Assembly (NCBI GenBank): GCA_963796055.1
Contig: CAWCKH010000003.1
Span: 672,001 to 736,000 of the forward strand
Length of the DNA stretch: 64,000 nucleotides
Direction of reading: 5' to 3'
Origin: an uncultured delta proteobacterium
GTDB lineage: Bacteria > Myxococcota > Myxococcia > Myxococcales > Myxococcaceae
Both the position numbers and the translations under genes were made by a program. A model generated the notes under the pieces. That model had not been told where the DNA came from and did no database searches. It saw only the letters and a list, made by a program, of their open reading frames with translations. Below are positions 1-64,000 of this stretch, in pieces; within the stretch, counting starts at the first letter, position 1, and each line of letters begins with the position of its first letter.

Positions 1-2727
1 GTTCTTCAGCTTCTGCTCCTCGATGAGGAGCATGCGGGCCTGGGCGGCGAGGAACTTGTTGTGGTCGCGCTCCTGGTCCCGGGCCCGCTGCTCGAGGAAG
101 GCCACCGCCTTGCCGTTCTGGTTCATGCGCTCGTGCAGGTCGGCGATCGAGCGCGCGACCGTCTCCGAGTCCTTGGCCGCCGGCCAGATCTCGAGGTAGC
201 GCTCGCGGTCCTTGAGGGCCTGGCGGAGCTGACCGAGCCCCTCACGGTAGACGCCGGCGTTGAACAGGGCGATCTGCGCCTTGGACTCCTCCCAGACCGG
301 CCCCTCCTTCTTCGGCTCCTCCACCGGCGCCTTGGCCTGCCTGCCCTTCTTCTTGCTCCCCCTCTTCGACTTGTCGGCGGGAACCAGCTGCTTCTCGAAG
401 CCACGGACGTACAGCTCGTAGGCGTCGGCGGCGTGCTCGAAGTCGCCGATCGCCTCGTAGCCCTCGGCGTTGGCCCACTGGCATACGGGGACCAGCGGGC
501 TGTGCGGGTAGTTGCGGAAGAGCAGCTCGCGGGTGGCGAGCGCCTTCTCCAGCATGTGCGCCCGGTAGAAATCGGTCGAGGCGTTGTAGAGCGCCTTGTC
601 CGCGATCTGGGTCCGGGGGAAGTCCTTCACGAAGTCCAGGTAGGCCTGGGCCGCGGCGGCGTACTCGTGCTTCTCCTCCAGCTGACTCACCAGCTTGAAG
701 CTCGACTGCTCGATGACCTTCGCCAGCTCTTCCTTGAACTTGCCGGTGGCGAGCTTGTCGTTGGCGTAGAAGCGCCGGGCCCACTCGTTGACCTTCTTGT
801 AGTCGCCGAGCGCGTTGTACGAGTCGAGGACCAGGTTGGCGGCGATCTCGCCGGCGCGGTCTCCGTTGTCGAACTTGTGGTCCGGCGCGTTGAGGGCGAT
901 CTCGCTGAACCGGAACACCGCCTCGTCGTAGCGGTGATGGTCGTAGTAGAGCTTCGCCGCCTTGTAGGCGACCTCCACCCGCTTCTCGCCCCGGGGCAGG
1001 TACTTGAGGTAGCGCTCGCAGGCGTCGATCAGGACTTTCCGCTGCGGGGCGAAGGGCACCACCGTCTTGAGGTCGGTCCCGCTGGGCGGCTTCAGCTCGC
1101 CCTTCTGCTCGGCGCGGCGCACCACCTCGTCACCGGCGTAGACCGCGTTGAACGCCGCGTTGGGTAGCCACTTGCCCGGCTTCTGCTTGCCGTCGATGGC
1201 CTTGCCATCCTGCGTGACCACCCAGGTGTACTGCTGCTCGGCCTCGGGGTACTTCCGGAGGTAATCATTGAGAAGCTCGCCCCAGTAGAAGTGCAGGTCG
1301 TAGGACTTCTTGTTGTCGGGGAAGAGCGTCAGGTAGTCGGCGTAGACCTCGTTGGCGTACTCGAAGGTGTCGTCGTCCCGGGTCTTCCGCCCCTCGATGT
1401 GCCAGTTGACGGCGATGTTGGAGAGGGTGCGCTCGGACAGGTCCTTGGCCGAGGCCATGGCCTTCTTGTCCGCATCGGTCTTGACGTTGCCCGACTTCTC
1501 GACGTCGCCGATGACCTTCACCAGCTTGCGGATCTGGGCCACCGTCTGCTTCTTGTCGCCGGCGCGGAGCACGCAGTCGACGATGCGGCTCTGCCAGCCC
1601 GGCGTCTTGGCGATGAGTGGCTTCTCCTTGATCAGGAAGCTGTAGGCCAGCGCCGCATCGCGGTCCTTGCCCGCGTCGTAGTAGAGGCTGGCCAGCAGCT
1701 CCATCATCCCGAAGCGATCGTCCGGGTTGCTGGCCACGGTGCTGAAGTTCTCCTTCGCCTGCTGTGGGAGCAACCCGGCGCGCTCGTAGGCCCGGACGTA
1801 GTCGTTTCGCGCCTCGCGGATCAGGGTGGCCTTGCCCTTGGCGCCACCCTGCTTCTCCAGCGCCGAGGCGCCGGTGAACTCGCCGTAGAGGACGGTGGCC
1901 TTGAAGAGGTCCATCGCCCGCGGGTAGTCGGTGAGGTTGAAATGGCACCACCCCTGCTTGTAGAGCGCGAATCCGTAGATCGAGCTCTCGGGGTAGTTGG
2001 CCGCCGACTTGTACGCCTCCAGCGCCTTGAGCAGCCAGTCACGGCGGCCCTTGCTGTTGTTGAAGTAGTACTCGCCGAAGGCCAGGTAGGCGTCGGGCAC
2101 GAAGCGCGACTTGGGGTAGTCCTTGACCAGCTTGCCGTAGGCGATGAGGGCCTTCTTCTCCTCGTTGAGGTCCATCAGGTTGTGGGCCAGGAAGAAGAGC
2201 ACCTCGTCGGTGCGCGGGTAGTCGCGGTACTTCTGGACGATCTGGGTGTACTGGTTGACCGCCAGCTTGGCGTTGGCGTCGCGCTGGACCATCAGCGTCG
2301 CCTTCTCCTTCTTGGCCTTCTCTTGAAGGGCGACGTCCTTGGTCGCCAGCCCGCGGATGAGATCGTCGTCCTTGCGGTTCGCCTGGAAGAAGTAGTCGCG
2401 CGATTCCTCGAAGTAGAGCTCGCCGAGGCGGAAGAGGAGGTCCGGGGTCTCCTTCGAGTCGCCGGACAGCTCGATGATCCGCTGGAGCGAGTCGATCTGG
2501 CTCCGGCGCTTGTCCGAGATCTGCCGCTCCACGCCGAGCTGGAAATGGTCGTACTCGAGCGGGGCGCCGCCGGTGTCCTCCTTCTTCCGCGTGATGTCGC
2601 CGGCGAGCGACGAGTCCAGCGTCGTCTGCTCCTTCTTTCCGAGCGTTTGCTCCTTCGGTGCGCGGGCCGTGTCGGCCGCATGCGCGAACATGGGAACCGT
2701 CAGGAGAAGAACGAGGGAGCGTCGCAT
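1..2727 (-). CDS. gltD: Large exported TPR protein of the GltD/AgmU (NfsD-like) gliding-motility family; 3' part runs off the window
   Basis: Manual translation from ATG 2727: signal peptide MRRSLVLLLTVPMFAHAA, then PDLLFRLGELYFEES, YPRTDEVLFFLAHNL, YPKSRFVPDAYLAFGEYYF and further TPRs. Frame appears open to base 1, so it is absent from the ORF track. The neighbourhood (groEL, smc) resembles the M. xanthus agmU region. Confidence 0.75.
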   Translation of the reverse strand, partial: MRRSLVLLLTVPMFAHAADTARAPKEQTLGKKEQTTLDSSLAGDITRKKEDTGGAPLEYDHFQLGVERQISDKRRSQIDSLQRIIELSGDSKETPDLLFRLGELYFEESRDYFFQANRKDDDLIRGLATKDVALQEKAKKEKATLMVQRDANAKLAVNQYTQIVQKYRDYPRTDEVLFFLAHNLMDLNEEKKALIAYGKLVKDYPKSRFVPDAYLAFGEYYFNNSKGRRDWLLKALEAYKSAANYPESSIYGFALYKQGWCHFNLTDYPRAMDLFKATVLYGEFTGASALEKQGGAKGKATLIREARNDYVRAYERAGLLPQQAKENFSTVASNPDDRFGMMELLASLYYDAGKDRDAALAYSFLIKEKPLIAKTPGWQSRIVDCVLRAGDKKQTVAQIRKLVKVIGDVEKSGNVKTDADKKAMASAKDLSERTLSNIAVNWHIEGRKTRDDDTFEYANEVYADYLTLFPDNKKSYDLHFYWGELLNDYLRKYPEAEQQYTWVVTQDGKAIDGKQKPGKWLPNAAFNAVYAGDEVVRRAEQKGELKPPSGTDLKTVVPFAPQRKVLIDACERYLKYLPRGEKRVEVAYKAAKLYYDHHRYDEAVFRFSEIALNAPDHKFDNGDRAGEIAANLVLDSYNALGDYKKVNEWARRFYANDKLATGKFKEELAKVIEQSSFKLVSQLEEKHEYAAAAQAYLDFVKDFPRTQIADKALYNASTDFYRAHMLEKALATRELLFRNYPHSPLVPVCQWANAEGYEAIGDFEHAADAYELYVRGFEKQLVPADKSKRGSKKKGRQAKAPVEEPKKEGPVWEESKAQIALFNAGVYREGLGQLRQALKDRERYLEIWPAAKDSETVARSIADLHERMNQNGKAVAFLEQRARDQERDHNKFLAAQARMLLIEEQKLKN

Positions 2728-2907
2728 GTGGATGTGGACTCCGGACCCGTGTACCCAGGCGCCTTGGCCGGTGTTCGTACGAGCGGGCAAGCCATTGATC
2801 GTCTTGGGAATTTCTTCGGAGTTGCAGCGGCATCATCCTCAACCTCCTGACGGGAGGTCAACCGGGCCCACCCCTCGACCGGCCGCCTGCTCAGGTGGAG
2901 GTGTGGA

Positions 2908-3219
2908 ATGAGTCTTCTTCCGCCCACCTCGACCTTCGCCGAGCGTGTGGAAGTGCTCTTCGCCGTGGTGCGAGGGCGCGGGCTGGCGCTCGGCGCCCTG
3001 GACCGGGAGCTGCTCGGGCGGTGGTCGGAGTCTGGAGTCCCGCTGGAGGTGGTCGCACGTGGGCTACTTCGCGCGGCCGAGCGGGCGCGGTGGAACGGCC
3101 CGGTGGGCGCCGCCCCGCGCTCGCTCCGTGCCTGCCGTCCGGAAGTGGAGGAGGAAATCGAGGCGTGGAAGCTCCGCAGCGTGGGCGCCGGCAGCAGCCG
3201 AAAGGGCGACGGTGTCTGA
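2908..3219 (+). CDS. Small hypothetical protein (possibly DnaD-like helical domain) upstream of the DnaC-like ATPase
   Basis: 103-aa ORF with SD-like GGAGG upstream; LDRELLGRWSESGVPLEVVARGL...RSLRACRPEVE reads like a real helical protein. Confidence 0.7.
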   Translation: MSLLPPTSTFAERVEVLFAVVRGRGLALGALDRELLGRWSESGVPLEVVARGLLRAAERARWNGPVGAAPRSLRACRPEVEEEIEAWKLRSVGAGSSRKGDGV

Positions 3220-3486
3220 AACCGGTGGGTTTCCTGTGGACGTCATGTGCGCGACCGGCGATCATCCTGGGGATCGCGGGTCCGCGCGCGCCGGCATCAT
3301 TCGGCCGCGGACGATTCCGCTCGCAGCGTCGATCGCGCGCACGATCGATCGCGCGAGCCCGGAACGCATGTCCACCTTGCGCGTGCAGCGCCCGGAGATG
3401 GTACACGACGCGGTTCCTCGGTCCCGAGCGCTGCGCGGCATGACGCCACGCACCTGGGGACGTCGCGACTGAGGCCACACGACGAC

Positions 3487-4458
3487 ATGGAAGCCCTTGC
3501 CACCACCTCCAGCTGCCCCGAGTGCCGGGGTGACGGCTACCGGGTCGAGGCCGAGGTCCAGCCCGGCCCAGGCGACGGCGAGGGACGACGCGCACGGGCG
3601 GTGGCCCGGGTGTGCATCTGCCGCGAGCGCTGCCCGCACTGCGAGGGGCGCGGCTTCGTCTACACCGCGCGCCAGGTCGAGTTCAGCAGGAAGGTCGGTC
3701 CGAGGACCTACGAGGCGCTGGTTCCGTGCGTGTGCCGGCTCCTGGCGCAGCGGGTGGCCAACTTCGCCCAGGTGGGCATCCCCGCCCACCACGCGACCAG
3801 CAGCTTCACCACCTTCCGCGCCAAGGGGGACGACCAGGAGAAGACCGCCGCGCTGGAGCAGGCGCTCGGCGTCGCCCGCGCCGTGGCGCAGGAGTGGCGG
3901 CGCGATCGGCCGGCGCGTGGCTTCGTCCTCTCCGGCCGGGTGGGCTCGGGGAAGACGCATCTGCTCTCGGCCACCTTGCGGCATCTGGTGCTGGAGCGCG
4001 GCGCCTCGGCGCAGTACCGGGAGATTTCCCTGCTCTTCGCCGACATCCGCCGCGGGTTCAACGCCGGGAAGAGTGGCGGGGAGATCATCGCCCGGCTGGT
4101 GGACGCCGACGTGCTGGCCATCGACGAGCTCGGCCGCGGGCGGGGCAGCCCCTTCGAGATGGAGACGCTCGACGAGCTGATCGCCCGCCGCTACAACTCC
4201 GGGCTCACCACCATCGTCGCCACCAACTTCTCGCTCGAGCGCGAGCGGCCGCCGTCCACGGGGCCCCGGGGCTTTCAGGCGCCGGCGCAGGCCCTGGAGG
4301 AACGTGAGGAGCTGCTGGTGGAGCGGATCGGCGAGCGCATCTACAGCCGGCTCTGCGAGATGTGCGACTTCGTCTCGCTTCCGGCCCGCACCGACGACTT
4401 CCGGCGCACCAAGCAGGACGGACGCCCCACGCGGCGGCTGGTGCGCCCGGCGTCGTAG
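3487..4458 (+). CDS. DnaC/IstB-like AAA+ ATPase with N-terminal Zn-binding Cys clusters
   Basis: CPECRGDG, CICRERCPHCEGRG, CVC; Walker A GRVGSGKT; Walker B LAIDELG; ATNF and ERIYSRLCEMC. Confidence 0.85.
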   Translation: MEALATTSSCPECRGDGYRVEAEVQPGPGDGEGRRARAVARVCICRERCPHCEGRGFVYTARQVEFSRKVGPRTYEALVPCVCRLLAQRVANFAQVGIPAHHATSSFTTFRAKGDDQEKTAALEQALGVARAVAQEWRRDRPARGFVLSGRVGSGKTHLLSATLRHLVLERGASAQYREISLLFADIRRGFNAGKSGGEIIARLVDADVLAIDELGRGRGSPFEMETLDELIARRYNSGLTTIVATNFSLERERPPSTGPRGFQAPAQALEEREELLVERIGERIYSRLCEMCDFVSLPARTDDFRRTKQDGRPTRRLVRPAS

Positions 4459-5678
4459 TGCGGAGGCCCCGCCGCAGCCTTCACTCGGGCCGGGCCGTCG
4501 TCCGAGCGCTGCGCGTCGCAGCCTGGGCCGCCGTCCCCAGCCTGCTGGGGGGATGGGCGGTCGGGGAACCAGACCTGTGTGTCATCTCCCGCCACTCCGG
4601 AGAGATCCTCGCCGGAGACGATTTCGAGCTGCTCGACTCGATTCCACGCCGCGCGCTGCAGCTCGCCGAGTCCGTTCGCGTCGCGGCAGAGGCGGGAAGA
4701 GGCGCGTGGCAGGTGGGAGGCGGCTACGAGGTCCAACTGGAGCGCGATCGCATCGTGGTGCGCGCTGGCCACGCCCGGGAGCTGCCTGCCACCACCCGCG
4801 GGGATGATCCGGTCGAGGTCCAGGTATTCGGGCTGGTCGGGTCGGAGCGGGTGAACGTCCTCTGCCGCGGGCGCGCTGTCCGGGTCAGCTCCAGCGAGAC
4901 CGAGGACCTCCCTCCGGGGTGGCAGTCGCTCCGGAGCGTGCTCGGCAGGGGCGCCATCCTGTGCACCTCCGGGCCGTGGCTGGTCCGGGTGGCGGGGAGC
5001 AAACCGCGTCCGTACGCAGGCGTCCTTTCCTTCCGTCCGTTGCCCGACCGGCCCCCGGAGCCTGGGAGCACCCGGCGAGAGGCGCGGGCCCGGCGGGGCT
5101 CGGAGGTCATCTTCCGCACGACGCTCTCCGCGTACGTCGCGGGCGTCCTGGCGGCGGAGCAGGCGGGGCTGACCGGCGAGGCGGCGATCGCGCTGGCGCA
5201 GGTCATCGCCCACGATGCCCGCGTCGAGCGCCATCCCGGGCGGCCTCTGTGTGACACCACCCATTGCCAGGTGTTCCTCGGGACGGCGCCGGCGACCGCC
5301 GCAGTGACCGAAGCGCTCGCCTTGTCCGAGCTGCCCACGACGCGGTGGCTCCCCTACTTCCAGGGTGGGGACGAGCCGTGGGAGACCCGGCGCCCGGCGG
5401 CGGACGTGCGGGCATTGCTGGGCGAGGCGAAGCGCTTCGGCGGAGACGGACGCACCCTCGAGGTGACGAGGCTCGGTGGCGTCGAGCGTGTTCCCTGTGA
5501 GCCGGTCCGGGCCGCGCTGCGCCTGCCGAGCTGTCCCACCGACGGCCGCTTCGACGGCGAGAGCGTCCGGATACGCGGACGCGGGCGCGGACACGGTCTA
5601 GGGCTCGACGTGGAGGCCGCGCGGAGGTCGGGGCTGAGCGCGGCCGAGCTGCTCCGACGCGCCTACGGGCTCCCGTAG
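4458..5678 (+). CDS. SpoIID/LytB-domain (YfaQ-like) protein
   Basis: YVAGVLAAE, LCDTTHCQVFLG, GRGRGHGLGL; GTG start overlaps the upstream TAG. Confidence 0.7.
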   Translation: MRRPRRSLHSGRAVVRALRVAAWAAVPSLLGGWAVGEPDLCVISRHSGEILAGDDFELLDSIPRRALQLAESVRVAAEAGRGAWQVGGGYEVQLERDRIVVRAGHARELPATTRGDDPVEVQVFGLVGSERVNVLCRGRAVRVSSSETEDLPPGWQSLRSVLGRGAILCTSGPWLVRVAGSKPRPYAGVLSFRPLPDRPPEPGSTRREARARRGSEVIFRTTLSAYVAGVLAAEQAGLTGEAAIALAQVIAHDARVERHPGRPLCDTTHCQVFLGTAPATAAVTEALALSELPTTRWLPYFQGGDEPWETRRPAADVRALLGEAKRFGGDGRTLEVTRLGGVERVPCEPVRAALRLPSCPTDGRFDGESVRIRGRGRGHGLGLDVEAARRSGLSAAELLRRAYGLP

Positions 5679-5786
5679 TCCGAGAAGGTCCCAGTTCGAG
5701 GCGAGCGGCACCTGAGCGTGGAACGAGCTCACCGGCCCGCATTTCTTGGCGGCGTGGCGGCCAGGCAGCCGCTAAGTCGCCACGTC

Positions 5787-6341
5787 ATGAGCCACCCCAC
5801 TCGCGGGTTTCACGTTCGCCAGGCCCGTCCGGAGGAACTCGCCGCACTCGGCCGGCTCGTCGCGGACAGCTATGCCGCGCTCCCGGGGATGCCGGGACCC
5901 GAAGAGCAAACGGCGTACTACGCAATGGTGCGTGACGCGGCAGCGCGCGCGCGCAACCCGGCCATCCGCATCCTCGCCGCGGTCACGCTCGACGGCGAGT
6001 TGCTCGGAAGCGCCGACCTGATCGAGGACATGGCCCACTACGGCTCGGGAGGGACGGCCAGCATGCGGGTCGATGCGGCAGGCATCCGCCTGCTCGCAGT
6101 CGCGCCCGCGGCGCGCGGTCGCGGCGTCGGCAAAGCGCTCACGCGCCACTGCATCGAGCACGCTCAAGCCCTGGGCAGGTCCAGCGTCGTCCTGCACACC
6201 ACCCGGGCGATGGAGACAGCGTGGGGGCTGTACGAGCAACTCGGGTTCCAGCGCGCCCCGGACCTCGACTTCCGGCAGGGAGCCCTGGAGGTCTTCGGGT
6301 TCGAGCTCAAGCTCCCGGCCCGAGCGACGGCCCTGCGATAG
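5787..6341 (+). CDS. GNAT family N-acetyltransferase
   Basis: IRLLAVAPAARGRGVGKAL acetyl-CoA motif; LYEQLGF. Confidence 0.85.
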   Translation: MSHPTRGFHVRQARPEELAALGRLVADSYAALPGMPGPEEQTAYYAMVRDAAARARNPAIRILAAVTLDGELLGSADLIEDMAHYGSGGTASMRVDAAGIRLLAVAPAARGRGVGKALTRHCIEHAQALGRSSVVLHTTRAMETAWGLYEQLGFQRAPDLDFRQGALEVFGFELKLPARATALR

Positions 6342-6344
6342 GTT

Positions 6345-7502
6345 CTAGCGGGTCACCCGGTGGAGCTCGCGGGCGAGCCCCCCCACCTGTGGCCCGTCCA
6401 CCACGAAGGTCAGCTGGAGCGGGGAGCCGTGCAGCGCGCAGACCTCCACGCCGAGCGCGGCCGCCGTCCCGAGACACCCGGCCAGCAGCGCGCTGTCGGT
6501 CCCCACTCCCGGGCCGGCCAGGGTGACCGTCCCCAGCCCCGGCCGCGGCTCGGCCCCGAGCGCCCGGGCGCGCGCGTCGAAGGCCTGGACCCCGTGAACG
6601 TCCTGCAGCGGCACCACCAGGAGGAGCCGCCCTGCCCCGCCCCGCGTCCCGGCCACCAGACGCAGGCGAATCTCGTGCTCGGCCAAGCTCCGGAGCACGG
6701 CCTCGAGCTGCGCCTCCGGGACCTCGAGCACCCGTACCTCGGTGTCGCTGGCCACGGCGCGCACCGGGGCCGGGTCCGGGCCGATGCGCGATCCGGTGCC
6801 CTCGCCATGGGTGCTGCGAGCGTCGATGACGATGCCGGCGCTGCGGGCGAACTCCACCGCCTGGGCGTTGAGCACCCGGGCGCCCGCCGCAGCGAGCTCC
6901 TGCATCGTCCCGTAGTCCAGGGTCTGCATCTTCCGCGCCTCGGGCACCACCCGGGGATCGGCCGAGAACACCCCGTCCACGTCGGAGTAGATCTCGCACG
7001 CCTCTGCGCCGAGCGCCGCTGCCAGCGCCACCGCGGTGGTGTCGCTCCCGCCACGGCCCAGGGTGGTCACCTCCCGGTTCCGGGAGACGCCCTGGTACCC
7101 GGCGACGATGACCACCTTCCCCTTGCTCAGCTCCTCGCGAATCCGCACCGGGCGCACCTCGACGATGCGCGCCTGGGCGTGGGTGTCGTCGGTGATGATG
7201 CCGCTCTGGCTCCCAGTGAAGCTGATCGCCGGGACCCCCTGCTCGTGGAGGGCCATCGAGAGCAGGGCCATGCTGATGCGCTCCCCGCACGTGAGCAGCA
7301 TGTCCAGCTCCCGGCGGGGAGGGTCGGCCGACATCCTCCTGGCCAGCGAGAGGAGCTCGTCGGTGGTGTCGCCCATGGCCGAGACCACCACCACCAGCTG
7401 GTGTCCCTCGGCCCGCCTGGCCGCCACCCGTGCGGCCACCTTGCGAATTCGCTCCACGTCTGCGACGGAGGAGCCCCCGAACTTCTGGACGATGACGCTC
7501 AT
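6345..7502 (-). CDS. lysC: Aspartate kinase
   Basis: [50 protein letters not shown]; true start 7502 lies inside the 1473-aa track ORF. Confidence 0.92.
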
Positions 7503-7560
7503 GTCAGGTCGTTGCCACTGCACCGGGCGGGCCACGGAAAGAACCGGGCCTCCCCGTGTG

Positions 7561-7588
7561 TTGACAGACCGGTGCCCATCCATAGTAT
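7561..7588 (+). promoter_or_regulatory. sigma70-type promoter of the ABC operon
   Basis: TTGACA (7561-7566), 16 nt, TAGTAT (7583-7588), about 30 nt before ATG 7620. Confidence 0.6.
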
Positions 7589-7619
7589 CGCGCGCCCGCT
7601 CGCGAGGAACGACACTCAG

Positions 7620-8354
7620 ATGACGGCGATGATCGAGGTCACCGGGCTCAGCAAGCGCTACCGCGACCGGATTGCGGTGGAGGAGCTGACGTTCAGCGTC
7701 CCGGAGGGGGAGATCCTGGGCTTTCTCGGGCCGAACGGGGCCGGGAAGTCCACCACCATGCGGATCCTCACCGGTTACCTCCCCGCCTCGAGCGGGACGG
7801 TGAAGGTCGCGGGGTTCGACGTCTTCGAAGAGCCCTACGAGGTCAAGCGGAGGATCGGCTACCTGCCGGAGACGCCCCCGCTCTACCCGGAGATGACGGT
7901 GCGCGGATATTTGAAGTTCGTCGCCTCCATCAAGGGCGTCCGGCGCGGTCAGATGGCCGCGGAGCTGGAGCGCGTCGCCCACGCCACCGGGGTCTCCGAG
8001 GTGACGGAGCGGCTGATCCAGAACCTGTCCAAGGGGTACCGGCAGCGGGTGGGCATCGCCCAGGCCCTGCTGGGGAATCCGCCCGTGCTGATCCTCGACG
8101 AGCCCACCGAGGGCCTCGACCCGAGCCAGCGCGCCGAGATGCGCCAGCTCATCAAGGGGCTGGCCGGACAGCACACCGTCATCCTCAGCACCCACATTCT
8201 CTCGGAGGTCACCATGACCTGCGAGCGGGTGCTCATTCTCAACCAGGGACGGATGGTGGCCTTCGACGAGATCCGCAAGCTCGCCCACGCGCTGGGCGGA
8301 GGCGACCAGACCTCCCTGGAGGACATCTTCCTCAAGCTCACCGCCGCTGCCTGA
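7620..8354 (+). CDS. ABC transporter ATP-binding protein (GldA-like)
   Basis: [17 protein letters not shown] signature, [11 protein letters not shown]. Confidence 0.92.
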
Positions 8355-8369
8355 CGGAGCACGATCCGC

Positions 8370-9173
8370 ATGCGAAACGCGCTGGCCATCGCCCGCAAGG
8401 AGCTGGGCATCTACTTCAGCACGCCGTGGGCCTACGTGGTCTTCACCGCGATGCTCGGAATCAGCTCCTTCTTCTTCGTCAACCTCCTGGCCACCTTCAA
8501 GGAGGTGCAGGGCCTCGCCCGGGTGTACGGCTGGGCGCGCCTGCCGCCCGAGTACGGGCAGTTCAAGAACCTGACCGACGGCATCGTGGTCCAGCTCTGG
8601 GACGTGATCGGGGTGATCACCCTCTTCGTCGCCCCGTTCCTCTCCATGCGGCTGTTCGCCGAGGAGAAGAGGAACAAGACCTTCGAGCTGCTGATGACCG
8701 CCCCGGTGCGCCCCTGGGAGATCGTCCTCGGCAAGTACCTCGGGGGGGTGGGCGTCATCTGGGCCACCCTGGGCCTCACCATCATCTTCCCCATCACCCT
8801 CTCGCTCTTCGGCTCCAGCGAGTCCGGGACGGCGCTGGAGTGGAGCACGGTGGCGCTCGGGTTCGGCGGGCTCCTCCTCTGGGGGGCCACCTGCCTCGGG
8901 GTGGGGATGTTCGTCTCGGCGCTCACCGAGAGCCAGATGCTGGCCGCGTTCCTCACCTTCGCCATCCTGCTCCCCTGGATGCTGCTCCGCGGCCTGGCCC
9001 AGAGCGCCGAGGAGCCGTGGCGGAGCATCGCCAACCACCTCTCGTTCAGCTCGCAGCTCTCCACGCTCTCTCGCGGAGTGCTGGACCTCAAGGCGCTGGT
9101 CTTCTTCGCCTCGGTGATCCTCTTCTCGCTGCTGCTCACCCACCGCACGGTGGAAGCACAGCGCTGGGCCTGA
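8370..9173 (+). CDS. ABC-2 type permease (GldF-like)
   Basis: [32 protein letters not shown], multiple TM helices. Confidence 0.9.
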
Positions 9174-9176
9174 CCG

Positions 9177-10748
9177 ATGAACCTCCGCACCCTGGGAAAG
9201 ATCCTCGGAGCGCTGGGGCTGGTGGCCCTGCTCTCCGCCCCCTACACCTACTTCGTGACCACCGGCTCGCCGTGGATGGCCGCGACGAAGGCGATCCTCG
9301 GCGTGCTCCTGCTGGGCGCGTACTTCGGGACCAACCTCGGTGAGTTCGGGCAGTTCGCCTCGCGCCGGAGCACCTTCTACCTCGGGTCGACCATCGCCAC
9401 GGTGCTGGTCGTCCTGGTGGGGCTGGTGGCGGTCAACTACGTGGTGGTCAAGAAGGGCAAGAGCTGGGACCTGACCACCAAGAAGATCTTCACCCTCGCT
9501 CCGCAGACCAGGAGCGCACTCGCGGGGCTCAAGGAGAAGGTGCGGGCCTACGCCTTCCTCGCCCCCAGCGACCCGGACTACGAGCAGGTGGACCGGCTCC
9601 TCCAGCGCTACCGGGAGCAGGCGCCCGACAGGTTCGAGGTGTTGTTCAAGGACCCGCGCAAGGCCCCCGACCTCGCCCAGAAGTACCAGCTGCGCGAAGG
9701 GCAGACGACCCTGGTCCTCACCCGCGGAACGGGCGACAAGGAGAACCACACCACCGTCTCGGTCTCCAACGGGGTCACCGAGCAGGACCTCACCAACGCG
9801 CTGATCAAGCTGAACGCGGTGGGTGAGCAGAAGGTGTACTTCACCACCGGCCACGGCGAGTGGCCGCTCGAACCACGCGAGGCCCGCGACCCGGCGTCGC
9901 TGAGCGAGCTGAAGAAGACGCTGATCCAGGAAGGCTACGTCCCGGGCACCCTCAACCTCGCCGATGGCAAGGAGATCCCCAAGGACGCCTCGGTGGTGGT
10001 GGTGGCCGGGGCCAAGAGCAAGTTCGGCAAGGCAGAGGCCGAGCAGCTCCGCAAGTACCTCGCCCAGGGCGGACGGATGCTGTACTTCGCCGAGGCCGAC
10101 GCCGAGCCCGGGCTCGACCCGCTCCTGGCGAAATACGGCATCCAGGTCGACCCGGGGCTGGTGGCCGACGACGTCTACGCCATCGACAGCCCGTACCTGG
10201 TGGTCTCGCACTTCTTCGGTGACACCGAGCTGGCCCGCGACCTCAAGCGAGCCCAATACAACCTCCAGTTCCCTACCGCCCGCGGCCTGACCGTGCTGCG
10301 CGAGGGACTGGAGGAAGGCACCCAGGTCGCGCCGGTGCTCACCACCTCCCCCAACGGTTTCGAGGTGAAGACGCCCACCGAGAACCCCCAGCGTCAGAGC
10401 GGTGACAAGGCGGGCAGCATCCCGCTCATCGTCCAGTCGACCCGCAACGTCGGCAACGCCGAGGGCAAGCGCAACGACGAGATGCGGCTGGTTGCCTTCG
10501 GCGACTCGGAGATCCTCGTGGACCCCAACTGGGGCGACGAGCCCAACCGGAACATGGTGATGAACGCCTTCGCCTGGGCGACCAGCCAGGTGCAGAAGAT
10601 CACCATCCGCCCGCCGGACCGGGACATCTCCACCCTCGACCTGGACGCGCCGCGGCTGGCCCGCATCCGCTTTCTGGCCACCGACCTGGTGCCCTTCGGG
10701 CTCCTGGGGGTCGGCCTGGCGATCTGGCTCAACCGCCGAAACAAGTGA
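9177..10748 (+). CDS. GldG-like ABC auxiliary membrane protein
   Basis: N-terminal TMs, [22 protein letters not shown]-terminal TM. Confidence 0.85.
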
Positions 10749-10749
10749 C

Positions 10750-12210
10750 ATGAGCGCCCGGAGCAAGAACCTCTGGACCCTCCTGGGGGCGGCGGTGGTG
10801 GCGCTGGGCCTGGGGCTCTACGCCTACTTCGGCGTCATGAAGGGCGAGGAGAAGGAGGCCGAGCAGAAGCGCACCGCCGAACGCCTGGTCCAGCCGGTCT
10901 CCCGGCCCGACGGCGGCACGGAGACGGTCCGCTACGACAAGCTGGTGGTGAAGGCGAAGGGCCAGACCACCGAGCTCGCCCGGCTTCCGGATCAGTCCTG
11001 GGTCCTCACCCGGCCCTTGAAGACTGCGGCCGACGTACAGACCGCGGAGGGAATCGTGAGCGCTCTGCAGTTCGCGCGGATCCGCGCCACGGTGGAGGAG
11101 AAGCCCACCCCGGAGGATCTGCACCGCTTCGGCCTGGATAGGCCCGCCGTCGAGGTCACCGCCTCGGCCGATGGGGTCCCCCCGCTGACCGTTCGCCTCG
11201 GCGTCGAGAATCCCTACGACGCCAGCGCCTATCTCCAGCGCGAAGGTGACCCCAAGGTGTACGCGGTCGACGGATCGACCCGCTCCAGCCTGGACAAGGG
11301 CACGTTCGATCTCCGCGACCGCGACGTGCTCGCGGTGCGGGACCTCGGCGTCACGCGAATCGAGCTCCGCGGCAAGAAGCACGACTGGGCGGTGGGCCGG
11401 GACCCGGGACAGCCCTATGCCTTCGTTCGCCCGGTGAAGGAGGAGGCGGACACCGCCGCGATCTCCGGATGGCTCGGTTCCCTGCACGGCACGAAGGCCA
11501 CGAAGTACCTCGAGGACACGCCGGCCGAGCGGAAGCGCACCGGGGTGGAGAAGCCGGCGGTCGAGGCGACCTTCCAGCGCGGCACCACCGAGACCGTCCG
11601 GGTGCGGCTCGCCGCCGGGAAGGCGGAGATCGACCCGGTGTACGTGCTGCGCGAGGACCAGTACGGGTCCGCGCTGGCCGAGGTGCCGCGGGCGGCGCTC
11701 GCGGCGCTGGACAAGAGCCCGGCCGAGCTGCGCGACCGCTCCGTCCTCCGAGCGAAGCCCGAGGACGTGAGCCGGATCCGGATCGGCAGCAGCGACGGCG
11801 CCCTCGTGCTGGAGCGCCAGCGTCCGGCGGACGGCGGGCCGGAGAGCTGGCACGTCGGCGGTCCCTCGGGAGCCGTCGCGGACTCCTTCAAGGCCAGCTC
11901 GCTGCTCTACACCCTCACCTCGCTCCGCTCCGAGGCGACCGAGGAGAAGCTTCCGACCGATCCGAAGTCGACCGGGCTCGGGCCAGCCGCGCGCACGATC
12001 GCCTTCGAGGGGCAGGGCGGAAAGACGCTCGGAGGCGTCACCCTCGGCGGCCCGTCGAAGAAGCCGGTGGGGACGTTCGTGCGCGACGACCGAGGCCGGG
12101 TGGTGGTCGTCGACAGCGCGCGGCTCAAGGACATTCCCTCGAAGCCCTCAGATGTGCTGCCGCCTCCGCCTCCGCCCGCGGCTCCCGCGGGAGCGGACGC
12201 CGGGAGCTGA
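10750..12210 (+). CDS. DUF4340-type membrane-anchored protein
   Basis: Single N-terminal TM, repeated FGLDRP/TGVEKP/TGLGP...LRDR units; usual position after gldG. Confidence 0.75.
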
Positions 12211-12422
12211 GAGGCCAGCGACCCGCCGCGCTTCCTCAGTCCTCGCTCGTCGCGTACGCCTCGTAGTGAGAGTCTTCGCGCCATGGCCTCGAAGTCGGCC
12301 TGGCGACCGGGCTGGACCTCACCTCCCCGCCACCCGGGCGACGGCGGGTCGTCACGCCGCCCGACCGCCTCCGGCCCGCTCGCCGCGGAGACCTTGCGCA
12401 GCCGCTTGATCCCGCTCCGCCT

Positions 12423-13544
12423 TCATACGGTGAGCCCTCGCGCCTCCAGCTGGGCCCACATCTCGGAGACCCGGTCATCGGCGCGCTGCCCGGCCAGCCA
12501 CTCCGCCAGCTCGAGCAGCCCCTCGGTGAACGACACCCGGGCCTCGTACCCGAGCGCCTTCGCAGCAAGCGTGGTGTCGGCGTAGCAGTGCCGCACGTCC
12601 CCCATCCGATAGCGACCGGTCAGCTCCGGCCGGAGGTGCCGCCGACCGAGCGCCTCGGCCATCTGGGCCGCCACGTTGCGGATACTCATGCTCGTGCCGC
12701 TGCCAACGTTGAACACCCGGCCCGCGGCGACAGTCGACTCGAGGGCAAGGCGACACGCTCGCGCCACGTCGTGGACGCTGACGAAGTCCCGCTGCTGGAG
12801 CCCATCCTCGAAGATGAGGGGCGCGTTCCCGTTCAGAAGCCGCGAGGCGAAGGTGGCCAGCACCCCGGTGTACGGATTGCTCAGGGCCTGGCGGGGCCCG
12901 TACACGTTGAAGAAGCGAAGGGCGACCGTGGGGACGCCGTAGACCCTGCCCAGCATGAGGCAGAGCTGCTCCTGTTCATACTTCCCCAGCGCGTAGACCG
13001 AGCTCAGCGTGGGTGCCTTGGTCTCCGGGGTGGGAAACGGCTCGAGCGGCTCGTCGTTCGGCCCGGTCGGCTCCCAGCGACCGGCCTGCAGCTGCCGGAA
13101 GCTCCGGTCCTGCGCCTCGACGACCCTCCCGTCGGCAGTCCGGTAGAGCCCCTCGCCATAGATGCTCATCGAGCTGGCGACGACCAGCTTCTCCACCGGT
13201 CTCTGGGTGAGCGCCTCGAGCAGCACCGCGGTCCCGAAGTTGTTGACGCTGGTGTAGTGGGCCATCTGGTACATGCTCTGGCCCACGCCCTCGGCGGCCG
13301 CGAAGTGGAAGACGGCGTCGACGTTCTTCAGCGCCCGGTCGACCGCCCGCCGATCACGGACGTCCCCCCGGACCAGCTCCACGTCGGCGGCGAGGTACTC
13401 GGGCCGGCGGCGGTCCTCGCCGTGAACCTGCCGCACCAGCGAGTCCAGCGCGCGCACCCGGTACCCACGCGCGAGCAGCTCGTCGGCAAGGTGCGAGCCG
13501 ATGAAGCCCGCTCCCCCGGTGATCAGCACCCGCTTCTTCGCCAT
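12423..13544 (-). CDS. NAD-dependent epimerase/dehydratase (extended SDR)
   Basis: TGGAGFIG, SSMSIYG, YALGK, RFFNVYGP. Confidence 0.92.
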   Translation of the reverse strand: MAKKRVLITGGAGFIGSHLADELLARGYRVRALDSLVRQVHGEDRRRPEYLAADVELVRGDVRDRRAVDRALKNVDAVFHFAAAEGVGQSMYQMAHYTSVNNFGTAVLLEALTQRPVEKLVVASSMSIYGEGLYRTADGRVVEAQDRSFRQLQAGRWEPTGPNDEPLEPFPTPETKAPTLSSVYALGKYEQEQLCLMLGRVYGVPTVALRFFNVYGPRQALSNPYTGVLATFASRLLNGNAPLIFEDGLQQRDFVSVHDVARACRLALESTVAAGRVFNVGSGTSMSIRNVAAQMAEALGRRHLRPELTGRYRMGDVRHCYADTTLAAKALGYEARVSFTEGLLELAEWLAGQRADDRVSEMWAQLEARGLTV

Positions 13545-13816
13545 CCTCGCTCTCTCCCGTCCTGGATTCGGCCAGCAGTGCCAGGAGAGCTATGCACGCC
13601 TCGACCGGCCGGCTGAGGAGCAGGGACCACTCAGTTCGAAAGCCCGGACGATGGACCCCCTGGGGTGTTCGGTCCAAGACGGGCCGGAATCGCGGGAATT
13701 TCATCGCGCATCCGGGGCTCTCCGGGTGGGTGTGGGTAGGACCTCGCGAGGCGTTTGCCCTAAACGGGTGTCTCGCGGTCCAGGGGGCTGTGCGAAGAGC
13801 CTCCCCGGAGATCCGA

Positions 13817-15868
13817 ATGACCCGTTCAGCCCTCGCTGCTCTGCTGCTCTGCATCCTGGCCAGCTGCTCCAGCAGCCCATCGAGCAACACCGTCCCCACC
13901 CCGGTCGGCGTCGATCGCACGCCGCTGCTCACCCAGGTGACCAGCTGCGGCCAGCTCGAGACCGCCATCGAGGACGCCCTGGTGCTGCAGATGAAGAGCA
14001 GCCTCGAGCAGATCCGGAAGGGCGACTACTACATCGGCGTGGGCGGCGCTCCGGTGGGCCCGGGGGCGCCACCGGGGCCGGTGACCGCGTCACCGGGCGG
14101 GGCCGGCGCGGGCCCCACCAGCGTCAGCACCACCAACACCCAGGTCGCCGGCGTGGACGAGGCGGACTTCGTCCAGAACGACGGCACCCGCATCGCGGTG
14201 CTGGCCGGCGGGATGCTGCACCTCCTCTCCTCCTGGCCCCCGCAGGCGATGGCCGAGACCGCCAGCCTGAAGATCGACGGCTGGCCGCGGGACATGTTCC
14301 TCGCCGGAAACCAGGTGGTGGTCTTCAGCAACGTCTACGTCCCGCGGGCGATCGAGGGGACGCACCCGATCTGCGCTCCGGCCCCGGGCCCCGCCGTCGA
14401 CGCCTTCTGCGGCTACTGGGCGAATGACGTCACGCAGATCACCACCATCGACGTGAGCGACCTCTCGCATCCGAAGGTCACCGCGGAGATCCTCCTCCCG
14501 GGCTCGTACCTGTCGGCGCGGAGGATCGACCAGCGCGTGCGCCTGGTGATGTCCGACACCCTGCCCTACCCCGACGGGTTGAAGTACTGGCCGGATCTCC
14601 CCCCGGGGACGAGCAAGGAAGATCGCGACAAGGCGTTCGATGCGCTGGAGGCGGCCAACGAGGCCCTCATCCGCGGCCGCTCGCTGGACGACTGGCTCCG
14701 GAAGGGCGAGGTGCGCATCCCTGGCGGCGCGACCACCCCCATCGCCTACAACTGCAGCGACTTCGCGCTCAGTCGCGCGCCGACGCGGCCCGGGCTGCTC
14801 ACGGTGGCCACCGTGGACCTGGGGACCGATTCGCTCAAGAGCCGCACCACGGTGTTCGCCGAGCCAGGAACGGTCTACGCCTCGAAGGATACCCTCTACG
14901 TCGCCACCGCCCACTGGTGGTGGTGGCCCGAGATCGGCCAGTCCGACGCCACGTACATCCACGCCTTCGATCTGAAGGACCCGGACAAGGCTCCCTACGT
15001 CGGGTCGGGGACCGTCGATGGGTGGGTGCGCGACCAGTACGCGATGGACGAGTTCAGCGGCGCCCTCCGCGTCGCCACCCACCTGAGCACCCGGGTGGCG
15101 GATGGGACTCCCTGGGGCACGCTCAAGGGCTCGAACCGCATCTCGGTGCTGAAGCCCAGCGGCGGGGCGCTCCAGCTCGCCGGCAAGACCGACGACTACG
15201 GCGCGGACGAGCAGACCTTCGGGACCCGCTTCGTGGGCACGCGGGGGTTCGTCATCACCGCCCGGCAGGTCGACCCGCTGTTCACCTTCGACCTGACCGA
15301 CCCGGCCCACCCCACCAATGTGGGCGAGCTGCAGATGCCCGGGTTCATCTCCTACCTGCACCCGATCGACGACACGCATCTGCTGGGGGTCGGCCGGGAG
15401 CCTGGATCGGCCGGGATGATGCAGCTCAAGGTCGCGCTCCTCGACGTGGCTGACCTCGCAGACCCCACGGTCCTCGCCACCCAGCTGGTGGGTCAGGGCT
15501 GGTCGTACTCCGACGCGCTGTGGGACCCGAAGGCCTTCACCTGGCTGCCGGCGCAGAAGATGCTGGCCATCCCCTTCGTCGACTACGGGAGCCAGACCTT
15601 CGTCTCCGACCTGCGGCTGTTCAAGGTCGATCCGGCGAGCGGCATCCAGGCGCTGGGGAGCCTGTCGATGGCGGACGTCTACCTGAGCTGGTCCTACGAG
15701 AACTGGAGCTACAGCTGGTCGCCGTGGATCCGCCGCGGCATCCTCGCCGACGCGCAGGACGGACAGTACGTGTATGCAATCAGCGACGCGGGCGTGCGCT
15801 CGGCCAAGGTGGCAAGCTTGCCGGCGTGGCTGCAGACCGTGAAGTTCCCGCCGCTCGTCTACCCGTGA
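13817..15868 (+). CDS. Beta-propeller domain lipoprotein
   Basis: Lipobox LLLCILASC; STTNTQVAGVDEADFVQNDG, VDPLFTFDL, GELQMPGFISYLHP. Confidence 0.82.
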   Translation: MTRSALAALLLCILASCSSSPSSNTVPTPVGVDRTPLLTQVTSCGQLETAIEDALVLQMKSSLEQIRKGDYYIGVGGAPVGPGAPPGPVTASPGGAGAGPTSVSTTNTQVAGVDEADFVQNDGTRIAVLAGGMLHLLSSWPPQAMAETASLKIDGWPRDMFLAGNQVVVFSNVYVPRAIEGTHPICAPAPGPAVDAFCGYWANDVTQITTIDVSDLSHPKVTAEILLPGSYLSARRIDQRVRLVMSDTLPYPDGLKYWPDLPPGTSKEDRDKAFDALEAANEALIRGRSLDDWLRKGEVRIPGGATTPIAYNCSDFALSRAPTRPGLLTVATVDLGTDSLKSRTTVFAEPGTVYASKDTLYVATAHWWWWPEIGQSDATYIHAFDLKDPDKAPYVGSGTVDGWVRDQYAMDEFSGALRVATHLSTRVADGTPWGTLKGSNRISVLKPSGGALQLAGKTDDYGADEQTFGTRFVGTRGFVITARQVDPLFTFDLTDPAHPTNVGELQMPGFISYLHPIDDTHLLGVGREPGSAGMMQLKVALLDVADLADPTVLATQLVGQGWSYSDALWDPKAFTWLPAQKMLAIPFVDYGSQTFVSDLRLFKVDPASGIQALGSLSMADVYLSWSYENWSYSWSPWIRRGILADAQDGQYVYAISDAGVRSAKVASLPAWLQTVKFPPLVYP

Positions 15869-16584
15869 GACGCGTGGGGGCGCCGATCGGCGTCGTGCTC
15901 ACGGCCCTGATGGCCTGCGATGCCCAGACCGATCCCGGCTACCAGGGCGAGCCCCTGGTGACCCTCCGGGGCCGCGTGGAGAGCAGCGGCGAGCTGCCGC
16001 CGCTCGAGGCGGCGATGCTCTGGCAACGGGGTCCGCCCCCGGGGACGGAGGACCAGCAGCTGGCGACGCGGGCGCCGGTCACCTCCGGGTTCCCGGCGAG
16101 CTTCACCCTGCGGCTCTACACCCCGCCGCCGGATGCCGCGTTCCGGACGCTCACCACCGGCGCGCCGCGCTGGGCGCGGGCCAACGCCGCCGCCGTGCCC
16201 TATGGGCTCGACCCCGCACAGGTGCCCAACCTGCCCACCGCGCACAACCCCAGCTACACCTACGACCCCGAGCACTGGGTGATGTACCTCGAGTCGGACG
16301 TGCCCCCGAACTCGCTGACCGAGTGGTGGCTCGGCGAGGCGCTCGGCGCGGGCTATCACCTGGTCCGGGTGCTCCCGGTGCCGGGCTGCCTTTCCGCCGC
16401 GCAGCTCGAGAGCTGTGTCGCCGAGCTGGTCCGGCGCGGGGTGCCCGACGATGGAACCGACGCTTCGGGCACCGCCCGGGCGTACTGCAAGGCACCCTAC
16501 CGCCTGCACCCCACGAGTCTCGACGAGGCCATCGTCCTCCGGCTCGGCTCCCCGGACGCCGGGGCGGCCCCGGCCTGCCCATGA
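15865..16584 (+). CDS. Hypothetical lipoprotein
   Basis: GTGA overlap with upstream stop; VVLTALMAC lipobox then DAQTDPGYQGEPL. Confidence 0.7.
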   Translation: MRRVGAPIGVVLTALMACDAQTDPGYQGEPLVTLRGRVESSGELPPLEAAMLWQRGPPPGTEDQQLATRAPVTSGFPASFTLRLYTPPPDAAFRTLTTGAPRWARANAAAVPYGLDPAQVPNLPTAHNPSYTYDPEHWVMYLESDVPPNSLTEWWLGEALGAGYHLVRVLPVPGCLSAAQLESCVAELVRRGVPDDGTDASGTARAYCKAPYRLHPTSLDEAIVLRLGSPDAGAAPACP

Positions 16585-17069
16585 TCCTCGACGCCCCGGC
16601 CATCGCCAGCTTGTATCGCTCGCACGGCCACGTGGTGCTCCGGCGCGCACGCACGCTCCTGGGCAGCGAGGCGGATGCGCGGGAGGCGCTGCAAGACATC
16701 TTCACCGCGCTGGTGCGCAACCCCGACGCGGTCCGCTCGGCTGGCTCCGTCGTGGGCTGGCTCTACCAGGCCACCACCCACCACTGCCTGAACCACCTGC
16801 GCAAGGCGCGCACCGGCGCCCGGGTGCTGGAGCTGCACGTCCGCCCCGGAATGGCCGAGACCGGAGGTCCCCGCGGCGAGGCTGCCGCGGAGGTGCGTCG
16901 GCTTCTGGCGCTGCTGCCCGAGGACGTGGCGGCCGCCGTCGTCTACCACCACCTGGACGGGATGACCCACGCCGAGGTCGCGGAGCTGCTCGGCTGCTCG
17001 CGGCGCCAGGTGGGCTACCTCCTCGAACGCGCCCAGGGACTCTGGGATCGCGCGGAGCAGACCGCATGA
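16581..17069 (+). CDS. ECF RNA polymerase sigma factor
   Basis: Region 2 (DAREALQDIF, WLYQATTHHCLNHLRK) and region 4 HTH (DGMTHAEVAELLGCSRRQV); ATGA overlaps on both sides. Confidence 0.88.
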   Translation: MILDAPAIASLYRSHGHVVLRRARTLLGSEADAREALQDIFTALVRNPDAVRSAGSVVGWLYQATTHHCLNHLRKARTGARVLELHVRPGMAETGGPRGEAAAEVRRLLALLPEDVAAAVVYHHLDGMTHAEVAELLGCSRRQVGYLLERAQGLWDRAEQTA

Positions 17070-17782
17070 ATCTCGCAACCACCCCACTCAGCTGGAATGC
17101 CTGCGTCTCCGCCCTCCGCCTCGACCGGTGGATGATGGGCGAGCTCGGCTCCGCCGACGCCGAGACCGTCGGCACCCACGTCTCCGCCTGCGCGGCCTGC
17201 AGCGCTGCCGTTGCCGGGATGCGCGGGGTGCGCGAGGAGGTGCGGGCGCTGCCGTTGCCGCCGGCGCTCGGCCGTCCCTCCCCGCGGCGCCGGGTTCCGG
17301 CAGGCGCCGCCATCGGGATCGGGCTCGCCCTGGCCGCCTCGCTGCTCCTCGTGCTCCGCTCTCCGCCCACGGGGGAGCGCAGCAAGGGGGCCGGGTTCGC
17401 GCTCACCATGTACGTCCAGCACGGGGACGAGGTCCGCCGCGCGGCCCCGGGCGAGCGCGTCTCGCCCGGCGACGCGGTGCGCTTCGCGGTGAGCACCCCG
17501 GCGCCCGCCTACGTTGCCGTTCTCAGCCTCGACCCCACCGGAAGAGCCTCGGTGTACTTCCCGCAGGGCCCCCGGGCCGCCCCGGTCCCGGCAGGAACGG
17601 AGGTGCTCTTGCCGCTCGGCACACGGCTGGACCCGACCACCGGGGAGGAGCGGCTCCTCGGCATCTTCTGCGCCTCGGCGGTGGAGCTCGAGCCCATCCG
17701 TCAGGCGCTGGAGCAGGGCCAGGATGCCTCCCCGCTGCCCAGCGACTGTCAGGGTCTCCGGTGGAGCTTCGTCAAGCGCTGA
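17066..17782 (+). CDS. Anti-sigma-like protein: zf-HC2 (HxxxCxxC), TM, DUF4384-like domain
   Basis: HVSACAAC, TM AIGIGLALAASLLLVL, RSKG, PGDAVRF...YVAVLSLDPTGRASVYFP. Confidence 0.78.
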   Translation: MNLATTPLSWNACVSALRLDRWMMGELGSADAETVGTHVSACAACSAAVAGMRGVREEVRALPLPPALGRPSPRRRVPAGAAIGIGLALAASLLLVLRSPPTGERSKGAGFALTMYVQHGDEVRRAAPGERVSPGDAVRFAVSTPAPAYVAVLSLDPTGRASVYFPQGPRAAPVPAGTEVLLPLGTRLDPTTGEERLLGIFCASAVELEPIRQALEQGQDASPLPSDCQGLRWSFVKR

Positions 17783-19320
17783 CCGCGCTCGCCCTGGTGC
17801 TGCTCCCGACCGCCGCCCTGGCGGAGGTGGAGCGGTACGCGGTGGTGGTGGGCAACAACCTCGGCCAGCCGCCGGACCTGCCCCTGCGCTACGCCGAGAT
17901 GGACGCGGCGCGGGTGGCCTCGGTGCTCCAGGAGGTGGGTGGGGTGCGGCCGGAGAACACCGTCCTCCTCCAGGGCAAGGACGCGGGCACCGTGCGCCGC
18001 GCGCTCATCGCGGTCAACGAGCGGGTGCGGACGGCAGGGCGGTCCACCGTGCTGCTGGTCTACTACTCGGGCCACGCCGACGCCGGGGCGCTGCACCTCG
18101 GGGACTCGCGCCTCGAGCTGGGCGAGCTGGAGCAGCTGGTGCGCGGCTCGGCCGCGGCGTTCCGGCTGCTGGTGCTGGACGCCTGCCGCTCCGGCGCGCT
18201 CACCCGGGTCAAGGGAGGCACGCCTATTCCCCCGTTCGAGATCCGTCTCGGCGAGCGCGTGGCCGGTGAGGGCGCGGTGTTCCTCACCTCCAGCTCGGCG
18301 TCCGAGGACAGCCAGGAGTCGGACGAGCTGAAGGGGAGCTTCTTCACCCACGCCCTCGTCTCCGGGCTGCTGGGTGCAGCGGACGAGAACCGCGATGGGC
18401 GGGTGACGCTGGACGAGGCATACCGCTATGCCTACGAGTCCACGCTTCGCCAGTCGAGCCGCACCCTGGCCGGCACGCAGCACCCCACCTTCCAGTACGA
18501 CCTGCGCGGCTCGGGCGACCTGGTGCTGGCCACGCTCGACGCCCGCTCGCCGACCCGGGCCTGGCTGGAGCTGCCGGCGGGGAAGAGCTGGCTGCTCTTC
18601 CAGGAGAACGCCGACGGGGCGGTGGTGGGCGAGGTGGCGAGCGCGGACCGGGTGCGCCGGCTGTCGCTGCGATCCGGTCGCTACTTCCTGCGCGGGCGCG
18701 GCCCGGAGGTGCTGCTGGAGGGCACGGTGGCCCTCGCTCCCGGCTCGACCGCGACGGTGGACGAGTCGAAGCTGCAGCGCACCGCCTACGCGCGTCTGGT
18801 GCGCAAGGGTGAGGGAACCCGGAACTCGGTCGTTTCGCTGGAGGCCGAAGCGCGGATGCGGACCTCCCTGGTGAGCGACGCCGGCCTCTGCCCGGGGGTG
18901 GCGGTGGGACTGGCCATCGCGCTCCAGCCCATCACGCTCGTCCCGCGGGTCGCCTGGTGCCGGACCGGCTACACCAGCGATGGCCTCGCGGCGACCACCG
19001 ACCAGTTCGACGTCGAGCTCCAGGCCTCCCACGTCTGGGACCTGGCGCCGGTGTCGATCGAGGTGGGGCTGACGGTGGGTGCGGCGCTGCTCAACCAGAA
19101 GTTCCAGACGGCGGGAACGGCGCCACCGCGGACCACCGCTGCGCTGCAGCTCACCCCCGCGGTGGCGGTGAGCCGCGATCTCGGCGGCCGCACGTACCTC
19201 TACCTGGCGGTGGCCGGGGCGACGTACCTCTTCAAGAACGAGTCCAGCGCCACCGAGACCACGAGCTTCGGGCCGTCGTTCGCGATCCGTTTGTCGCTGG
19301 GATTCGGCTACCGCTTCTGA
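17761..19320 (+). CDS. Exported caspase-like (peptidase C14) protease with C-terminal beta-rich domain
   Basis: Signal peptide ALTALALVLLPTAALA; RYAVVVGNN; His in YYSGHAD and Cys in LDACRSG; SFFTHALVSGLLGAADENRDGRVTLDE; ends LSLGFGYRF. Confidence 0.85.
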   Translation: MELRQALTALALVLLPTAALAEVERYAVVVGNNLGQPPDLPLRYAEMDAARVASVLQEVGGVRPENTVLLQGKDAGTVRRALIAVNERVRTAGRSTVLLVYYSGHADAGALHLGDSRLELGELEQLVRGSAAAFRLLVLDACRSGALTRVKGGTPIPPFEIRLGERVAGEGAVFLTSSSASEDSQESDELKGSFFTHALVSGLLGAADENRDGRVTLDEAYRYAYESTLRQSSRTLAGTQHPTFQYDLRGSGDLVLATLDARSPTRAWLELPAGKSWLLFQENADGAVVGEVASADRVRRLSLRSGRYFLRGRGPEVLLEGTVALAPGSTATVDESKLQRTAYARLVRKGEGTRNSVVSLEAEARMRTSLVSDAGLCPGVAVGLAIALQPITLVPRVAWCRTGYTSDGLAATTDQFDVELQASHVWDLAPVSIEVGLTVGAALLNQKFQTAGTAPPRTTAALQLTPAVAVSRDLGGRTYLYLAVAGATYLFKNESSATETTSFGPSFAIRLSLGFGYRF

Positions 19321-19598
19321 ACGGCGGCCTCGGTCCTTCCCTCCGTCGCCTGCCTGACGCGCGTTCGCCGCAGAGCCTGCGGGGCTGAACCTCTCCGGGG
19401 CCGGTCAGCGAGCGGATCCAAGTTCGGCGCGAACACGTTGCACGCGCCGGATCGCGGAGCGACTCTGGATCTGCTTCGAGGGGAGCCGAGTCCACCCGGG
19501 CTCCTCGGAGGGGCCAGACCCTGCCCTGGCCTCGGCTCGTAGCGTGGCAGGTTGTCGCAGAGGAGCGGCGGGGGGGAGGCAGCCCAAAATCGAATATG

Positions 19599-19659
19599 TG
19601 CTTGCTGCAAGCAAATGCTTTCGGAAACTACTTGCTTGCAGGAAGCAAATTGTTTTTTT
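19599..19659. repeat. Tandem pair of AT-rich palindromes followed by a T-tract
   Basis: TGCTTGCTGCAAGCAAAT (19599-19616) and TGCTTGCAGGAAGCAAAT (19633-19650), then TGTTTTTTT. Confidence 0.8.
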
Positions 19660-19875
19660 GGGGAGCGCGCCCCGCCCGGGCTCCTCTCGTCGACGGTTCG
19701 GGACAGTCCCGCGGCGTGGATGGCACGGCCGCAGTCGGGCCCCGCCTCCCTGAGCGCCCGGGATCGCGCATGCCGCTCGGAACGTCCCGAGCGCTGAACC
19801 CGGATGTTGCCGCGTTCCGTACGGGCAGAACCCGCCTCTGGCCGTCGAAGGCCTCGTCGCGATCTCCGTCGACGT

Positions 19876-20406
19876 TCATCCGGTCGTGCGCGGGTGGGCG
19901 TAGGCGACCCAGGCCAGGGCCTCGAGGCTCGGCACCTCGATGCGCGCGCCGGTGCGGTGCCGGTAGCGTCCGACCCACATCCGGAAGGCCTCGAGCTGCT
20001 CCGCCGAAGGCGAGACCACCGGCCGGCCAGCCTTGAGCCGGTTCATCGCATCGAGCGGCTCGGTTCCGCCCGCCACCAGCGTGCACAGCGTCAGCAGCGC
20101 GCTTCGCCCGATCCCGTGCTCGCAGTGGATGAGCACCCGCGTTCCGCCGTCGAGTCGCACCCGCACCCACTCCACCCCGTCGTCGATCATCCGCGGGGCG
20201 ATCGCGCAGCAGTCCACAGTCGGCAGATGCAGAAACTCGAGGCCGTGCACCCGCAGCGTCGCCTCGTCGTCACGCGCCTCGACCCGCAGGTCCACGATGG
20301 CCCGGATTCCCTCGCCCTGCGCGAGCTGCTCCGCCGCCTCCATCGGGAACCGTCCGCCCACCGCCAGCCGCTGGTCGATCCAGTCGAAATTGAAAGGCGA
20401 ACGCAT
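19876..20406 (-). CDS. Dual-specificity / protein-tyrosine phosphatase family protein
   Basis: HCEHGIGRS (CX5R) P-loop. Confidence 0.88.
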   Translation of the reverse strand: MRSPFNFDWIDQRLAVGGRFPMEAAEQLAQGEGIRAIVDLRVEARDDEATLRVHGLEFLHLPTVDCCAIAPRMIDDGVEWVRVRLDGGTRVLIHCEHGIGRSALLTLCTLVAGGTEPLDAMNRLKAGRPVVSPSAEQLEAFRMWVGRYRHRTGARIEVPSLEALAWVAYAHPRTTG

Positions 20407-20480
20407 CGTCGAGGCCCAACCTACACACCGCGACGCCCGTCGTCATGGACCAGTGGGCCGCCCTCCGAGGCGATTCTTGC

Positions 20481-22157
20481 TCAATCCTCGAGCTCAGCGG
20501 CCGTCCGCGCCTCGTCGCTCGCCAGGATCGCCACGAGGTCCGGCACCGGGCTCAGCGCCACCAGCTGGCGGGCGATGGCGATGCCCCTCCGGTCGCCGCG
20601 CCCCGCCAGCCACTGGGCGTGCTCGGCGGCGAGGGCGAGCTGAAGCGCCCGCCCCACCGCGAGCGCGAAGCGCCGCGCTCCACCTTCCAGCTGGGCCGGC
20701 CCTCCCTGGTGGGCGACGCCGAACCAGCCACCCGCGGCGTCCATCAGCGCACGCGCGCGGGTCCGCACGGGCGCGAGCGCCGCGTCGGTCGCCGCGCCCA
20801 GCGCCCGGGACAGCTCGGCGTCCACGTCGCGCAATCCCGCCTCGCCGGTGAGCGCGCGCAGCAGATCCAGCGAGAGGACGTTGGTCGTCCCTTCCCAGAT
20901 CGGAAGCACCTGCGCATCGCGCAGAAGCACCGGAAGTCCCGTGTCCTCGACATACCCCGCCCCGCCGAATGACTCGAGCACCTCGCTCGCGTGCGCCACC
21001 GCCTGCTTTCCGGTGACCAGCTTGGCCACGGGCTGGAGCGCACGGACCAGTCGTCGCTCCCAATCGGTTGCCTCCTGGACCTCGACCCGGCCGAGCAGCT
21101 CGAGCAGGCGGAAGGTCAAGAGGAAGGCCGCCTGGTACTCTGCCTCGAGCTCGGCCAGGGTCTGCACGTGGAGCGGCTTGTCCGCGAGCCGTGCGCCGAA
21201 GGCCGAGCGCCGGCCCGCGTAGTCGCGGGCCAGGGCGATACCCCGCCGCATCGAGCACACCGCACAGAGCGCGTTCCAGGTCCGGGTGATCTGCAGCATC
21301 GGGGCGATGGCCCGGACTCCCTCGGACAGGCCGCTGACCGCGGTGGCGAGCGCGCCGTCCAGCTCGACCTCCGCGGTGGGGAGCATCCGCGTCCCGAGCT
21401 TCTCCTTCAGCCGGAGCACCTTCACCCCGTTGGGGGTCCCGTCCGGTCGACGGAGCTCGAGGTAGAAGAGTGCCAGCCCCTTGCCGCCGCCCGGGTTGCC
21501 CTCGGGCCGGGCGAGGGTCAGGGTCATCTCGCTGGTGGTGGCCGAGGTGAACCACTTGGTCCCGTGGAGCCGCCAGGCGTCGCCATCGCGCACCGCCCGG
21601 GTCAGGCTCTGCCCCACGTCGGAGCCCCCGGTGCGCTCGGTCATCCACTGCCCGCTGGTCCAAGCGCGCGCGGGGTCGCGGCTGGTGAGGCGGGGGACCG
21701 CCCGCTCGACCAGGGCCGCGTTGCCGTGGGCGAGAAGGGTGGTCGCCGCGCCGTCGGTCATCGCCAGGGGACAGGTGTAGATGGAGCTCGACGGGCCGAA
21801 GAGGTGCACCAGGGCCCCCTGGTGGATCCGGGAGAAGGCCCCCTGGGCGCGCTGGTGGGGAATCGCCACCAGGCCCCACTCCGCCGCGAGGCGGGCGAAG
21901 GTGCGCCACGCTTCCGGTACCCGGATCTCGTCGATGCGGCGGCCCCATGCATCGTAGGGAACCAGTTCCGGCTCCTCCCGGCGCGACCGGGTGGACAGCT
22001 CGAGGAGCGTCGTCGCCGCCAGCTCGCCCATCTCGCGCAGCTCGGGCTCGATGGACCGGCGCACGGGCTCCGGCAAGGTCCGCTCCAGCCAGCTGCGGAG
22101 GAGGAGGTCGGAGTCGTACTGGTTCCCGAGCCGGGGCGGTTCCTGGAAGAAGTCCAT
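20481..22157 (-). CDS. Acyl-CoA dehydrogenase family protein (AidB-like)
   Basis: MDFFQEPP start; CPLAMTDGA, SGQWMTERTGGSDV, GTKWFTSA, LKEKLGTR, IWEGTTNVL. Confidence 0.9.
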   Translation of the reverse strand: MDFFQEPPRLGNQYDSDLLLRSWLERTLPEPVRRSIEPELREMGELAATTLLELSTRSRREEPELVPYDAWGRRIDEIRVPEAWRTFARLAAEWGLVAIPHQRAQGAFSRIHQGALVHLFGPSSSIYTCPLAMTDGAATTLLAHGNAALVERAVPRLTSRDPARAWTSGQWMTERTGGSDVGQSLTRAVRDGDAWRLHGTKWFTSATTSEMTLTLARPEGNPGGGKGLALFYLELRRPDGTPNGVKVLRLKEKLGTRMLPTAEVELDGALATAVSGLSEGVRAIAPMLQITRTWNALCAVCSMRRGIALARDYAGRRSAFGARLADKPLHVQTLAELEAEYQAAFLLTFRLLELLGRVEVQEATDWERRLVRALQPVAKLVTGKQAVAHASEVLESFGGAGYVEDTGLPVLLRDAQVLPIWEGTTNVLSLDLLRALTGEAGLRDVDAELSRALGAATDAALAPVRTRARALMDAAGGWFGVAHQGGPAQLEGGARRFALAVGRALQLALAAEHAQWLAGRGDRRGIAIARQLVALSPVPDLVAILASDEARTAAELED

Positions 22158-22172
22158 CGCCTCCGGGAGCTT

Positions 22173-22217
22173 ACTCCGGCCGCCCTGACCAAGCTGACTG
22201 CGGCCGCCCTGACCTAG
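22173..22217. repeat. Short 24-bp-period direct repeat
   Basis: ACTCCGGCCGCCCTGACCAAG / ACTGCGGCCGCCCTGACCTAG; 14-bp identical core at 22177-22190 and 22201-22214. Confidence 0.7.
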
Positions 22218-22948
22218 ACCTCGACCAGCGCGAACCGCTGCTCGGGCGTGGTCTTCGCCAGCAGCGGCATCGCCACGTTCAGCACCCGGATTCCGCCCGG
22301 CGTCTTGCCCTCGCGCGAGCCGAAGTGGGAGTGGCCGTGGAACACCACCGCCGCGCCGTAGTGATCGATGGGGTAGACGAGCCGGCTGGTGCCCAGAAAG
22401 GGCATGAGCTCCGGCTGCTCCCCGGCACAGGTGTCGGGAATCGGGCTGTAGTGGAGCATCACCACCTTCTTCGGGGTGTCGAGCTGGCCCAGCGCTGCCT
22501 CCAGCTTCAACGACTCGCTCACGCCCTCCTGGACGAAGGCCTTGACCGGACCCTCGCCGAAGGCCTGGAGCGTGGCCCGCCCGAACCCGCCGCCGAACCC
22601 CTTGATGCCCGCCACCCCGAGCACCTTCTCGAAGACGTAGTGGTCCCCGTCCAGGACGTGCACGCTGGCCTTGTTCAGCTCGGCGCAGATCTGCTTGCTG
22701 CACCCGCCCTCGTAGTCGTGGTTGCCAAAGACCGCGACGCAGGGGATGCGCAGCGCTGAGAGATCCTCGGCCAGGGTCCGCGCCTCCTCCGGTGTGCCGC
22801 GGTCGGTGAGGTCCCCGCAGAGGAGCAGGACGTCGGCCACCTCGTTGACGTGCTTGATGAAGTTCCGGAACCGGCCGTGCTGATCCTCCCGGCAGTGGAG
22901 GTCACCTGATGCCGCTACCCGGACCTTGGAGTTCGGATCCCGTGCCAC
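22214..22948 (-). CDS. Calcineurin-like metallophosphoesterase
   Basis: GDLH, GDLTD, GNHD, HYSP, HGHSH motifs. Confidence 0.9.
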   Translation of the reverse strand: MARDPNSKVRVAASGDLHCREDQHGRFRNFIKHVNEVADVLLLCGDLTDRGTPEEARTLAEDLSALRIPCVAVFGNHDYEGGCSKQICAELNKASVHVLDGDHYVFEKVLGVAGIKGFGGGFGRATLQAFGEGPVKAFVQEGVSESLKLEAALGQLDTPKKVVMLHYSPIPDTCAGEQPELMPFLGTSRLVYPIDHYGAAVVFHGHSHFGSREGKTPGGIRVLNVAMPLLAKTTPEQRFALVEV

Positions 22949-23756
22949 TGGACGCTCCTCGCTTTCGCTCGTCCCGCTCCCGGCCGCTGGCGTACCCCCA
23001 GGAGTCGATGTCGAGCCGGAAGTTCACCCGCGACAGCAGATCGCCGCGGCAGATCCTCTCCTCCTCCGGCCCCGACTTGAGCGTCTCTACCGCTCGGGAG
23101 AGGAGATCGGTCATCACCCGGTCGGGGACCACGTCGCGATCGCTGGGGTACGCGAAGCGGAAGAACATGAGGTGCCCGAGCAGGACCTCCCAGTAGCGCT
23201 CGAAGCGCCGCAGCACGCGGTCCCAGTCGAGCTTGGCCCCGAGAGCCCGGAGCAGGTGGTAGACGTCGGCACCGTCGAAGCGCTCGCGCTCCATCACGAA
23301 CGCCTTGCTCCAGATCATCTCCTCGGCGGCAACCAGCGGGACGTCCTGGCCGAACACCCGGCCCGGGACCGCGTGCTCGAACCAGCCGGGGTCCACCACC
23401 GCCACGCCGTTCCCGGAGCTGAAGATGAGGTCCACGAAGTACTCGCCCTTGAAGCCCTTCGCCAGCCACCCGTCCGGGTGGTGCTCGGTGCGCCAGCCGT
23501 CCCCGGCCAGCACCGCCAGGGCACGCTCCACGTCCTCGGGCATCAGGAAGAGGTCGAGGTCCTTGGTGTCCCGGTAGATGCCGGTGTAGTGGGCGAAGGC
23601 GTAGGCCCCGCCCACCAGGAAGGGCACTCCGGCCGCCCGTACCACCTGGATGGCCCGCGCCCGGGCCTCGAGCTCGTCCCCCTCGCGCATCCGCTCCGCC
23701 GCCGAGGCCTCGGTGGAGAGCTCGCCGGGATGGTTCGGGTGCCGCGCCTCGCCCAT
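22902..23756 (-). CDS. Nucleotidyltransferase family protein
   Basis: FLVGGAYA...RDTKDLDLF; VDLIFSSGNG; EEMIWSKAF. Confidence 0.85.
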   Translation of the reverse strand: MGEARHPNHPGELSTEASAAERMREGDELEARARAIQVVRAAGVPFLVGGAYAFAHYTGIYRDTKDLDLFLMPEDVERALAVLAGDGWRTEHHPDGWLAKGFKGEYFVDLIFSSGNGVAVVDPGWFEHAVPGRVFGQDVPLVAAEEMIWSKAFVMERERFDGADVYHLLRALGAKLDWDRVLRRFERYWEVLLGHLMFFRFAYPSDRDVVPDRVMTDLLSRAVETLKSGPEEERICRGDLLSRVNFRLDIDSWGYASGRERDERKRGASSGTGSELQGPGSGIR

Positions 23757-23787
23757 GCCCGGGCGAAGGTAGGGAGGGCCTCCCGTC

Positions 23788-23816
23788 TTGACACCCCCCG
23801 GGGGTGCCGTTACGTC
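23788..23816 (+). promoter_or_regulatory. Probable sigma70 promoter of rpoZ
   Basis: TTGACA, 17 nt, TACGTC (weak -10). Confidence 0.45.
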
Positions 23817-23868
23817 CACCCCCTTTCCGCTCCCCCCGGGGGGGCTGGCTCCAGAGGAATTCCCGAAG

Positions 23869-24132
23869 ATGGCCCGCGTCACCGTCGAAGACTGCCTCCC
23901 CCTCGTCGACAACCGGTTCGCCCTGGTGCTGCTGGCGGCGAAGCGGGCCCGTCAGCTGATGGCAGGGGCCCGGCCGCTGATCGAGACCTCGAAGAACAAG
24001 CCGCCGGTGCTGTCCCTGCGCGAGGTGGCCACCGGGCGGGTGAAGTTCGATCGCGACGTGCGCGAGACCCTGTCCGGGAAGTACGACGCCGAGTCGGCGG
24101 CGTCGACGTCCAAGCCTGCAGCCGCCCTGTAG
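23869..24132 (+). CDS. rpoZ: RNA polymerase omega subunit
   Basis: [30 protein letters not shown]...[10 protein letters not shown]. Confidence 0.96.
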
Positions 24133-24149
24133 GCAGCCGGTTTCCGCCG

Positions 24150-25937
24150 TCAGGACGGAGGGGCGCTCAGGGACACCACGCCGCGCCGGATGAGGTCCCG
24201 CAGCACCTCCTCCAGCTCGATCGGGGACTCGTCCAGCCGCGCCAGGACCTCACGCGGGGGCAGCCCCTGCTCGCAGAGGAGCCGCGCCGCGGGGAGCCAC
24301 TGCTCGGGTCCGTTCCGGACGTAGACCTCGTACAGCTCGGGGTTCACGTGGATCTCGATGGGGTTGACCATCAACCCGTCGCGGAGCCGCCGGGCGTTGT
24401 CGTTGAGGAGCTGGGTGGCCCGGACCAGCAGCTCGGGCACCGGGAGCATCAGCGTCTGCCGGGGCCCGGGCTCGGCCGGGTTCCAGGTCGCCTCGGTGCA
24501 GCGGCTGGCGACGAAGGCGTTGAGCGCCCGCTCGCCCACTGCCTGGTGGGAGCCGGTCTGGGCCGAAGCGTGGATGGCACGCCCCTGCCGGAACGCGACC
24601 TCGTAGGTGGCCCAGCTGTCGCGCGCCCGGAGCGTCCCGGTGATGCCGGCGGCGGCCAGCTCGCGGAGCGTCCACTGCACCCCGAGCTGCCCCACCGGGA
24701 TGGTCCGCAGCGAGCCGGAGCCGATGTCCGCCCGGGCCTGCTGCCGCGGCTGGAGGAGCGACTGGACCTGGCTCACCAGCGCCTCGAGCCGGAGCGTCTT
24801 CGGGAAGTAGGCCTGGGCTCCGGCGTCGAGCGCCTTCAGCGACTCGCGGTAGTGGTCCTGGCAGCTCAGCATCGCGAAGGGCAGCTCGCGGGTCCGGTAG
24901 TCGTCGCGGATGAGGCGCAGCAGGCCCCAGCCGTCCATCTTCGGCATGTTGAGGTCGGCGATGAGCAGCTCGTACTCCCCGGAGGTCGCCGCCTCGTAGC
25001 CGGCCAGCCCGTCCGAGGCCGAGGTGACGTCGAAGCCCTTGCGGCGGAACAGCGCGCCGAACATCCGGCACAGCTCCTCGTCGTCGTCCACCAGGAGGAT
25101 GGGGACGTGCGGGGGCGCGGGCGTGGGGGTGTTGCCCTCCAGGACCAGCAGCTGCTCGCCCTCCGCCTCGGCGTCGACCGCGATGGGACCGCTCCCCTCG
25201 GCGAGGAGCACCTCGGGACCGCCGTCCGGGACGATGTCGTACCCGCTCTCCTCCATGGAGGGGGGAGGCACCGCGGGCTTCCGGTCGAGGTGGATGGCGA
25301 CCTCGGTTCCCTCCCCCTCCTGCCCGCTCAGCTGGAAGAATGCCCACGGCGTGCGAGGCAGCGCCAGCATCGCTGCCAGCGCGACCTCGCCCCGCGCGTC
25401 GCGGTGCCGCGCCCCACGCAGCACCCCATGGGTGAAGAGGGCCTGGCTCTCGCCCGGCGTGCCGGGGTTCAGCTTCAGCGCGCCGGACCGAAACGTGCGC
25501 TGGATGTGCTCCACCATCCGGAGGGCCTCGAAGCCGACCACCCGCCCCGAGCGCTCCGGAAGCTCGGCCAGGACCTGTCGCACCCGGTCGGGGTGCTCGA
25601 ACGGCTGGAAGGGGCGGAGGAGCAGCTCCACCACCCCGCTCCGCATCTGCGAGACGAAGGGAGCCTCGAGGGCCTGGTCCCCGAGCAACACCACCGGGAG
25701 GCGGGAGAGGGTCGCGTCGTGGGCCAGCGTGCCCAGCAGCTGGGAGACGAGGGGTGTGTCCAGATTCCCCACCGCCAGCACGGCATCCACCGACGTCGAG
25801 CGGAGCAAGTTGAGGGCGCGCCGCAGGTCGGGCACCGCCCGGAAACCGAACTCGGCGCGGGTGAAGGCCTCGGAAAGCGCGCGGGCCGACGCCAGGTCGG
25901 GGTCCACCGCGAGGATGGAGAGCTTCGTCACGGTCAA
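24150..25937 (-). CDS. Multi-domain response regulator (degenerate REC, DUF4388-like, acidic linker, REC, DUF4388-like)
   Basis: ILLVDDDEE...LLIADLNMPKMDG...YFPK canonical REC; N-terminal REC-like region lacks the acceptor Asp; SGALKL / TGTLRAR...FRQGRAIHA repeats. Confidence 0.78.
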   Translation of the reverse strand: MTVTKLSILAVDPDLASARALSEAFTRAEFGFRAVPDLRRALNLLRSTSVDAVLAVGNLDTPLVSQLLGTLAHDATLSRLPVVLLGDQALEAPFVSQMRSGVVELLLRPFQPFEHPDRVRQVLAELPERSGRVVGFEALRMVEHIQRTFRSGALKLNPGTPGESQALFTHGVLRGARHRDARGEVALAAMLALPRTPWAFFQLSGQEGEGTEVAIHLDRKPAVPPPSMEESGYDIVPDGGPEVLLAEGSGPIAVDAEAEGEQLLVLEGNTPTPAPPHVPILLVDDDEELCRMFGALFRRKGFDVTSASDGLAGYEAATSGEYELLIADLNMPKMDGWGLLRLIRDDYRTRELPFAMLSCQDHYRESLKALDAGAQAYFPKTLRLEALVSQVQSLLQPRQQARADIGSGSLRTIPVGQLGVQWTLRELAAAGITGTLRARDSWATYEVAFRQGRAIHASAQTGSHQAVGERALNAFVASRCTEATWNPAEPGPRQTLMLPVPELLVRATQLLNDNARRLRDGLMVNPIEIHVNPELYEVYVRNGPEQWLPAARLLCEQGLPPREVLARLDESPIELEEVLRDLIRRGVVSLSAPPS

Positions 25938-25961
25938 CGAGAGAGGACTGTACCAGGACCC

Positions 25962-26600
25962 TCAGGCCGCGCGCGCCAGATGCCGCAGCTTGGCCTCCGC
26001 CCCGAGCCTGTAGGCGTACCTCAGCGCAGCGAGGAGCCGATCCAGCCGGCGCGCCACGACGTGGGCCAGCAGCCAGCGGGTGAAGAGCGCCGCCAGCCGG
26101 TTGGCCTCGACGTACCGTGCCTGCTCCTCGGGGGTCAGCCCGGGCCGATAGGAGACGTCGTGGAAGAGCCGGGCGTGGAGCTGCCAGGCCGAGGCGGCCT
26201 GCAGCGCGGGCCAGTGGTGGAGCACCAGGCTCGCGAACTTGTCCACCTCGGCCTGGACCTCCAGCTCGAGGATCGACAGCCGCCGCCCGAGCTGCGCCGA
26301 GCGGGTCAGGTAGAGGAAGTGGCTCACCCCCTCGGCCAGCCGGCAGTACGCGTCGAGCCCGGGGACGAGCCAGCCCGGATCGCGGAGCGAGCGCGCCTCG
26401 AGGTGGGTCCGCAGCGCGGCCGAGTAGTACAGCCCGATCTCCAGACCGTCCGCGGCCTCGTGGACCCAGAGCTCCTCGTCCGAGCGGGGAGAGCGGAGGA
26501 GCTCGGCGTGCTCGGGATGGAGGAGGAAGTCCGAGGCCCGGGGACACTCGATGTCGTAGATGGCCTGCAGCTGGTCCTGGACCTCGTCGACGAGCTTCAG
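25962..26600 (-). CDS. Conserved-looking hypothetical protein; probable CTG start
   Basis: LQAIYDIEC...LAEGVSHFLY...ELEVQAEVDKF...RYVEANRLAA; CTG overlaps upstream TGA with GGAGG 9 nt before it. Confidence 0.72.
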   Translation of the reverse strand: MKLVDEVQDQLQAIYDIECPRASDFLLHPEHAELLRSPRSDEELWVHEAADGLEIGLYYSAALRTHLEARSLRDPGWLVPGLDAYCRLAEGVSHFLYLTRSAQLGRRLSILELEVQAEVDKFASLVLHHWPALQAASAWQLHARLFHDVSYRPGLTPEEQARYVEANRLAALFTRWLLAHVVARRLDRLLAALRYAYRLGAEAKLRHLARAA

Positions 26601-27184
26601 TTGGGCAGCCCTCCGCGGGGCGGAAGCAGCCCGGCGTCGATGAGCACGCTCTCCAGCGTGTCGCTCCCGGTGCGACGCCACGACTCGTAGACCCGCAGCG
26701 CGCCGGCCGGAGAGCTCCTCGCCGAGGAGCGGGCGGCGATGCCCTCCAGCACCTCGACCAGCGGGCGGAACTTGCGGCCCAGCTCGTCGTAGACGTGGGC
26801 GAAGCCGCCACGGGCGAGCGCCGCGACCTGGGTATAGGCGGCACGGCCCATGTCGATGGTGTAGCCCCTTCCCACCACGCTGTGGCGGAGCGCCCCGGCG
26901 AAGAACCCCGCCTTGTAGAGCGACACATCACCCAGCCGGCGGAGGATGCGGATCCGCTCCTCCCGCTCGGCGGCCTGGGCGCGGTGGTACAGCAGCGCGA
27001 GTGGCTCCTCCGCTCCCCCCAGCTCCTCGGGGGCGAACAGCCGATCGGCAGCGGCGAACTCGGCCAAGAGGTTCGCCAGGTAGAACTCGGTCACCTCCGC
27101 CACGTCCAGCCCGGTCTGCCCCAGCGCCTCGTCCAGGAGTGACTTGAAGAATTGCTTCAGCGAGGTGACAGCGACGAGATCCAT
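26597..27184 (-). CDS. Conserved-looking hypothetical protein divergent from groES
   Basis: EFYLANLL, LRRLGDVSLYKAGFF, YTIDMGRAAY, LRVYESWRRTGS. Confidence 0.78.
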   Translation of the reverse strand: MDLVAVTSLKQFFKSLLDEALGQTGLDVAEVTEFYLANLLAEFAAADRLFAPEELGGAEEPLALLYHRAQAAEREERIRILRRLGDVSLYKAGFFAGALRHSVVGRGYTIDMGRAAYTQVAALARGGFAHVYDELGRKFRPLVEVLEGIAARSSARSSPAGALRVYESWRRTGSDTLESVLIDAGLLPPRGGLPN

Positions 27185-27257
27185 CGATGCTCACACAAGA
27201 CTAGCAATGGCTGGGCCACCCGTGCACTCCGGTCGCCTGGAATTTCGCGGGGTTGGG

Positions 27258-27284
27258 CTGGCACTCGCGTCCAGCCGCTGCCAG
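27258..27284. promoter_or_regulatory. CIRCE-like HrcA operator 1
   Basis: CTGGCACTC-N9-CGCTGCCAG vs consensus TTAGCACTC-N9-GAGTGCTAA. Confidence 0.55.
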
Positions 27285-27292
27285 AACGGACC

Positions 27293-27319
27293 TTGGCACT
27301 CGTCGCCGGACAGTGCTCA
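27293..27319. promoter_or_regulatory. CIRCE-like HrcA operator 2
   Basis: TTGGCACTC-N9-CAGTGCTCA. Confidence 0.7.
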
Positions 27320-27384
27320 TCCGACGGGCCAGGCCAGACGAAAAAGTCAAGTGCAACGCGCGCTTGCGCTCGCGCCCGGGCGCC

Positions 27385-27412
27385 TTGACACGTCGATCTC
27401 CGCGGTTATTGT
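27385..27412 (+). promoter_or_regulatory. sigma70-type promoter of groESL
   Basis: TTGACA, 16 nt, TATTGT, directly upstream of CIRCE 3. Confidence 0.65.
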
Positions 27413-27428
27413 CCGCCGCGCCAAGGGC

Positions 27429-27455
27429 CTGGCAGTCGAGCAGTCCGAGTGCCAA
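27429..27455. promoter_or_regulatory. CIRCE HrcA operator 3
   Basis: CTGGCAGTC-N9-GAGTGCCAA between the promoter and groES. Confidence 0.8.
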
Positions 27456-27496
27456 CCCGCGCAACGCAAACCCACATCGATGCACGAGGAACGAAC

Positions 27497-29456
<1,960 letters not shown>

Positions 29457-29487
29457 GGCCCCCGCTCCGGTCTCTCCGGAGTGCCGT

Positions 29488-29540
29488 GGCCCTCGTTCCG
29501 GTCCCCTCGGGGACTCGGGACGGGGGCCGCCTCGTTTCGA
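29488..29540 (+). terminator. Long GC hairpin after groEL (probable terminator, possibly bidirectional)
   Basis: GGCCCTCGTTCCG GTCCC CTCG GGGAC T CGGGACGGGGGCC; only a short T run follows. Confidence 0.55.
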
Positions 29541-29543
29541 GAC

Positions 29544-29930
29544 TCAGCCCCGTCCGTGGGGGAACGGGCCAGGGGCGGGAAGTGGTGTCCCGGTGGGACC
29601 GATGCCGAAGAGGCGCCGCAGCTCCTCGGGCGCGTCGGTGAACGTCACGCCCATCCGCCCGCGCATGTTGAGCCGGAAGTCGCCCTGCTTGGCCCAGGCG
29701 ACCCGGCCGGAGAACTCGTGCTCCTGACCATCGACCAGGAGCGTGCCCTTGACCGCGGTCCCCTTGGGGAAGACCCGCATCAGCTCGGCACAGAAACCGC
29801 CCGCCGACACGTCCACGGTGAAGCCCGACGCGGCCCCCATCTGCACCTTGAACCGGCGACGTTGCCGGCCGAGGACCCGCGTGTTCTGCACGGCCGCTTG
29901 ACCCCCACGGATGGCCACTTCCACTGGCAT
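29544..29930 (-). CDS. Stand-alone PilZ domain protein
   Basis: RQRRR and DVSAGG c-di-GMP motifs, GRVAW, MGVTF; start is ATG 29930 or GTG 29891. Confidence 0.8.
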   Translation of the reverse strand: MPVEVAIRGGQAAVQNTRVLGRQRRRFKVQMGAASGFTVDVSAGGFCAELMRVFPKGTAVKGTLLVDGQEHEFSGRVAWAKQGDFRLNMRGRMGVTFTDAPEELRRLFGIGPTGTPLPAPGPFPHGRG

Positions 29931-30015
29931 CCGGCATCCCCCCGCCGCATGTCTGGGGGAACCCCGGAGTTTCAGTTGAGCATGCCGGGACCGGGACGTC
30001 CAACGAAGGAAAGCC

Positions 30016-30276
30016 ATGGCCGCCGTCGTCATCTACAGCACCGAGTCCTGTGTCTTCTGTTTACGGGCCAAGGAGTATCTGCGCTCGAAAGGCGTTCCGT
30101 ACCAGGAGGTGGACGTGACCGGAGACGATGACGCCCGGGCCCTGCTGGTGGAGCGCTCGAACGGCCAGCTCACCGTGCCGCAGATCTTCGTCGGCGACGT
30201 CCACATCGGCGGCTACACCGACCTGGTCCGCCTGGACGGCGAGGGGAAGCTCCAGCCCTTGCTCGCGCGATCCTGA
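30016..30276 (+). CDS. Glutaredoxin (GrxC-like)
   Basis: CVFC, TVPQIF, IGGYTDL; RBS AAGGA. Confidence 0.9.
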   Translation: MAAVVIYSTESCVFCLRAKEYLRSKGVPYQEVDVTGDDDARALLVERSNGQLTVPQIFVGDVHIGGYTDLVRLDGEGKLQPLLARS

Positions 30277-30341
30277 GCGGGCGCCCGGGGTTTCCGCGCG
30301 GCCGGGGGTGCCTACCTTCGATCCCTGGCCGGAGGACTCCC

Positions 30342-30638
30342 ATGGCAGAGATTCAGGCGAACACCTCAGATCCCCTGTACGACCTGGTGGGCACGCTGTA
30401 CCACGCGCTGAAGCAGGCGGCGGCGGCGGAGCGCCACGCCGCCGACGCTCAGCGGGGCCGCGACACCGAGCTCGCCGCGCTCTTCCACGATGTGCGCGAG
30501 CAGTCACTCGACCTCGCCGCCCGCTGCAAGACGCTGCTCGCCCGCCGCCTGGGGACTGCCGCCGGAGACCGGACACAGACCCGGGTGGAGGAGGCCTCGG
30601 AGGAGAGCTTCCCCGCGAGCGACGCCCCCGGGTACTAG
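30342..30638 (+). CDS. Small hypothetical protein ending in EEASEESFPASDAP
   Basis: 98-aa ORF, RBS GGAGG, helical N-terminal part. Confidence 0.75.
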   Translation: MAEIQANTSDPLYDLVGTLYHALKQAAAAERHAADAQRGRDTELAALFHDVREQSLDLAARCKTLLARRLGTAAGDRTQTRVEEASEESFPASDAPGY

Positions 30639-30665
30639 CCGGCGCGGTGCGGTACGCTCCCGGAC

Positions 30666-31595
30666 ATTCGCGCCCCCCGCCTCCCACTCCTCCTCGCCGC
30701 CGTCCTCGCCCTGGGCTGCGCCGGAACGCCGTCCCGGCGCAGCGAGGCCGTCCCCGGGCTGAGGGTCTCGGCGCTGGTGGTCGAGCAGCTCCGCACCTCC
30801 GGAGGCGTGACCGACGACGAGGTGCTCGCGCTCTCCGCCCGGCTCGGGTTGCGTGGGGTCTCCGCCACCTCGGGACGGGCGCTGGTCTGGGGACCCGGCG
30901 AGGTCCGACCGCTTCATCCGGAGCGCACCGACTGGACGGCGACCGACGCGCTCACCGCCATCAAGGCCGCCGGGGTCAACCCGGGTGAGGTGCTGCTGGT
31001 TCGCGCCCGTCTCGACCGGACCACGGCCGAGGGGCGGCAGGAGGTGGCTGGCCGGCAGGGCGGAGCCGGCGTCGGCACGAGCGCGGAGTGGATCGACCGG
31101 GTGCGCATCGAGCTCATCCACCCCAGCACCGGCCACACCGTGGTGGAGAGCACTGCGGACGTGCGGGTGGACCCGTTCCGGACCGACGGCGAGGGCCCAG
31201 GTCCCCTGCTCGACCGGGTCCTCGACGACGCGCTGGCCGGACTCGAGGGAAAGTGGGCCCGTCCTCCCCGCCCGGCCGTCGACGCCTGGCGACTGTTCGG
31301 GCCCACCCCCGGAACCACGGGCCTGGAGGGCGAGGTGCGCCGGCTGGCGCAGCTCCGGCTGGCCAACCCCGGCCTGGGTGAGGACGAGGCCGCGCGGCTG
31401 ATGCGCCGTCCGCCGGGGGTCTTCGTCCGCGCCGCGGAGGTGACCACCCGGCTGCATGCCGGCGACATGGTGACCGCAATCGACGGCGTGCCGGCCACGC
31501 CCGAGTCGCTGGACCGCGCGCGCCAGGGCACCCGGGACGTCCGGCTGGAGGTGGAGACGGCCACCGGCGCCGCGCACCGCGTCCGCTGGCCCTGA
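30666..31595 (+). CDS. Hypothetical lipoprotein with C-terminal PDZ-like segment; start codon appears to be ATT
   Basis: In-frame (M)RAPRLPLLLAAVLALGC lipobox upstream of the track start; LHAGDMVTAIDG. Confidence 0.65.
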   Translation: MRAPRLPLLLAAVLALGCAGTPSRRSEAVPGLRVSALVVEQLRTSGGVTDDEVLALSARLGLRGVSATSGRALVWGPGEVRPLHPERTDWTATDALTAIKAAGVNPGEVLLVRARLDRTTAEGRQEVAGRQGGAGVGTSAEWIDRVRIELIHPSTGHTVVESTADVRVDPFRTDGEGPGPLLDRVLDDALAGLEGKWARPPRPAVDAWRLFGPTPGTTGLEGEVRRLAQLRLANPGLGEDEAARLMRRPPGVFVRAAEVTTRLHAGDMVTAIDGVPATPESLDRARQGTRDVRLEVETATGAAHRVRWP

Positions 31596-31655
31596 CGCCC
31601 CCCGTACCCAGGGGGACGCCTGCGGAAGCGCGCCGCCGCGCGCCGGCGACCAGGC

Positions 31656-32081
31656 TCAGGGTCCGAGCGCCACCACCAGCCGCTCGAAGAGGCGGGCCAC
31701 CGTCCCCGGGGCGAGCAGCACCGGCATCCCCAGCGCAAGGGCGACCACCACCGACCAGAGCGTGGACCGCGGCCCGGACTCGAGCCGCATCTGCGACATG
31801 GAGAGGAGCAGCACCAGGGTGCCGGCCACGCACACCACCAGGGGCCCGCGAAAGCCGTAGATCCACAACCCCGAGCTCACCGAGCCGAGGGCCACCGCGT
31901 TCAGGACGTCGCGCCCGTTGGAGGCCCACCAGGCGCGCCCCTCGTCGGCGCGGAGGCGGTACTGCACCCGCTCCAGCAGCCCGGCGACGCCCACCGAGGC
32001 GAGGAGCGCGAGCGCGGTCCAGGCCCCCCCGTCCCCGGTCCACGCTCCGAGTGCTTCCGCCATGCGCTCACTCTCCAGCAC
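31656..32081 (-). CDS. Small hypothetical membrane protein
   Basis: About four hydrophobic segments; WWASNGRDVLN. Confidence 0.7.
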   Translation of the reverse strand: MLESERMAEALGAWTGDGGAWTALALLASVGVAGLLERVQYRLRADEGRAWWASNGRDVLNAVALGSVSSGLWIYGFRGPLVVCVAGTLVLLLSMSQMRLESGPRSTLWSVVVALALGMPVLLAPGTVARLFERLVVALGP

Positions 32082-32182
32082 CGGACACCTCCGGCGCGCA
32101 AATCAGCAGTGCACCTTCCGGCCCACTTCTGCTAACCCCCCGCCGCTGATTTCGATGCGCTGTCCAAGGAGGAGGAGCGCCG

Positions 32183-33430
32183 ATGAGACGCCAGTTTTCC
32201 CTGTTGATCGCCACCGTGATCATGGCCTGCGCCGGAGGCCAGAGCACCGGGACCGCCGCCCCGGCCGAGCGCCAGCGGGTGCAGAACCTCGTTCCCTTCG
32301 ACATCGGCAACTGCTTCCCCACCAGGCTCGATGTGGGCAAGACCGCGAACGAGTACACGCTGCAGGCCGCGTTCCGCGGCGCCCGCTCGGCCATCAACGA
32401 GTGCCTGGTGGACGCCAAGGTGCAGAACCCGAACGTGGCCACCAAGGGCAAGGCCACCGTCTCCCTCGACTCCTCGGGCACGGCGGTCACCGTGAGCAGC
32501 GACGGCCTCCAGCCCACGGCCGCCACCTGCATCGAGAGGGCCATCCGGTCGCGGCTGGAGGGGGTGGCCGTTCCCTCCGGCGGCAAGCCCCTCACCCTGG
32601 AGGGCCCCTTCGAGCGCGAGCCGAGCACCATGGTCCGGATGGGGCTCAACGAGGCCTCGGACGTCCAGGGTGCCATCCGCCTGGCGATGCCGCAGTGGTG
32701 CAGCTGCTTCGAGTCGGTCAAGGGCCAGGCTCCGCCCGAGCTCGTCGGCCCGGTGACCCTGACCCGCGAGGACGTGACCAAGTACGCCGACCGGCTGAAG
32801 GCTCCCGACGGCGGCACCGTCGTCAACAAGGGAGTGGTCGCGGCGCTGCAGCCCTCCGACCCGTCCGGGGCGCAGCTGGCGAGCTGTCTGAACCAGCGCG
32901 TCGAGTCGCTGCCTCTGAAGAGCAGCTCCGAGCAGCTCACGGTGCCGGCGCAGGTCCTGCTCGTCAACTCCAACGGCTCGGCCGCCATGCCCGCCGGCGT
33001 CCCGCCCCCGCTGCAGTTCGCCCAGCTGGACGCCGTTCGCGAGCTGCGCCAGGCCGAGGCGTTCGCCGCCCTCGCCCGCCGGCAGAACGTGGCCAACGCC
33101 TACGACGCGCAAGTCCAGGCGTACCAGGCGGCTGCCAACTCCAAGGACGCCAAGAAGCGCAAGGCGGCAGGCTCGATGGTCAAGGAGCTCAAGGCCGGCT
33201 GCGCCGGCCTGGTCAAGGCCGACGACGAGTACACCAAGGCGCTCGAGGGCGAGGCGGCGGTGGAGCAGCAGGCGCTGACCCTGGCCCAGTCGCTCAAGGC
33301 CAAGGAGCCGCAGTGGGCCGATGCGGAGAAGGCCTCCTCGGCTGCACTGGCCGACACCCAGAAGCAGATCGACGCCTCCAAGCAGCTCCGGGCGGCGAAC
33401 GAGAAGGCCTGTCCCAAGGAAAAGTTCTAG
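32183..33430 (+). CDS. Hypothetical Cys-containing lipoprotein with helical C-terminus
   Basis: Strong RBS AGGAGGAGG; LLIATVIMAC lipobox; its TAG stop is part of the IS core. Confidence 0.82.
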   Translation: MRRQFSLLIATVIMACAGGQSTGTAAPAERQRVQNLVPFDIGNCFPTRLDVGKTANEYTLQAAFRGARSAINECLVDAKVQNPNVATKGKATVSLDSSGTAVTVSSDGLQPTAATCIERAIRSRLEGVAVPSGGKPLTLEGPFEREPSTMVRMGLNEASDVQGAIRLAMPQWCSCFESVKGQAPPELVGPVTLTREDVTKYADRLKAPDGGTVVNKGVVAALQPSDPSGAQLASCLNQRVESLPLKSSSEQLTVPAQVLLVNSNGSAAMPAGVPPPLQFAQLDAVRELRQAEAFAALARRQNVANAYDAQVQAYQAAANSKDAKKRKAAGSMVKELKAGCAGLVKADDEYTKALEGEAAVEQQALTLAQSLKAKEPQWADAEKASSAALADTQKQIDASKQLRAANEKACPKEKF

Positions 33431-33449
33431 GATGGAGCGACCCGTCAAG

Positions 33450-33720
33450 TCAGCTCTCTCGTTCGTTGGTGGCGATGCGTCTGTTCGCTTCGCAGCTCCT
33501 CGTGGTTCGTACTTCGAGGCCTTCAGGCAGGGGACGAGCGAGGGAGCTGCGACGGTTGATCACTCTAGGATTCGCGGGTCGGCGGAGCCGCCGCATGACC
33601 GTGATTCGTCGGGAGGCTTTCTCGCTCTAGCGGCGTGGGTCGGCGGGTCGAGCCCGCCGCCACTTAGAACTGTCGAGAGTCCCTCCTACGTTCCTGGCTC
33701 ATCCACTGCCTGCCGGCTTC
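33450..33720 (-). ncRNA. Predicted bridge/seek RNA of the IS1111-type element (boundaries approximate)
   Basis: Structured non-coding end; internal loop carrying AGUUCUA and CGCUAGA matches both strands of the insertion site; AUCCUAGA matches the donor junction; 10-bp perfect stem 33490-33499/33543-33552. Confidence 0.75.
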
Positions 33721-33746
33721 GAAGCGATGCACGTACGTTGCTCCTT

Positions 33747-34841
33747 TCAAGCGGCGCGGGCGATGGCCCAGACAAAGCCGCAGAGCTCGCGAGCCACGGC
33801 GACGGCCGCGACCTGCGAAGGTTTGCCGCGGGAGACGAAGCGGTGGAAGCGCCGGTGCAGCCGCTCCTGGGCTTTCCATGCGTGGGCTACGACCTTTGCA
33901 TCCTGGCCCTCCCAGCGCTGTTTGATGACGCCGCTCTGGCGTGGCGGGCGCCGGTAGTGCCAGGCGGCCTCGACCAGTACGCGCCGGGCGTGTCCGTTGC
34001 CCGTCTTGGTGATGCTGCCCCGCCGCTCCTTGGCTCCGCTCGAGCGCTCGCTCGGGACGAGGCCGACGAAAGCCATGAACTGGTCGGGGTGCTCGAACCG
34101 CTGGAAGTCGCAGATCTCGGCGATGAGGATGACGGCCGAGAGCGTGTCGATGCCGCGCAGGCAGCGGAGCTTCGCAACGGGAGTTTTATAGGGCTCCTTC
34201 TCGGCGGCTGTCGCGAGTTCCTGGTCGAGCGCCTTGAGACGTCCGAGCGTTCCCTCGAGGCGGGCCAAGTACTCGGTGAAGACCGTCTGTGCGATGGGGG
34301 CCTCGAACGTCTGTTTGCGAAGCCACTTCCAGTGCGGCATCGACCAGTTCTTCTTGCCCTCGGTAAAGCTGCGCCCGTGGCGCAGGAGGAACTTCAGGAG
34401 TCGGTCGCGCTCGCGGATGACGTCCTCGCGCGCATCCTCTCGGCAGCGAACGAGATCCCGCAGCGCCTCCTCGGCCTCGGAGGGGACACGAATCGAAGTG
34501 AGCTCGCCGGCGCGGTAGAGGCGAGCGAGCTTCTCGGCGTCGCGCCGGTCGGTCTTGACCCGATCGCCGGCGCGCACCGGGATGAGCGAGGGCGCGACCA
34601 CGTCGCATGGGATCTTCATCGCTGCGAGCTGCCGGTAGACCTCGTAGCCGCAACTCCCGGCCTCGTAGCAGGCGCGGACCGCCCCTTCCTTTTTGAGCCT
34701 GCCGAAGCAGCGCTTCAGCTCGAGCGCATCGTTCCGGATCTTCACCGTGGGCCGAGCGCCTCCCCGGTCACCGGCCAGCACCGAGAAGGAAATCGACTCC
34801 TTATGCACGTCCATTCCGACGGTCAGCGTTGTAGTTTTCAC
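33747..34841 (-). CDS. IS110 family recombinase/transposase
   Basis: GMDVHK, CYEAG, KTDRRDA (DEDD RuvC-like) and GLVPSERSSG...GSITKTGN; intact 364-aa frame. Confidence 0.96.
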   Translation of the reverse strand: MKTTTLTVGMDVHKESISFSVLAGDRGGARPTVKIRNDALELKRCFGRLKKEGAVRACYEAGSCGYEVYRQLAAMKIPCDVVAPSLIPVRAGDRVKTDRRDAEKLARLYRAGELTSIRVPSEAEEALRDLVRCREDAREDVIRERDRLLKFLLRHGRSFTEGKKNWSMPHWKWLRKQTFEAPIAQTVFTEYLARLEGTLGRLKALDQELATAAEKEPYKTPVAKLRCLRGIDTLSAVILIAEICDFQRFEHPDQFMAFVGLVPSERSSGAKERRGSITKTGNGHARRVLVEAAWHYRRPPRQSGVIKQRWEGQDAKVVAHAWKAQERLHRRFHRFVSRGKPSQVAAVAVARELCGFVWAIARAA

Positions 34842-34942
34842 TCGACCGGCTCCTCGTTTGCGGCTCTGGCCGCGGCGTTGCCGAGGCTAATCCGCGCTGA
34901 ACGAGCGAGCCGGTCGCTCCATACTGTCTAGCGCACCACCGC

Positions 34943-38536
<3,594 letters not shown>

Positions 38537-38623
38537 GGGTCGGGGGGACTCCTCCGCGAGGGGAACGGGCGTACGGGCTGCCCGCCACTGTTTACCGCTT
38601 CGGTGAACGTCCCGGCAAGCAGT

Positions 38624-38659
38624 GCATGACAATGCGTGACATTGCGTGAACTGTCATGC
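38624..38659. promoter_or_regulatory. 10-bp-phased repeats inside an inverted repeat upstream of smc
   Basis: TGACAATGCG TGACATTGCG TGAACTGTCA; GCATGACA...TGTCATGC. Confidence 0.5.
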
Positions 38660-39997
38660 CGATGCAGCCGGGGGCGGGGGCGGCTGGGCAGCCGGTTTGG
38701 GCTCGATGCGGACCTTCAGGACGCGGGGGCCGTCGGTCTCGGCCACCCGGATCTCGAACTCGTCCACCTCGGTGTGGTCTCCGGGCTCCGGCACCCGTCC
38801 GAGCCGGGCCATGAGGAAGCCGGCGATGGTGCTCACCTCGGCGGGGTCCACGTCGAAGCGGACGTCGAGCCGGTCCTCCAGGTCCGACAGCTGGGTGGTG
38901 CCGGGCAGCTCCAGCCGTCCTCCGGGCAGGGTCTTCACCTCGGACACCCGGCGGCCCAGCTCGGCCACCTCCCCCACCACCTCGGCCACCAGGTCGGCCA
39001 GGGTCACGATGCCGCTCGTCCCGCCGTGCTCGTCCACCACCACCGCCAGCTGACGGCGACGCTTGCGAAACTCGATGAGCAGCTGCTCGAGGGTCACGTT
39101 CTCCGGGACGAAGAGCACCGGCCGCTGTACCTGGCCCAGGCTCTGGAGCTGAGCGTTGGCCAGGAGGAAAAACAGGTCCTTCACGTTCACCACGCCCTCC
39201 ACCTGGTCCAGGCTCCCGCGGGCCACGGGCATCCAGGTGTGGCCGGCGGCGCGGGCCTCGGCGATGTTGTGCTCGAGGGGCTCCTCCAGATCGAGGTAGC
39301 GGACCTGCTGGCGCGGCACGAGCACCTGCCGGGCGGTCTTCTCCGACACGGCGAACGCCCGGGCCAGAAGCTCGGCCCGTTCCTCGGTGATGCTGCCGGC
39401 GCGCGCCGAGCTGGCGACCAGCATTGCCAGCTCCTCGAGGTCGAGCACGCTGTCGTGGGAGGCCGCGGGCTTGAGCCCGAGGAGCCGGGACACCGCAGCG
39501 GCCATCCGGTTGATGACCGTCACCGCCGGGTAGCTGACGAGATAGATGGCCTGCATCGGCCCGGACACCGCCAGGGCCACCGACTCGGTCCGCTGGAGCC
39601 CCAGGTTCTTCGGCACCAGCTCGCCGATGACCAGGTGGAGGATGGTGATAATGGCAAAGCCCACGACGAAGGCGAGCGTGTGGGCCAGTGGCCAGAAGCT
39701 CCGCTGGGCGGGGAAGGCCGCGTGCAGGGTCCGCTCGATGAGCGCCGCAAACGCCGGCTCGCCCACCCAGCCAATGCCGAGCGAGGTGAGCGTCACGCCG
39801 AACTGCACCGTGCTCAGGTAGGGACCGAGGTTCCCGAGAATCTCGACCGTCCGCTCCGCGGCGCGGTTGCCGTTCGCAGCGAGGGCGCGGAAGCGCGTCG
39901 GCCGGGCCCGGACCAGCGCCATCTCCGAGCCGACGAAGAACGCATTGATCAGGACCAGCACCAACGCCACTGCGATGTGCCAGGCCTCGCTGCTCAA
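38654..39997 (-). CDS. HlyC/CorC (CNNM-CBS-CorC) family membrane protein
   Basis: NAFFVGSEMAL, VQFGVTLTSLGIGWVGEP, GELVPKNL, VVDEHGGTSGIVT; TTG start. Confidence 0.9.
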   Translation of the reverse strand: MSSEAWHIAVALVLVLINAFFVGSEMALVRARPTRFRALAANGNRAAERTVEILGNLGPYLSTVQFGVTLTSLGIGWVGEPAFAALIERTLHAAFPAQRSFWPLAHTLAFVVGFAIITILHLVIGELVPKNLGLQRTESVALAVSGPMQAIYLVSYPAVTVINRMAAAVSRLLGLKPAASHDSVLDLEELAMLVASSARAGSITEERAELLARAFAVSEKTARQVLVPRQQVRYLDLEEPLEHNIAEARAAGHTWMPVARGSLDQVEGVVNVKDLFFLLANAQLQSLGQVQRPVLFVPENVTLEQLLIEFRKRRRQLAVVVDEHGGTSGIVTLADLVAEVVGEVAELGRRVSEVKTLPGGRLELPGTTQLSDLEDRLDVRFDVDPAEVSTIAGFLMARLGRVPEPGDHTEVDEFEIRVAETDGPRVLKVRIEPKPAAQPPPPPAASA

Positions 39998-40007
39998 AGA
40001 GGGGGCC

Positions 40008-40823
40008 TCACAGCAGGCTCTCGTACTCCGGGTCGCCCTTCAGACCGTCGAACATCGGGTCGGTGGCGAGCCAGCCGGCCACCTTTTGCCGATCGGCCTC
40101 CAGCGCCTTCTTCAGCCATTCCAGCGCCTCGGGCTTCTTGGCCCACAGCGCGTACAGCGCGGCGAGGTTGTAGTGGAGGAGCAAGTCCTCGGCGTTGAGG
40201 GCCCGCGCCTTCTGGTAGGCGCGCTCGGCCTCGGCGTAGAACCCCTTCTGCGCGTAGCAAATGCCCAGGTCGAGGTGCGCCTCGAAGTCCTCCGGCTCGA
40301 GCCGGACGACCTCCTTCAGCTGTGCGATGGCCCCGCGGTAGTCGCCCTCGTCCATCAGCAGCGCGGCGAGCTCGTGGCGCGGGAAGCCGTCGGCCGGATC
40401 CAGCTCGATGGCGGTCTGCAGCTCGGCGATGGCCTCCTCGACCCGACCGTGATCGGCGTAGGTCAGGCCGAGGTTCAGGTGCGCGTCCGGGTATTCCGGA
40501 TCGAGCTCGATCGCCTGCTTGTAGGCAGCGACCGCGAACTCGGGCCCGTGGGTGGAGAGGAAGCAGGCGAGGTTGTAGTGGGCGGTGGCGCTGTCGGGCT
40601 CGAGCTTGAGCGCGGTGAGGTACTCGGCGAGCGCCTCGCGGTAGAGCTTCTTCTCGGCGTAGACGGTTGCGAGATTGTCGTGCGCGTGCGCCGAGTCCGG
40701 GTCGAGGTCGATCGCCTTGCGGAACTCGCGGATGGCCTCGTCCAGCCAGCCGCGATCGGCGAGCTCGATGCCACGGGAATTGTGCTCGTCCGAGAGCGCG
40801 ATGTTGTCCTTCTCGCGGGCCAT
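40008..40823 (-). CDS. TPR repeat protein
   Basis: Tandem TPRs (AHDNLA, AHYNLA, AHLNLG, AHLDLG); RBS not clear. Confidence 0.88.
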   Translation of the reverse strand: MAREKDNIALSDEHNSRGIELADRGWLDEAIREFRKAIDLDPDSAHAHDNLATVYAEKKLYREALAEYLTALKLEPDSATAHYNLACFLSTHGPEFAVAAYKQAIELDPEYPDAHLNLGLTYADHGRVEEAIAELQTAIELDPADGFPRHELAALLMDEGDYRGAIAQLKEVVRLEPEDFEAHLDLGICYAQKGFYAEAERAYQKARALNAEDLLLHYNLAALYALWAKKPEALEWLKKALEADRQKVAGWLATDPMFDGLKGDPEYESLL

Positions 40824-40889
40824 GGAGGGGGTGCCGGGGCACTGTATTCAGCGGAAAACCGGCTCCGCAAGCTACACTCCTGACCCGAC

Positions 40890-42089
40890 GTGAACCCCGC
40901 TTCCCGCCACGATTTCCCCGCGCTCGCCCTCGGCTGCACGCTTGGCCTGGTCGCGGCGTGCGCCCCGCGGACGACGGTTCGCCCGGACGAGGTCGAGACC
41001 CGCCAGGGGCCGCCGCTGACCGTCGCTCCCGCGACCCCCACACCACGCCCCATCACCGTGGTGGCGGGCGGAGACGTAACGCTCGGGGGGCACTACGAGG
41101 AGTGGGTGGATGGCCTTCGCAGTAAAGGCCAGAGCGGTCCGTCGGTGGACGGCTGGGGCTTCGCCGAGGTGAAGCCGCTCTTCGCCGGCGCGGACCTGGT
41201 GGTGGTGAATCTCGAGTGCCCGTTCACCGTCGGCGGCGCGCCCATCCCCAAGAACTTCAACTTCCGCGCGCGGCCCTCCACCGTCCAGGCGCTGGTCGAC
41301 GCCGGTGTGCGGGCGGTCTCGCTGGCCAACAACCACCTGATGGACTACGGGCCGGACGGCGTCGCCGACACCATCGAGACACTCGATCGGGCGGGCATCG
41401 CTCACTTCGGCGCCGGGCGCACCCTGGCCGAGGCCCGGAAGCCGGCCATCGTCGAGGTGGGCGGACTCAAGATTGCCTTCCTCGGCTACCTCATCCTCGG
41501 AGCCGTGCATCCCGAGCCCGCAGTGGTCTGGGCCACCGAGACTACAGCCGGCGTCGCCGGACACCCGAGTGACTGGACCGTGGTGGAGAAGATGGTGCGA
41601 GAGGACGTGGCCGCGGCGCGGAAGGATGCGGATCTGGTGGTCCCCTTCTTCCACTGGGGACGCGAGGGCAGCAAGGGACCGGATGTGTATCAGCTGGCGC
41701 TGGCGAAGGCGGCGGTCGAGTCCGGCGCGGCGGCGGTGCTCGGCGCCCATCCACACGTGCTGCAGGGGATGGAGCGCATGGGATCAGTGCCCGTCTTCTA
41801 CTCGCTCGGCAACTTCGTCTTCGGCGGCAACTGGAATCCGCGGGACAAGGACTCGGTGCTGGTGAAGGCGCGCTTCGACCGGAGCGGGTACTTGGGGGCG
41901 GAGCTGTTCCCCCTGAAGACGGACCGGTACCCCGACCGGCCCATCCAGCCCTACCCGCTCACCGGCGCGGAGGCGGAGGCCGTGCTGCAGCGGCTCCGGA
42001 GCGCATCCTCCGCCTTCGTCACGCCGCTGCCGGAGCTCGGGCCGAAGCCTGCCGCGCCGGTGTCCGCGGCTGCCGCGCCGGGCTCGTAG
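40890..42089 (+). CDS. CapA/PgsA family metallophosphoesterase-like lipoprotein
   Basis: GDV, VNLECP, LANNHLMDYG, HWG, GAHPHVLQ, YSLGNFVF; GLVAAC lipobox. Confidence 0.88.
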   Translation: MNPASRHDFPALALGCTLGLVAACAPRTTVRPDEVETRQGPPLTVAPATPTPRPITVVAGGDVTLGGHYEEWVDGLRSKGQSGPSVDGWGFAEVKPLFAGADLVVVNLECPFTVGGAPIPKNFNFRARPSTVQALVDAGVRAVSLANNHLMDYGPDGVADTIETLDRAGIAHFGAGRTLAEARKPAIVEVGGLKIAFLGYLILGAVHPEPAVVWATETTAGVAGHPSDWTVVEKMVREDVAAARKDADLVVPFFHWGREGSKGPDVYQLALAKAAVESGAAAVLGAHPHVLQGMERMGSVPVFYSLGNFVFGGNWNPRDKDSVLVKARFDRSGYLGAELFPLKTDRYPDRPIQPYPLTGAEAEAVLQRLRSASSAFVTPLPELGPKPAAPVSAAAAPGS

Positions 42090-42204
42090 GAGAGCGGGGG
42101 GCCACGCTCCGGCCAGTGCCCCGAACGCCTTGGCCTCGTTCGGGCCAGGTTCCGGGCGGCCAGGCTTGGGTGGCCACCGGCGGACTCGCCCGCGCCGTCA
42201 GCCA

Positions 42205-43101
42205 CTATCCGTCGACGACCGCGTAGGCGCGGACAGGAAACGTCCCGAGCCCCCGGATCCGTGGCGGCACCGCCGAGAAGCGGAAGCCGGATGCCGGCAG
42301 CTGGTCGAGCCCGCGCAGGTGCTCGACGATGGGGATGCCCGCAGCGAGCAGCCGCGAGTGCGCCGGACGGGCGGCGTCGCCCATGTCGTCGATGTTGATG
42401 GAGTCGATGCCCACCAGCGCCGCGCCCTGCTCCACCAGCCACCCCGCGCCGGCGTCGGTGAGGAACGGCGCGTCCTTGCCATAGCTTCCCGTCCCGAAGT
42501 GCACGTCCCATCCGGTGTGGAGGAGCACGGCCTTGCCCCGCACCTCGAGCGGCGCCAGCGCCAGCACGTCGATGGCGCGGCGGCCCGTTCCAGTCGCCCG
42601 CAGCAGCACGCCCTCGAGCTCCACCAGGACCTCCAGCGGTAGCCCCGCCAGGTCCGCCCCGTCCGCATAGCGGTGCCAGGGGCTGTCCAGGTACGTGCCG
42701 GTGTTCGCCACCAGGCTGATGCGGCCGATCTGGAAGGTGACTCCGGGCGCGTACTTCCCGGCCGACGCCTCCCGCGACAGGTGCTCGGAGATCTCCGGAG
42801 CGGGCAGGCCCGGGTACGTCACCAGCCCGTGGTGGATGGGATGGCTCAGGTCGACCAGCCGTCGCCCGCCGCTCGAGGCACGCGGGACGCCCCGCGAGCC
42901 TCGGTGGGGCTCCTGGACCCGGCGCAGGTTCCGCAGCTCCACCCCGCCCACCATCAGCAGCCCGAGGTGCGCGACGAGCAGGGCGCCGATCTCCTCGTCC
43001 GAGGCGTCGGGCCGCGGCAGATCGAGCCGGAAGCCCTCACCCCGCAGGTGCCCACCGTTGGTGAAGGTGACGACGAAGTCGAAGATCGCGCGGGTGTCCA
43101 T
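42205..43101 (-). CDS. Cyclase family metal-dependent hydrolase with N-terminal extension
   Basis: VDLSHPI, NTGTYLDSPWH, VGIDSINIDD, IVEHLRGL, FPVRAYA. Confidence 0.85.
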   Translation of the reverse strand: MDTRAIFDFVVTFTNGGHLRGEGFRLDLPRPDASDEEIGALLVAHLGLLMVGGVELRNLRRVQEPHRGSRGVPRASSGGRRLVDLSHPIHHGLVTYPGLPAPEISEHLSREASAGKYAPGVTFQIGRISLVANTGTYLDSPWHRYADGADLAGLPLEVLVELEGVLLRATGTGRRAIDVLALAPLEVRGKAVLLHTGWDVHFGTGSYGKDAPFLTDAGAGWLVEQGAALVGIDSINIDDMGDAARPAHSRLLAAGIPIVEHLRGLDQLPASGFRFSAVPPRIRGLGTFPVRAYAVVDG

Positions 43102-43188
43102 GGATCCCACCGCTACCCCCGGTCACCTGGCCCGTGCCAGCACAGTCCGGCAGCGGCGGCACGGCGCGGGCGAGGAACCCCGTGCCTC

Positions 43189-43305
43189 CTACCGGCGCCC
43201 GGAGGCCCTCTGGTGGCGTACCCGGTGGCGCCGGAGAGCCTTCCGCTTCACCTTCGCCCGGTTCTTCACCTTCCGCTTGCTGCGGTTTCCGATCTTCTTG
43301 GCCAT
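43189..43305 (-). CDS. 38-aa highly basic microprotein
   Basis: MAKKIGNRSKRKVKNRAKVKRKALRRHRVRHQRASGRR*; AAG-rich host-like codons; hairpin GGCACGG...CCGTGCC (43158-43186) after the stop. Confidence 0.7.
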   Translation of the reverse strand: MAKKIGNRSKRKVKNRAKVKRKALRRHRVRHQRASGRR

Positions 43306-43325
43306 GGGGCCGTGGCTCTTAGCAC

Positions 43326-43853
43326 CTAAGGCGCGGCGCATGCTCGCGCCGTCTCGTCGTCGAGCGGGAACCAGCTCTCGAGGTGCAGCTCCTCCACCGC
43401 CACGTTCTGGGGCGCGCTGAACGTCCTCACGGTGGTGAGGAACGAGGCCCGGGTCTCCCCGCGACGGAACCGCACGGTGAGCGTCGGCTCGGAGGGGAGC
43501 CCGACGTCGGGCTGCTTCCAGCTCGCGGGCACCCCGGGGAGCTCGAGCAGCCGGTGGAGCAGTGCTCCCAGCTCGGCATCTCCACCGCTGGCCAGCACCT
43601 CGCGGTGCCGTCTGGCGAGCATCGCGTGCGCCGCCTGCGGCCAGTCCTCGACGAAGGGCCGCACGCCCCGCGGGTCGAAGAGGAGCACCATCGCGTTGAC
43701 CGGCGGGGCGAGCGCGTCCGGCTCGGCGACGAAGCGGGGCAGCAGGCGGGACGCGCCCTCGTTGAGCCGGACGATGTCGTACTTCCGGTCGAACACCACC
43801 AGCGGGAACGGCTCGTGCTGGGCCATCATCCGCTCGATGGCCCGCTCCACGGG
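43326..43853 (-). pseudogene. 5'-truncated MmyB-like XRE regulator (ligand-binding domain only)
   Basis: ERAIERMMAQHEPFPLVVFDRKYDIVRLN...FLTTVRTFSAPQNVAVEELHLESWFPLD; no N-terminal HTH. Confidence 0.75.
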
Positions 43854-44288
43854 CCGCTGCTGCGCTGGCTCTCGCGGGGACCGCTCCGGAACACGAGCGT
43901 CGGCCTCGGCCCGCTGTTCACCGACCCCTCGTTCATCGACGGCGAGTTCGACGCGCTGTTCCTCGCTCCGCTCGAGGATCCAGACGTGCTCGAGGACCAG
44001 CTGAAGCTGCTCCGCGCGGTCGACTTCGACCAGGTCGACGCGCTGGCCGGGGTCCACCGGCGCATCCACGCTCCCACGCTCTGCATCTGGGGACCCGACG
44101 ATCCCTTCTTCCCGGTGGCGAAGGCCCGGCGGATGCTCCCTCAGTTCGGGGGCCGGGCGGAGCTGGTGGAGATCCCTCGCGCCAGGCTCTTCGCCCACGA
44201 GGACCACGCCGAGGAGTTCCTCGGGCACGCCCTCCCCTTCCTCGAGCGGACGCTGGGATCAGTGCAGGCCACCGTGCGGAGCGCCTGA
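43851..44288 (+). pseudogene. 5'-truncated alpha/beta hydrolase (C-terminal half)
   Basis: IHAPTLCIWGPDDPFFP...IPRARLFAHEDHAEEF; nucleophile-elbow half and start codon missing. Confidence 0.72.
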
Positions 44289-44311
44289 GCGACACCACAC
44301 GGCTCCCGAGC

Positions 44312-46144
44312 TCAGGGCGCGGCCGCGCACGCCGTCACGACCTGGTCCCGCGAAGCGCCGAAGGTCGACCCCTCGAAGAGGAACCGGGTGTTGGGCGGGA
44401 TGATCCCCGGCCCCTGCACCAGGATGTCACCGGAGACGTTGCCGCAGAACCCGTCGCCCGAGGTCGTCACCCCCTCCAGCCGGAAGCCGCGGAGGAGGAA
44501 GGTGATGTCCGCCCCTCCCGCCCCGGTGGTCCCCAGCGGGTAGGCCGCGAAGGGAATGACCGGGTCGCCGAAGTCGATGGTGAACCGCCCCTTTCCGTTC
44601 ACCGTCCCCGTGCCGACGAAAGGCTCGCCCACCGGGACCAGCTCACCCGTCCCGAGCAGCGCGTTCTGGTCCACCGCTTGGAGCCCGAGCGTCAGCTTCG
44701 GACCGCTGGTGGTGGCTTGGGCGAGAAACACCGCCGGCAGCTGGGGGAAGAAGGTCGGGCCGATGCTCAGGAGGAACGGCCCCTGCACGTCCGCCCGGGA
44801 GGCGGTGGGCAGCGGCTGGGAGGGGCACCGCGCGTCCTTTCCGACCTTGACCGCGATGTCCGGGTCGTACTTCCCGAAATCGAGCGTGGCGGCGAGGATC
44901 CAGCTCGGCCCGAACTGCGCGGGCAGCCAGGGGATGTCGACCCCGAGCGGGGTCGAGTACCAGGCCACGACGAACTGGCCGTGCTTTCCGGGAATCGGCG
45001 CCACCGCGGCGTAGGACGTGTCCCCGTTGGAGGGCAGCTCGGCCACCTCGAACAGCCGGATCTGGCTGTGCGGGTCCGCGAGGTCGCCCCGGATCTCGTA
45101 GATCGCGGTCCGCTTCAGGGTGCAGGCCAGGTGCTTGCGGGCCACGACGAACGTTCGCCCGTCCACCTCGAACACCCGCGACGGGCCGTCCAGGCGCTGC
45201 TCCAGGCGCCGGCTGCAGTCGAAGTTCCCGAAGAAGCCGAACCACGAGGCGTGCTTGACGCAGATGGCGGTCTGACCGTCCTCGACCAGGCCCTGGTTGT
45301 CCAGCCGCACCAGCGAGACCGCCACCTCGCCGTGCTCGCCGAGGAAGTTCAGCTCGGCCTCGCTGGGGACCTGCGCCGGGGCGTTCAGGATGCTGCCCAG
45401 CTTGACGAAGGTCTTCCCCCCGTCGAGCGAAGCGAAGTACGCAGCCTCCTGGTCACCGTCGTCGTAGCCCGTGGCGTAGAGCGTCTTGCCTCCGAAGGCC
45501 GAGTGGCGGACCACGTAGCGCCAGAACCCGAACGGCTTCTGGGTGAGCTTCAGTTCCGCCGGGGCCGGGACGTCGAAGGAGCTGCCCTCGTCGTGCGAGG
45601 TCGCGAAGACGGTCTGGGTATCGGCGAGCAGGTCGCGGATGGGGAATCCGGCGAGGCGGGAGATGGCCCCCAGCCGCAGCTCGCCGTTCCACTCGAAGAG
45701 CTTGGGGTCCCGGATCCCGCGCACCGGATCGCTCGGCGCCGGAGCAACGTCGGTGGCGAGCGTCCCGGCGTAGGTCAGAGGGTCGAAGCGGAAGATCCGG
45801 ATGTGCGCGCTGCCGGTCTCGGTCTGCCCCGTGCCGCCAGCCCGGAAGGCGAGGAGCATCTGCTTCGATGGAAGGAGGTGGAGCTCCACGTTCTCCGCGT
45901 GCTCGTCGCCGTTCTGGTAGACGACCGCGACGTCCCGGATGAACCCGCTGGCGTAAGCCGGGCCCTCGGGGGCCGGGACCGGGATCGGGGTGAGCACGTC
46001 GGGGGACGAGGTGGTGAGCGGGGCGGTGGCTCGTGTTTCAGGGTGGGCCGAGGGAGCGAACCCCGCCGGCCCGCAGGCGATCAGGGCAGCAGCGACGGAG
46101 GCGACCAACAGCAGCGAGGGGAAACGGTGGAGGTGCTGGCGCAT
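44312..46144 (-). CDS. Lipoprotein with BNR/Asp-box (sialidase-like) propeller
   Basis: [16 protein letters not shown] lipobox; Asp boxes SHDEGSSF and [20 protein letters not shown]. Confidence 0.72.
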
Positions 46145-46607
46145 CTCGAGACCTCCTGTGAAGGTGACCCTGGGACTCGAGCAAGGACCGCGCCACTCCC
46201 GTCGCCCCGGATCGACCTGCGAACGCAAAGTCATGAAGTACAGCGCACGCACTGTTCGCGCGCCCACCTCCCTTCGGGCTCGGGCCCGCGCAACGGTTGC
46301 TGATTCGCATAGTCGTCCGCAGCCGGTCACGGGGCGGAGAACCGGTCCTCTTTGCCGGAGCCGCTCATGTCCCAGCGTGACCCACCGCCACCTCGCCGAG
46401 CTCGTGCCCTTCCCCGTCTTGCACCAGCCGCTCGCCTCCAGCGAAGGGGTCGGCATGCCTCCTCGGCGACCCGACCGGAGCCGCGACCACCGGGGCTCGG
46501 CCATCGCGAGGAGCTGCCCCCGGGTCCGGGCCGGGCTGCGGGGAGGAGCCGGGGGCTTCCCGGGTGGCGCAGGGCCACCCCGACGGGTTAGAGCCTCCCC
46601 CCGGCAG

Positions 46608-47693
46608 ATGATCGACAAGCTGGACGAAGTCGAGCGGCGCTACGACCGGCTCGAGGCAGACCTCGCGAATCCAGAGACGCTGGGGGACAGCACGCGCCTG
46701 ATGAAGGTGATGAAGGAACGCTCGTCACTCGAGTCGCTGGTCAACACCTACCGCACGTTCAAGAAGGTGCGAGAGGACCTGGCCGCCGCCGAGCAGATGC
46801 TGGAGAGCTCGGACCCGGAAGAACGCGCGCTGGGGAAGGAGGAGCTCCCGGCCCTGCGGGCGCGCCGCGACGCGCTCGAGGCCGAGCTCAAGCTCCTGCT
46901 CATCCCCAAGGACCCCAACGACGAGAAGAACGTCATCCTCGAGATTCGCGCCGGGGCGGGGGGAGACGAGGCCGGTCTCTTCGCCGAGGAGGTCCTCCAG
47001 ATGTACCTCCGCTACGCGGACCGCAAGGGCTGGAAGGCGGAGCTGGTGGACATGAGCGCGGGGAACGCAGGCGGAATCAAGGACGCCACCGTCACCCTCT
47101 CCGGCGACTCGGTGTACTCGTCGATGAAGTACGAGTCGGGCGTCCACCGGGTGCAGCGGGTGCCGGCCACCGAGGCCCAGGGCCGCATCCACACCTCCAC
47201 CATCACCGTGGCGGTCATGCCCGAGGCGGAGGACGTGGACGTGCAGGTCAAGGACTCGGACGTCGAGCGACAGGTGATGCGCTCCACCGGCGCGGGCGGT
47301 CAGAGCGTCAACACCACCGACTCGGCGGTGCGTCTCAAGCACGCCCCCACAGGCATCGTGGTGAAGTGCCAGCAGGAGAAGAGCCAGACGAAGAACTACA
47401 ACATGGCCATGCGCATGCTCCGGGCCAAGCTGTACGAGCTGGAGCAGGAGCGCATCACCAGCGAGCGCGACTCGCTCCGCCGTGGCCAGGTGGGCACCGG
47501 GGACCGCAGCGAGAAGATCCGGACCTACAACTTTCCTCAGGACAGGCTCACCGATCACCGCATCGGGATGACCTGGCACAACCTCCCGGCGCGGATGGCC
47601 GGGGACATCGAGGACATCGTCGTCGCCTGCCGCACCTACTTCCAGGCCGAGCAGCTCAAGGCCGAGTCGGCGCGCGCTCCGGCCCAGGCATGA
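46608..47693 (+). CDS. prfA: Peptide chain release factor 1
   Basis: [23 protein letters not shown] (PxT), GAGGQSVN. Confidence 0.97.
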
Positions 47694-48604
47694 GCGAGCA
47701 GCCCTGGACGGTGCGCCGGGTCCTCGGATGGACGTCCCAGCACTTCGAGAAGCTGGGCCTGGACTCACCACGGCTCACCGCCGAGCTGCTACTGGCGCAC
47801 GTGCTCCACACCACCCGGGTCCGGCTGTACACCGACCTGGACCGGCCGCTCGAGGTCGGCGAGCTCGGTGTCTATCGCGCGCTCATCGCCCGGCGCGCCA
47901 CCGGCGAGCCCACGCACTACCTGACCGGCACCCGTGAGTTCTACGGGCGGCCCTTCGCCGTCGACGCCCGGGTCCTCGTTCCCCGCCCGGAGACCGAGCT
48001 GCTGGTCGAGGCCGTGCTCCAGGCCATCCCCCGGGACGCCGATGTCCGGCTCCTGGACCTCTGCACCGGGGCCGGCTGCGTCGGCATCACCCTGGCCCTG
48101 GAGCGGCCCCGGGCGCGGGTGGTGGCCACCGAGATCTCCCCCGAGGCAGCCGAGGTCGCGCTGGCCAATGCCACTACCCTCGGGGTGGGCGATCGGTTCG
48201 AGGTCCGGGTCGGAGACCTGTTCACCCCGGTCCAAAGCGAGCGTCCTTTCTCTGCCATCGCCGCCAATCCTCCGTACGTCCCGCGGGGGGAAATCCCCAC
48301 CCTCGCACCCGAGGTGCGGCATGAGCCGGCCCTGGCCCTCGACGGGGGTCCCGACGGGCTGGACCTCATCCGGCGCATCGTCGCCGAGGCCCCGCGCTGC
48401 CTCGTGCCGGGAGCGCTGCTGGCCATGGAGATCGGGGACCGCCAGGGGGTGGCGGTCCGGTCCTTGCTCGAGGCGGCCGGATATGGCTCCGTCCGCATCG
48501 AACGCGACCTCGCCCGACACGATCGACTGGCCCTCGGGACACACCCCCGCGGGCAGGCGGCCACGCACCCAGGAGAAGGAGCCCTTGGACCAGATCCACA
48601 TTGA
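47690..48604 (+). CDS. prmC: Release factor glutamine methyltransferase
   Basis: [28 protein letters not shown]; coupled to prfA. Confidence 0.95.
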
Positions 48605-49847
48605 AGGCGGCCCGCGGCTGGAGGGGGAGGTGCGGGTCTCGGGGAGCAAGAACGCCACCCTCCCCTTGATGGCCGCCGCGCTCCTCGGCGAGGGCCCGAC
48701 CACGCTCCGCAACGTTCCCGATCTCGCGGACGTGACGACCCTGCTCGAGCTGCTCCGCACGATGGGCGCCGAGGCCCAGCGGGTGCCGGGCGCGGAGCGC
48801 CACGTGGTCCGGGTGCACGCCGCGCCGAACGTGCTGCCCGAGGCGCCGTACGACCTGGTGCGGAAGATGCGCGCCTCGGTGCTGGTGCTCGGCCCGCTGC
48901 TCGGTCGGTTCGGCCGCGCCCGGGTCTCGCTGCCCGGGGGCTGCGCCATCGGCGCCCGCCCCATCGACCAGCATCTGAAGGCCTTCCGCGCGCTCGGGGC
49001 GGAGATCCTCCTCGAGGGCGGCTACGTCGAGGCGCGGGCGAAGCGGCTCCGGGGGGCCACGGTGCGGTTCGACAAGATCACCGTCACCGGCACCGAGAAC
49101 GCCCTGATGGCCGCGGTGCTCGCCGAGGGGACGACCGTGCTGGAGAACGCCGCCCGCGAGCCGGAGGTCGAGGACCTCGCCCGGGCCCTGAACGCCATGG
49201 GTGCCCGCATCCAGGGCGCGGGCACGGATCTGGTGGTCGTGGAGGGCGTCACCCGACTCGCCGGGGTCGAGCACACGGTCATCCCCGACCGCATCGAGGC
49301 AGGCACCCTCCTGGTGGCCGCGGCCATCAGCCGGGGCGATGTGCATGTCCAGGGCGCCGTCCCCACCCACCTCGACGCCGTGGTGGGCAAGCTGCGCGAG
49401 GCCGGCTGCTCGGTGGCGCCCACGCCCGAGGGGCTGCGCTGCAAGGGGCCCGAGGTGCCGGAGCCGGTGGACCTCCAGACGACGGAGCATCCGGGCTTCC
49501 CCACCGACATGCAGGCCCAGCTCATGGCCTTGCTCAGCGTGGCCGGGGGGACCAGCGTCCTCTCCGAGAACATCTTCGAGAACCGCTTCATGCATGTCGC
49601 CGAGCTGCGCCGGATGGGGGCGGACATCCGGGTGGAGGGCCACACCGCGGTGGTGAAGGGAGTCCACACCCTCTCCGGGGCCCCGGTGATGGCGACGGAC
49701 CTGCGCGCCTCGGCCTCGCTCATCCTCGCCGGGCTCCGGGCCGCCGGCACCACCCGGGTGGCACGCGTTTACCACCTGGACCGGGGCTACGAGGCGCTCG
49801 AGCGGAAGCTCCAGACCCTGGGCGCCCGGACCACCCGGGTGAAGTGA
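48585..49847 (+). CDS. murA: UDP-N-acetylglucosamine 1-carboxyvinyltransferase
   Basis: [38 protein letters not shown] start with RBS AAGGAG. Confidence 0.96.
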
Positions 49848-49969
49848 AGGCGGAAAAGCCGTTCAGCCCAGGTCACTGCCGGTTGCAGGATAAAAATTCC
49901 CGGCCTTAGACTCACCAGTGCAGCCGTTACCGGAGCACTGCTCCCCCTGCACGGAGAAGACGCGTTTTC

Positions 49970-50365
49970 ATGGATTGCCCCGGCTGCAACGTCGAGATGG
50001 CCGAGCTGGAGGGAGAAGAGACGACGTTGCGACGCTGCGGAGAGTGCGGCGGACTGTGGCTGGACGTGGCGGACCTGAACCGCCTGCTCCTCCACAACAA
50101 CCTCCCGGGGCTGGAAAGCCTCGGAGGGCGCGTCGACGCCGAGGCCCTCACCGGCCAGTGCCCCGAGTGCCAGGTCGACCTGGTCCGGGTCGATGGCGGT
50201 GATCGGCAGCACCCCCTGCACTACGACACCTGCGAGTCCTGTGGCGGCATCTTCCTCGAGTCGGAGTTCAAGGACGCGACCGACGCGAAGGTGGCGCAGC
50301 AGGAGATCGTGGACTTCTTCCAGCGGTTCTCGTCGCGGAAGAAGAAGAGCGCCGCCGGCCGCTGA
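49970..50365 (+). CDS. Double zinc-ribbon (zf-TFIIB-like) protein
   Basis: CPGC...CGECGGLWLD and CPEC...CESCGGIFLE. Confidence 0.85.
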   Translation: MDCPGCNVEMAELEGEETTLRRCGECGGLWLDVADLNRLLLHNNLPGLESLGGRVDAEALTGQCPECQVDLVRVDGGDRQHPLHYDTCESCGGIFLESEFKDATDAKVAQQEIVDFFQRFSSRKKKSAAGR

Positions 50366-50384
50366 GGCCGCGGACCCGGGGGAC

Positions 50385-51215
50385 TCACCTCCGGTCGCGA
50401 AACGGCACCCGCAGCGCTGCGGGGACGCCGCCCTTCAGGGTCAAGGTGGTGCGCCCCTTGCCGTGCGCGTCGGCCTTGGTCTCCATCGACGGGGTGACCC
50501 GGCCCTTCCCGGAGCCCGGGGCCTTCATCCACAGGCCCTTCTTGTCCAGGCCCCAGGTCCCGTTCACCGTCTTCGGCCGGGTGGGCGCGTCATAGACCAC
50601 CGTCCGGTGCTGCCAGGAACCGTCGAGGAAGAAGGACAGGCTCTGGTCGGGGTTGCCCTCGTCTCCGGCGTACCACGTGCCCAGCAGCCGGGCCCGCTCC
50701 GGGCTCCAGCGGAGCAGTGACTTCTTGGGGTGCGGCACCGGCTTGCCGTGGGAGACCAGCTGCACCTCCGAGAGGCAGGCCGGCGCGGCCGGGTCCTCTG
50801 CCGGCTCGACGTCGAGGACCTCCAGGGTGAACACCTGCCCTTGCAGCGGCGCGTCCAGCTTCACCGACTGCACGCCCTCGGTGTCCACCACCGAGAAGGT
50901 GCTCGCGCGCCCGTCGGTTCGCAGGACGAACTTCCGCGGGCGGGCGGAGGCGTGGAAGGCGGCGGTGTCTGCCTGGTTGCCGGTGGCGATGCGGACCTCG
51001 TCCACCACCACCATCGCCGGGACGCCGAAGCCCAGCGCGTCGGCCTGCGCGTCCCCGCTGGCCGAGCACCAGGCGGTCTTGAGGTTCCCGTCCACCAGCA
51101 GCAGGGGCTGGAAGTGGGCCGGGTTGCTCGCGTGTTCGTACCAGTCGGTGGCCTGCACGTAGCCGAGTCCGGGCACGGCCGAGAGGACGACTCCGAGGAG
51201 CGGGCTGAGGGTCAT
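50385..51215 (-). CDS. Exported protein with discoidin-like / glycan-binding-like domain
   Basis: LVDGNLKTAWC, VRIATGNQ, CLSEVQL. Confidence 0.7.
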   Translation of the reverse strand: MTLSPLLGVVLSAVPGLGYVQATDWYEHASNPAHFQPLLLVDGNLKTAWCSASGDAQADALGFGVPAMVVVDEVRIATGNQADTAAFHASARPRKFVLRTDGRASTFSVVDTEGVQSVKLDAPLQGQVFTLEVLDVEPAEDPAAPACLSEVQLVSHGKPVPHPKKSLLRWSPERARLLGTWYAGDEGNPDQSLSFFLDGSWQHRTVVYDAPTRPKTVNGTWGLDKKGLWMKAPGSGKGRVTPSMETKADAHGKGRTTLTLKGGVPAALRVPFRDRR

Positions 51216-51303
51216 GTGGATGGGCGGACCGAGCATGGCGCAGAGAGGCGGTGCACTCCAGCGTCGCGAGGGGTGGGCCCGGCGTGTGGTAGGGCTGTGG
51301 CCC

Positions 51304-53136
51304 GTGAGCTCCGCGCGCGCCCTGGCCGCCCTGTCGCTGCTCGTCGTCACCGGATGTCCACGAAAGCAGGAGGCGCCACCGGCCGCACCACCGGACGCGG
51401 GCCCGGCGCAGCGGACCGAGGTGGAGCCGGACGATCGCCCCGAGCAGTCGATGCCCCTCGGGGAGAGCACCGACGTCGCGGCCAGCCTCTCCAGCACACC
51501 CGCCCGGGCCGACGAGGACTGGTACCTCCTCTTCGGAGAGAGGCCGCGCCTGGTGGATGCGACGGTGAGCGGCATTCCGGGCACGGTGGTGCTGCTCGAG
51601 GTCTACGACGAGACGCGCACCCGGCTCGCGGCGGTCAGCGCCGAGGCCGAGGGCCAGCCGGCCCGCTTCCCCAACCTCACCGTGCGCGGGAAGCTGCTCC
51701 TCCGGGTGGCGGCCGGTCGCAAGGGGGGTGGCGGCACCTACACCCTGTCGGTGCGCTACGGCGAGCCGAGACCGGGGATGGAGGTGGAGCCCAACGACCG
51801 GCACGCCGACGCGACCGAGCTCCAGCCTCAGAACGATGCCTGGACCATCCAGGGCCTCTACGGGTCCCCGGCGGACGAGGACCACTACCGGATCGTCCTC
51901 GACACTGCTGCCGATGCGGGCCCTCCCGAAGCGGTCGCCGCGCCCGACGCCGGCGCCACCGCCACCACCGCGGCGCCGTCTCCGCCGTCCGAGCCGCCGC
52001 GCCAGGAGGGGTTCCCGGCGCAGCCTCCGCCCCTCGGCGGAGCACGCGCCGAAGTCGACGCCGGGCCGGTGGTGCCAGAGCCGCCGCGGGTGGCGCTCCG
52101 CCTCGAGCTGAGCGGGGTGGCCGGGGTCCGTCCGGAGATCCAGGTGCTGTCCGAGGCGGAGGCGACGCTGTTCACCGCCCGCGGCACCGAGGGACAGCCG
52201 CTGTCGCAGCGCAACGTGGCGGTGCGGGCCACGGACCGGGTCATCGACGTGGTGGTGAAGAGCGCCTGGACCGGCACCGGCAAGGACGCCCGCCGGGGCT
52301 TCGACCCCGAGGCACCCTACACCTTGACCGTCTCCCGCGAGGCCGCCGGGGCCAACGCCGAGTACGAGCCCAACGACGACCTGGCGCACGCCACGCCGCT
52401 TCCGCTCGATGGCTACCGCGAGGGTTTCCTCACCCCCAAGACCGATGTCGACACCTACGTGGTGCGGCCACCCCAGCCTTCCCTGGTGCGCTTCGAGCTG
52501 AGCGGGGTGGAGAAGCTGGACCTCCAGCTCTCGCTGGTCGAGCCGGGCAGCAAGCCCGGGACGGAGAAGGTTCTCCAGCGCTCGAACGACGGGGCGGTGA
52601 AGGAGCCGGAGCGGCTGAACAGCGTGGCCTGCAACAAGGAGTGCTTCGTCAAGGTCGAGGGCGCTCTCCGCAAGGTGGACGGCAAATGGGTGCGCGAGTT
52701 CGAGAACCCCGACCAGCCGTACCGGCTGACCGCCCGTGCCATCCCCGACGACGGCAGCGAGGAGCGCGAGCCGAACGACACCGCGGACCAGGCCACCCCG
52801 CTCACCCTGGGCAAGCCCATCCGGGGCACCGTGTACCCGAAGAAGGACGTTGACTACTTCCGCCTCGACCTCTCGGACCGTCCGGTGAAGACGGCGCTCA
52901 AGGCGACGCTGACCGGCATCCTCAAGGTGAACGTGGCGCTCTTCCTCTACCAGCGGGCCGAGGACGGTTCGCTGTCGCTGGTCCAGACCGCGGACCGCGC
53001 CAAGGCAGACGCGCCGGAGGTCATCCGTTACGCCGCCGACCCGGGCATCTACCTCTTGAAGGTGCAGGATTCGAAGAACCGGGAGTCCAACTTCCAGGAC
53101 AGCTACCAGCTCACGGTGGAAGAAGACACGCAGTAG
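51304..53136 (+). CDS. Lipoprotein with four ExEPND (PPC-like) repeats
   Basis: LLVVTGC lipobox; EVEPDD, EVEPND, EYEPND, EREPND each followed by D-x-D-x-Y/F; YQLTV end. Confidence 0.8.
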   Translation: MSSARALAALSLLVVTGCPRKQEAPPAAPPDAGPAQRTEVEPDDRPEQSMPLGESTDVAASLSSTPARADEDWYLLFGERPRLVDATVSGIPGTVVLLEVYDETRTRLAAVSAEAEGQPARFPNLTVRGKLLLRVAAGRKGGGGTYTLSVRYGEPRPGMEVEPNDRHADATELQPQNDAWTIQGLYGSPADEDHYRIVLDTAADAGPPEAVAAPDAGATATTAAPSPPSEPPRQEGFPAQPPPLGGARAEVDAGPVVPEPPRVALRLELSGVAGVRPEIQVLSEAEATLFTARGTEGQPLSQRNVAVRATDRVIDVVVKSAWTGTGKDARRGFDPEAPYTLTVSREAAGANAEYEPNDDLAHATPLPLDGYREGFLTPKTDVDTYVVRPPQPSLVRFELSGVEKLDLQLSLVEPGSKPGTEKVLQRSNDGAVKEPERLNSVACNKECFVKVEGALRKVDGKWVREFENPDQPYRLTARAIPDDGSEEREPNDTADQATPLTLGKPIRGTVYPKKDVDYFRLDLSDRPVKTALKATLTGILKVNVALFLYQRAEDGSLSLVQTADRAKADAPEVIRYAADPGIYLLKVQDSKNRESNFQDSYQLTVEEDTQ

Positions 53137-53227
53137 GGCTGTTGCAGGGCCCCCGCCGGCCATGCCGATCCCCGGCGAGTGGCCGCGGCTCCAGCCCTTG
53201 CCCGCGCGCCCCTGACCTCGGCCTCGC

Positions 53228-54763
53228 TCAGTGGGGGGACGGGGCCTTGAGCACCGCGGGCGCTGCGGTGCGCGGTGGCGGTGAGCCGGCCGGGACCGTG
53301 GTCACCGGCGCGGGCTCAGGCGGCTTGAGCACGTCGGCCATGGCCATCGGGCTGTCGGTGCTCGAGGGCCCGAGCCGCCCGGCGAGCTCGAGCGCCGACT
53401 GGGCGAGGTCCTGGAGCCCGAGGCTGCTCCGGTCCAGCTCGCGCTGCAGTGCCGCGGCGGCCTCGAACTCCTCCCGGGTGGGGGTGGTCCGGCGGTCGGC
53501 GGCCCGGAGCGCGAAAGTGGTGGTGCTCTGCTTGCGAAAGGCGTCGAGCAGCCGCGGGAGCAGCGCCTGGCCGTCGGCGTCGAGCGCATCCTGGGTGTAG
53601 CCCTTGAGGCCACGGCGGTTTCCGAACCAGACCCGGCCCGCCGCCCCGAATCCACCGGCCGAGACAGAGGGGAGGTCCTCCACCACCAGCACCGGGTTCG
53701 CCCGGGCGGGGAACTCCGACGAGAGCAGTCCGTAGACCAGCGTGCCGTCGTCCCGGGGGCGAACCTCGGCGATCAGATTTCCGAAGGGGAAGTACGGGTC
53801 CACGGCGGTGCGCACCGCGGTGAGGAGCTGGGCCCGGCGGTCGGAGTCGAGCTGGGCGACCTCGGAGCGCGGCGGCCCCGCCTTGAGGGTGGTCATGAGC
53901 GCGGTGAGCTGGTCGATGCCCACCACTACGTTGAGCGCGCTGCCCCGGGTGTACCCGGCGTGGAACAGGCCCACCAGCTCGAACTCGCCGGTCTTGCACG
54001 AAACCGCGAGCACCGGCGAGCCGGAGTTGCCCTGCGAGAGCAGCGCGTCGATGACGAAATCGTCGTGGTTCCAGTCCTTGAAGCGGTCGTGGTCGTGCTC
54101 GGAGACGACCTTGCCCACGTTGGTGGCGCTGAACACCCCGAGCGGGAAGCCACGCACGTCCACCACGTTCCGGACCCGGAGCGCGCTGCTCCTCCCCATC
54201 TTCCAGGGGAGCACCGGCAGGGTCTTCGCCGAGCGGAGCACTGCGGCGTCGAGCGCCACGTCGGAGACCACCCGGGTGAGGGGCAAGTCGTCCGGGGTGT
54301 AGTTGTCCGCCTCGTTCTCCACGATGCGCAGAACGTCCGAGACCCGCTTGCAACCGGCAGGGACACCGTCGACCCGGTGGTCTTCGTCGGTGACCGCCGG
54401 CCACTCGGCGACGTGCTGGTTGGTGAGGAGCAGGGTCCCCTTGTCGTCGCGCCGGTAGGCGAAGGCCGTGCCGTGGGCGGTGGCGGTGCGGCGCTTCTTG
54501 CGGAGCGAACCGTCGGGCCCGTAGCTGGGGCACTCGTAGACTGCGGTGGTACGGACACAGAACGTATAGGCCTGCTGCTGCTGCTCGGCCCGGCGGGCCG
54601 CGGCCGAGAGCGCGGTCAGGTCGTCGGCGTACTCGCCGAGGCAGAACGAGGGCTCGGTGTGATCGGGAGCGACGGGAATCGGGCCGTCGGCAGCGGGTGC
54701 GGCAACCGAGAGCAGGGCGGCGAGCAGGGTCAGCGAACGGAGTGGAGGCGACACGACTTCCAT
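53228..54763 (-). CDS. Exported trypsin-like (S1) serine protease
   Basis: Signal peptide; triad TNQHV, DAAVL, GNSGSP. Confidence 0.85.
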   Translation of the reverse strand: MEVVSPPLRSLTLLAALLSVAAPAADGPIPVAPDHTEPSFCLGEYADDLTALSAAARRAEQQQQAYTFCVRTTAVYECPSYGPDGSLRKKRRTATAHGTAFAYRRDDKGTLLLTNQHVAEWPAVTDEDHRVDGVPAGCKRVSDVLRIVENEADNYTPDDLPLTRVVSDVALDAAVLRSAKTLPVLPWKMGRSSALRVRNVVDVRGFPLGVFSATNVGKVVSEHDHDRFKDWNHDDFVIDALLSQGNSGSPVLAVSCKTGEFELVGLFHAGYTRGSALNVVVGIDQLTALMTTLKAGPPRSEVAQLDSDRRAQLLTAVRTAVDPYFPFGNLIAEVRPRDDGTLVYGLLSSEFPARANPVLVVEDLPSVSAGGFGAAGRVWFGNRRGLKGYTQDALDADGQALLPRLLDAFRKQSTTTFALRAADRRTTPTREEFEAAAALQRELDRSSLGLQDLAQSALELAGRLGPSSTDSPMAMADVLKPPEPAPVTTVPAGSPPPRTAAPAVLKAPSPH

Positions 54764-54842
54764 CTTTCTCCAGATTCCTTGATGTTTGTGTCCTCAACCA
54801 TCCCACATTGACGTTGGATTCCGGACTGAACGAGATCGACAC

Positions 54843-55376
54843 ATGAGGGACGTGAGACGACTGCTGCGCGACCTCGGGCGAGAGATCGAGCGACTTGCCC
54901 AGCGCAACGAGTTCCTCGAGCAGAAGCTGGAAAGCATCACCGGCGCGCTCCAGGGCGCAGTTCGGGTCGGCGCTGCGACTCCCCGCTCGGAACGGCGCCG
55001 ACGCCAGCGAACCGGGGGGCGGCGTGGCGCTCCGTCCAAGTTCGACGACGCTCAGGCTCGGAAACTCCGGAAGGAGTACGAGAAGGGCGCCACCAGCGCC
55101 CAGCTGGCGGAAAGGCACCAGGCCGCGCTCCCCACCATTCTCGGCACCCTCAGGCGAGCGGGGACCACGCTCCGCCGCGGCCGCCCGAGCAAGAAGCGCT
55201 CGCGGGGGCTCAGGGGGCCTCGTTCAGCGCGCCGCAGTGGGGGCAAGGGAACGAGTGCTCGAGGGCGAACTTCGGCGCAACCCGGGCGAGCACCACCCTC
55301 TCGCAGGCCCCGCAGAGGAAATCGAGCCCGGCGTGCGGTTCGAAAGCGAACGCCTCGAGCTCACCGCGGACGGTGA
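54843..55376 (+). CDS. Basic putative DNA-binding protein (coiled coil, HTH, RGRP); 3' end uncertain
   Basis: LGREIERLAQRNEFLEQKLESI; YEKGATSAQLAERHQAALPTILGTLRRAG; RRGRPSK. Confidence 0.65.
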   Translation: MRDVRRLLRDLGREIERLAQRNEFLEQKLESITGALQGAVRVGAATPRSERRRRQRTGGRRGAPSKFDDAQARKLRKEYEKGATSAQLAERHQAALPTILGTLRRAGTTLRRGRPSKKRSRGLRGPRSARRSGGKGTSARGRTSAQPGRAPPSRRPRRGNRARRAVRKRTPRAHRGR

Positions 55377-55449
55377 ACGGTGGGCGGTTCGACCGCGAGA
55401 CGACCGTCATCTGGATCGCTGCCACGGCACGGACTCCTGAGGGTGACAT
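55210..55449 (-). CDS. Small zinc-ribbon protein
   Basis: DFLCGACERVVL...FPCPHCGALNEAP*; ATG at 55449 or 55410. Confidence 0.6.
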   Translation of the reverse strand: MSPSGVRAVAAIQMTVVSRSNRPPFTVRGELEAFAFEPHAGLDFLCGACERVVLARVAPKFALEHSFPCPHCGALNEAP

Positions 55450-55549
55450 TGCCCCTCGCCCCTCTGACATCGAGGGCACCGGGGCCGGACTCTGCCCGTG
55501 CTTCCGCGGGGTTTGGCGGTCGGAGCTGGTCCGGTTACCGTCCGCATCC

Positions 55550-56071
55550 GTGAAATCGCTCCCGCTACTGACCCTGCTCCTCGCCACTGCGGTCCTCGCC
55601 AGCACCGCCGTCCAGATGGACCTCCCGGCCCTCACCGCCGCCGCCTCCGACGTCGTGGAGGCGCGCGTCGTCTCCTCCACCGCCTCCTGGACCGGCGACC
55701 ATCGGCGGATCGTCACCCACGTCGTGGTCGAGGTGGGCGAGGCCTGGAAGGGCACAGCCAGCGGCCGCATCACGGTGGTCCAGCCGGGCGGCGAGCGTGA
55801 CGGTATCGGCCAGCACGTCTCGGGCGTGGCTCGTCTCGCCAGCGGGGAGAGGGTGGTGCTGTTCCTCGAGCGCTCCGGGCCGTACCACCGCGTCGTGGGG
55901 CTGGCCCAGGGCGTGTACCGGATCGTCTCCACCCAGAGCACGGCCGAGCTGCGGGCGGTCCCGGCCGCGCTGGAGGGACTTGATCTCGTACCGCCTCCAG
56001 GGGGCGCGCCGGCGGTCCGGGTCGCCCTGCCCCTGTCCGAGCTCCGCGGCCAGGTGCAGGCGGCGCGATGA
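55550..56071 (+). CDS. Exported hypothetical protein, partner of the downstream metalloprotease
   Basis: Signal peptide; DLPALTAAASDVVEARV, QPGGERDGIG, GERVVLFL, VVGLAQGVY; ATGA-coupled. Confidence 0.75.
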   Translation: MKSLPLLTLLLATAVLASTAVQMDLPALTAAASDVVEARVVSSTASWTGDHRRIVTHVVVEVGEAWKGTASGRITVVQPGGERDGIGQHVSGVARLASGERVVLFLERSGPYHRVVGLAQGVYRIVSTQSTAELRAVPAALEGLDLVPPPGGAPAVRVALPLSELRGQVQAAR

Positions 56072-56952
56072 AGGCGTCGGTCGCCGTTCTCCTCTCCGGG
56101 CTGCTCCTCGGCCAGTCCATGCTGCAGTACGTCCGGACCAAGACCGAGGACGGACAGCACTGCTTCCGCTGGGCGGTCGCCGCCGGCGCGCGCGGCACGG
56201 TGGCCTTCGTCCAGAGCACCGAGGGACTTCCCAGCCTGGGCGCCGGCGTGTTCGATGCCGTCTCCCGCTCCGCGCAACCCTGGCAGGCGCAGCTCCAGGC
56301 GTGCGGCAACCTCGACCTGGCCGAGGGGAACCGCTCGAGCTCACGGACCATCGGCTACGCCCAGAGTGGCCCGAACGAAAATCTCATCCTGTTCCGCACC
56401 CGTCCCTGCTCCGCAGTGGTGCCGGCAGGAGACCCGTGCGTGGCCGCGGGCAGCTGCGGCAACGCCTACGACTGCTGGGACCACTCGAGCAGCATCGTCG
56501 CGCTCACCACCTCGAGTTACGTGACGACCACCGGGGTGGTGCTCGACGCCGACGTGGAGCTCAACGCCGCCACCGCCTACCCCACGATCGTCGACTCACC
56601 TCCCTGCGCTCCCGGGGCCATCTCCACGGGCTGCGTGGCGAACGACGTCCAGAACGCGATGACCCACGAGCTGGGGCACGTGCTGGGGCTGGCCCACGCC
56701 CCGGACTCGAGCTCGACCATGTACGCCAACGAGCCGCTGGGCGAGACCTCGAAGCGGGTGCTCGACTCGGGAAGCAAGCAGTTCGTCTGCGACGTGTACC
56801 CGGCCGGCCGCGCCTCCAACGACTGCGCGTCGAGCTCGGCGGGAAGCACCTCCTCGGGCTGCAGCGGCGCCCCGGACGGGGGCAGCGTGACCCCGCTGCT
56901 CGCGCTCTTGCTCGGCGTATTCGCCCTGCGCCCTCGTCGGCGAGGCGTCTGA
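56068..56952 (+). CDS. Matrixin-like metzincin with MYXO-CTERM-type sorting signal
   Basis: HELGHVLGLAH, Met-turn STMYA, C-terminal SGCSGAP, hydrophobic stretch, RPRRR. Confidence 0.88.
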   Translation: MKASVAVLLSGLLLGQSMLQYVRTKTEDGQHCFRWAVAAGARGTVAFVQSTEGLPSLGAGVFDAVSRSAQPWQAQLQACGNLDLAEGNRSSSRTIGYAQSGPNENLILFRTRPCSAVVPAGDPCVAAGSCGNAYDCWDHSSSIVALTTSSYVTTTGVVLDADVELNAATAYPTIVDSPPCAPGAISTGCVANDVQNAMTHELGHVLGLAHAPDSSSTMYANEPLGETSKRVLDSGSKQFVCDVYPAGRASNDCASSSAGSTSSGCSGAPDGGSVTPLLALLLGVFALRPRRRGV

Positions 56953-57107
56953 CCCCCGCGCGTCCGGAGGCCGGGCGCACGTTGTCCGTTTCTGGGATTC
57001 GCCGTGCCGCGTGCGCTGCCCCGGCAGCGCCTCCCGAGGGCCGTCAGAGGTGTCTGACACCTCGAAAAGCCCCGTGATTTCAGGGGGGTGGTCCTTCGGA
57101 CCCCGGA

Positions 57108-57123
57108 TGGCACGACGCTCGCT
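57108..57123 (+). promoter_or_regulatory. sigma54 -24/-12 promoter
   Basis: TGGCAC-GACGC-TCGCT (GG-N10-GC) just before the efflux operon, which encodes a sigma54 activator. Confidence 0.65.
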
Positions 57124-57145
57124 ATCGGCTGCGGCCAGCCTCCCC

Positions 57146-58390
57146 GTGGACATCCCTCGCGAAAGAGTTCGAAACCTCCGTCCGGTTTACCTCGCCGGCG
57201 GGGCCACCGTGCTGGTGGCCCTGCTCGCCCTGGGCCTCACCCGGGTCAAGCCGGCAGCCCCGTCGGTGGAGAAGAGCGGCGTGTGGATCGACACCGTCCA
57301 CCGGGGGGCGATGCTCCGGGCGGTCAAGGGGCCGGGCACCCTGGTCCCCGAGCACATCCGGTGGATCACCGCCGACACCGCCGGCCGCGTGGAGCGCATC
57401 CACCTCCGCCCCGGCGCCGCGGTGAAGGCGGACACCCCGCTGGTCGAGCTCTCCAACCCCGACGTGATGCTCCAGTCGCTCGAGGCCGAGCGTCAGGTCT
57501 CCTCCGCCGAGGCGGATCTGCTGGCGCTCAAGAGCAACCTGGCCACCGATCGGCTCCGGCAGGAGTCCACCGTGGCACAGCTGGAGACCGACACCGCCGA
57601 CGCGCGGCGACGGGCCGAAGCCGACCGGAAGCTCCACGCCAAGGCCATGCTCTCGGACATCGACACCGGCCTGAGCAGCGACCGGGCGAACGACCTCTCC
57701 GAGCGGCTCAAGCTCGGGAAGGACACGGTGCAGGTGCTGCAGCGCAGCCTGGCGGACCGCACCCGCGCCGTCACCGACCAGCTGGAGAAGCTCCGGGCTG
57801 TGGCCCGCTTCAGAAAGCAGCTGGTGGACTCGATGAACGTCCGCGCCGGCGACGACGGCATCCTCCAGGACCTGCCGCTCGAGCTCGGCCAGTGGGTCAC
57901 CCCCGGCACGTTGCTCGCCAAGGTGGTCCAGCCCGGCGAGCTCAAGGCCGAGCTGCGCATTCCCGAGACACAGGCCCGTGACGTCGCGCTCGGCCAGCAC
58001 GTCGAGGTCGATACCCGGAACGGCATCGTCCCCGGCCACGTGCGCCGGGTGAACCCTGCTGCCTCCCAGGGCACGGTGCTGGTGGAGGTGGAGCTGGAAG
58101 GTGCGCTGCCCAAGGGCGCCCGGCCGGACCTGACCGTCGAGGGCACCATCGAGATCGAGAAGCTCCCCGACGTGCTCTACGTGGGCCGCCCCGCCGGCGC
58201 GCAGCCCGAGAGCACGGTGGAGCTGTACCGCCTGGCCCCAGGAAGCGACACCGCGCAGCGCACCCGCGTGGCCCTGGGACGCAGCAGCGTGAACACCATC
58301 GAGGTGAAGAGCGGGCTGTCCGAGGGAGACCGGGTGGTGCTCTCGGACATGTCCGCGTGGGACGCCAGCGAGACCGTGAGGCTCCGATGA
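57146..58390 (+). CDS. Efflux periplasmic adaptor (MacA/HlyD-like)
   Basis: N-terminal TM, VKGPGTLVP, lipoyl halves, coiled coil, GLSEGDRVV. Confidence 0.88.
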   Translation: MDIPRERVRNLRPVYLAGGATVLVALLALGLTRVKPAAPSVEKSGVWIDTVHRGAMLRAVKGPGTLVPEHIRWITADTAGRVERIHLRPGAAVKADTPLVELSNPDVMLQSLEAERQVSSAEADLLALKSNLATDRLRQESTVAQLETDTADARRRAEADRKLHAKAMLSDIDTGLSSDRANDLSERLKLGKDTVQVLQRSLADRTRAVTDQLEKLRAVARFRKQLVDSMNVRAGDDGILQDLPLELGQWVTPGTLLAKVVQPGELKAELRIPETQARDVALGQHVEVDTRNGIVPGHVRRVNPAASQGTVLVEVELEGALPKGARPDLTVEGTIEIEKLPDVLYVGRPAGAQPESTVELYRLAPGSDTAQRTRVALGRSSVNTIEVKSGLSEGDRVVLSDMSAWDASETVRLR

Positions 58391-59133
58391 ACGACACTGC
58401 AGTCCAGGCCGTAGCTCGAGACGCTCGCCCCGCCGCCGGACAGCGGCTGCTCCATCTGGAGGGCGTGACCAAGGTCTTCCTCACTGACGAGGTGGAGACC
58501 CACGCGCTTTCCAACGTGCACATGACGGTGCACCAGGGCGAGTGGGTGGCCATCGTCGGCCCCTCGGGCTCGGGCAAGACGACCTTGCTCGCCATCCTCG
58601 GGCTGCTCGACACGCCGACGTCGGGGAACTACCTGCTCGACGGCCGTCCGGTGTCCGGGCTGAGCGCGTCCCAGCGGGCCTGGGTCCGGAATCGGCAGAT
58701 CGGCTTCATCTTCCAGAGCTTCAACCTCATCGGCGACCTGACGGTGTTCGAGAACGTGGAGCTCCCCTTGACCTACCGGGGCATGCCCGCGGCGGAGCGG
58801 AAGCGGCGGGTGGAGAGCGCGCTGGAGCGGGTGGGCATGGCCCATCGCCGCAAGCACCTCCCGGGGCAGCTCTCGGGCGGTCAGCAGCAGCGCGTGGCGG
58901 TGGCCCGGGCTGTGGCCGGCGACCCGCTGCTCCTGCTCGCCGACGAGCCCACCGGAAACCTCGACTCGAAGAACGGCCAGGCGGTGATGGAGCTGCTGCG
59001 CGAGCTGCACGCCGGCGGGGCCACCCTCTGCATGGTCACCCACGACCTCGGTCACGCCAAGCTCGCCACCCGCACGGTGAGCCTCTTCGACGGCCGGGTG
59101 GTGGAGGACGACACCGCGGGCGCGCTGGGGTGA
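58387..59133 (+). CDS. ABC ATP-binding protein (MacB/LolD-like)
   Basis: GPSGSGKTT, LSGGQQQRV, ADEPTGNLD. Confidence 0.93.
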   Translation: MNDTAVQAVARDARPAAGQRLLHLEGVTKVFLTDEVETHALSNVHMTVHQGEWVAIVGPSGSGKTTLLAILGLLDTPTSGNYLLDGRPVSGLSASQRAWVRNRQIGFIFQSFNLIGDLTVFENVELPLTYRGMPAAERKRRVESALERVGMAHRRKHLPGQLSGGQQQRVAVARAVAGDPLLLLADEPTGNLDSKNGQAVMELLRELHAGGATLCMVTHDLGHAKLATRTVSLFDGRVVEDDTAGALG

Positions 59134-59141
59134 TCGGGGCG

Positions 59142-59381
59142 ATGGACGCCAGAGCAGAGCATCGGGCTGCGATCCTGCTGCTGCTCGCCACCGTGCTGCT
59201 CGCGGTGGGCGTCCGCCTCTCCGAGGATCCGGCGGTCGCCGCCGCGGCGCGCACGGTGCGCACCCGCCCCCTCGAGCACGCCGCCGCCGCGGCGGACTGG
59301 GCGGCGCAGGTGCTGTGGAGCCAGCAGCCGCGCCCGGAGCGCGTGGCCCACATGGGCTGCCAGGGGAGGCGCTGGGAATGA
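59142..59381 (+). CDS. Small hypothetical protein with one hydrophobic helix
   Basis: MDARAEHRAAILLLLATVLLAVGV...; fills the gap, ATGA overlap with the next gene. Confidence 0.5.
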   Translation: MDARAEHRAAILLLLATVLLAVGVRLSEDPAVAAAARTVRTRPLEHAAAAADWAAQVLWSQQPRPERVAHMGCQGRRWE

Positions 59382-60040
59382 TCCGAGTGAAGAACCTCGA
59401 GAAGTCGGTGCGCTCCGGCACGGGCGCGCTGTTCCTGCTCCGGAACGTGAACCTCGCGGTGGAGAAGGGAGACTTCCTCACCCTGATGGGCCCGTCGGGC
59501 GCGGGGAAGAGCACCCTGCTGGCGGTGCTGGGGATGCTCGACGCCGACTGGACCGGCGAGTACGAGCTGGACGGAAACCAGGTTCACCGGTTGCCGCCGC
59601 GTGACCGTCAGGCGCTCGCCCGGCGCCACGTGGGGTTCGTCTTCCAGCGCTACCACCTGCTCGACGACCTGACCGTGGCCGAGAACCTCGAGGTCCCGCT
59701 GGGATACCGGGGGTTCTCGCGCAAGGAGATCCAGGCCCGGGTGGCGGACACGCTCGACCGCTTCCGCATCGTGGGAAAGAAGGACCTCTACCCTTCCCAG
59801 CTCTCGGGCGGCCAGCAGCAGCTGGTGGGGGTGGCCCGGGCCATCATCCACGAGCCCAGCCTGCTGCTGGCCGACGAACCCACCGGAAATCTGCACTCGG
59901 AGCAGGCCACGGAAATCATGGCGCTGTTCCGGCGTCTCAACGCCGAAGGCACCACCATCGTCCAGGTGACCCACAGTGCAGACAACGCCAGTTACGGAAG
60001 ACGCACCCTCCACATGGCCGACGGCTGGCTCCGGGACTAG
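59378..60040 (+). CDS. Second ABC ATP-binding protein (MacB/LolD-like)
   Basis: GPSGAGKST, LSGGQQQLV, ADEPTGNLH. Confidence 0.92.
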   Translation: MIRVKNLEKSVRSGTGALFLLRNVNLAVEKGDFLTLMGPSGAGKSTLLAVLGMLDADWTGEYELDGNQVHRLPPRDRQALARRHVGFVFQRYHLLDDLTVAENLEVPLGYRGFSRKEIQARVADTLDRFRIVGKKDLYPSQLSGGQQQLVGVARAIIHEPSLLLADEPTGNLHSEQATEIMALFRRLNAEGTTIVQVTHSADNASYGRRTLHMADGWLRD

Positions 60041-60053
60041 GAGGAAACGCACC

Positions 60054-61418
60054 GTGTCCCTGGCCCAGCCCCGCATCCTGGTCGCGGACGACCAGCCGGA
60101 CGTGGTGGAGGCCCTCCGGCTCCTCCTCAAGGCCAACGGCTTCAGCGTGGTGCCCACCAGCTCTCCCTCCGGCGTCCTGGGCGCGGTGGAGACCGAGGAC
60201 GTGGACGTGGTGCTGATGGACCTCAACTACACCCGCGACACCACCTCGGGCCGCGAGGGCCTGGAGCTGCTGGCCAGGCTGCAGCAGCTCGACCCGCAGC
60301 TGCCGGTGGTGGTGATGACCGCCTGGGGCAGCGTGGAGGGCGCGGTGGACGCGATCCGCGGCGGGGCCCGCGACTACGTCACCAAGCCCTGGGACAACAC
60401 CCGGCTGGTCACCACCTTGCGGAGCCAGGTCGAGCTGGGGGACGCGCTGCGGCGCAGCCGCCGGCTGTCGGCGGAGAACGAGCGGCTGCAGACCCGCGCC
60501 CCGGGGATGGTCGCCGAGTCGCGGGCGATGAAGGCGGTGCTGGAGCTGGTGGACCGCATCGCCCCCTCGGACGCCAACGTGCTCATCACCGGCGAGCACG
60601 GGACGGGCAAGGAGGTGGTGGCCCGGCGCATCCACGCCATGAGCCACCGCGCCGGCAAGCCGTTCGTCCCGGTCAACGCCGGGGCGGTGAGCGAGGGCGT
60701 GTTCGAGAGCGAGCTCTTCGGACACGTCAAGGGCGCCTTCACCGACGCCAAGGCGGACCGGACCGGCTGCTTCGAGCTCGCCGACCAGGGCACGCTCTTC
60801 ATGGACGAAGTGGCGAACATGCCGCTGGGACAGCAGGCCAAGCTGCTCCGGGTGCTGCAGACCGGCGAGTTCCACCCGGTGGGGAGCAGCCGCGTCCGCC
60901 GGGCAGACACCCGGGTGCTCGCCGCGACCAACGCCGACCTGCACGCCGGGGTGAAGTCCGGCGCCTTCCGCGAGGACCTCCTGTACCGGCTGAACACGGT
61001 GGAGGTGGTGCTCCCGCCGCTCCGCGACCGCCGGGAGGACATTCCCGTACTGGCCAGCGCCTTCCTCGCCGCGCAGGCCGCCCGCTACCGCAAGCCGGTG
61101 CAGCGCTTCGGCGCCGCGGCGCTCAAGGCGCTGCTCGAGTACCCCTGGCCGGGCAACGTCCGTGAGCTGGAGCACTGCGTGGAGCGGGCGGTGCTGATGG
61201 CCCGCGGCGCCGAGCTCACCCCGGAGGACCTGGTCCTCCGTCCGCGCGACGGCGGGGCCCGGGTCGAGGACATGACCCTGGAGGACTCCGAGCGGTACCT
61301 CATCCAGCGGGCGCTCGGGCGTACCGACGGCAGCGTGAGCGATGCGGCGAGGCTGCTCGGCCTGTCGCGCAGCGCGCTGTACCGTCGGCTCCAGCAGTAC
61401 GGGCTGAAGGCCAGCTGA
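60054..61418 (+). CDS. sigma54-dependent response regulator (NtrC family)
   Basis: REC (LMDLNY), GEHGTGKE, GAFTDA, FREDLLYRL, WPGNVREL, Fis HTH. Confidence 0.95.
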   Translation: MSLAQPRILVADDQPDVVEALRLLLKANGFSVVPTSSPSGVLGAVETEDVDVVLMDLNYTRDTTSGREGLELLARLQQLDPQLPVVVMTAWGSVEGAVDAIRGGARDYVTKPWDNTRLVTTLRSQVELGDALRRSRRLSAENERLQTRAPGMVAESRAMKAVLELVDRIAPSDANVLITGEHGTGKEVVARRIHAMSHRAGKPFVPVNAGAVSEGVFESELFGHVKGAFTDAKADRTGCFELADQGTLFMDEVANMPLGQQAKLLRVLQTGEFHPVGSSRVRRADTRVLAATNADLHAGVKSGAFREDLLYRLNTVEVVLPPLRDRREDIPVLASAFLAAQAARYRKPVQRFGAAALKALLEYPWPGNVRELEHCVERAVLMARGAELTPEDLVLRPRDGGARVEDMTLEDSERYLIQRALGRTDGSVSDAARLLGLSRSALYRRLQQYGLKAS

Positions 61419-61444
61419 CCTGGCATTCTCGGCCCTGGTCGGAC

Positions 61445-62794
61445 ATGGGTCGATTCCTCACCTTCGAGCGGAGGCTCGCCCTCGGCGCAGCATTGGCGGT
61501 GCTGCCGGGGCTGGTGCTGGCCGCGGTGCTCGCCTTCCACGCCCTGCCCCCGGGCTGGCTCCGCTGGGCACTGGTGGGCGGGGCGCTCGCGGCCTCGCTG
61601 GTGGTGGTCGCACAGCTCCGGGCCCGGCTGGTCCTCCGGCTCAAGACGCTGAGCAACCTGGTCTCCGCGCTCCGTGAGGGTGACTACTCCGTCCGGGGGC
61701 GCGACGCGGACCGCGACGACCCGCTGGGCGAGGTCGTCTGGGAGGTGAACGCGCTGGGCGACCAGCTCCGCACCCAGCGTCTCGGGGAGCTGGAGGCCAG
61801 CGCCCTGCTCGGGCAGGTGCTGGAGGAGATCGACGTCGGCATCTTCGCCTTCGACGACGTCCCCGCGCTCCGGCTGGTCAACCGGGCCGGAGCCAGGCTG
61901 CTGCAGCGAGCGCCCTCGCACCTGCTGGGCCGCGACGCGGAATCGCTGGGAATGGCCGGCCTGCTGGAGGGCGACACGCCGCGACGGGTGGACACCGACT
62001 TCGGCGGACAGGGCGGCCCATACGAGCTGCGCCGCTCGCAGTTCCGCCGTGAGGGGCTGCCCCACACCCTGGTGGTGCTGGCCGACCTCCGGCGGGTGGT
62101 GCGTGAGGAGGAGCGTGCGGCGTGGCAGCGCATCGTCCGGGTGCTCAGCCACGAGATCAACAACTCGCTCGCCCCCATCCAGAGCATCGCCGCCAGTCTC
62201 CAGGGGGTACTGGGCAAGGGAGAGCCCTCGGAGTGGGTGCCGGACGTGCGCTCCGGACTGACGGTGGTCGCCCGGCGGAGCGAGGCGCTCTCGCGGTTCC
62301 TCGCCGCCTACGCCCGGCTGGCGAAGCTGCCGCCGCCGAGCCTGACAGCGGTGAGCGTGCCGGCGCTGGTGCAGCGGGTGACTGCGCTCGACCGCACCCC
62401 CGGAGTGCGGGTGGTGCCGGGACCGCCGGCGTGGGTCCGCGGCGATGCCGACCAGCTGGAGCAGCTGCTGATCAATCTCATCAAGAACGCCGTCGAGGCG
62501 GCGAGCACCACCGGGGGCGGGGTCAGCATCGGCTGGCAGGAGGCGCCCGGCGAGGTGGAGCTGGTGGTCTCGGACGAAGGACCGGGGCTGCTGGACTCGC
62601 GCAACCTCTTCGTCCCCTTCTACACCACCAAGCCCGAGGGCTCGGGCATCGGGCTGGTGCTGTGCAGACAGATCGCCGAGGCGCACCGGGGGACGCTCAG
62701 CCTGCGCAACGCGGAGGGTCGCCGGGGGTGTGACGCCCGGCTCCGGCTCCCCCGGGTGGCGCCGCCACAGGAGGCACAGCTTCCATCGGCCTGA
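61445..62794 (+). CDS. Sensor histidine kinase
   Basis: Two TMs, HAMP/PAS-like, SHEINNSL, NLIKNA, DEGPG, FYTTK, GSGIGL. Confidence 0.93.
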   Translation: MGRFLTFERRLALGAALAVLPGLVLAAVLAFHALPPGWLRWALVGGALAASLVVVAQLRARLVLRLKTLSNLVSALREGDYSVRGRDADRDDPLGEVVWEVNALGDQLRTQRLGELEASALLGQVLEEIDVGIFAFDDVPALRLVNRAGARLLQRAPSHLLGRDAESLGMAGLLEGDTPRRVDTDFGGQGGPYELRRSQFRREGLPHTLVVLADLRRVVREEERAAWQRIVRVLSHEINNSLAPIQSIAASLQGVLGKGEPSEWVPDVRSGLTVVARRSEALSRFLAAYARLAKLPPPSLTAVSVPALVQRVTALDRTPGVRVVPGPPAWVRGDADQLEQLLINLIKNAVEAASTTGGGVSIGWQEAPGEVELVVSDEGPGLLDSRNLFVPFYTTKPEGSGIGLVLCRQIAEAHRGTLSLRNAEGRRGCDARLRLPRVAPPQEAQLPSA

Positions 62795-62874
62795 GAGGTG
62801 CGGGCTCGGGACGCCCGGTCCCAGAACCGCACACCCCTCCGGCGCCCAGCCCGGGTCGGAGCGGGAGTGTTCCA

Positions 62875-62890
62875 CGGCCCACCGCTTGCT
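62875..62890 (+). promoter_or_regulatory. Possible sigma54 promoter of the permease gene
   Basis: CGGCCC-ACCGC-TTGCT (GG-N10-GC), about 37 nt before ATG 62928. Confidence 0.5.
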
Positions 62891-62927
62891 CAGGGACGTG
62901 GCGCTGCGGTGTCGTCGGGAGGCATCG

Positions 62928-64000
62928 ATGTCGCCCCTCGGGCTGGGAGTCCGTCATGCACTGCGCCGGACCGCGCGCGCCCCGGCCTTCTCCGCGGGGG
63001 TCGTCCTCACGCTCGGGCTGTGCATCGCAGCCAACGCGATCATCGCCACCGGCATCGAGGGGGTGCTCCTCCGCGCACTGCCGTTCCGGGACCCCTCGCG
63101 CCTGGTGTGGATCTGGTCCACGCGGACCGACCGCGACCGCGCCTTCTTCTCGGTCCCCAACTTCGAGGACACCCGCGCCCGGACCACCCGCCTGGACGCG
63201 CTGGTGGGCCTGGCGACCTGGGGGGTGAACCTGAGCGGTGACGGACCCCCGGTGCGCCTCACCGGCATCCGTGCCTCGGGCGAGCTGGGGGCCTTGCTCG
63301 GCGTCGTCCCGGTGCTGGGCCGGATGCTCGAGCGCGGCGACGACGACCCTTCCCGCCCGGCGGTGGTTCTGCTCGGGCACCGGCTCTGGGTCGACCGCTT
63401 CGGGCGCTCGCCGTCGGTGCTGGGGGCGACGCTCATCCTGGACGGTGAGCCCACCACGGTGGTGGGTGTGTTGCCCGAGACGTTCTCGCTCCCCAACCTC
63501 TCCACCGAGCTGCTCGCTCCGCTGCGGGCCGCTGCGGACCCTCGTCGCCACGAGCGCGGCTCCAATTTCCTGCGGGTCATCGCCCATCTCGCGCCTGGGG
63601 CCACCGTGGCCCAGGTGCGCCAGGAGCTGGCGGACATCACCGCCGACCTGGCGGTGCGCTACCCCGAGGAGGACGCCAAGCTCGCCGCGCCGCGCGTGCG
63701 AACCCTCCAGGACGAGTGGGTGGGCGCGTACCGGACGGGATTTCTCTTGCTCGGCGCGGCCGGAATCCTGTTGTTGCTCATCGCCACCGCGAACCTCTCC
63801 AGCCTCTTTCTCGCCCGGGTGGCCGCGCGCCGCTCCGAGCTCGCCGTGCGCTGGGCCCTGGGAGCGAGCCGGGGCGCGCTGCTGACCGACCTGGCCGCGG
63901 AGGCCACGCTCCTCACCGGGACGGGAACCGCTCTGGGTCTGCTGCTGGCCTGGCTGGGGCAGGACGTCCTGCGGCGGCTCGCGCCGGCCGATCTGCCCCG
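62928..64000 (+). CDS. MacB-like / ADOP-type ABC permease, runs off the window
   Basis: MSPLGLGVRHALRRTARAPAFSAGVVLTLGL...LLRALPFRDPSRLVWIW...LLIATANLSSL...RRSELAVRWALGASRG. Confidence 0.88.
   Translation, partial: MSPLGLGVRHALRRTARAPAFSAGVVLTLGLCIAANAIIATGIEGVLLRALPFRDPSRLVWIWSTRTDRDRAFFSVPNFEDTRARTTRLDALVGLATWGVNLSGDGPPVRLTGIRASGELGALLGVVPVLGRMLERGDDDPSRPAVVLLGHRLWVDRFGRSPSVLGATLILDGEPTTVVGVLPETFSLPNLSTELLAPLRAAADPRRHERGSNFLRVIAHLAPGATVAQVRQELADITADLAVRYPEEDAKLAAPRVRTLQDEWVGAYRTGFLLLGAAGILLLLIATANLSSLFLARVAARRSELAVRWALGASRGALLTDLAAEATLLTGTGTALGLLLAWLGQDVLRRLAPADLP

What the first reader, a model, noticed from the sequence alone, without database searches (positions are those of the whole stretch)
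33450..33720. Readable bridge/seek RNA: the IS1111-type element encodes guides for its own target and donor
Seen: removing the element rebuilds the empty site AAAGTT-CTAG-CGCACC. On the transposase (minus) strand, the non-coding end forms an outer stem (GGAGG..UCUCG / CGAGA..CCUCC, about 33611-33686) and an inner stem (about 33635-33663). These enclose an internal loop. Its 5' side ACAGUUCUA (33673-33665) matches the left target AAAGTTCTA at 8 of 9 positions, and its 3' side CGCUAGA (33632-33626) is complementary to TCTAGCG across the core and right flank. Further 3', AUCCUAGA (33571-33564) equals 8 nt of the predicted circle junction (CCATC-CTAG-ACAGT), next to a 10-bp perfect stem. Established: IS110/IS1111 recombinases use such bipartite loops for RNA-guided recombination, and IS1111 elements encode the RNA downstream of the gene. 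Inference: this is an intact, possibly reprogrammable myxobacterial member with a CTAG-containing core and preferred target near ACAGTTCTAGCGGC. I could not identify the second donor guide.
Basis: partly seen in the sequence, partly recalled or inferred. Interest (0 to 1): 0.9.

Follow-up and report, generated by a model that had tools for sequence, protein, structure and literature searches.

The report
Insertion sequence with readable guide RNA
A 1.5-kb jumping gene in this bacterium carries, behind its transposase gene, a folded RNA whose loops spell out both the site it inserts into and its own ends; this is a good new example of the RNA-guided "bridge/seek RNA" elements described in 2024, not a new kind of system.

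Summary
Window 33431-34927 (minus strand) is a 1497-bp IS110-family element flanked by CTAG, with 11-bp subterminal inverted repeats and a 364-aa DEDD transposase. Four more near-identical copies lie in the genome. All five sit at (G/C)-CTAG-AAC.

The 316-nt end downstream of the gene contains a conserved RNA. A covariance model built from 25 relatives finds it behind the transposase gene in 80 places in 87 sources. Its stems show compensatory changes.

One internal loop carries ACAGUUCUA, complementary to TAGAACTGT of the target. It also carries CCGCUAG, the same sense as the left target plus core. The second loop carries AAUCCUAG, which equals the right end plus core.

Across about 50 related families, each guide matches its own flank or end far better than shuffled pairings do.

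Corrections: the "10-bp perfect stem" is really 4+4 bp with a bulge. The target actually used is only about 8 nt. The exchange point is probably at AG inside CTAG.

No RNA or activity data exist. Verdict: a new member of a known kind, of moderate interest.

The parts
33431..34927 (-). Insertion sequence, 1497 bp (1501 bp with one CTAG copy)
   Evidence: Five near-identical copies in the genome end at exactly these bases.
33427..33430 (.). CTAG copy at the right-end junction. It also holds the TAG stop codon of the 415-aa ORF 32183-33430.
34928..34931 (.). CTAG copy at the left-end junction
33747..34841 (-). Transposase/recombinase gene, 364 aa, GTG start. Catalytic-motif residues D11, E60, D98, D101 and S268-G269.
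   Evidence: One search aligns it to the ISCro4 chain and lists IS621.
34912..34922 (-). Left subterminal inverted repeat ATGGAGCGACC, preceded by the 5-nt extension ACAGT (34927-34923)
33432..33442 (-). Right subterminal inverted repeat GGTCGCTCCAT, followed by C (33431) and then CTAG
33501..33732 (-). Whole structured RNA (about 232 nt). A long basal stem (33732-33692 with 33544-33501) encloses two arms.
   Evidence: Own-flank duplex is -54.8 kcal/mol here. Across relatives the own-flank mean is -47.5 against -24.2 +/- 9.1 for cross-family pairs.
33612..33686 (-). Target-binding arm: outer stems, internal loop, inner hairpin
   Evidence: compensatory changes; model hit at 33550-33687, 96.2 bits.
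33665..33673 (-). Right-target guide ACAGUUCUA, complementary to the top strand TAGAACTGT
   Evidence: The five sites match at 8, 7, 9, 7 and 8 of 9.
33625..33633 (-). Left-target guide CCGCUAG (33633-33627), same sense as left flank plus core, followed by 2 nt AG
   Evidence: The five sites match at 6, 5, 5, 6 and 6 of 7.
33550..33611 (-). Donor-binding arm: CGACG/CGUCG outer stem, internal loop, GCGG/CCGC inner stem
33597..33602 (-). Right-donor guide ACGGUC, 5/6 complementary to G+ACAGT (last core base plus the left-end extension)
   Evidence: across 43 distinct combinations, 4.05/6 against 3.22 +/- 0.12 when shuffled.
33565..33572 (-). Left-donor guide AAUCCUAG, equal to right end ATC + CTAG
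   Evidence: Variant relatives (L090, the L062 group, L008, L009) carry matching variants.
33443..33448 (-). TTGACG, a candidate -35 box that would face CAGTAT (34926-34921) over a 17-nt spacer only in the excised circle
   Evidence: 45 of 51 related junctions have TTGAC(A/G/T) here, and 34 of 51 reach >=9/12 in total. Ours scores 8/12. This is inference.
34921..34926 (-). CAGTAT, the candidate -10 box of the junction promoter
   Evidence: No promoter-like site was found in the linear element.

Best explanation
Window 33431-34927 (minus strand) is an intact IS110-family insertion sequence of the IS1111 architectural type. Its 3' non-coding end encodes a bridge RNA (seekRNA) of about 230 nt.

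Shown by sequence and comparison:
- The RNA is a long basal stem carrying two stem/internal-loop/stem arms.
- The first loop reads the target. Its 5' side, ACAGUUCUA, is complementary to the top strand of core plus right flank (TAGAACTGT). Its 3' side, CCGCUAG, has the sense of left flank plus core, so it would pair with the bottom strand.
- The second loop reads the element's own joined ends in the same way. ACGGUC would pair with G+ACAGT at the start of the left end. AAUCCUAG has the sense of the right end plus core.

Inferred by analogy with IS621 and ISEc11:
- The element excises as a circle joining right end, CTAG and left end.
- That junction may create a promoter (TTGACG, 17 nt, CAGTAT) that drives the transposase gene and the RNA behind it.
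- The DEDD/Ser recombinase binds the RNA.
- The two loops hold target and circle junction together, and strands are exchanged at AG within CTAG.
- The result is a simple insertion with CTAG on both sides.

In practice the element accepts about 8 nt, (G/C)-CTAG-AAC.
For: Protein.
- Pfam PF01548 and PF02371.
- NF033542 at 253 bits.
- The D..E..D..D and GLxPxxxxSG motifs align with the ISCro4 recombinase chain; IS621 is also listed.

Copies and target.
- The genome holds 5 copies, and the RNA region is identical in all of them.
- All 5 have CTAG-AAC on the right. The base before CTAG on the left is G in 4 copies and C in 1.
- Only 43 CTAGAAC words occur in the genome, among 1211 CTAG.

RNA structure.
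- On a plain MAFFT alignment of 25 sequences, 95.3% of cells pair and 9 pairs show changes on both sides. 0 of 500 shuffles reach this. Slid controls pair at 34-54%.
- RNAalifold finds the same helices on its own and leaves the four guide segments unpaired.
- Model R1 finds 80 matches in 87 sources. 77 of the 80 are on the strand to which the loci were oriented by the transposase match; 3 are on the opposite strand (L015, whose gene match one search places on that strand, L100, and a second hit in L096). The window has one hit.
- The basal stem is kept although its sequence differs: 46 of 60 own-flank duplexes are more stable than the cross-family mean minus 2 sd.

Guide code.
- Right-target guide against own right flank: 4.14/6, against 1.74 +/- 0.15 shuffled (55 families, 0 of 10,000 shuffles as high).
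- Left-target guide: 2.61/5 against 1.55 +/- 0.13 (47 families, 0 of 10,000).
- Right-donor guide: 4.05/6 against 3.22 +/- 0.12 (0 of 10,000).
- Left-donor guide: 4.98/5 against 4.33 +/- 0.06.
- Relatives whose right end differs carry the matching guide. Ours has CCT, L090 AGA, the L062 group GGA, L008 CTC.

Published rules (passages read).
- Guides pair with both strands and include the core.
- In IS1111-type elements the RNA lies in the right end.
- In IS1111-type elements the top-strand match lies 5' of the bottom-strand match.
Against: - There is no evidence that the RNA is made or bound.
- No promoter-like site was found in the linear element.
- The junction promoter scores only 8/12 in this element.
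- Rfam has no matching family.
- The right-donor guide is short and has an internal mismatch. Its covariation signal is modest because left ends are conserved.
- The left-donor test is partly circular, because I located right ends with that guide. The position was then cross-checked by finding the inverted-repeat partner with at most 2 mismatches in 70 of 80 rows.
- Related families are not independent, so the shuffle counts overstate significance.
- The left-target guide matches this copy's five sites at only 5-6 of 7.
- 17 empty GCTAGAAC sites remain in the genome.
- 4 of the 5 copies carry a 1-nt insertion that breaks the transposase frame.
- The minimum-energy fold of the single sequence closes part of the target loop. 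The cause is that both guides cover the palindromic core.
Confidence: 0.88

Rival explanations
1. The RNA guides target choice only, as a seekRNA in the narrow sense. The element's ends are recognised by the protein through the subterminal inverted repeats. On this view the 'donor loop' matches are a conserved protein-binding motif and not guides.
For: - The donor loop is nearly invariant across relatives (AUAUCAG and UGAUCAACCGUCG in most rows). That would also suit a protein-binding site.
- The right-donor guide is only 6 nt with a mismatch.
- Durrant et al. note that donor-binding nucleotides in many IS1111 orthologues sit in a multi-loop rather than a simple internal loop.
- The seekRNA paper describes target matches only.
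Against: - Wherever the right-end extension differs, the loop differs with it. This holds for ours, L090, the L062 group, L008 and L009.
- The 5' side changes with the left-end extension: AUC with AT, AUUC with AAT.
- Both tests exceed all 10,000 shuffles.
Confidence: 0.07
2. The RNA family is functional, but in this genome the element is no longer mobile. It would be a recent burst that has been inactivated, and the window copy would be a leftover.
For: - 4 of 5 copies have a 1-nt insertion in the transposase frame.
- The junction promoter is weak, 8/12.
- 17 perfect GCTAGAAC sites are unoccupied.
Against: - The window copy has an open 364-codon frame with all motif residues.
- Apart from the 4 bases that L005 lacks at its contig edge, the copies differ at only about 9 aligned positions, and none of these lies in the RNA region.
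- The insertions all lie beside GATC words, which may mean sequencing errors and not real frameshifts.
- The assembly holds both a filled and an unfilled version of one site.
- One intact copy could serve the others in trans.
Confidence: 0.15
3. The region is only a structured 3' untranslated region or a DNA-level end, and its resemblance to the flanks is coincidence helped by the palindromic CTAG.
For: - Both target guides contain the palindrome, so they partly pair with each other.
- Rfam gives no hit.
Against: - All three matches together occurred in 0 of 20,000 shuffles.
- Guides covary with flanks in about 50 families whose targets are unrelated to CTAG-AAC.
- Stems show compensatory changes.
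Confidence: 0.02

Closest known systems
IS621 bridge RNA and recombinase (IS110 group; Durrant et al. 2024, PMC11208160; Hiraizumi et al. 2024, PMC11208158)
   Same: - Same recombinase family. The catalytic motif positions are D11, E60, D98/D101 and S268-G269, against D11, E60, D102/D105 and S241-G242 in IS621.
- One RNA with a target loop and a donor loop.
- Each loop has one guide for the top strand and one for the bottom strand, and both guides include the core.
- The right-donor guide pairs discontiguously.
- A promoter is predicted across the circle junction.
   Different: - The RNA lies downstream of the gene in the right end, not upstream in the left end.
- Guide order within each loop is reversed: the top-strand guide comes first.
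- Both arms sit on a basal stem of about 40 bp.
- The element has 11-bp subterminal repeats.
- The core region is AG inside CTAG, not CT.
- Protein similarity is weak (E 2.8e-8, C-terminal domain only).
seekRNAs of the IS1111-family elements ISEc11, ISPa11, ISKpn4 and ISPst6 (Siddiquee et al. 2024, PMC11187229)
   Same: - Subterminal inverted repeats with terminal extensions.
- A long non-coding region downstream of tnp.
- An RNA with overlapping matches to both target strands, with the top-strand match 5' of the bottom-strand match.
- The GL-P----SG motif (ours is GLVPSERSSG).
   Different: - The transposase has 364 aa, against the 330-350 aa reported for that family.
- My RNA model finds nothing in two enterobacterial plasmid copies: IS5708, and an unnamed IS110-family copy beside a Tn3-family transposase gene. 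This RNA clade is therefore distinct in sequence.
- Here a donor-reading loop can be read as well. That paper describes target matches only.
Relatives found here (L023-L101, L008-L017, L114; 38-55% aa identity) in Acidobacteriota, Nitrospirota, Spirochaetota including Leptospira, Betaproteobacteria, Elusimicrobia, Polyangiaceae and an Alicyclobacillus plasmid
   Same: - Same RNA model (44-133 bits; ours scores 96.2).
- Same layout: 5-nt left extension, 3-nt right extension, AG core, and TTGACA inside the right end.
   Different: - The guides are different, so the targets are different.
- Most have the right-end extension ATC, where ours has CCT.
- Only ours shares as much as CTAGA between donor junction and target.
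- No relative is closer than 55% identity.
- No match at E <= 1e-30 was found in the 12 other genomes of the genus with this protein.

Membership tests
IS110 family (DEDD transposase elements) | Transposase with an N-terminal DEDD (RuvC-like) domain and a C-terminal Transposase_20 domain | tested here: met
   PF01548 (62 bits, cutoff 29) and PF02371 (74 bits, cutoff 21.3). NF033542 at 253 bits (cutoff 140).
IS110 family (DEDD transposase elements) | Catalytic D, E, D, D and a Ser-Gly in the C-terminal domain | tested here: met
   D11, E60, D98, D101 and S268-G269. In one search, GMDVH, CYEAG, KTDRRDA and GLVPSERSSG align with the ISCro4 chain. The IS621 residue numbers come from PMC11208158.
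IS110 family (DEDD transposase elements) | Site-specific insertion with a short core on both sides and no other duplication | tested here: met
   All five copies have CTAG on both sides. Unfilled sites carry one CTAG.
IS1111 group | Subterminal inverted repeats of 7-17 bp with terminal extensions | tested here: met
   ATGGAGCGACC / GGTCGCTCCAT, 11 bp. The extensions are ACAGT on the left and C (or CCT, counted to AG) on the right. The definition is from PMC11208160.
IS1111 group | The long non-coding end lies downstream of tnp (right end longer than left end) | tested here: met
   316 nt downstream against 86 nt upstream.
IS1111 group | In the RNA, the top-strand match lies 5' of the bottom-strand match | tested here: met
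   against the rule in PMC11187229 section 9.
IS1111 group | Transposase related over its full length to that of IS1111 and clustering with that clade (330-350 aa) | tested here: inconclusive
   The protein has 364 aa. It is about 25-26% identical to the enterobacterial plasmid copies and about as distant from IS621 and ISCro4. No tree with named reference sequences was built.
Bridge RNA / seekRNA | Target loop with two guides covering both strands and the core, covarying with the insertion site | tested here: met
   Five sites. 55 and 47 families with 0 of 10,000 shuffles as high.
Bridge RNA / seekRNA | Donor loop with two guides covering the joined ends | tested here: met
   The left-donor guide matches 8/8. 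The right-donor guide matches 5/6 with one internal mismatch. Covariation is; the left-donor test is partly circular.
Bridge RNA / seekRNA | Conserved secondary structure supported by compensatory changes | tested here: met
Bridge RNA / seekRNA | The RNA is transcribed, binds the recombinase and is required for recombination | not testable with these tools
   No RNA run was listed. This needs bench work.
Bridge RNA / seekRNA | Match to a curated RNA family | tested here: not met
   Rfam 15 gave no match up to E = 1 over 33000-35400. This shows only that no listed family matched.

The most novel reading that the evidence does not exclude
This element and its roughly 50 related families could form a separate, unusually legible branch of bridge recombinases. 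Three features would set it apart.

- Both loops are simple internal loops mounted on one long basal stem.
- The right-donor guide is reduced to about 6 nt with a fixed unpaired position.
- Donor and target need to share as little as one base at the exchange point.

The third point rests on 18 related rows. There the donor guide and the left junction read AG, while the right junction reads AA. In 17 of the 18 the target guide has UU at the two positions opposite the core, so it reads AA as well. That would place strand exchange between the two 'core' positions. In IS621 the cut is beside an identical dinucleotide.

The window copy would then be an intact, active and easily reprogrammable member.
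Probability: 0.3. Interest if true: 0.55.

Novelty: new member of a known kind. Interest (0 to 1): 0.35.

Why it matters
Bridge and seek RNAs are the basis of a young genome-engineering method, and new orthologues with different cores and guide lengths are in demand. This element adds a complete, intact example from a 70.7% G+C genome. Its guide code can be read directly and is cross-checked by five natural insertions.

The comparison set built here is about 50 families with readable target and donor guides. It shows how the IS1111-type RNA reads its own ends, which the published IS1111-type work that I read describes only briefly.

For the biology of the host, the element inserts at rare CTAG-AAC words. 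These mostly coincide with TTC-TAG gene ends, and the stop codon is preserved, so the insertions look harmless. None of this changes the known picture of the family.

Tried and rejected
- Rfam scan of 33000-35400 at E <= 1 gave no family.
- Public RNA runs: none was listed, so expression could not be examined and read laying was not used.
- The sigma-70 consensus scan of the linear element found 0 promoter-like sites. It found 2 terminator-like sites against 1.2 expected. Neither result is informative.
- A hand-written regular expression meant to locate the RNA in relatives failed on almost all loci. I replaced it with alignment-based coordinates and a covariance model.
- The idea that the 2 nt after the core in the donor loop match the first 2 nt of the right flank (a handshake for the right junction) was checked by eye. 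I saw no pattern and did not test it formally.
- The idea that the element specifically seeks gene ends was dropped. All 5 of 5 occupied sites end an ORF of >= 100 codons in TTC-TAG, but so do 22 of 38 empty GTTCTAG sites. This is a property of the word and not of the element.
- Model R1 found nothing in the two enterobacterial plasmid loci (IS5708, and an unnamed IS110-family copy beside a Tn3-family transposase gene). A direct link to elements with tested seekRNAs could therefore not be made.
- Earlier notes of this scan: nothing was returned.
- Literature search for 'bridge RNA' + IS110 + Myxococc*: 0 papers.
- The organism's identity was not pursued.

Full report
**What is there.** On the minus strand the window holds a 1497-bp element, 34927 down to 33431, with CTAG on both sides at 34928-34931 and 33427-33430. 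It has 11-bp subterminal inverted repeats: ATGGAGCGACC at 34922-34912 and GGTCGCTCCAT at 33442-33432. The left non-coding end is 86 nt. A 364-codon gene runs from 34841 to 33747, and the right non-coding end is 316 nt.

The protein matches Pfam PF01548 and PF02371. It also matches NCBIfam NF033542, 'IS110 family RNA-guided transposase', at 253 bits against a cutoff of 140. Its motifs GMDVH, CYEAG, KTDRRDA and GLVPSERSSG align with those of the solved ISCro4 recombinase; IS621 is the other solved chain listed. This gives D11, E60, D98, D101 and S268-G269. In IS621 the corresponding residues are D11, E60, D102, D105 and S241-G242 (PMC11208158, passages read).

**Copies and target.** The genome (5.53 Mb, 7 contigs, 70.7% G+C) holds five copies.
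- Apart from the 4 bases that L005 lacks at its contig edge, they differ at about 9 aligned positions. None of these lies in the right non-coding end.
- In element orientation the flanks are:
  - gtgcg-CTAG | CTAG-aactttt
  - gagag-CTAG | CTAG-aacagca
  - catgg-CTAG | CTAG-aactgtt
  - gtcgg-CTAG | CTAG-aacgggc
  - CTAG-aactgca, for a copy at a contig start.
- For that last copy, the end of contig C6 carries the unfilled site, gttgccc-CTAG-aactgca. It is 179 of 180 bases identical to the sequence after the element.
- So all 5 of 5 sites have CTAG-AAC. The base before CTAG is G in 4 and C in 1.
- CTAG is rare here: 1211 occurrences against about 14,800 expected from composition. CTAGAAC occurs 43 times, 5 of them at the element. 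17 GCTAGAAC words are unoccupied.
- Nine orthologous loci from other genomes of the genus lack the element. 5 of these 9 are colinear and show one CTAG at the site.

All are present at the stated coordinates (see the observation check). Taken together they are not chance, with 0 of 20,000 shuffles as good. The stem beside AUCCUAGA is 4+4 bp with a 2-nt bulge, not 10 perfect pairs.

**Relatives.** A scan of one genome per species found 383 stretches encoding relatives. The best 80 were kept, giving 79 distinct loci at 38-55% identity from many phyla.

In the host's own family, 5 of 201 genomes matched at E <= 1e-30, counting G000. None of the 12 other genomes of the genus matched.

I chose 27 of 73 loci in which an exact inverted repeat of at least 8 bp lay at a plausible distance on both sides of the gene. 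I aligned their right non-coding ends with ours. A block of about 130 nt is conserved.

I realigned this block for 25 sequences. Three of the 28 were dropped: L025, whose block was cut short in that alignment, and L034 and L048, which duplicate L032 and L047.

**Structure.**
- On that MAFFT alignment, my five helices (counted by the tool as six) pair in 95.3% of cells. 9 of 23 pairs have changes on both sides. 0 of 500 shuffles reach these values, and partners slid by 1-3 columns pair in only 34-54% of cells.
- RNAalifold, given no structure, returns the same helices and leaves the four loop segments open.
- A covariance model built from the alignment (R1) finds 80 matches in 87 sources. 77 of the 80 are on the strand to which the loci were oriented by the transposase match. 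The other 3 are on the opposite strand: L015 (whose gene match one search places on that strand), L100, and a second hit in L096. The window has one match, 33550-33687 minus, at 96.2 bits.
- R1 also hits an Alicyclobacillus plasmid copy, but not two enterobacterial plasmid copies (IS5708, and an unnamed IS110-family copy beside a Tn3-family transposase gene).
- The 45 nt before the block and the 50 nt after it form a long duplex in each element although the sequences differ. The own-pair mean is -47.5 kcal/mol, against -24.2 +/- 9.1 for cross-family pairs. 46 of 60 own pairs lie beyond the cross mean minus 2 sd. Ours is -54.8.
- The RNA is therefore about 232 nt, 33732-33501. A basal stem carries a target arm (33686-33612) and a donor arm (33611-33550).
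- The single-sequence minimum-energy fold (-138.2 kcal/mol, z = -3.9) shows the same arms. It closes part of the target loop, because both guides cover the palindromic core.

**Guide code.** I cut the four loop segments out of the model alignment for all 80 rows. I located each right end by the 7-nt word of the donor loop's 3' side. I located each left end by the inverted-repeat partner. 70 of 80 rows had a partner with at most 2 mismatches. At least three of these look wrong from element length and were kept in the counts.

Rows were grouped into 59 families with distinct target guides.

| Guide | Compared with | Observed | Shuffled | Families or combinations | Shuffles as high |
|---|---|---|---|---|---|
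| Right-target (6 nt 5' of the core complement) | First 6 nt of the right flank, as complement | 4.14/6 | 1.74 +/- 0.15 | 55 families | 0 of 10,000 |
| Left-target (5 nt before the core, 3' side) | 5 nt before the core in the left flank, same sense | 2.61/5 | 1.55 +/- 0.13 | 47 families | 0 of 10,000 |
| Right-donor (5' side of donor loop) | Complement of G plus the 5-nt left extension | 4.05/6 | 3.22 +/- 0.12 | 43 combinations | 0 of 10,000 |
| Left-donor (3' side of donor loop) | Last 5 nt of the right end | 4.98/5 | 4.33 +/- 0.06 | 43 combinations | 0 of 10,000 |

- The two target rows are, and the two donor rows are.
- In the target tests, families without a usable flank were left out. Out-of-register families were kept.
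- The left-donor test is partly circular, because I located right ends with that word.
- It is supported by the variant families whose ends were also found from inverted repeats alone. Ours has CAT-CCT-AG with AUCCUAG. L090 has ATA-GA-AG with AUAGAAG. The L062 group has CAT-GGA-AG with AUGGAAG.
- The families are related to one another, so these counts are not probabilities.

**Reading this element.**
- Right-target guide: ACAGUUCUA (33673-33665). It pairs with TAGAACTGT. The five sites match at 8, 7, 9, 7 and 8 of 9.
- Left-target guide: CCGCUAG (33633-33627). The five sites match at 6, 5, 5, 6 and 6 of 7.
- Left-donor guide: AAUCCUAG (33572-33565). It equals the right end ATC plus CTAG.
- Right-donor guide: ACGGUC (33602-33597). 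It is complementary to G+ACAGT at 5 of 6.
- The right-donor mismatch lies opposite the third base of the left end. The same internal position is unpaired in several relatives. This recalls the discontiguous right-donor pairing reported for IS621 (PMC11208160).
- In both loops the guide for the top strand comes first. That is the reverse of IS621 and is what Siddiquee et al. describe for IS1111-type seekRNAs (PMC11187229).

**Core.** Donor junction and target share CTAGA here. In most relatives they share only AG, with a 5-nt left extension and a 3-nt right extension.

In 18 rows the donor guide and the left junction read AG, while the right junction reads AA. In 17 of these 18 the target guide has UU at the two positions opposite the core, so it reads AA as well. 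The exchange point is therefore probably at AG within CTAG. Sequence alone cannot place it in this element.

**Expression (inference).** TTGACG lies at 33448-33443. It would sit 17 nt from CAGTAT (34926-34921) only after circle formation.
- 45 of 51 distinct related junctions have TTGAC(A/G/T) at this place.
- 34 of 51 reach >=9 of 12 matches over both hexamers. Ours reaches 8 of 12.
- A junction promoter is the published rule for IS621.
- The RNA lies behind the gene, so it would be made as the tail of the transposase transcript and then trimmed. That step is a guess.
- No promoter-like site was found in the linear element.

**Comparison and verdict.** Everything tested fits a bridge/seek RNA of an IS110-family element with the IS1111 layout.
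- Clade membership of the protein in the IS1111 group is open. It has 364 aa and is about equally distant from the enterobacterial plasmid copies and from IS621.
- Bridge RNAs were predicted for 93% of catalogued IS1111 elements (PMC11208160).
- seekRNAs were shown experimentally for four IS1111-family elements (PMC11187229, abstract and sections read).
- This is therefore a new member of a known kind.
- It is well preserved and has a clear code. It has probably been mobile recently, given near-identical copies and a site present both filled and unfilled.
- Evidence that the RNA is made, is bound, or can be reprogrammed is missing.

Noticed in passing
window 34115 and 34456 (positions in the element); loci L002-L005: Each of the four other genome copies is 1498 bp. 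Each has one extra base beside a GATC word in the transposase gene, at GAGA-TCTG in three copies and GGGA-TCTC in one. This splits the reading frame. Only the window copy is open. These may be base-calling errors at a methylated motif, or real frameshifts.
   Followed up: partly
G000 contig C6, last 180 bases, against contig C5 1495-1674: The end of C6 runs through an unfilled gttgccc-CTAG-aactgcagg site. It is 179/180 identical to the flank of the copy that starts C5. The sequenced material may therefore hold both filled and unfilled versions, or a near-identical duplicate.
   Followed up: partly
window 33425-33430 and the four other insertion sites: All five insertions lie where a long ORF (115-587 codons) ends in TTC-TAG. 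The duplicated CTAG keeps the stop codon. However, 22 of 38 empty GTTCTAG words also end such ORFs, so this looks like a property of the word in a 70.7% G+C genome.
   Followed up: yes
loci L054, L056, L059, L061, L070, L084, L087, L089, L091-L094, L096-L101: In 18 related rows the donor guide reads ...AUCAG and the left junction reads ...TAG-ACA. The right junction reads ...ATCAA-CG. In 17 of the 18 the target guide has UU at the two positions opposite the core. Donor and target therefore seem to differ at the second 'core' base. The shared target looks like GCCTAA-CG, which I recall as resembling integron attC core sites. That resemblance was not tested.
   Followed up: partly
G000 contig C7, minus strand around 41124: TCCATC-CTAG-AAC occurs with no element beside it. 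It is 13 bases identical to the right-end junction. This could be chance, a target look-alike or a footprint. The upstream sequence is unrelated to the element.
   Followed up: partly
loci with left extensions other than AC (L028, L031, L060, L090, the L062 group): The 2 nt after the core on the 3' side of the target loop equal the first 2 nt of the left end: AT, AT, AA, AT, TC. L009 (TC) looks the same once a one-base offset in my left-end call is allowed for, but it scores 0 of 2. This could be a handshake-like contact with the donor. In elements starting with AC, including ours (AG), the rule is loose. Overall the score is 1.28/2 against 1.12 shuffled, with 32 of 10,000 shuffles as high.
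   Followed up: partly
window 32183-33430 (+): The 415-aa ORF that ends at the insertion site has no Pfam match. It starts with a lipoprotein-like signal (…IATVIMAC). Its function is unknown.
   Followed up: no
genus and family of G000: With this protein, no match at E <= 1e-30 was found in the 12 other genomes of the genus, and only 4 of the 200 other genomes of the family matched. The best relative anywhere is 55% identical. This suggests the lineage acquired the element recently.
   Followed up: partly
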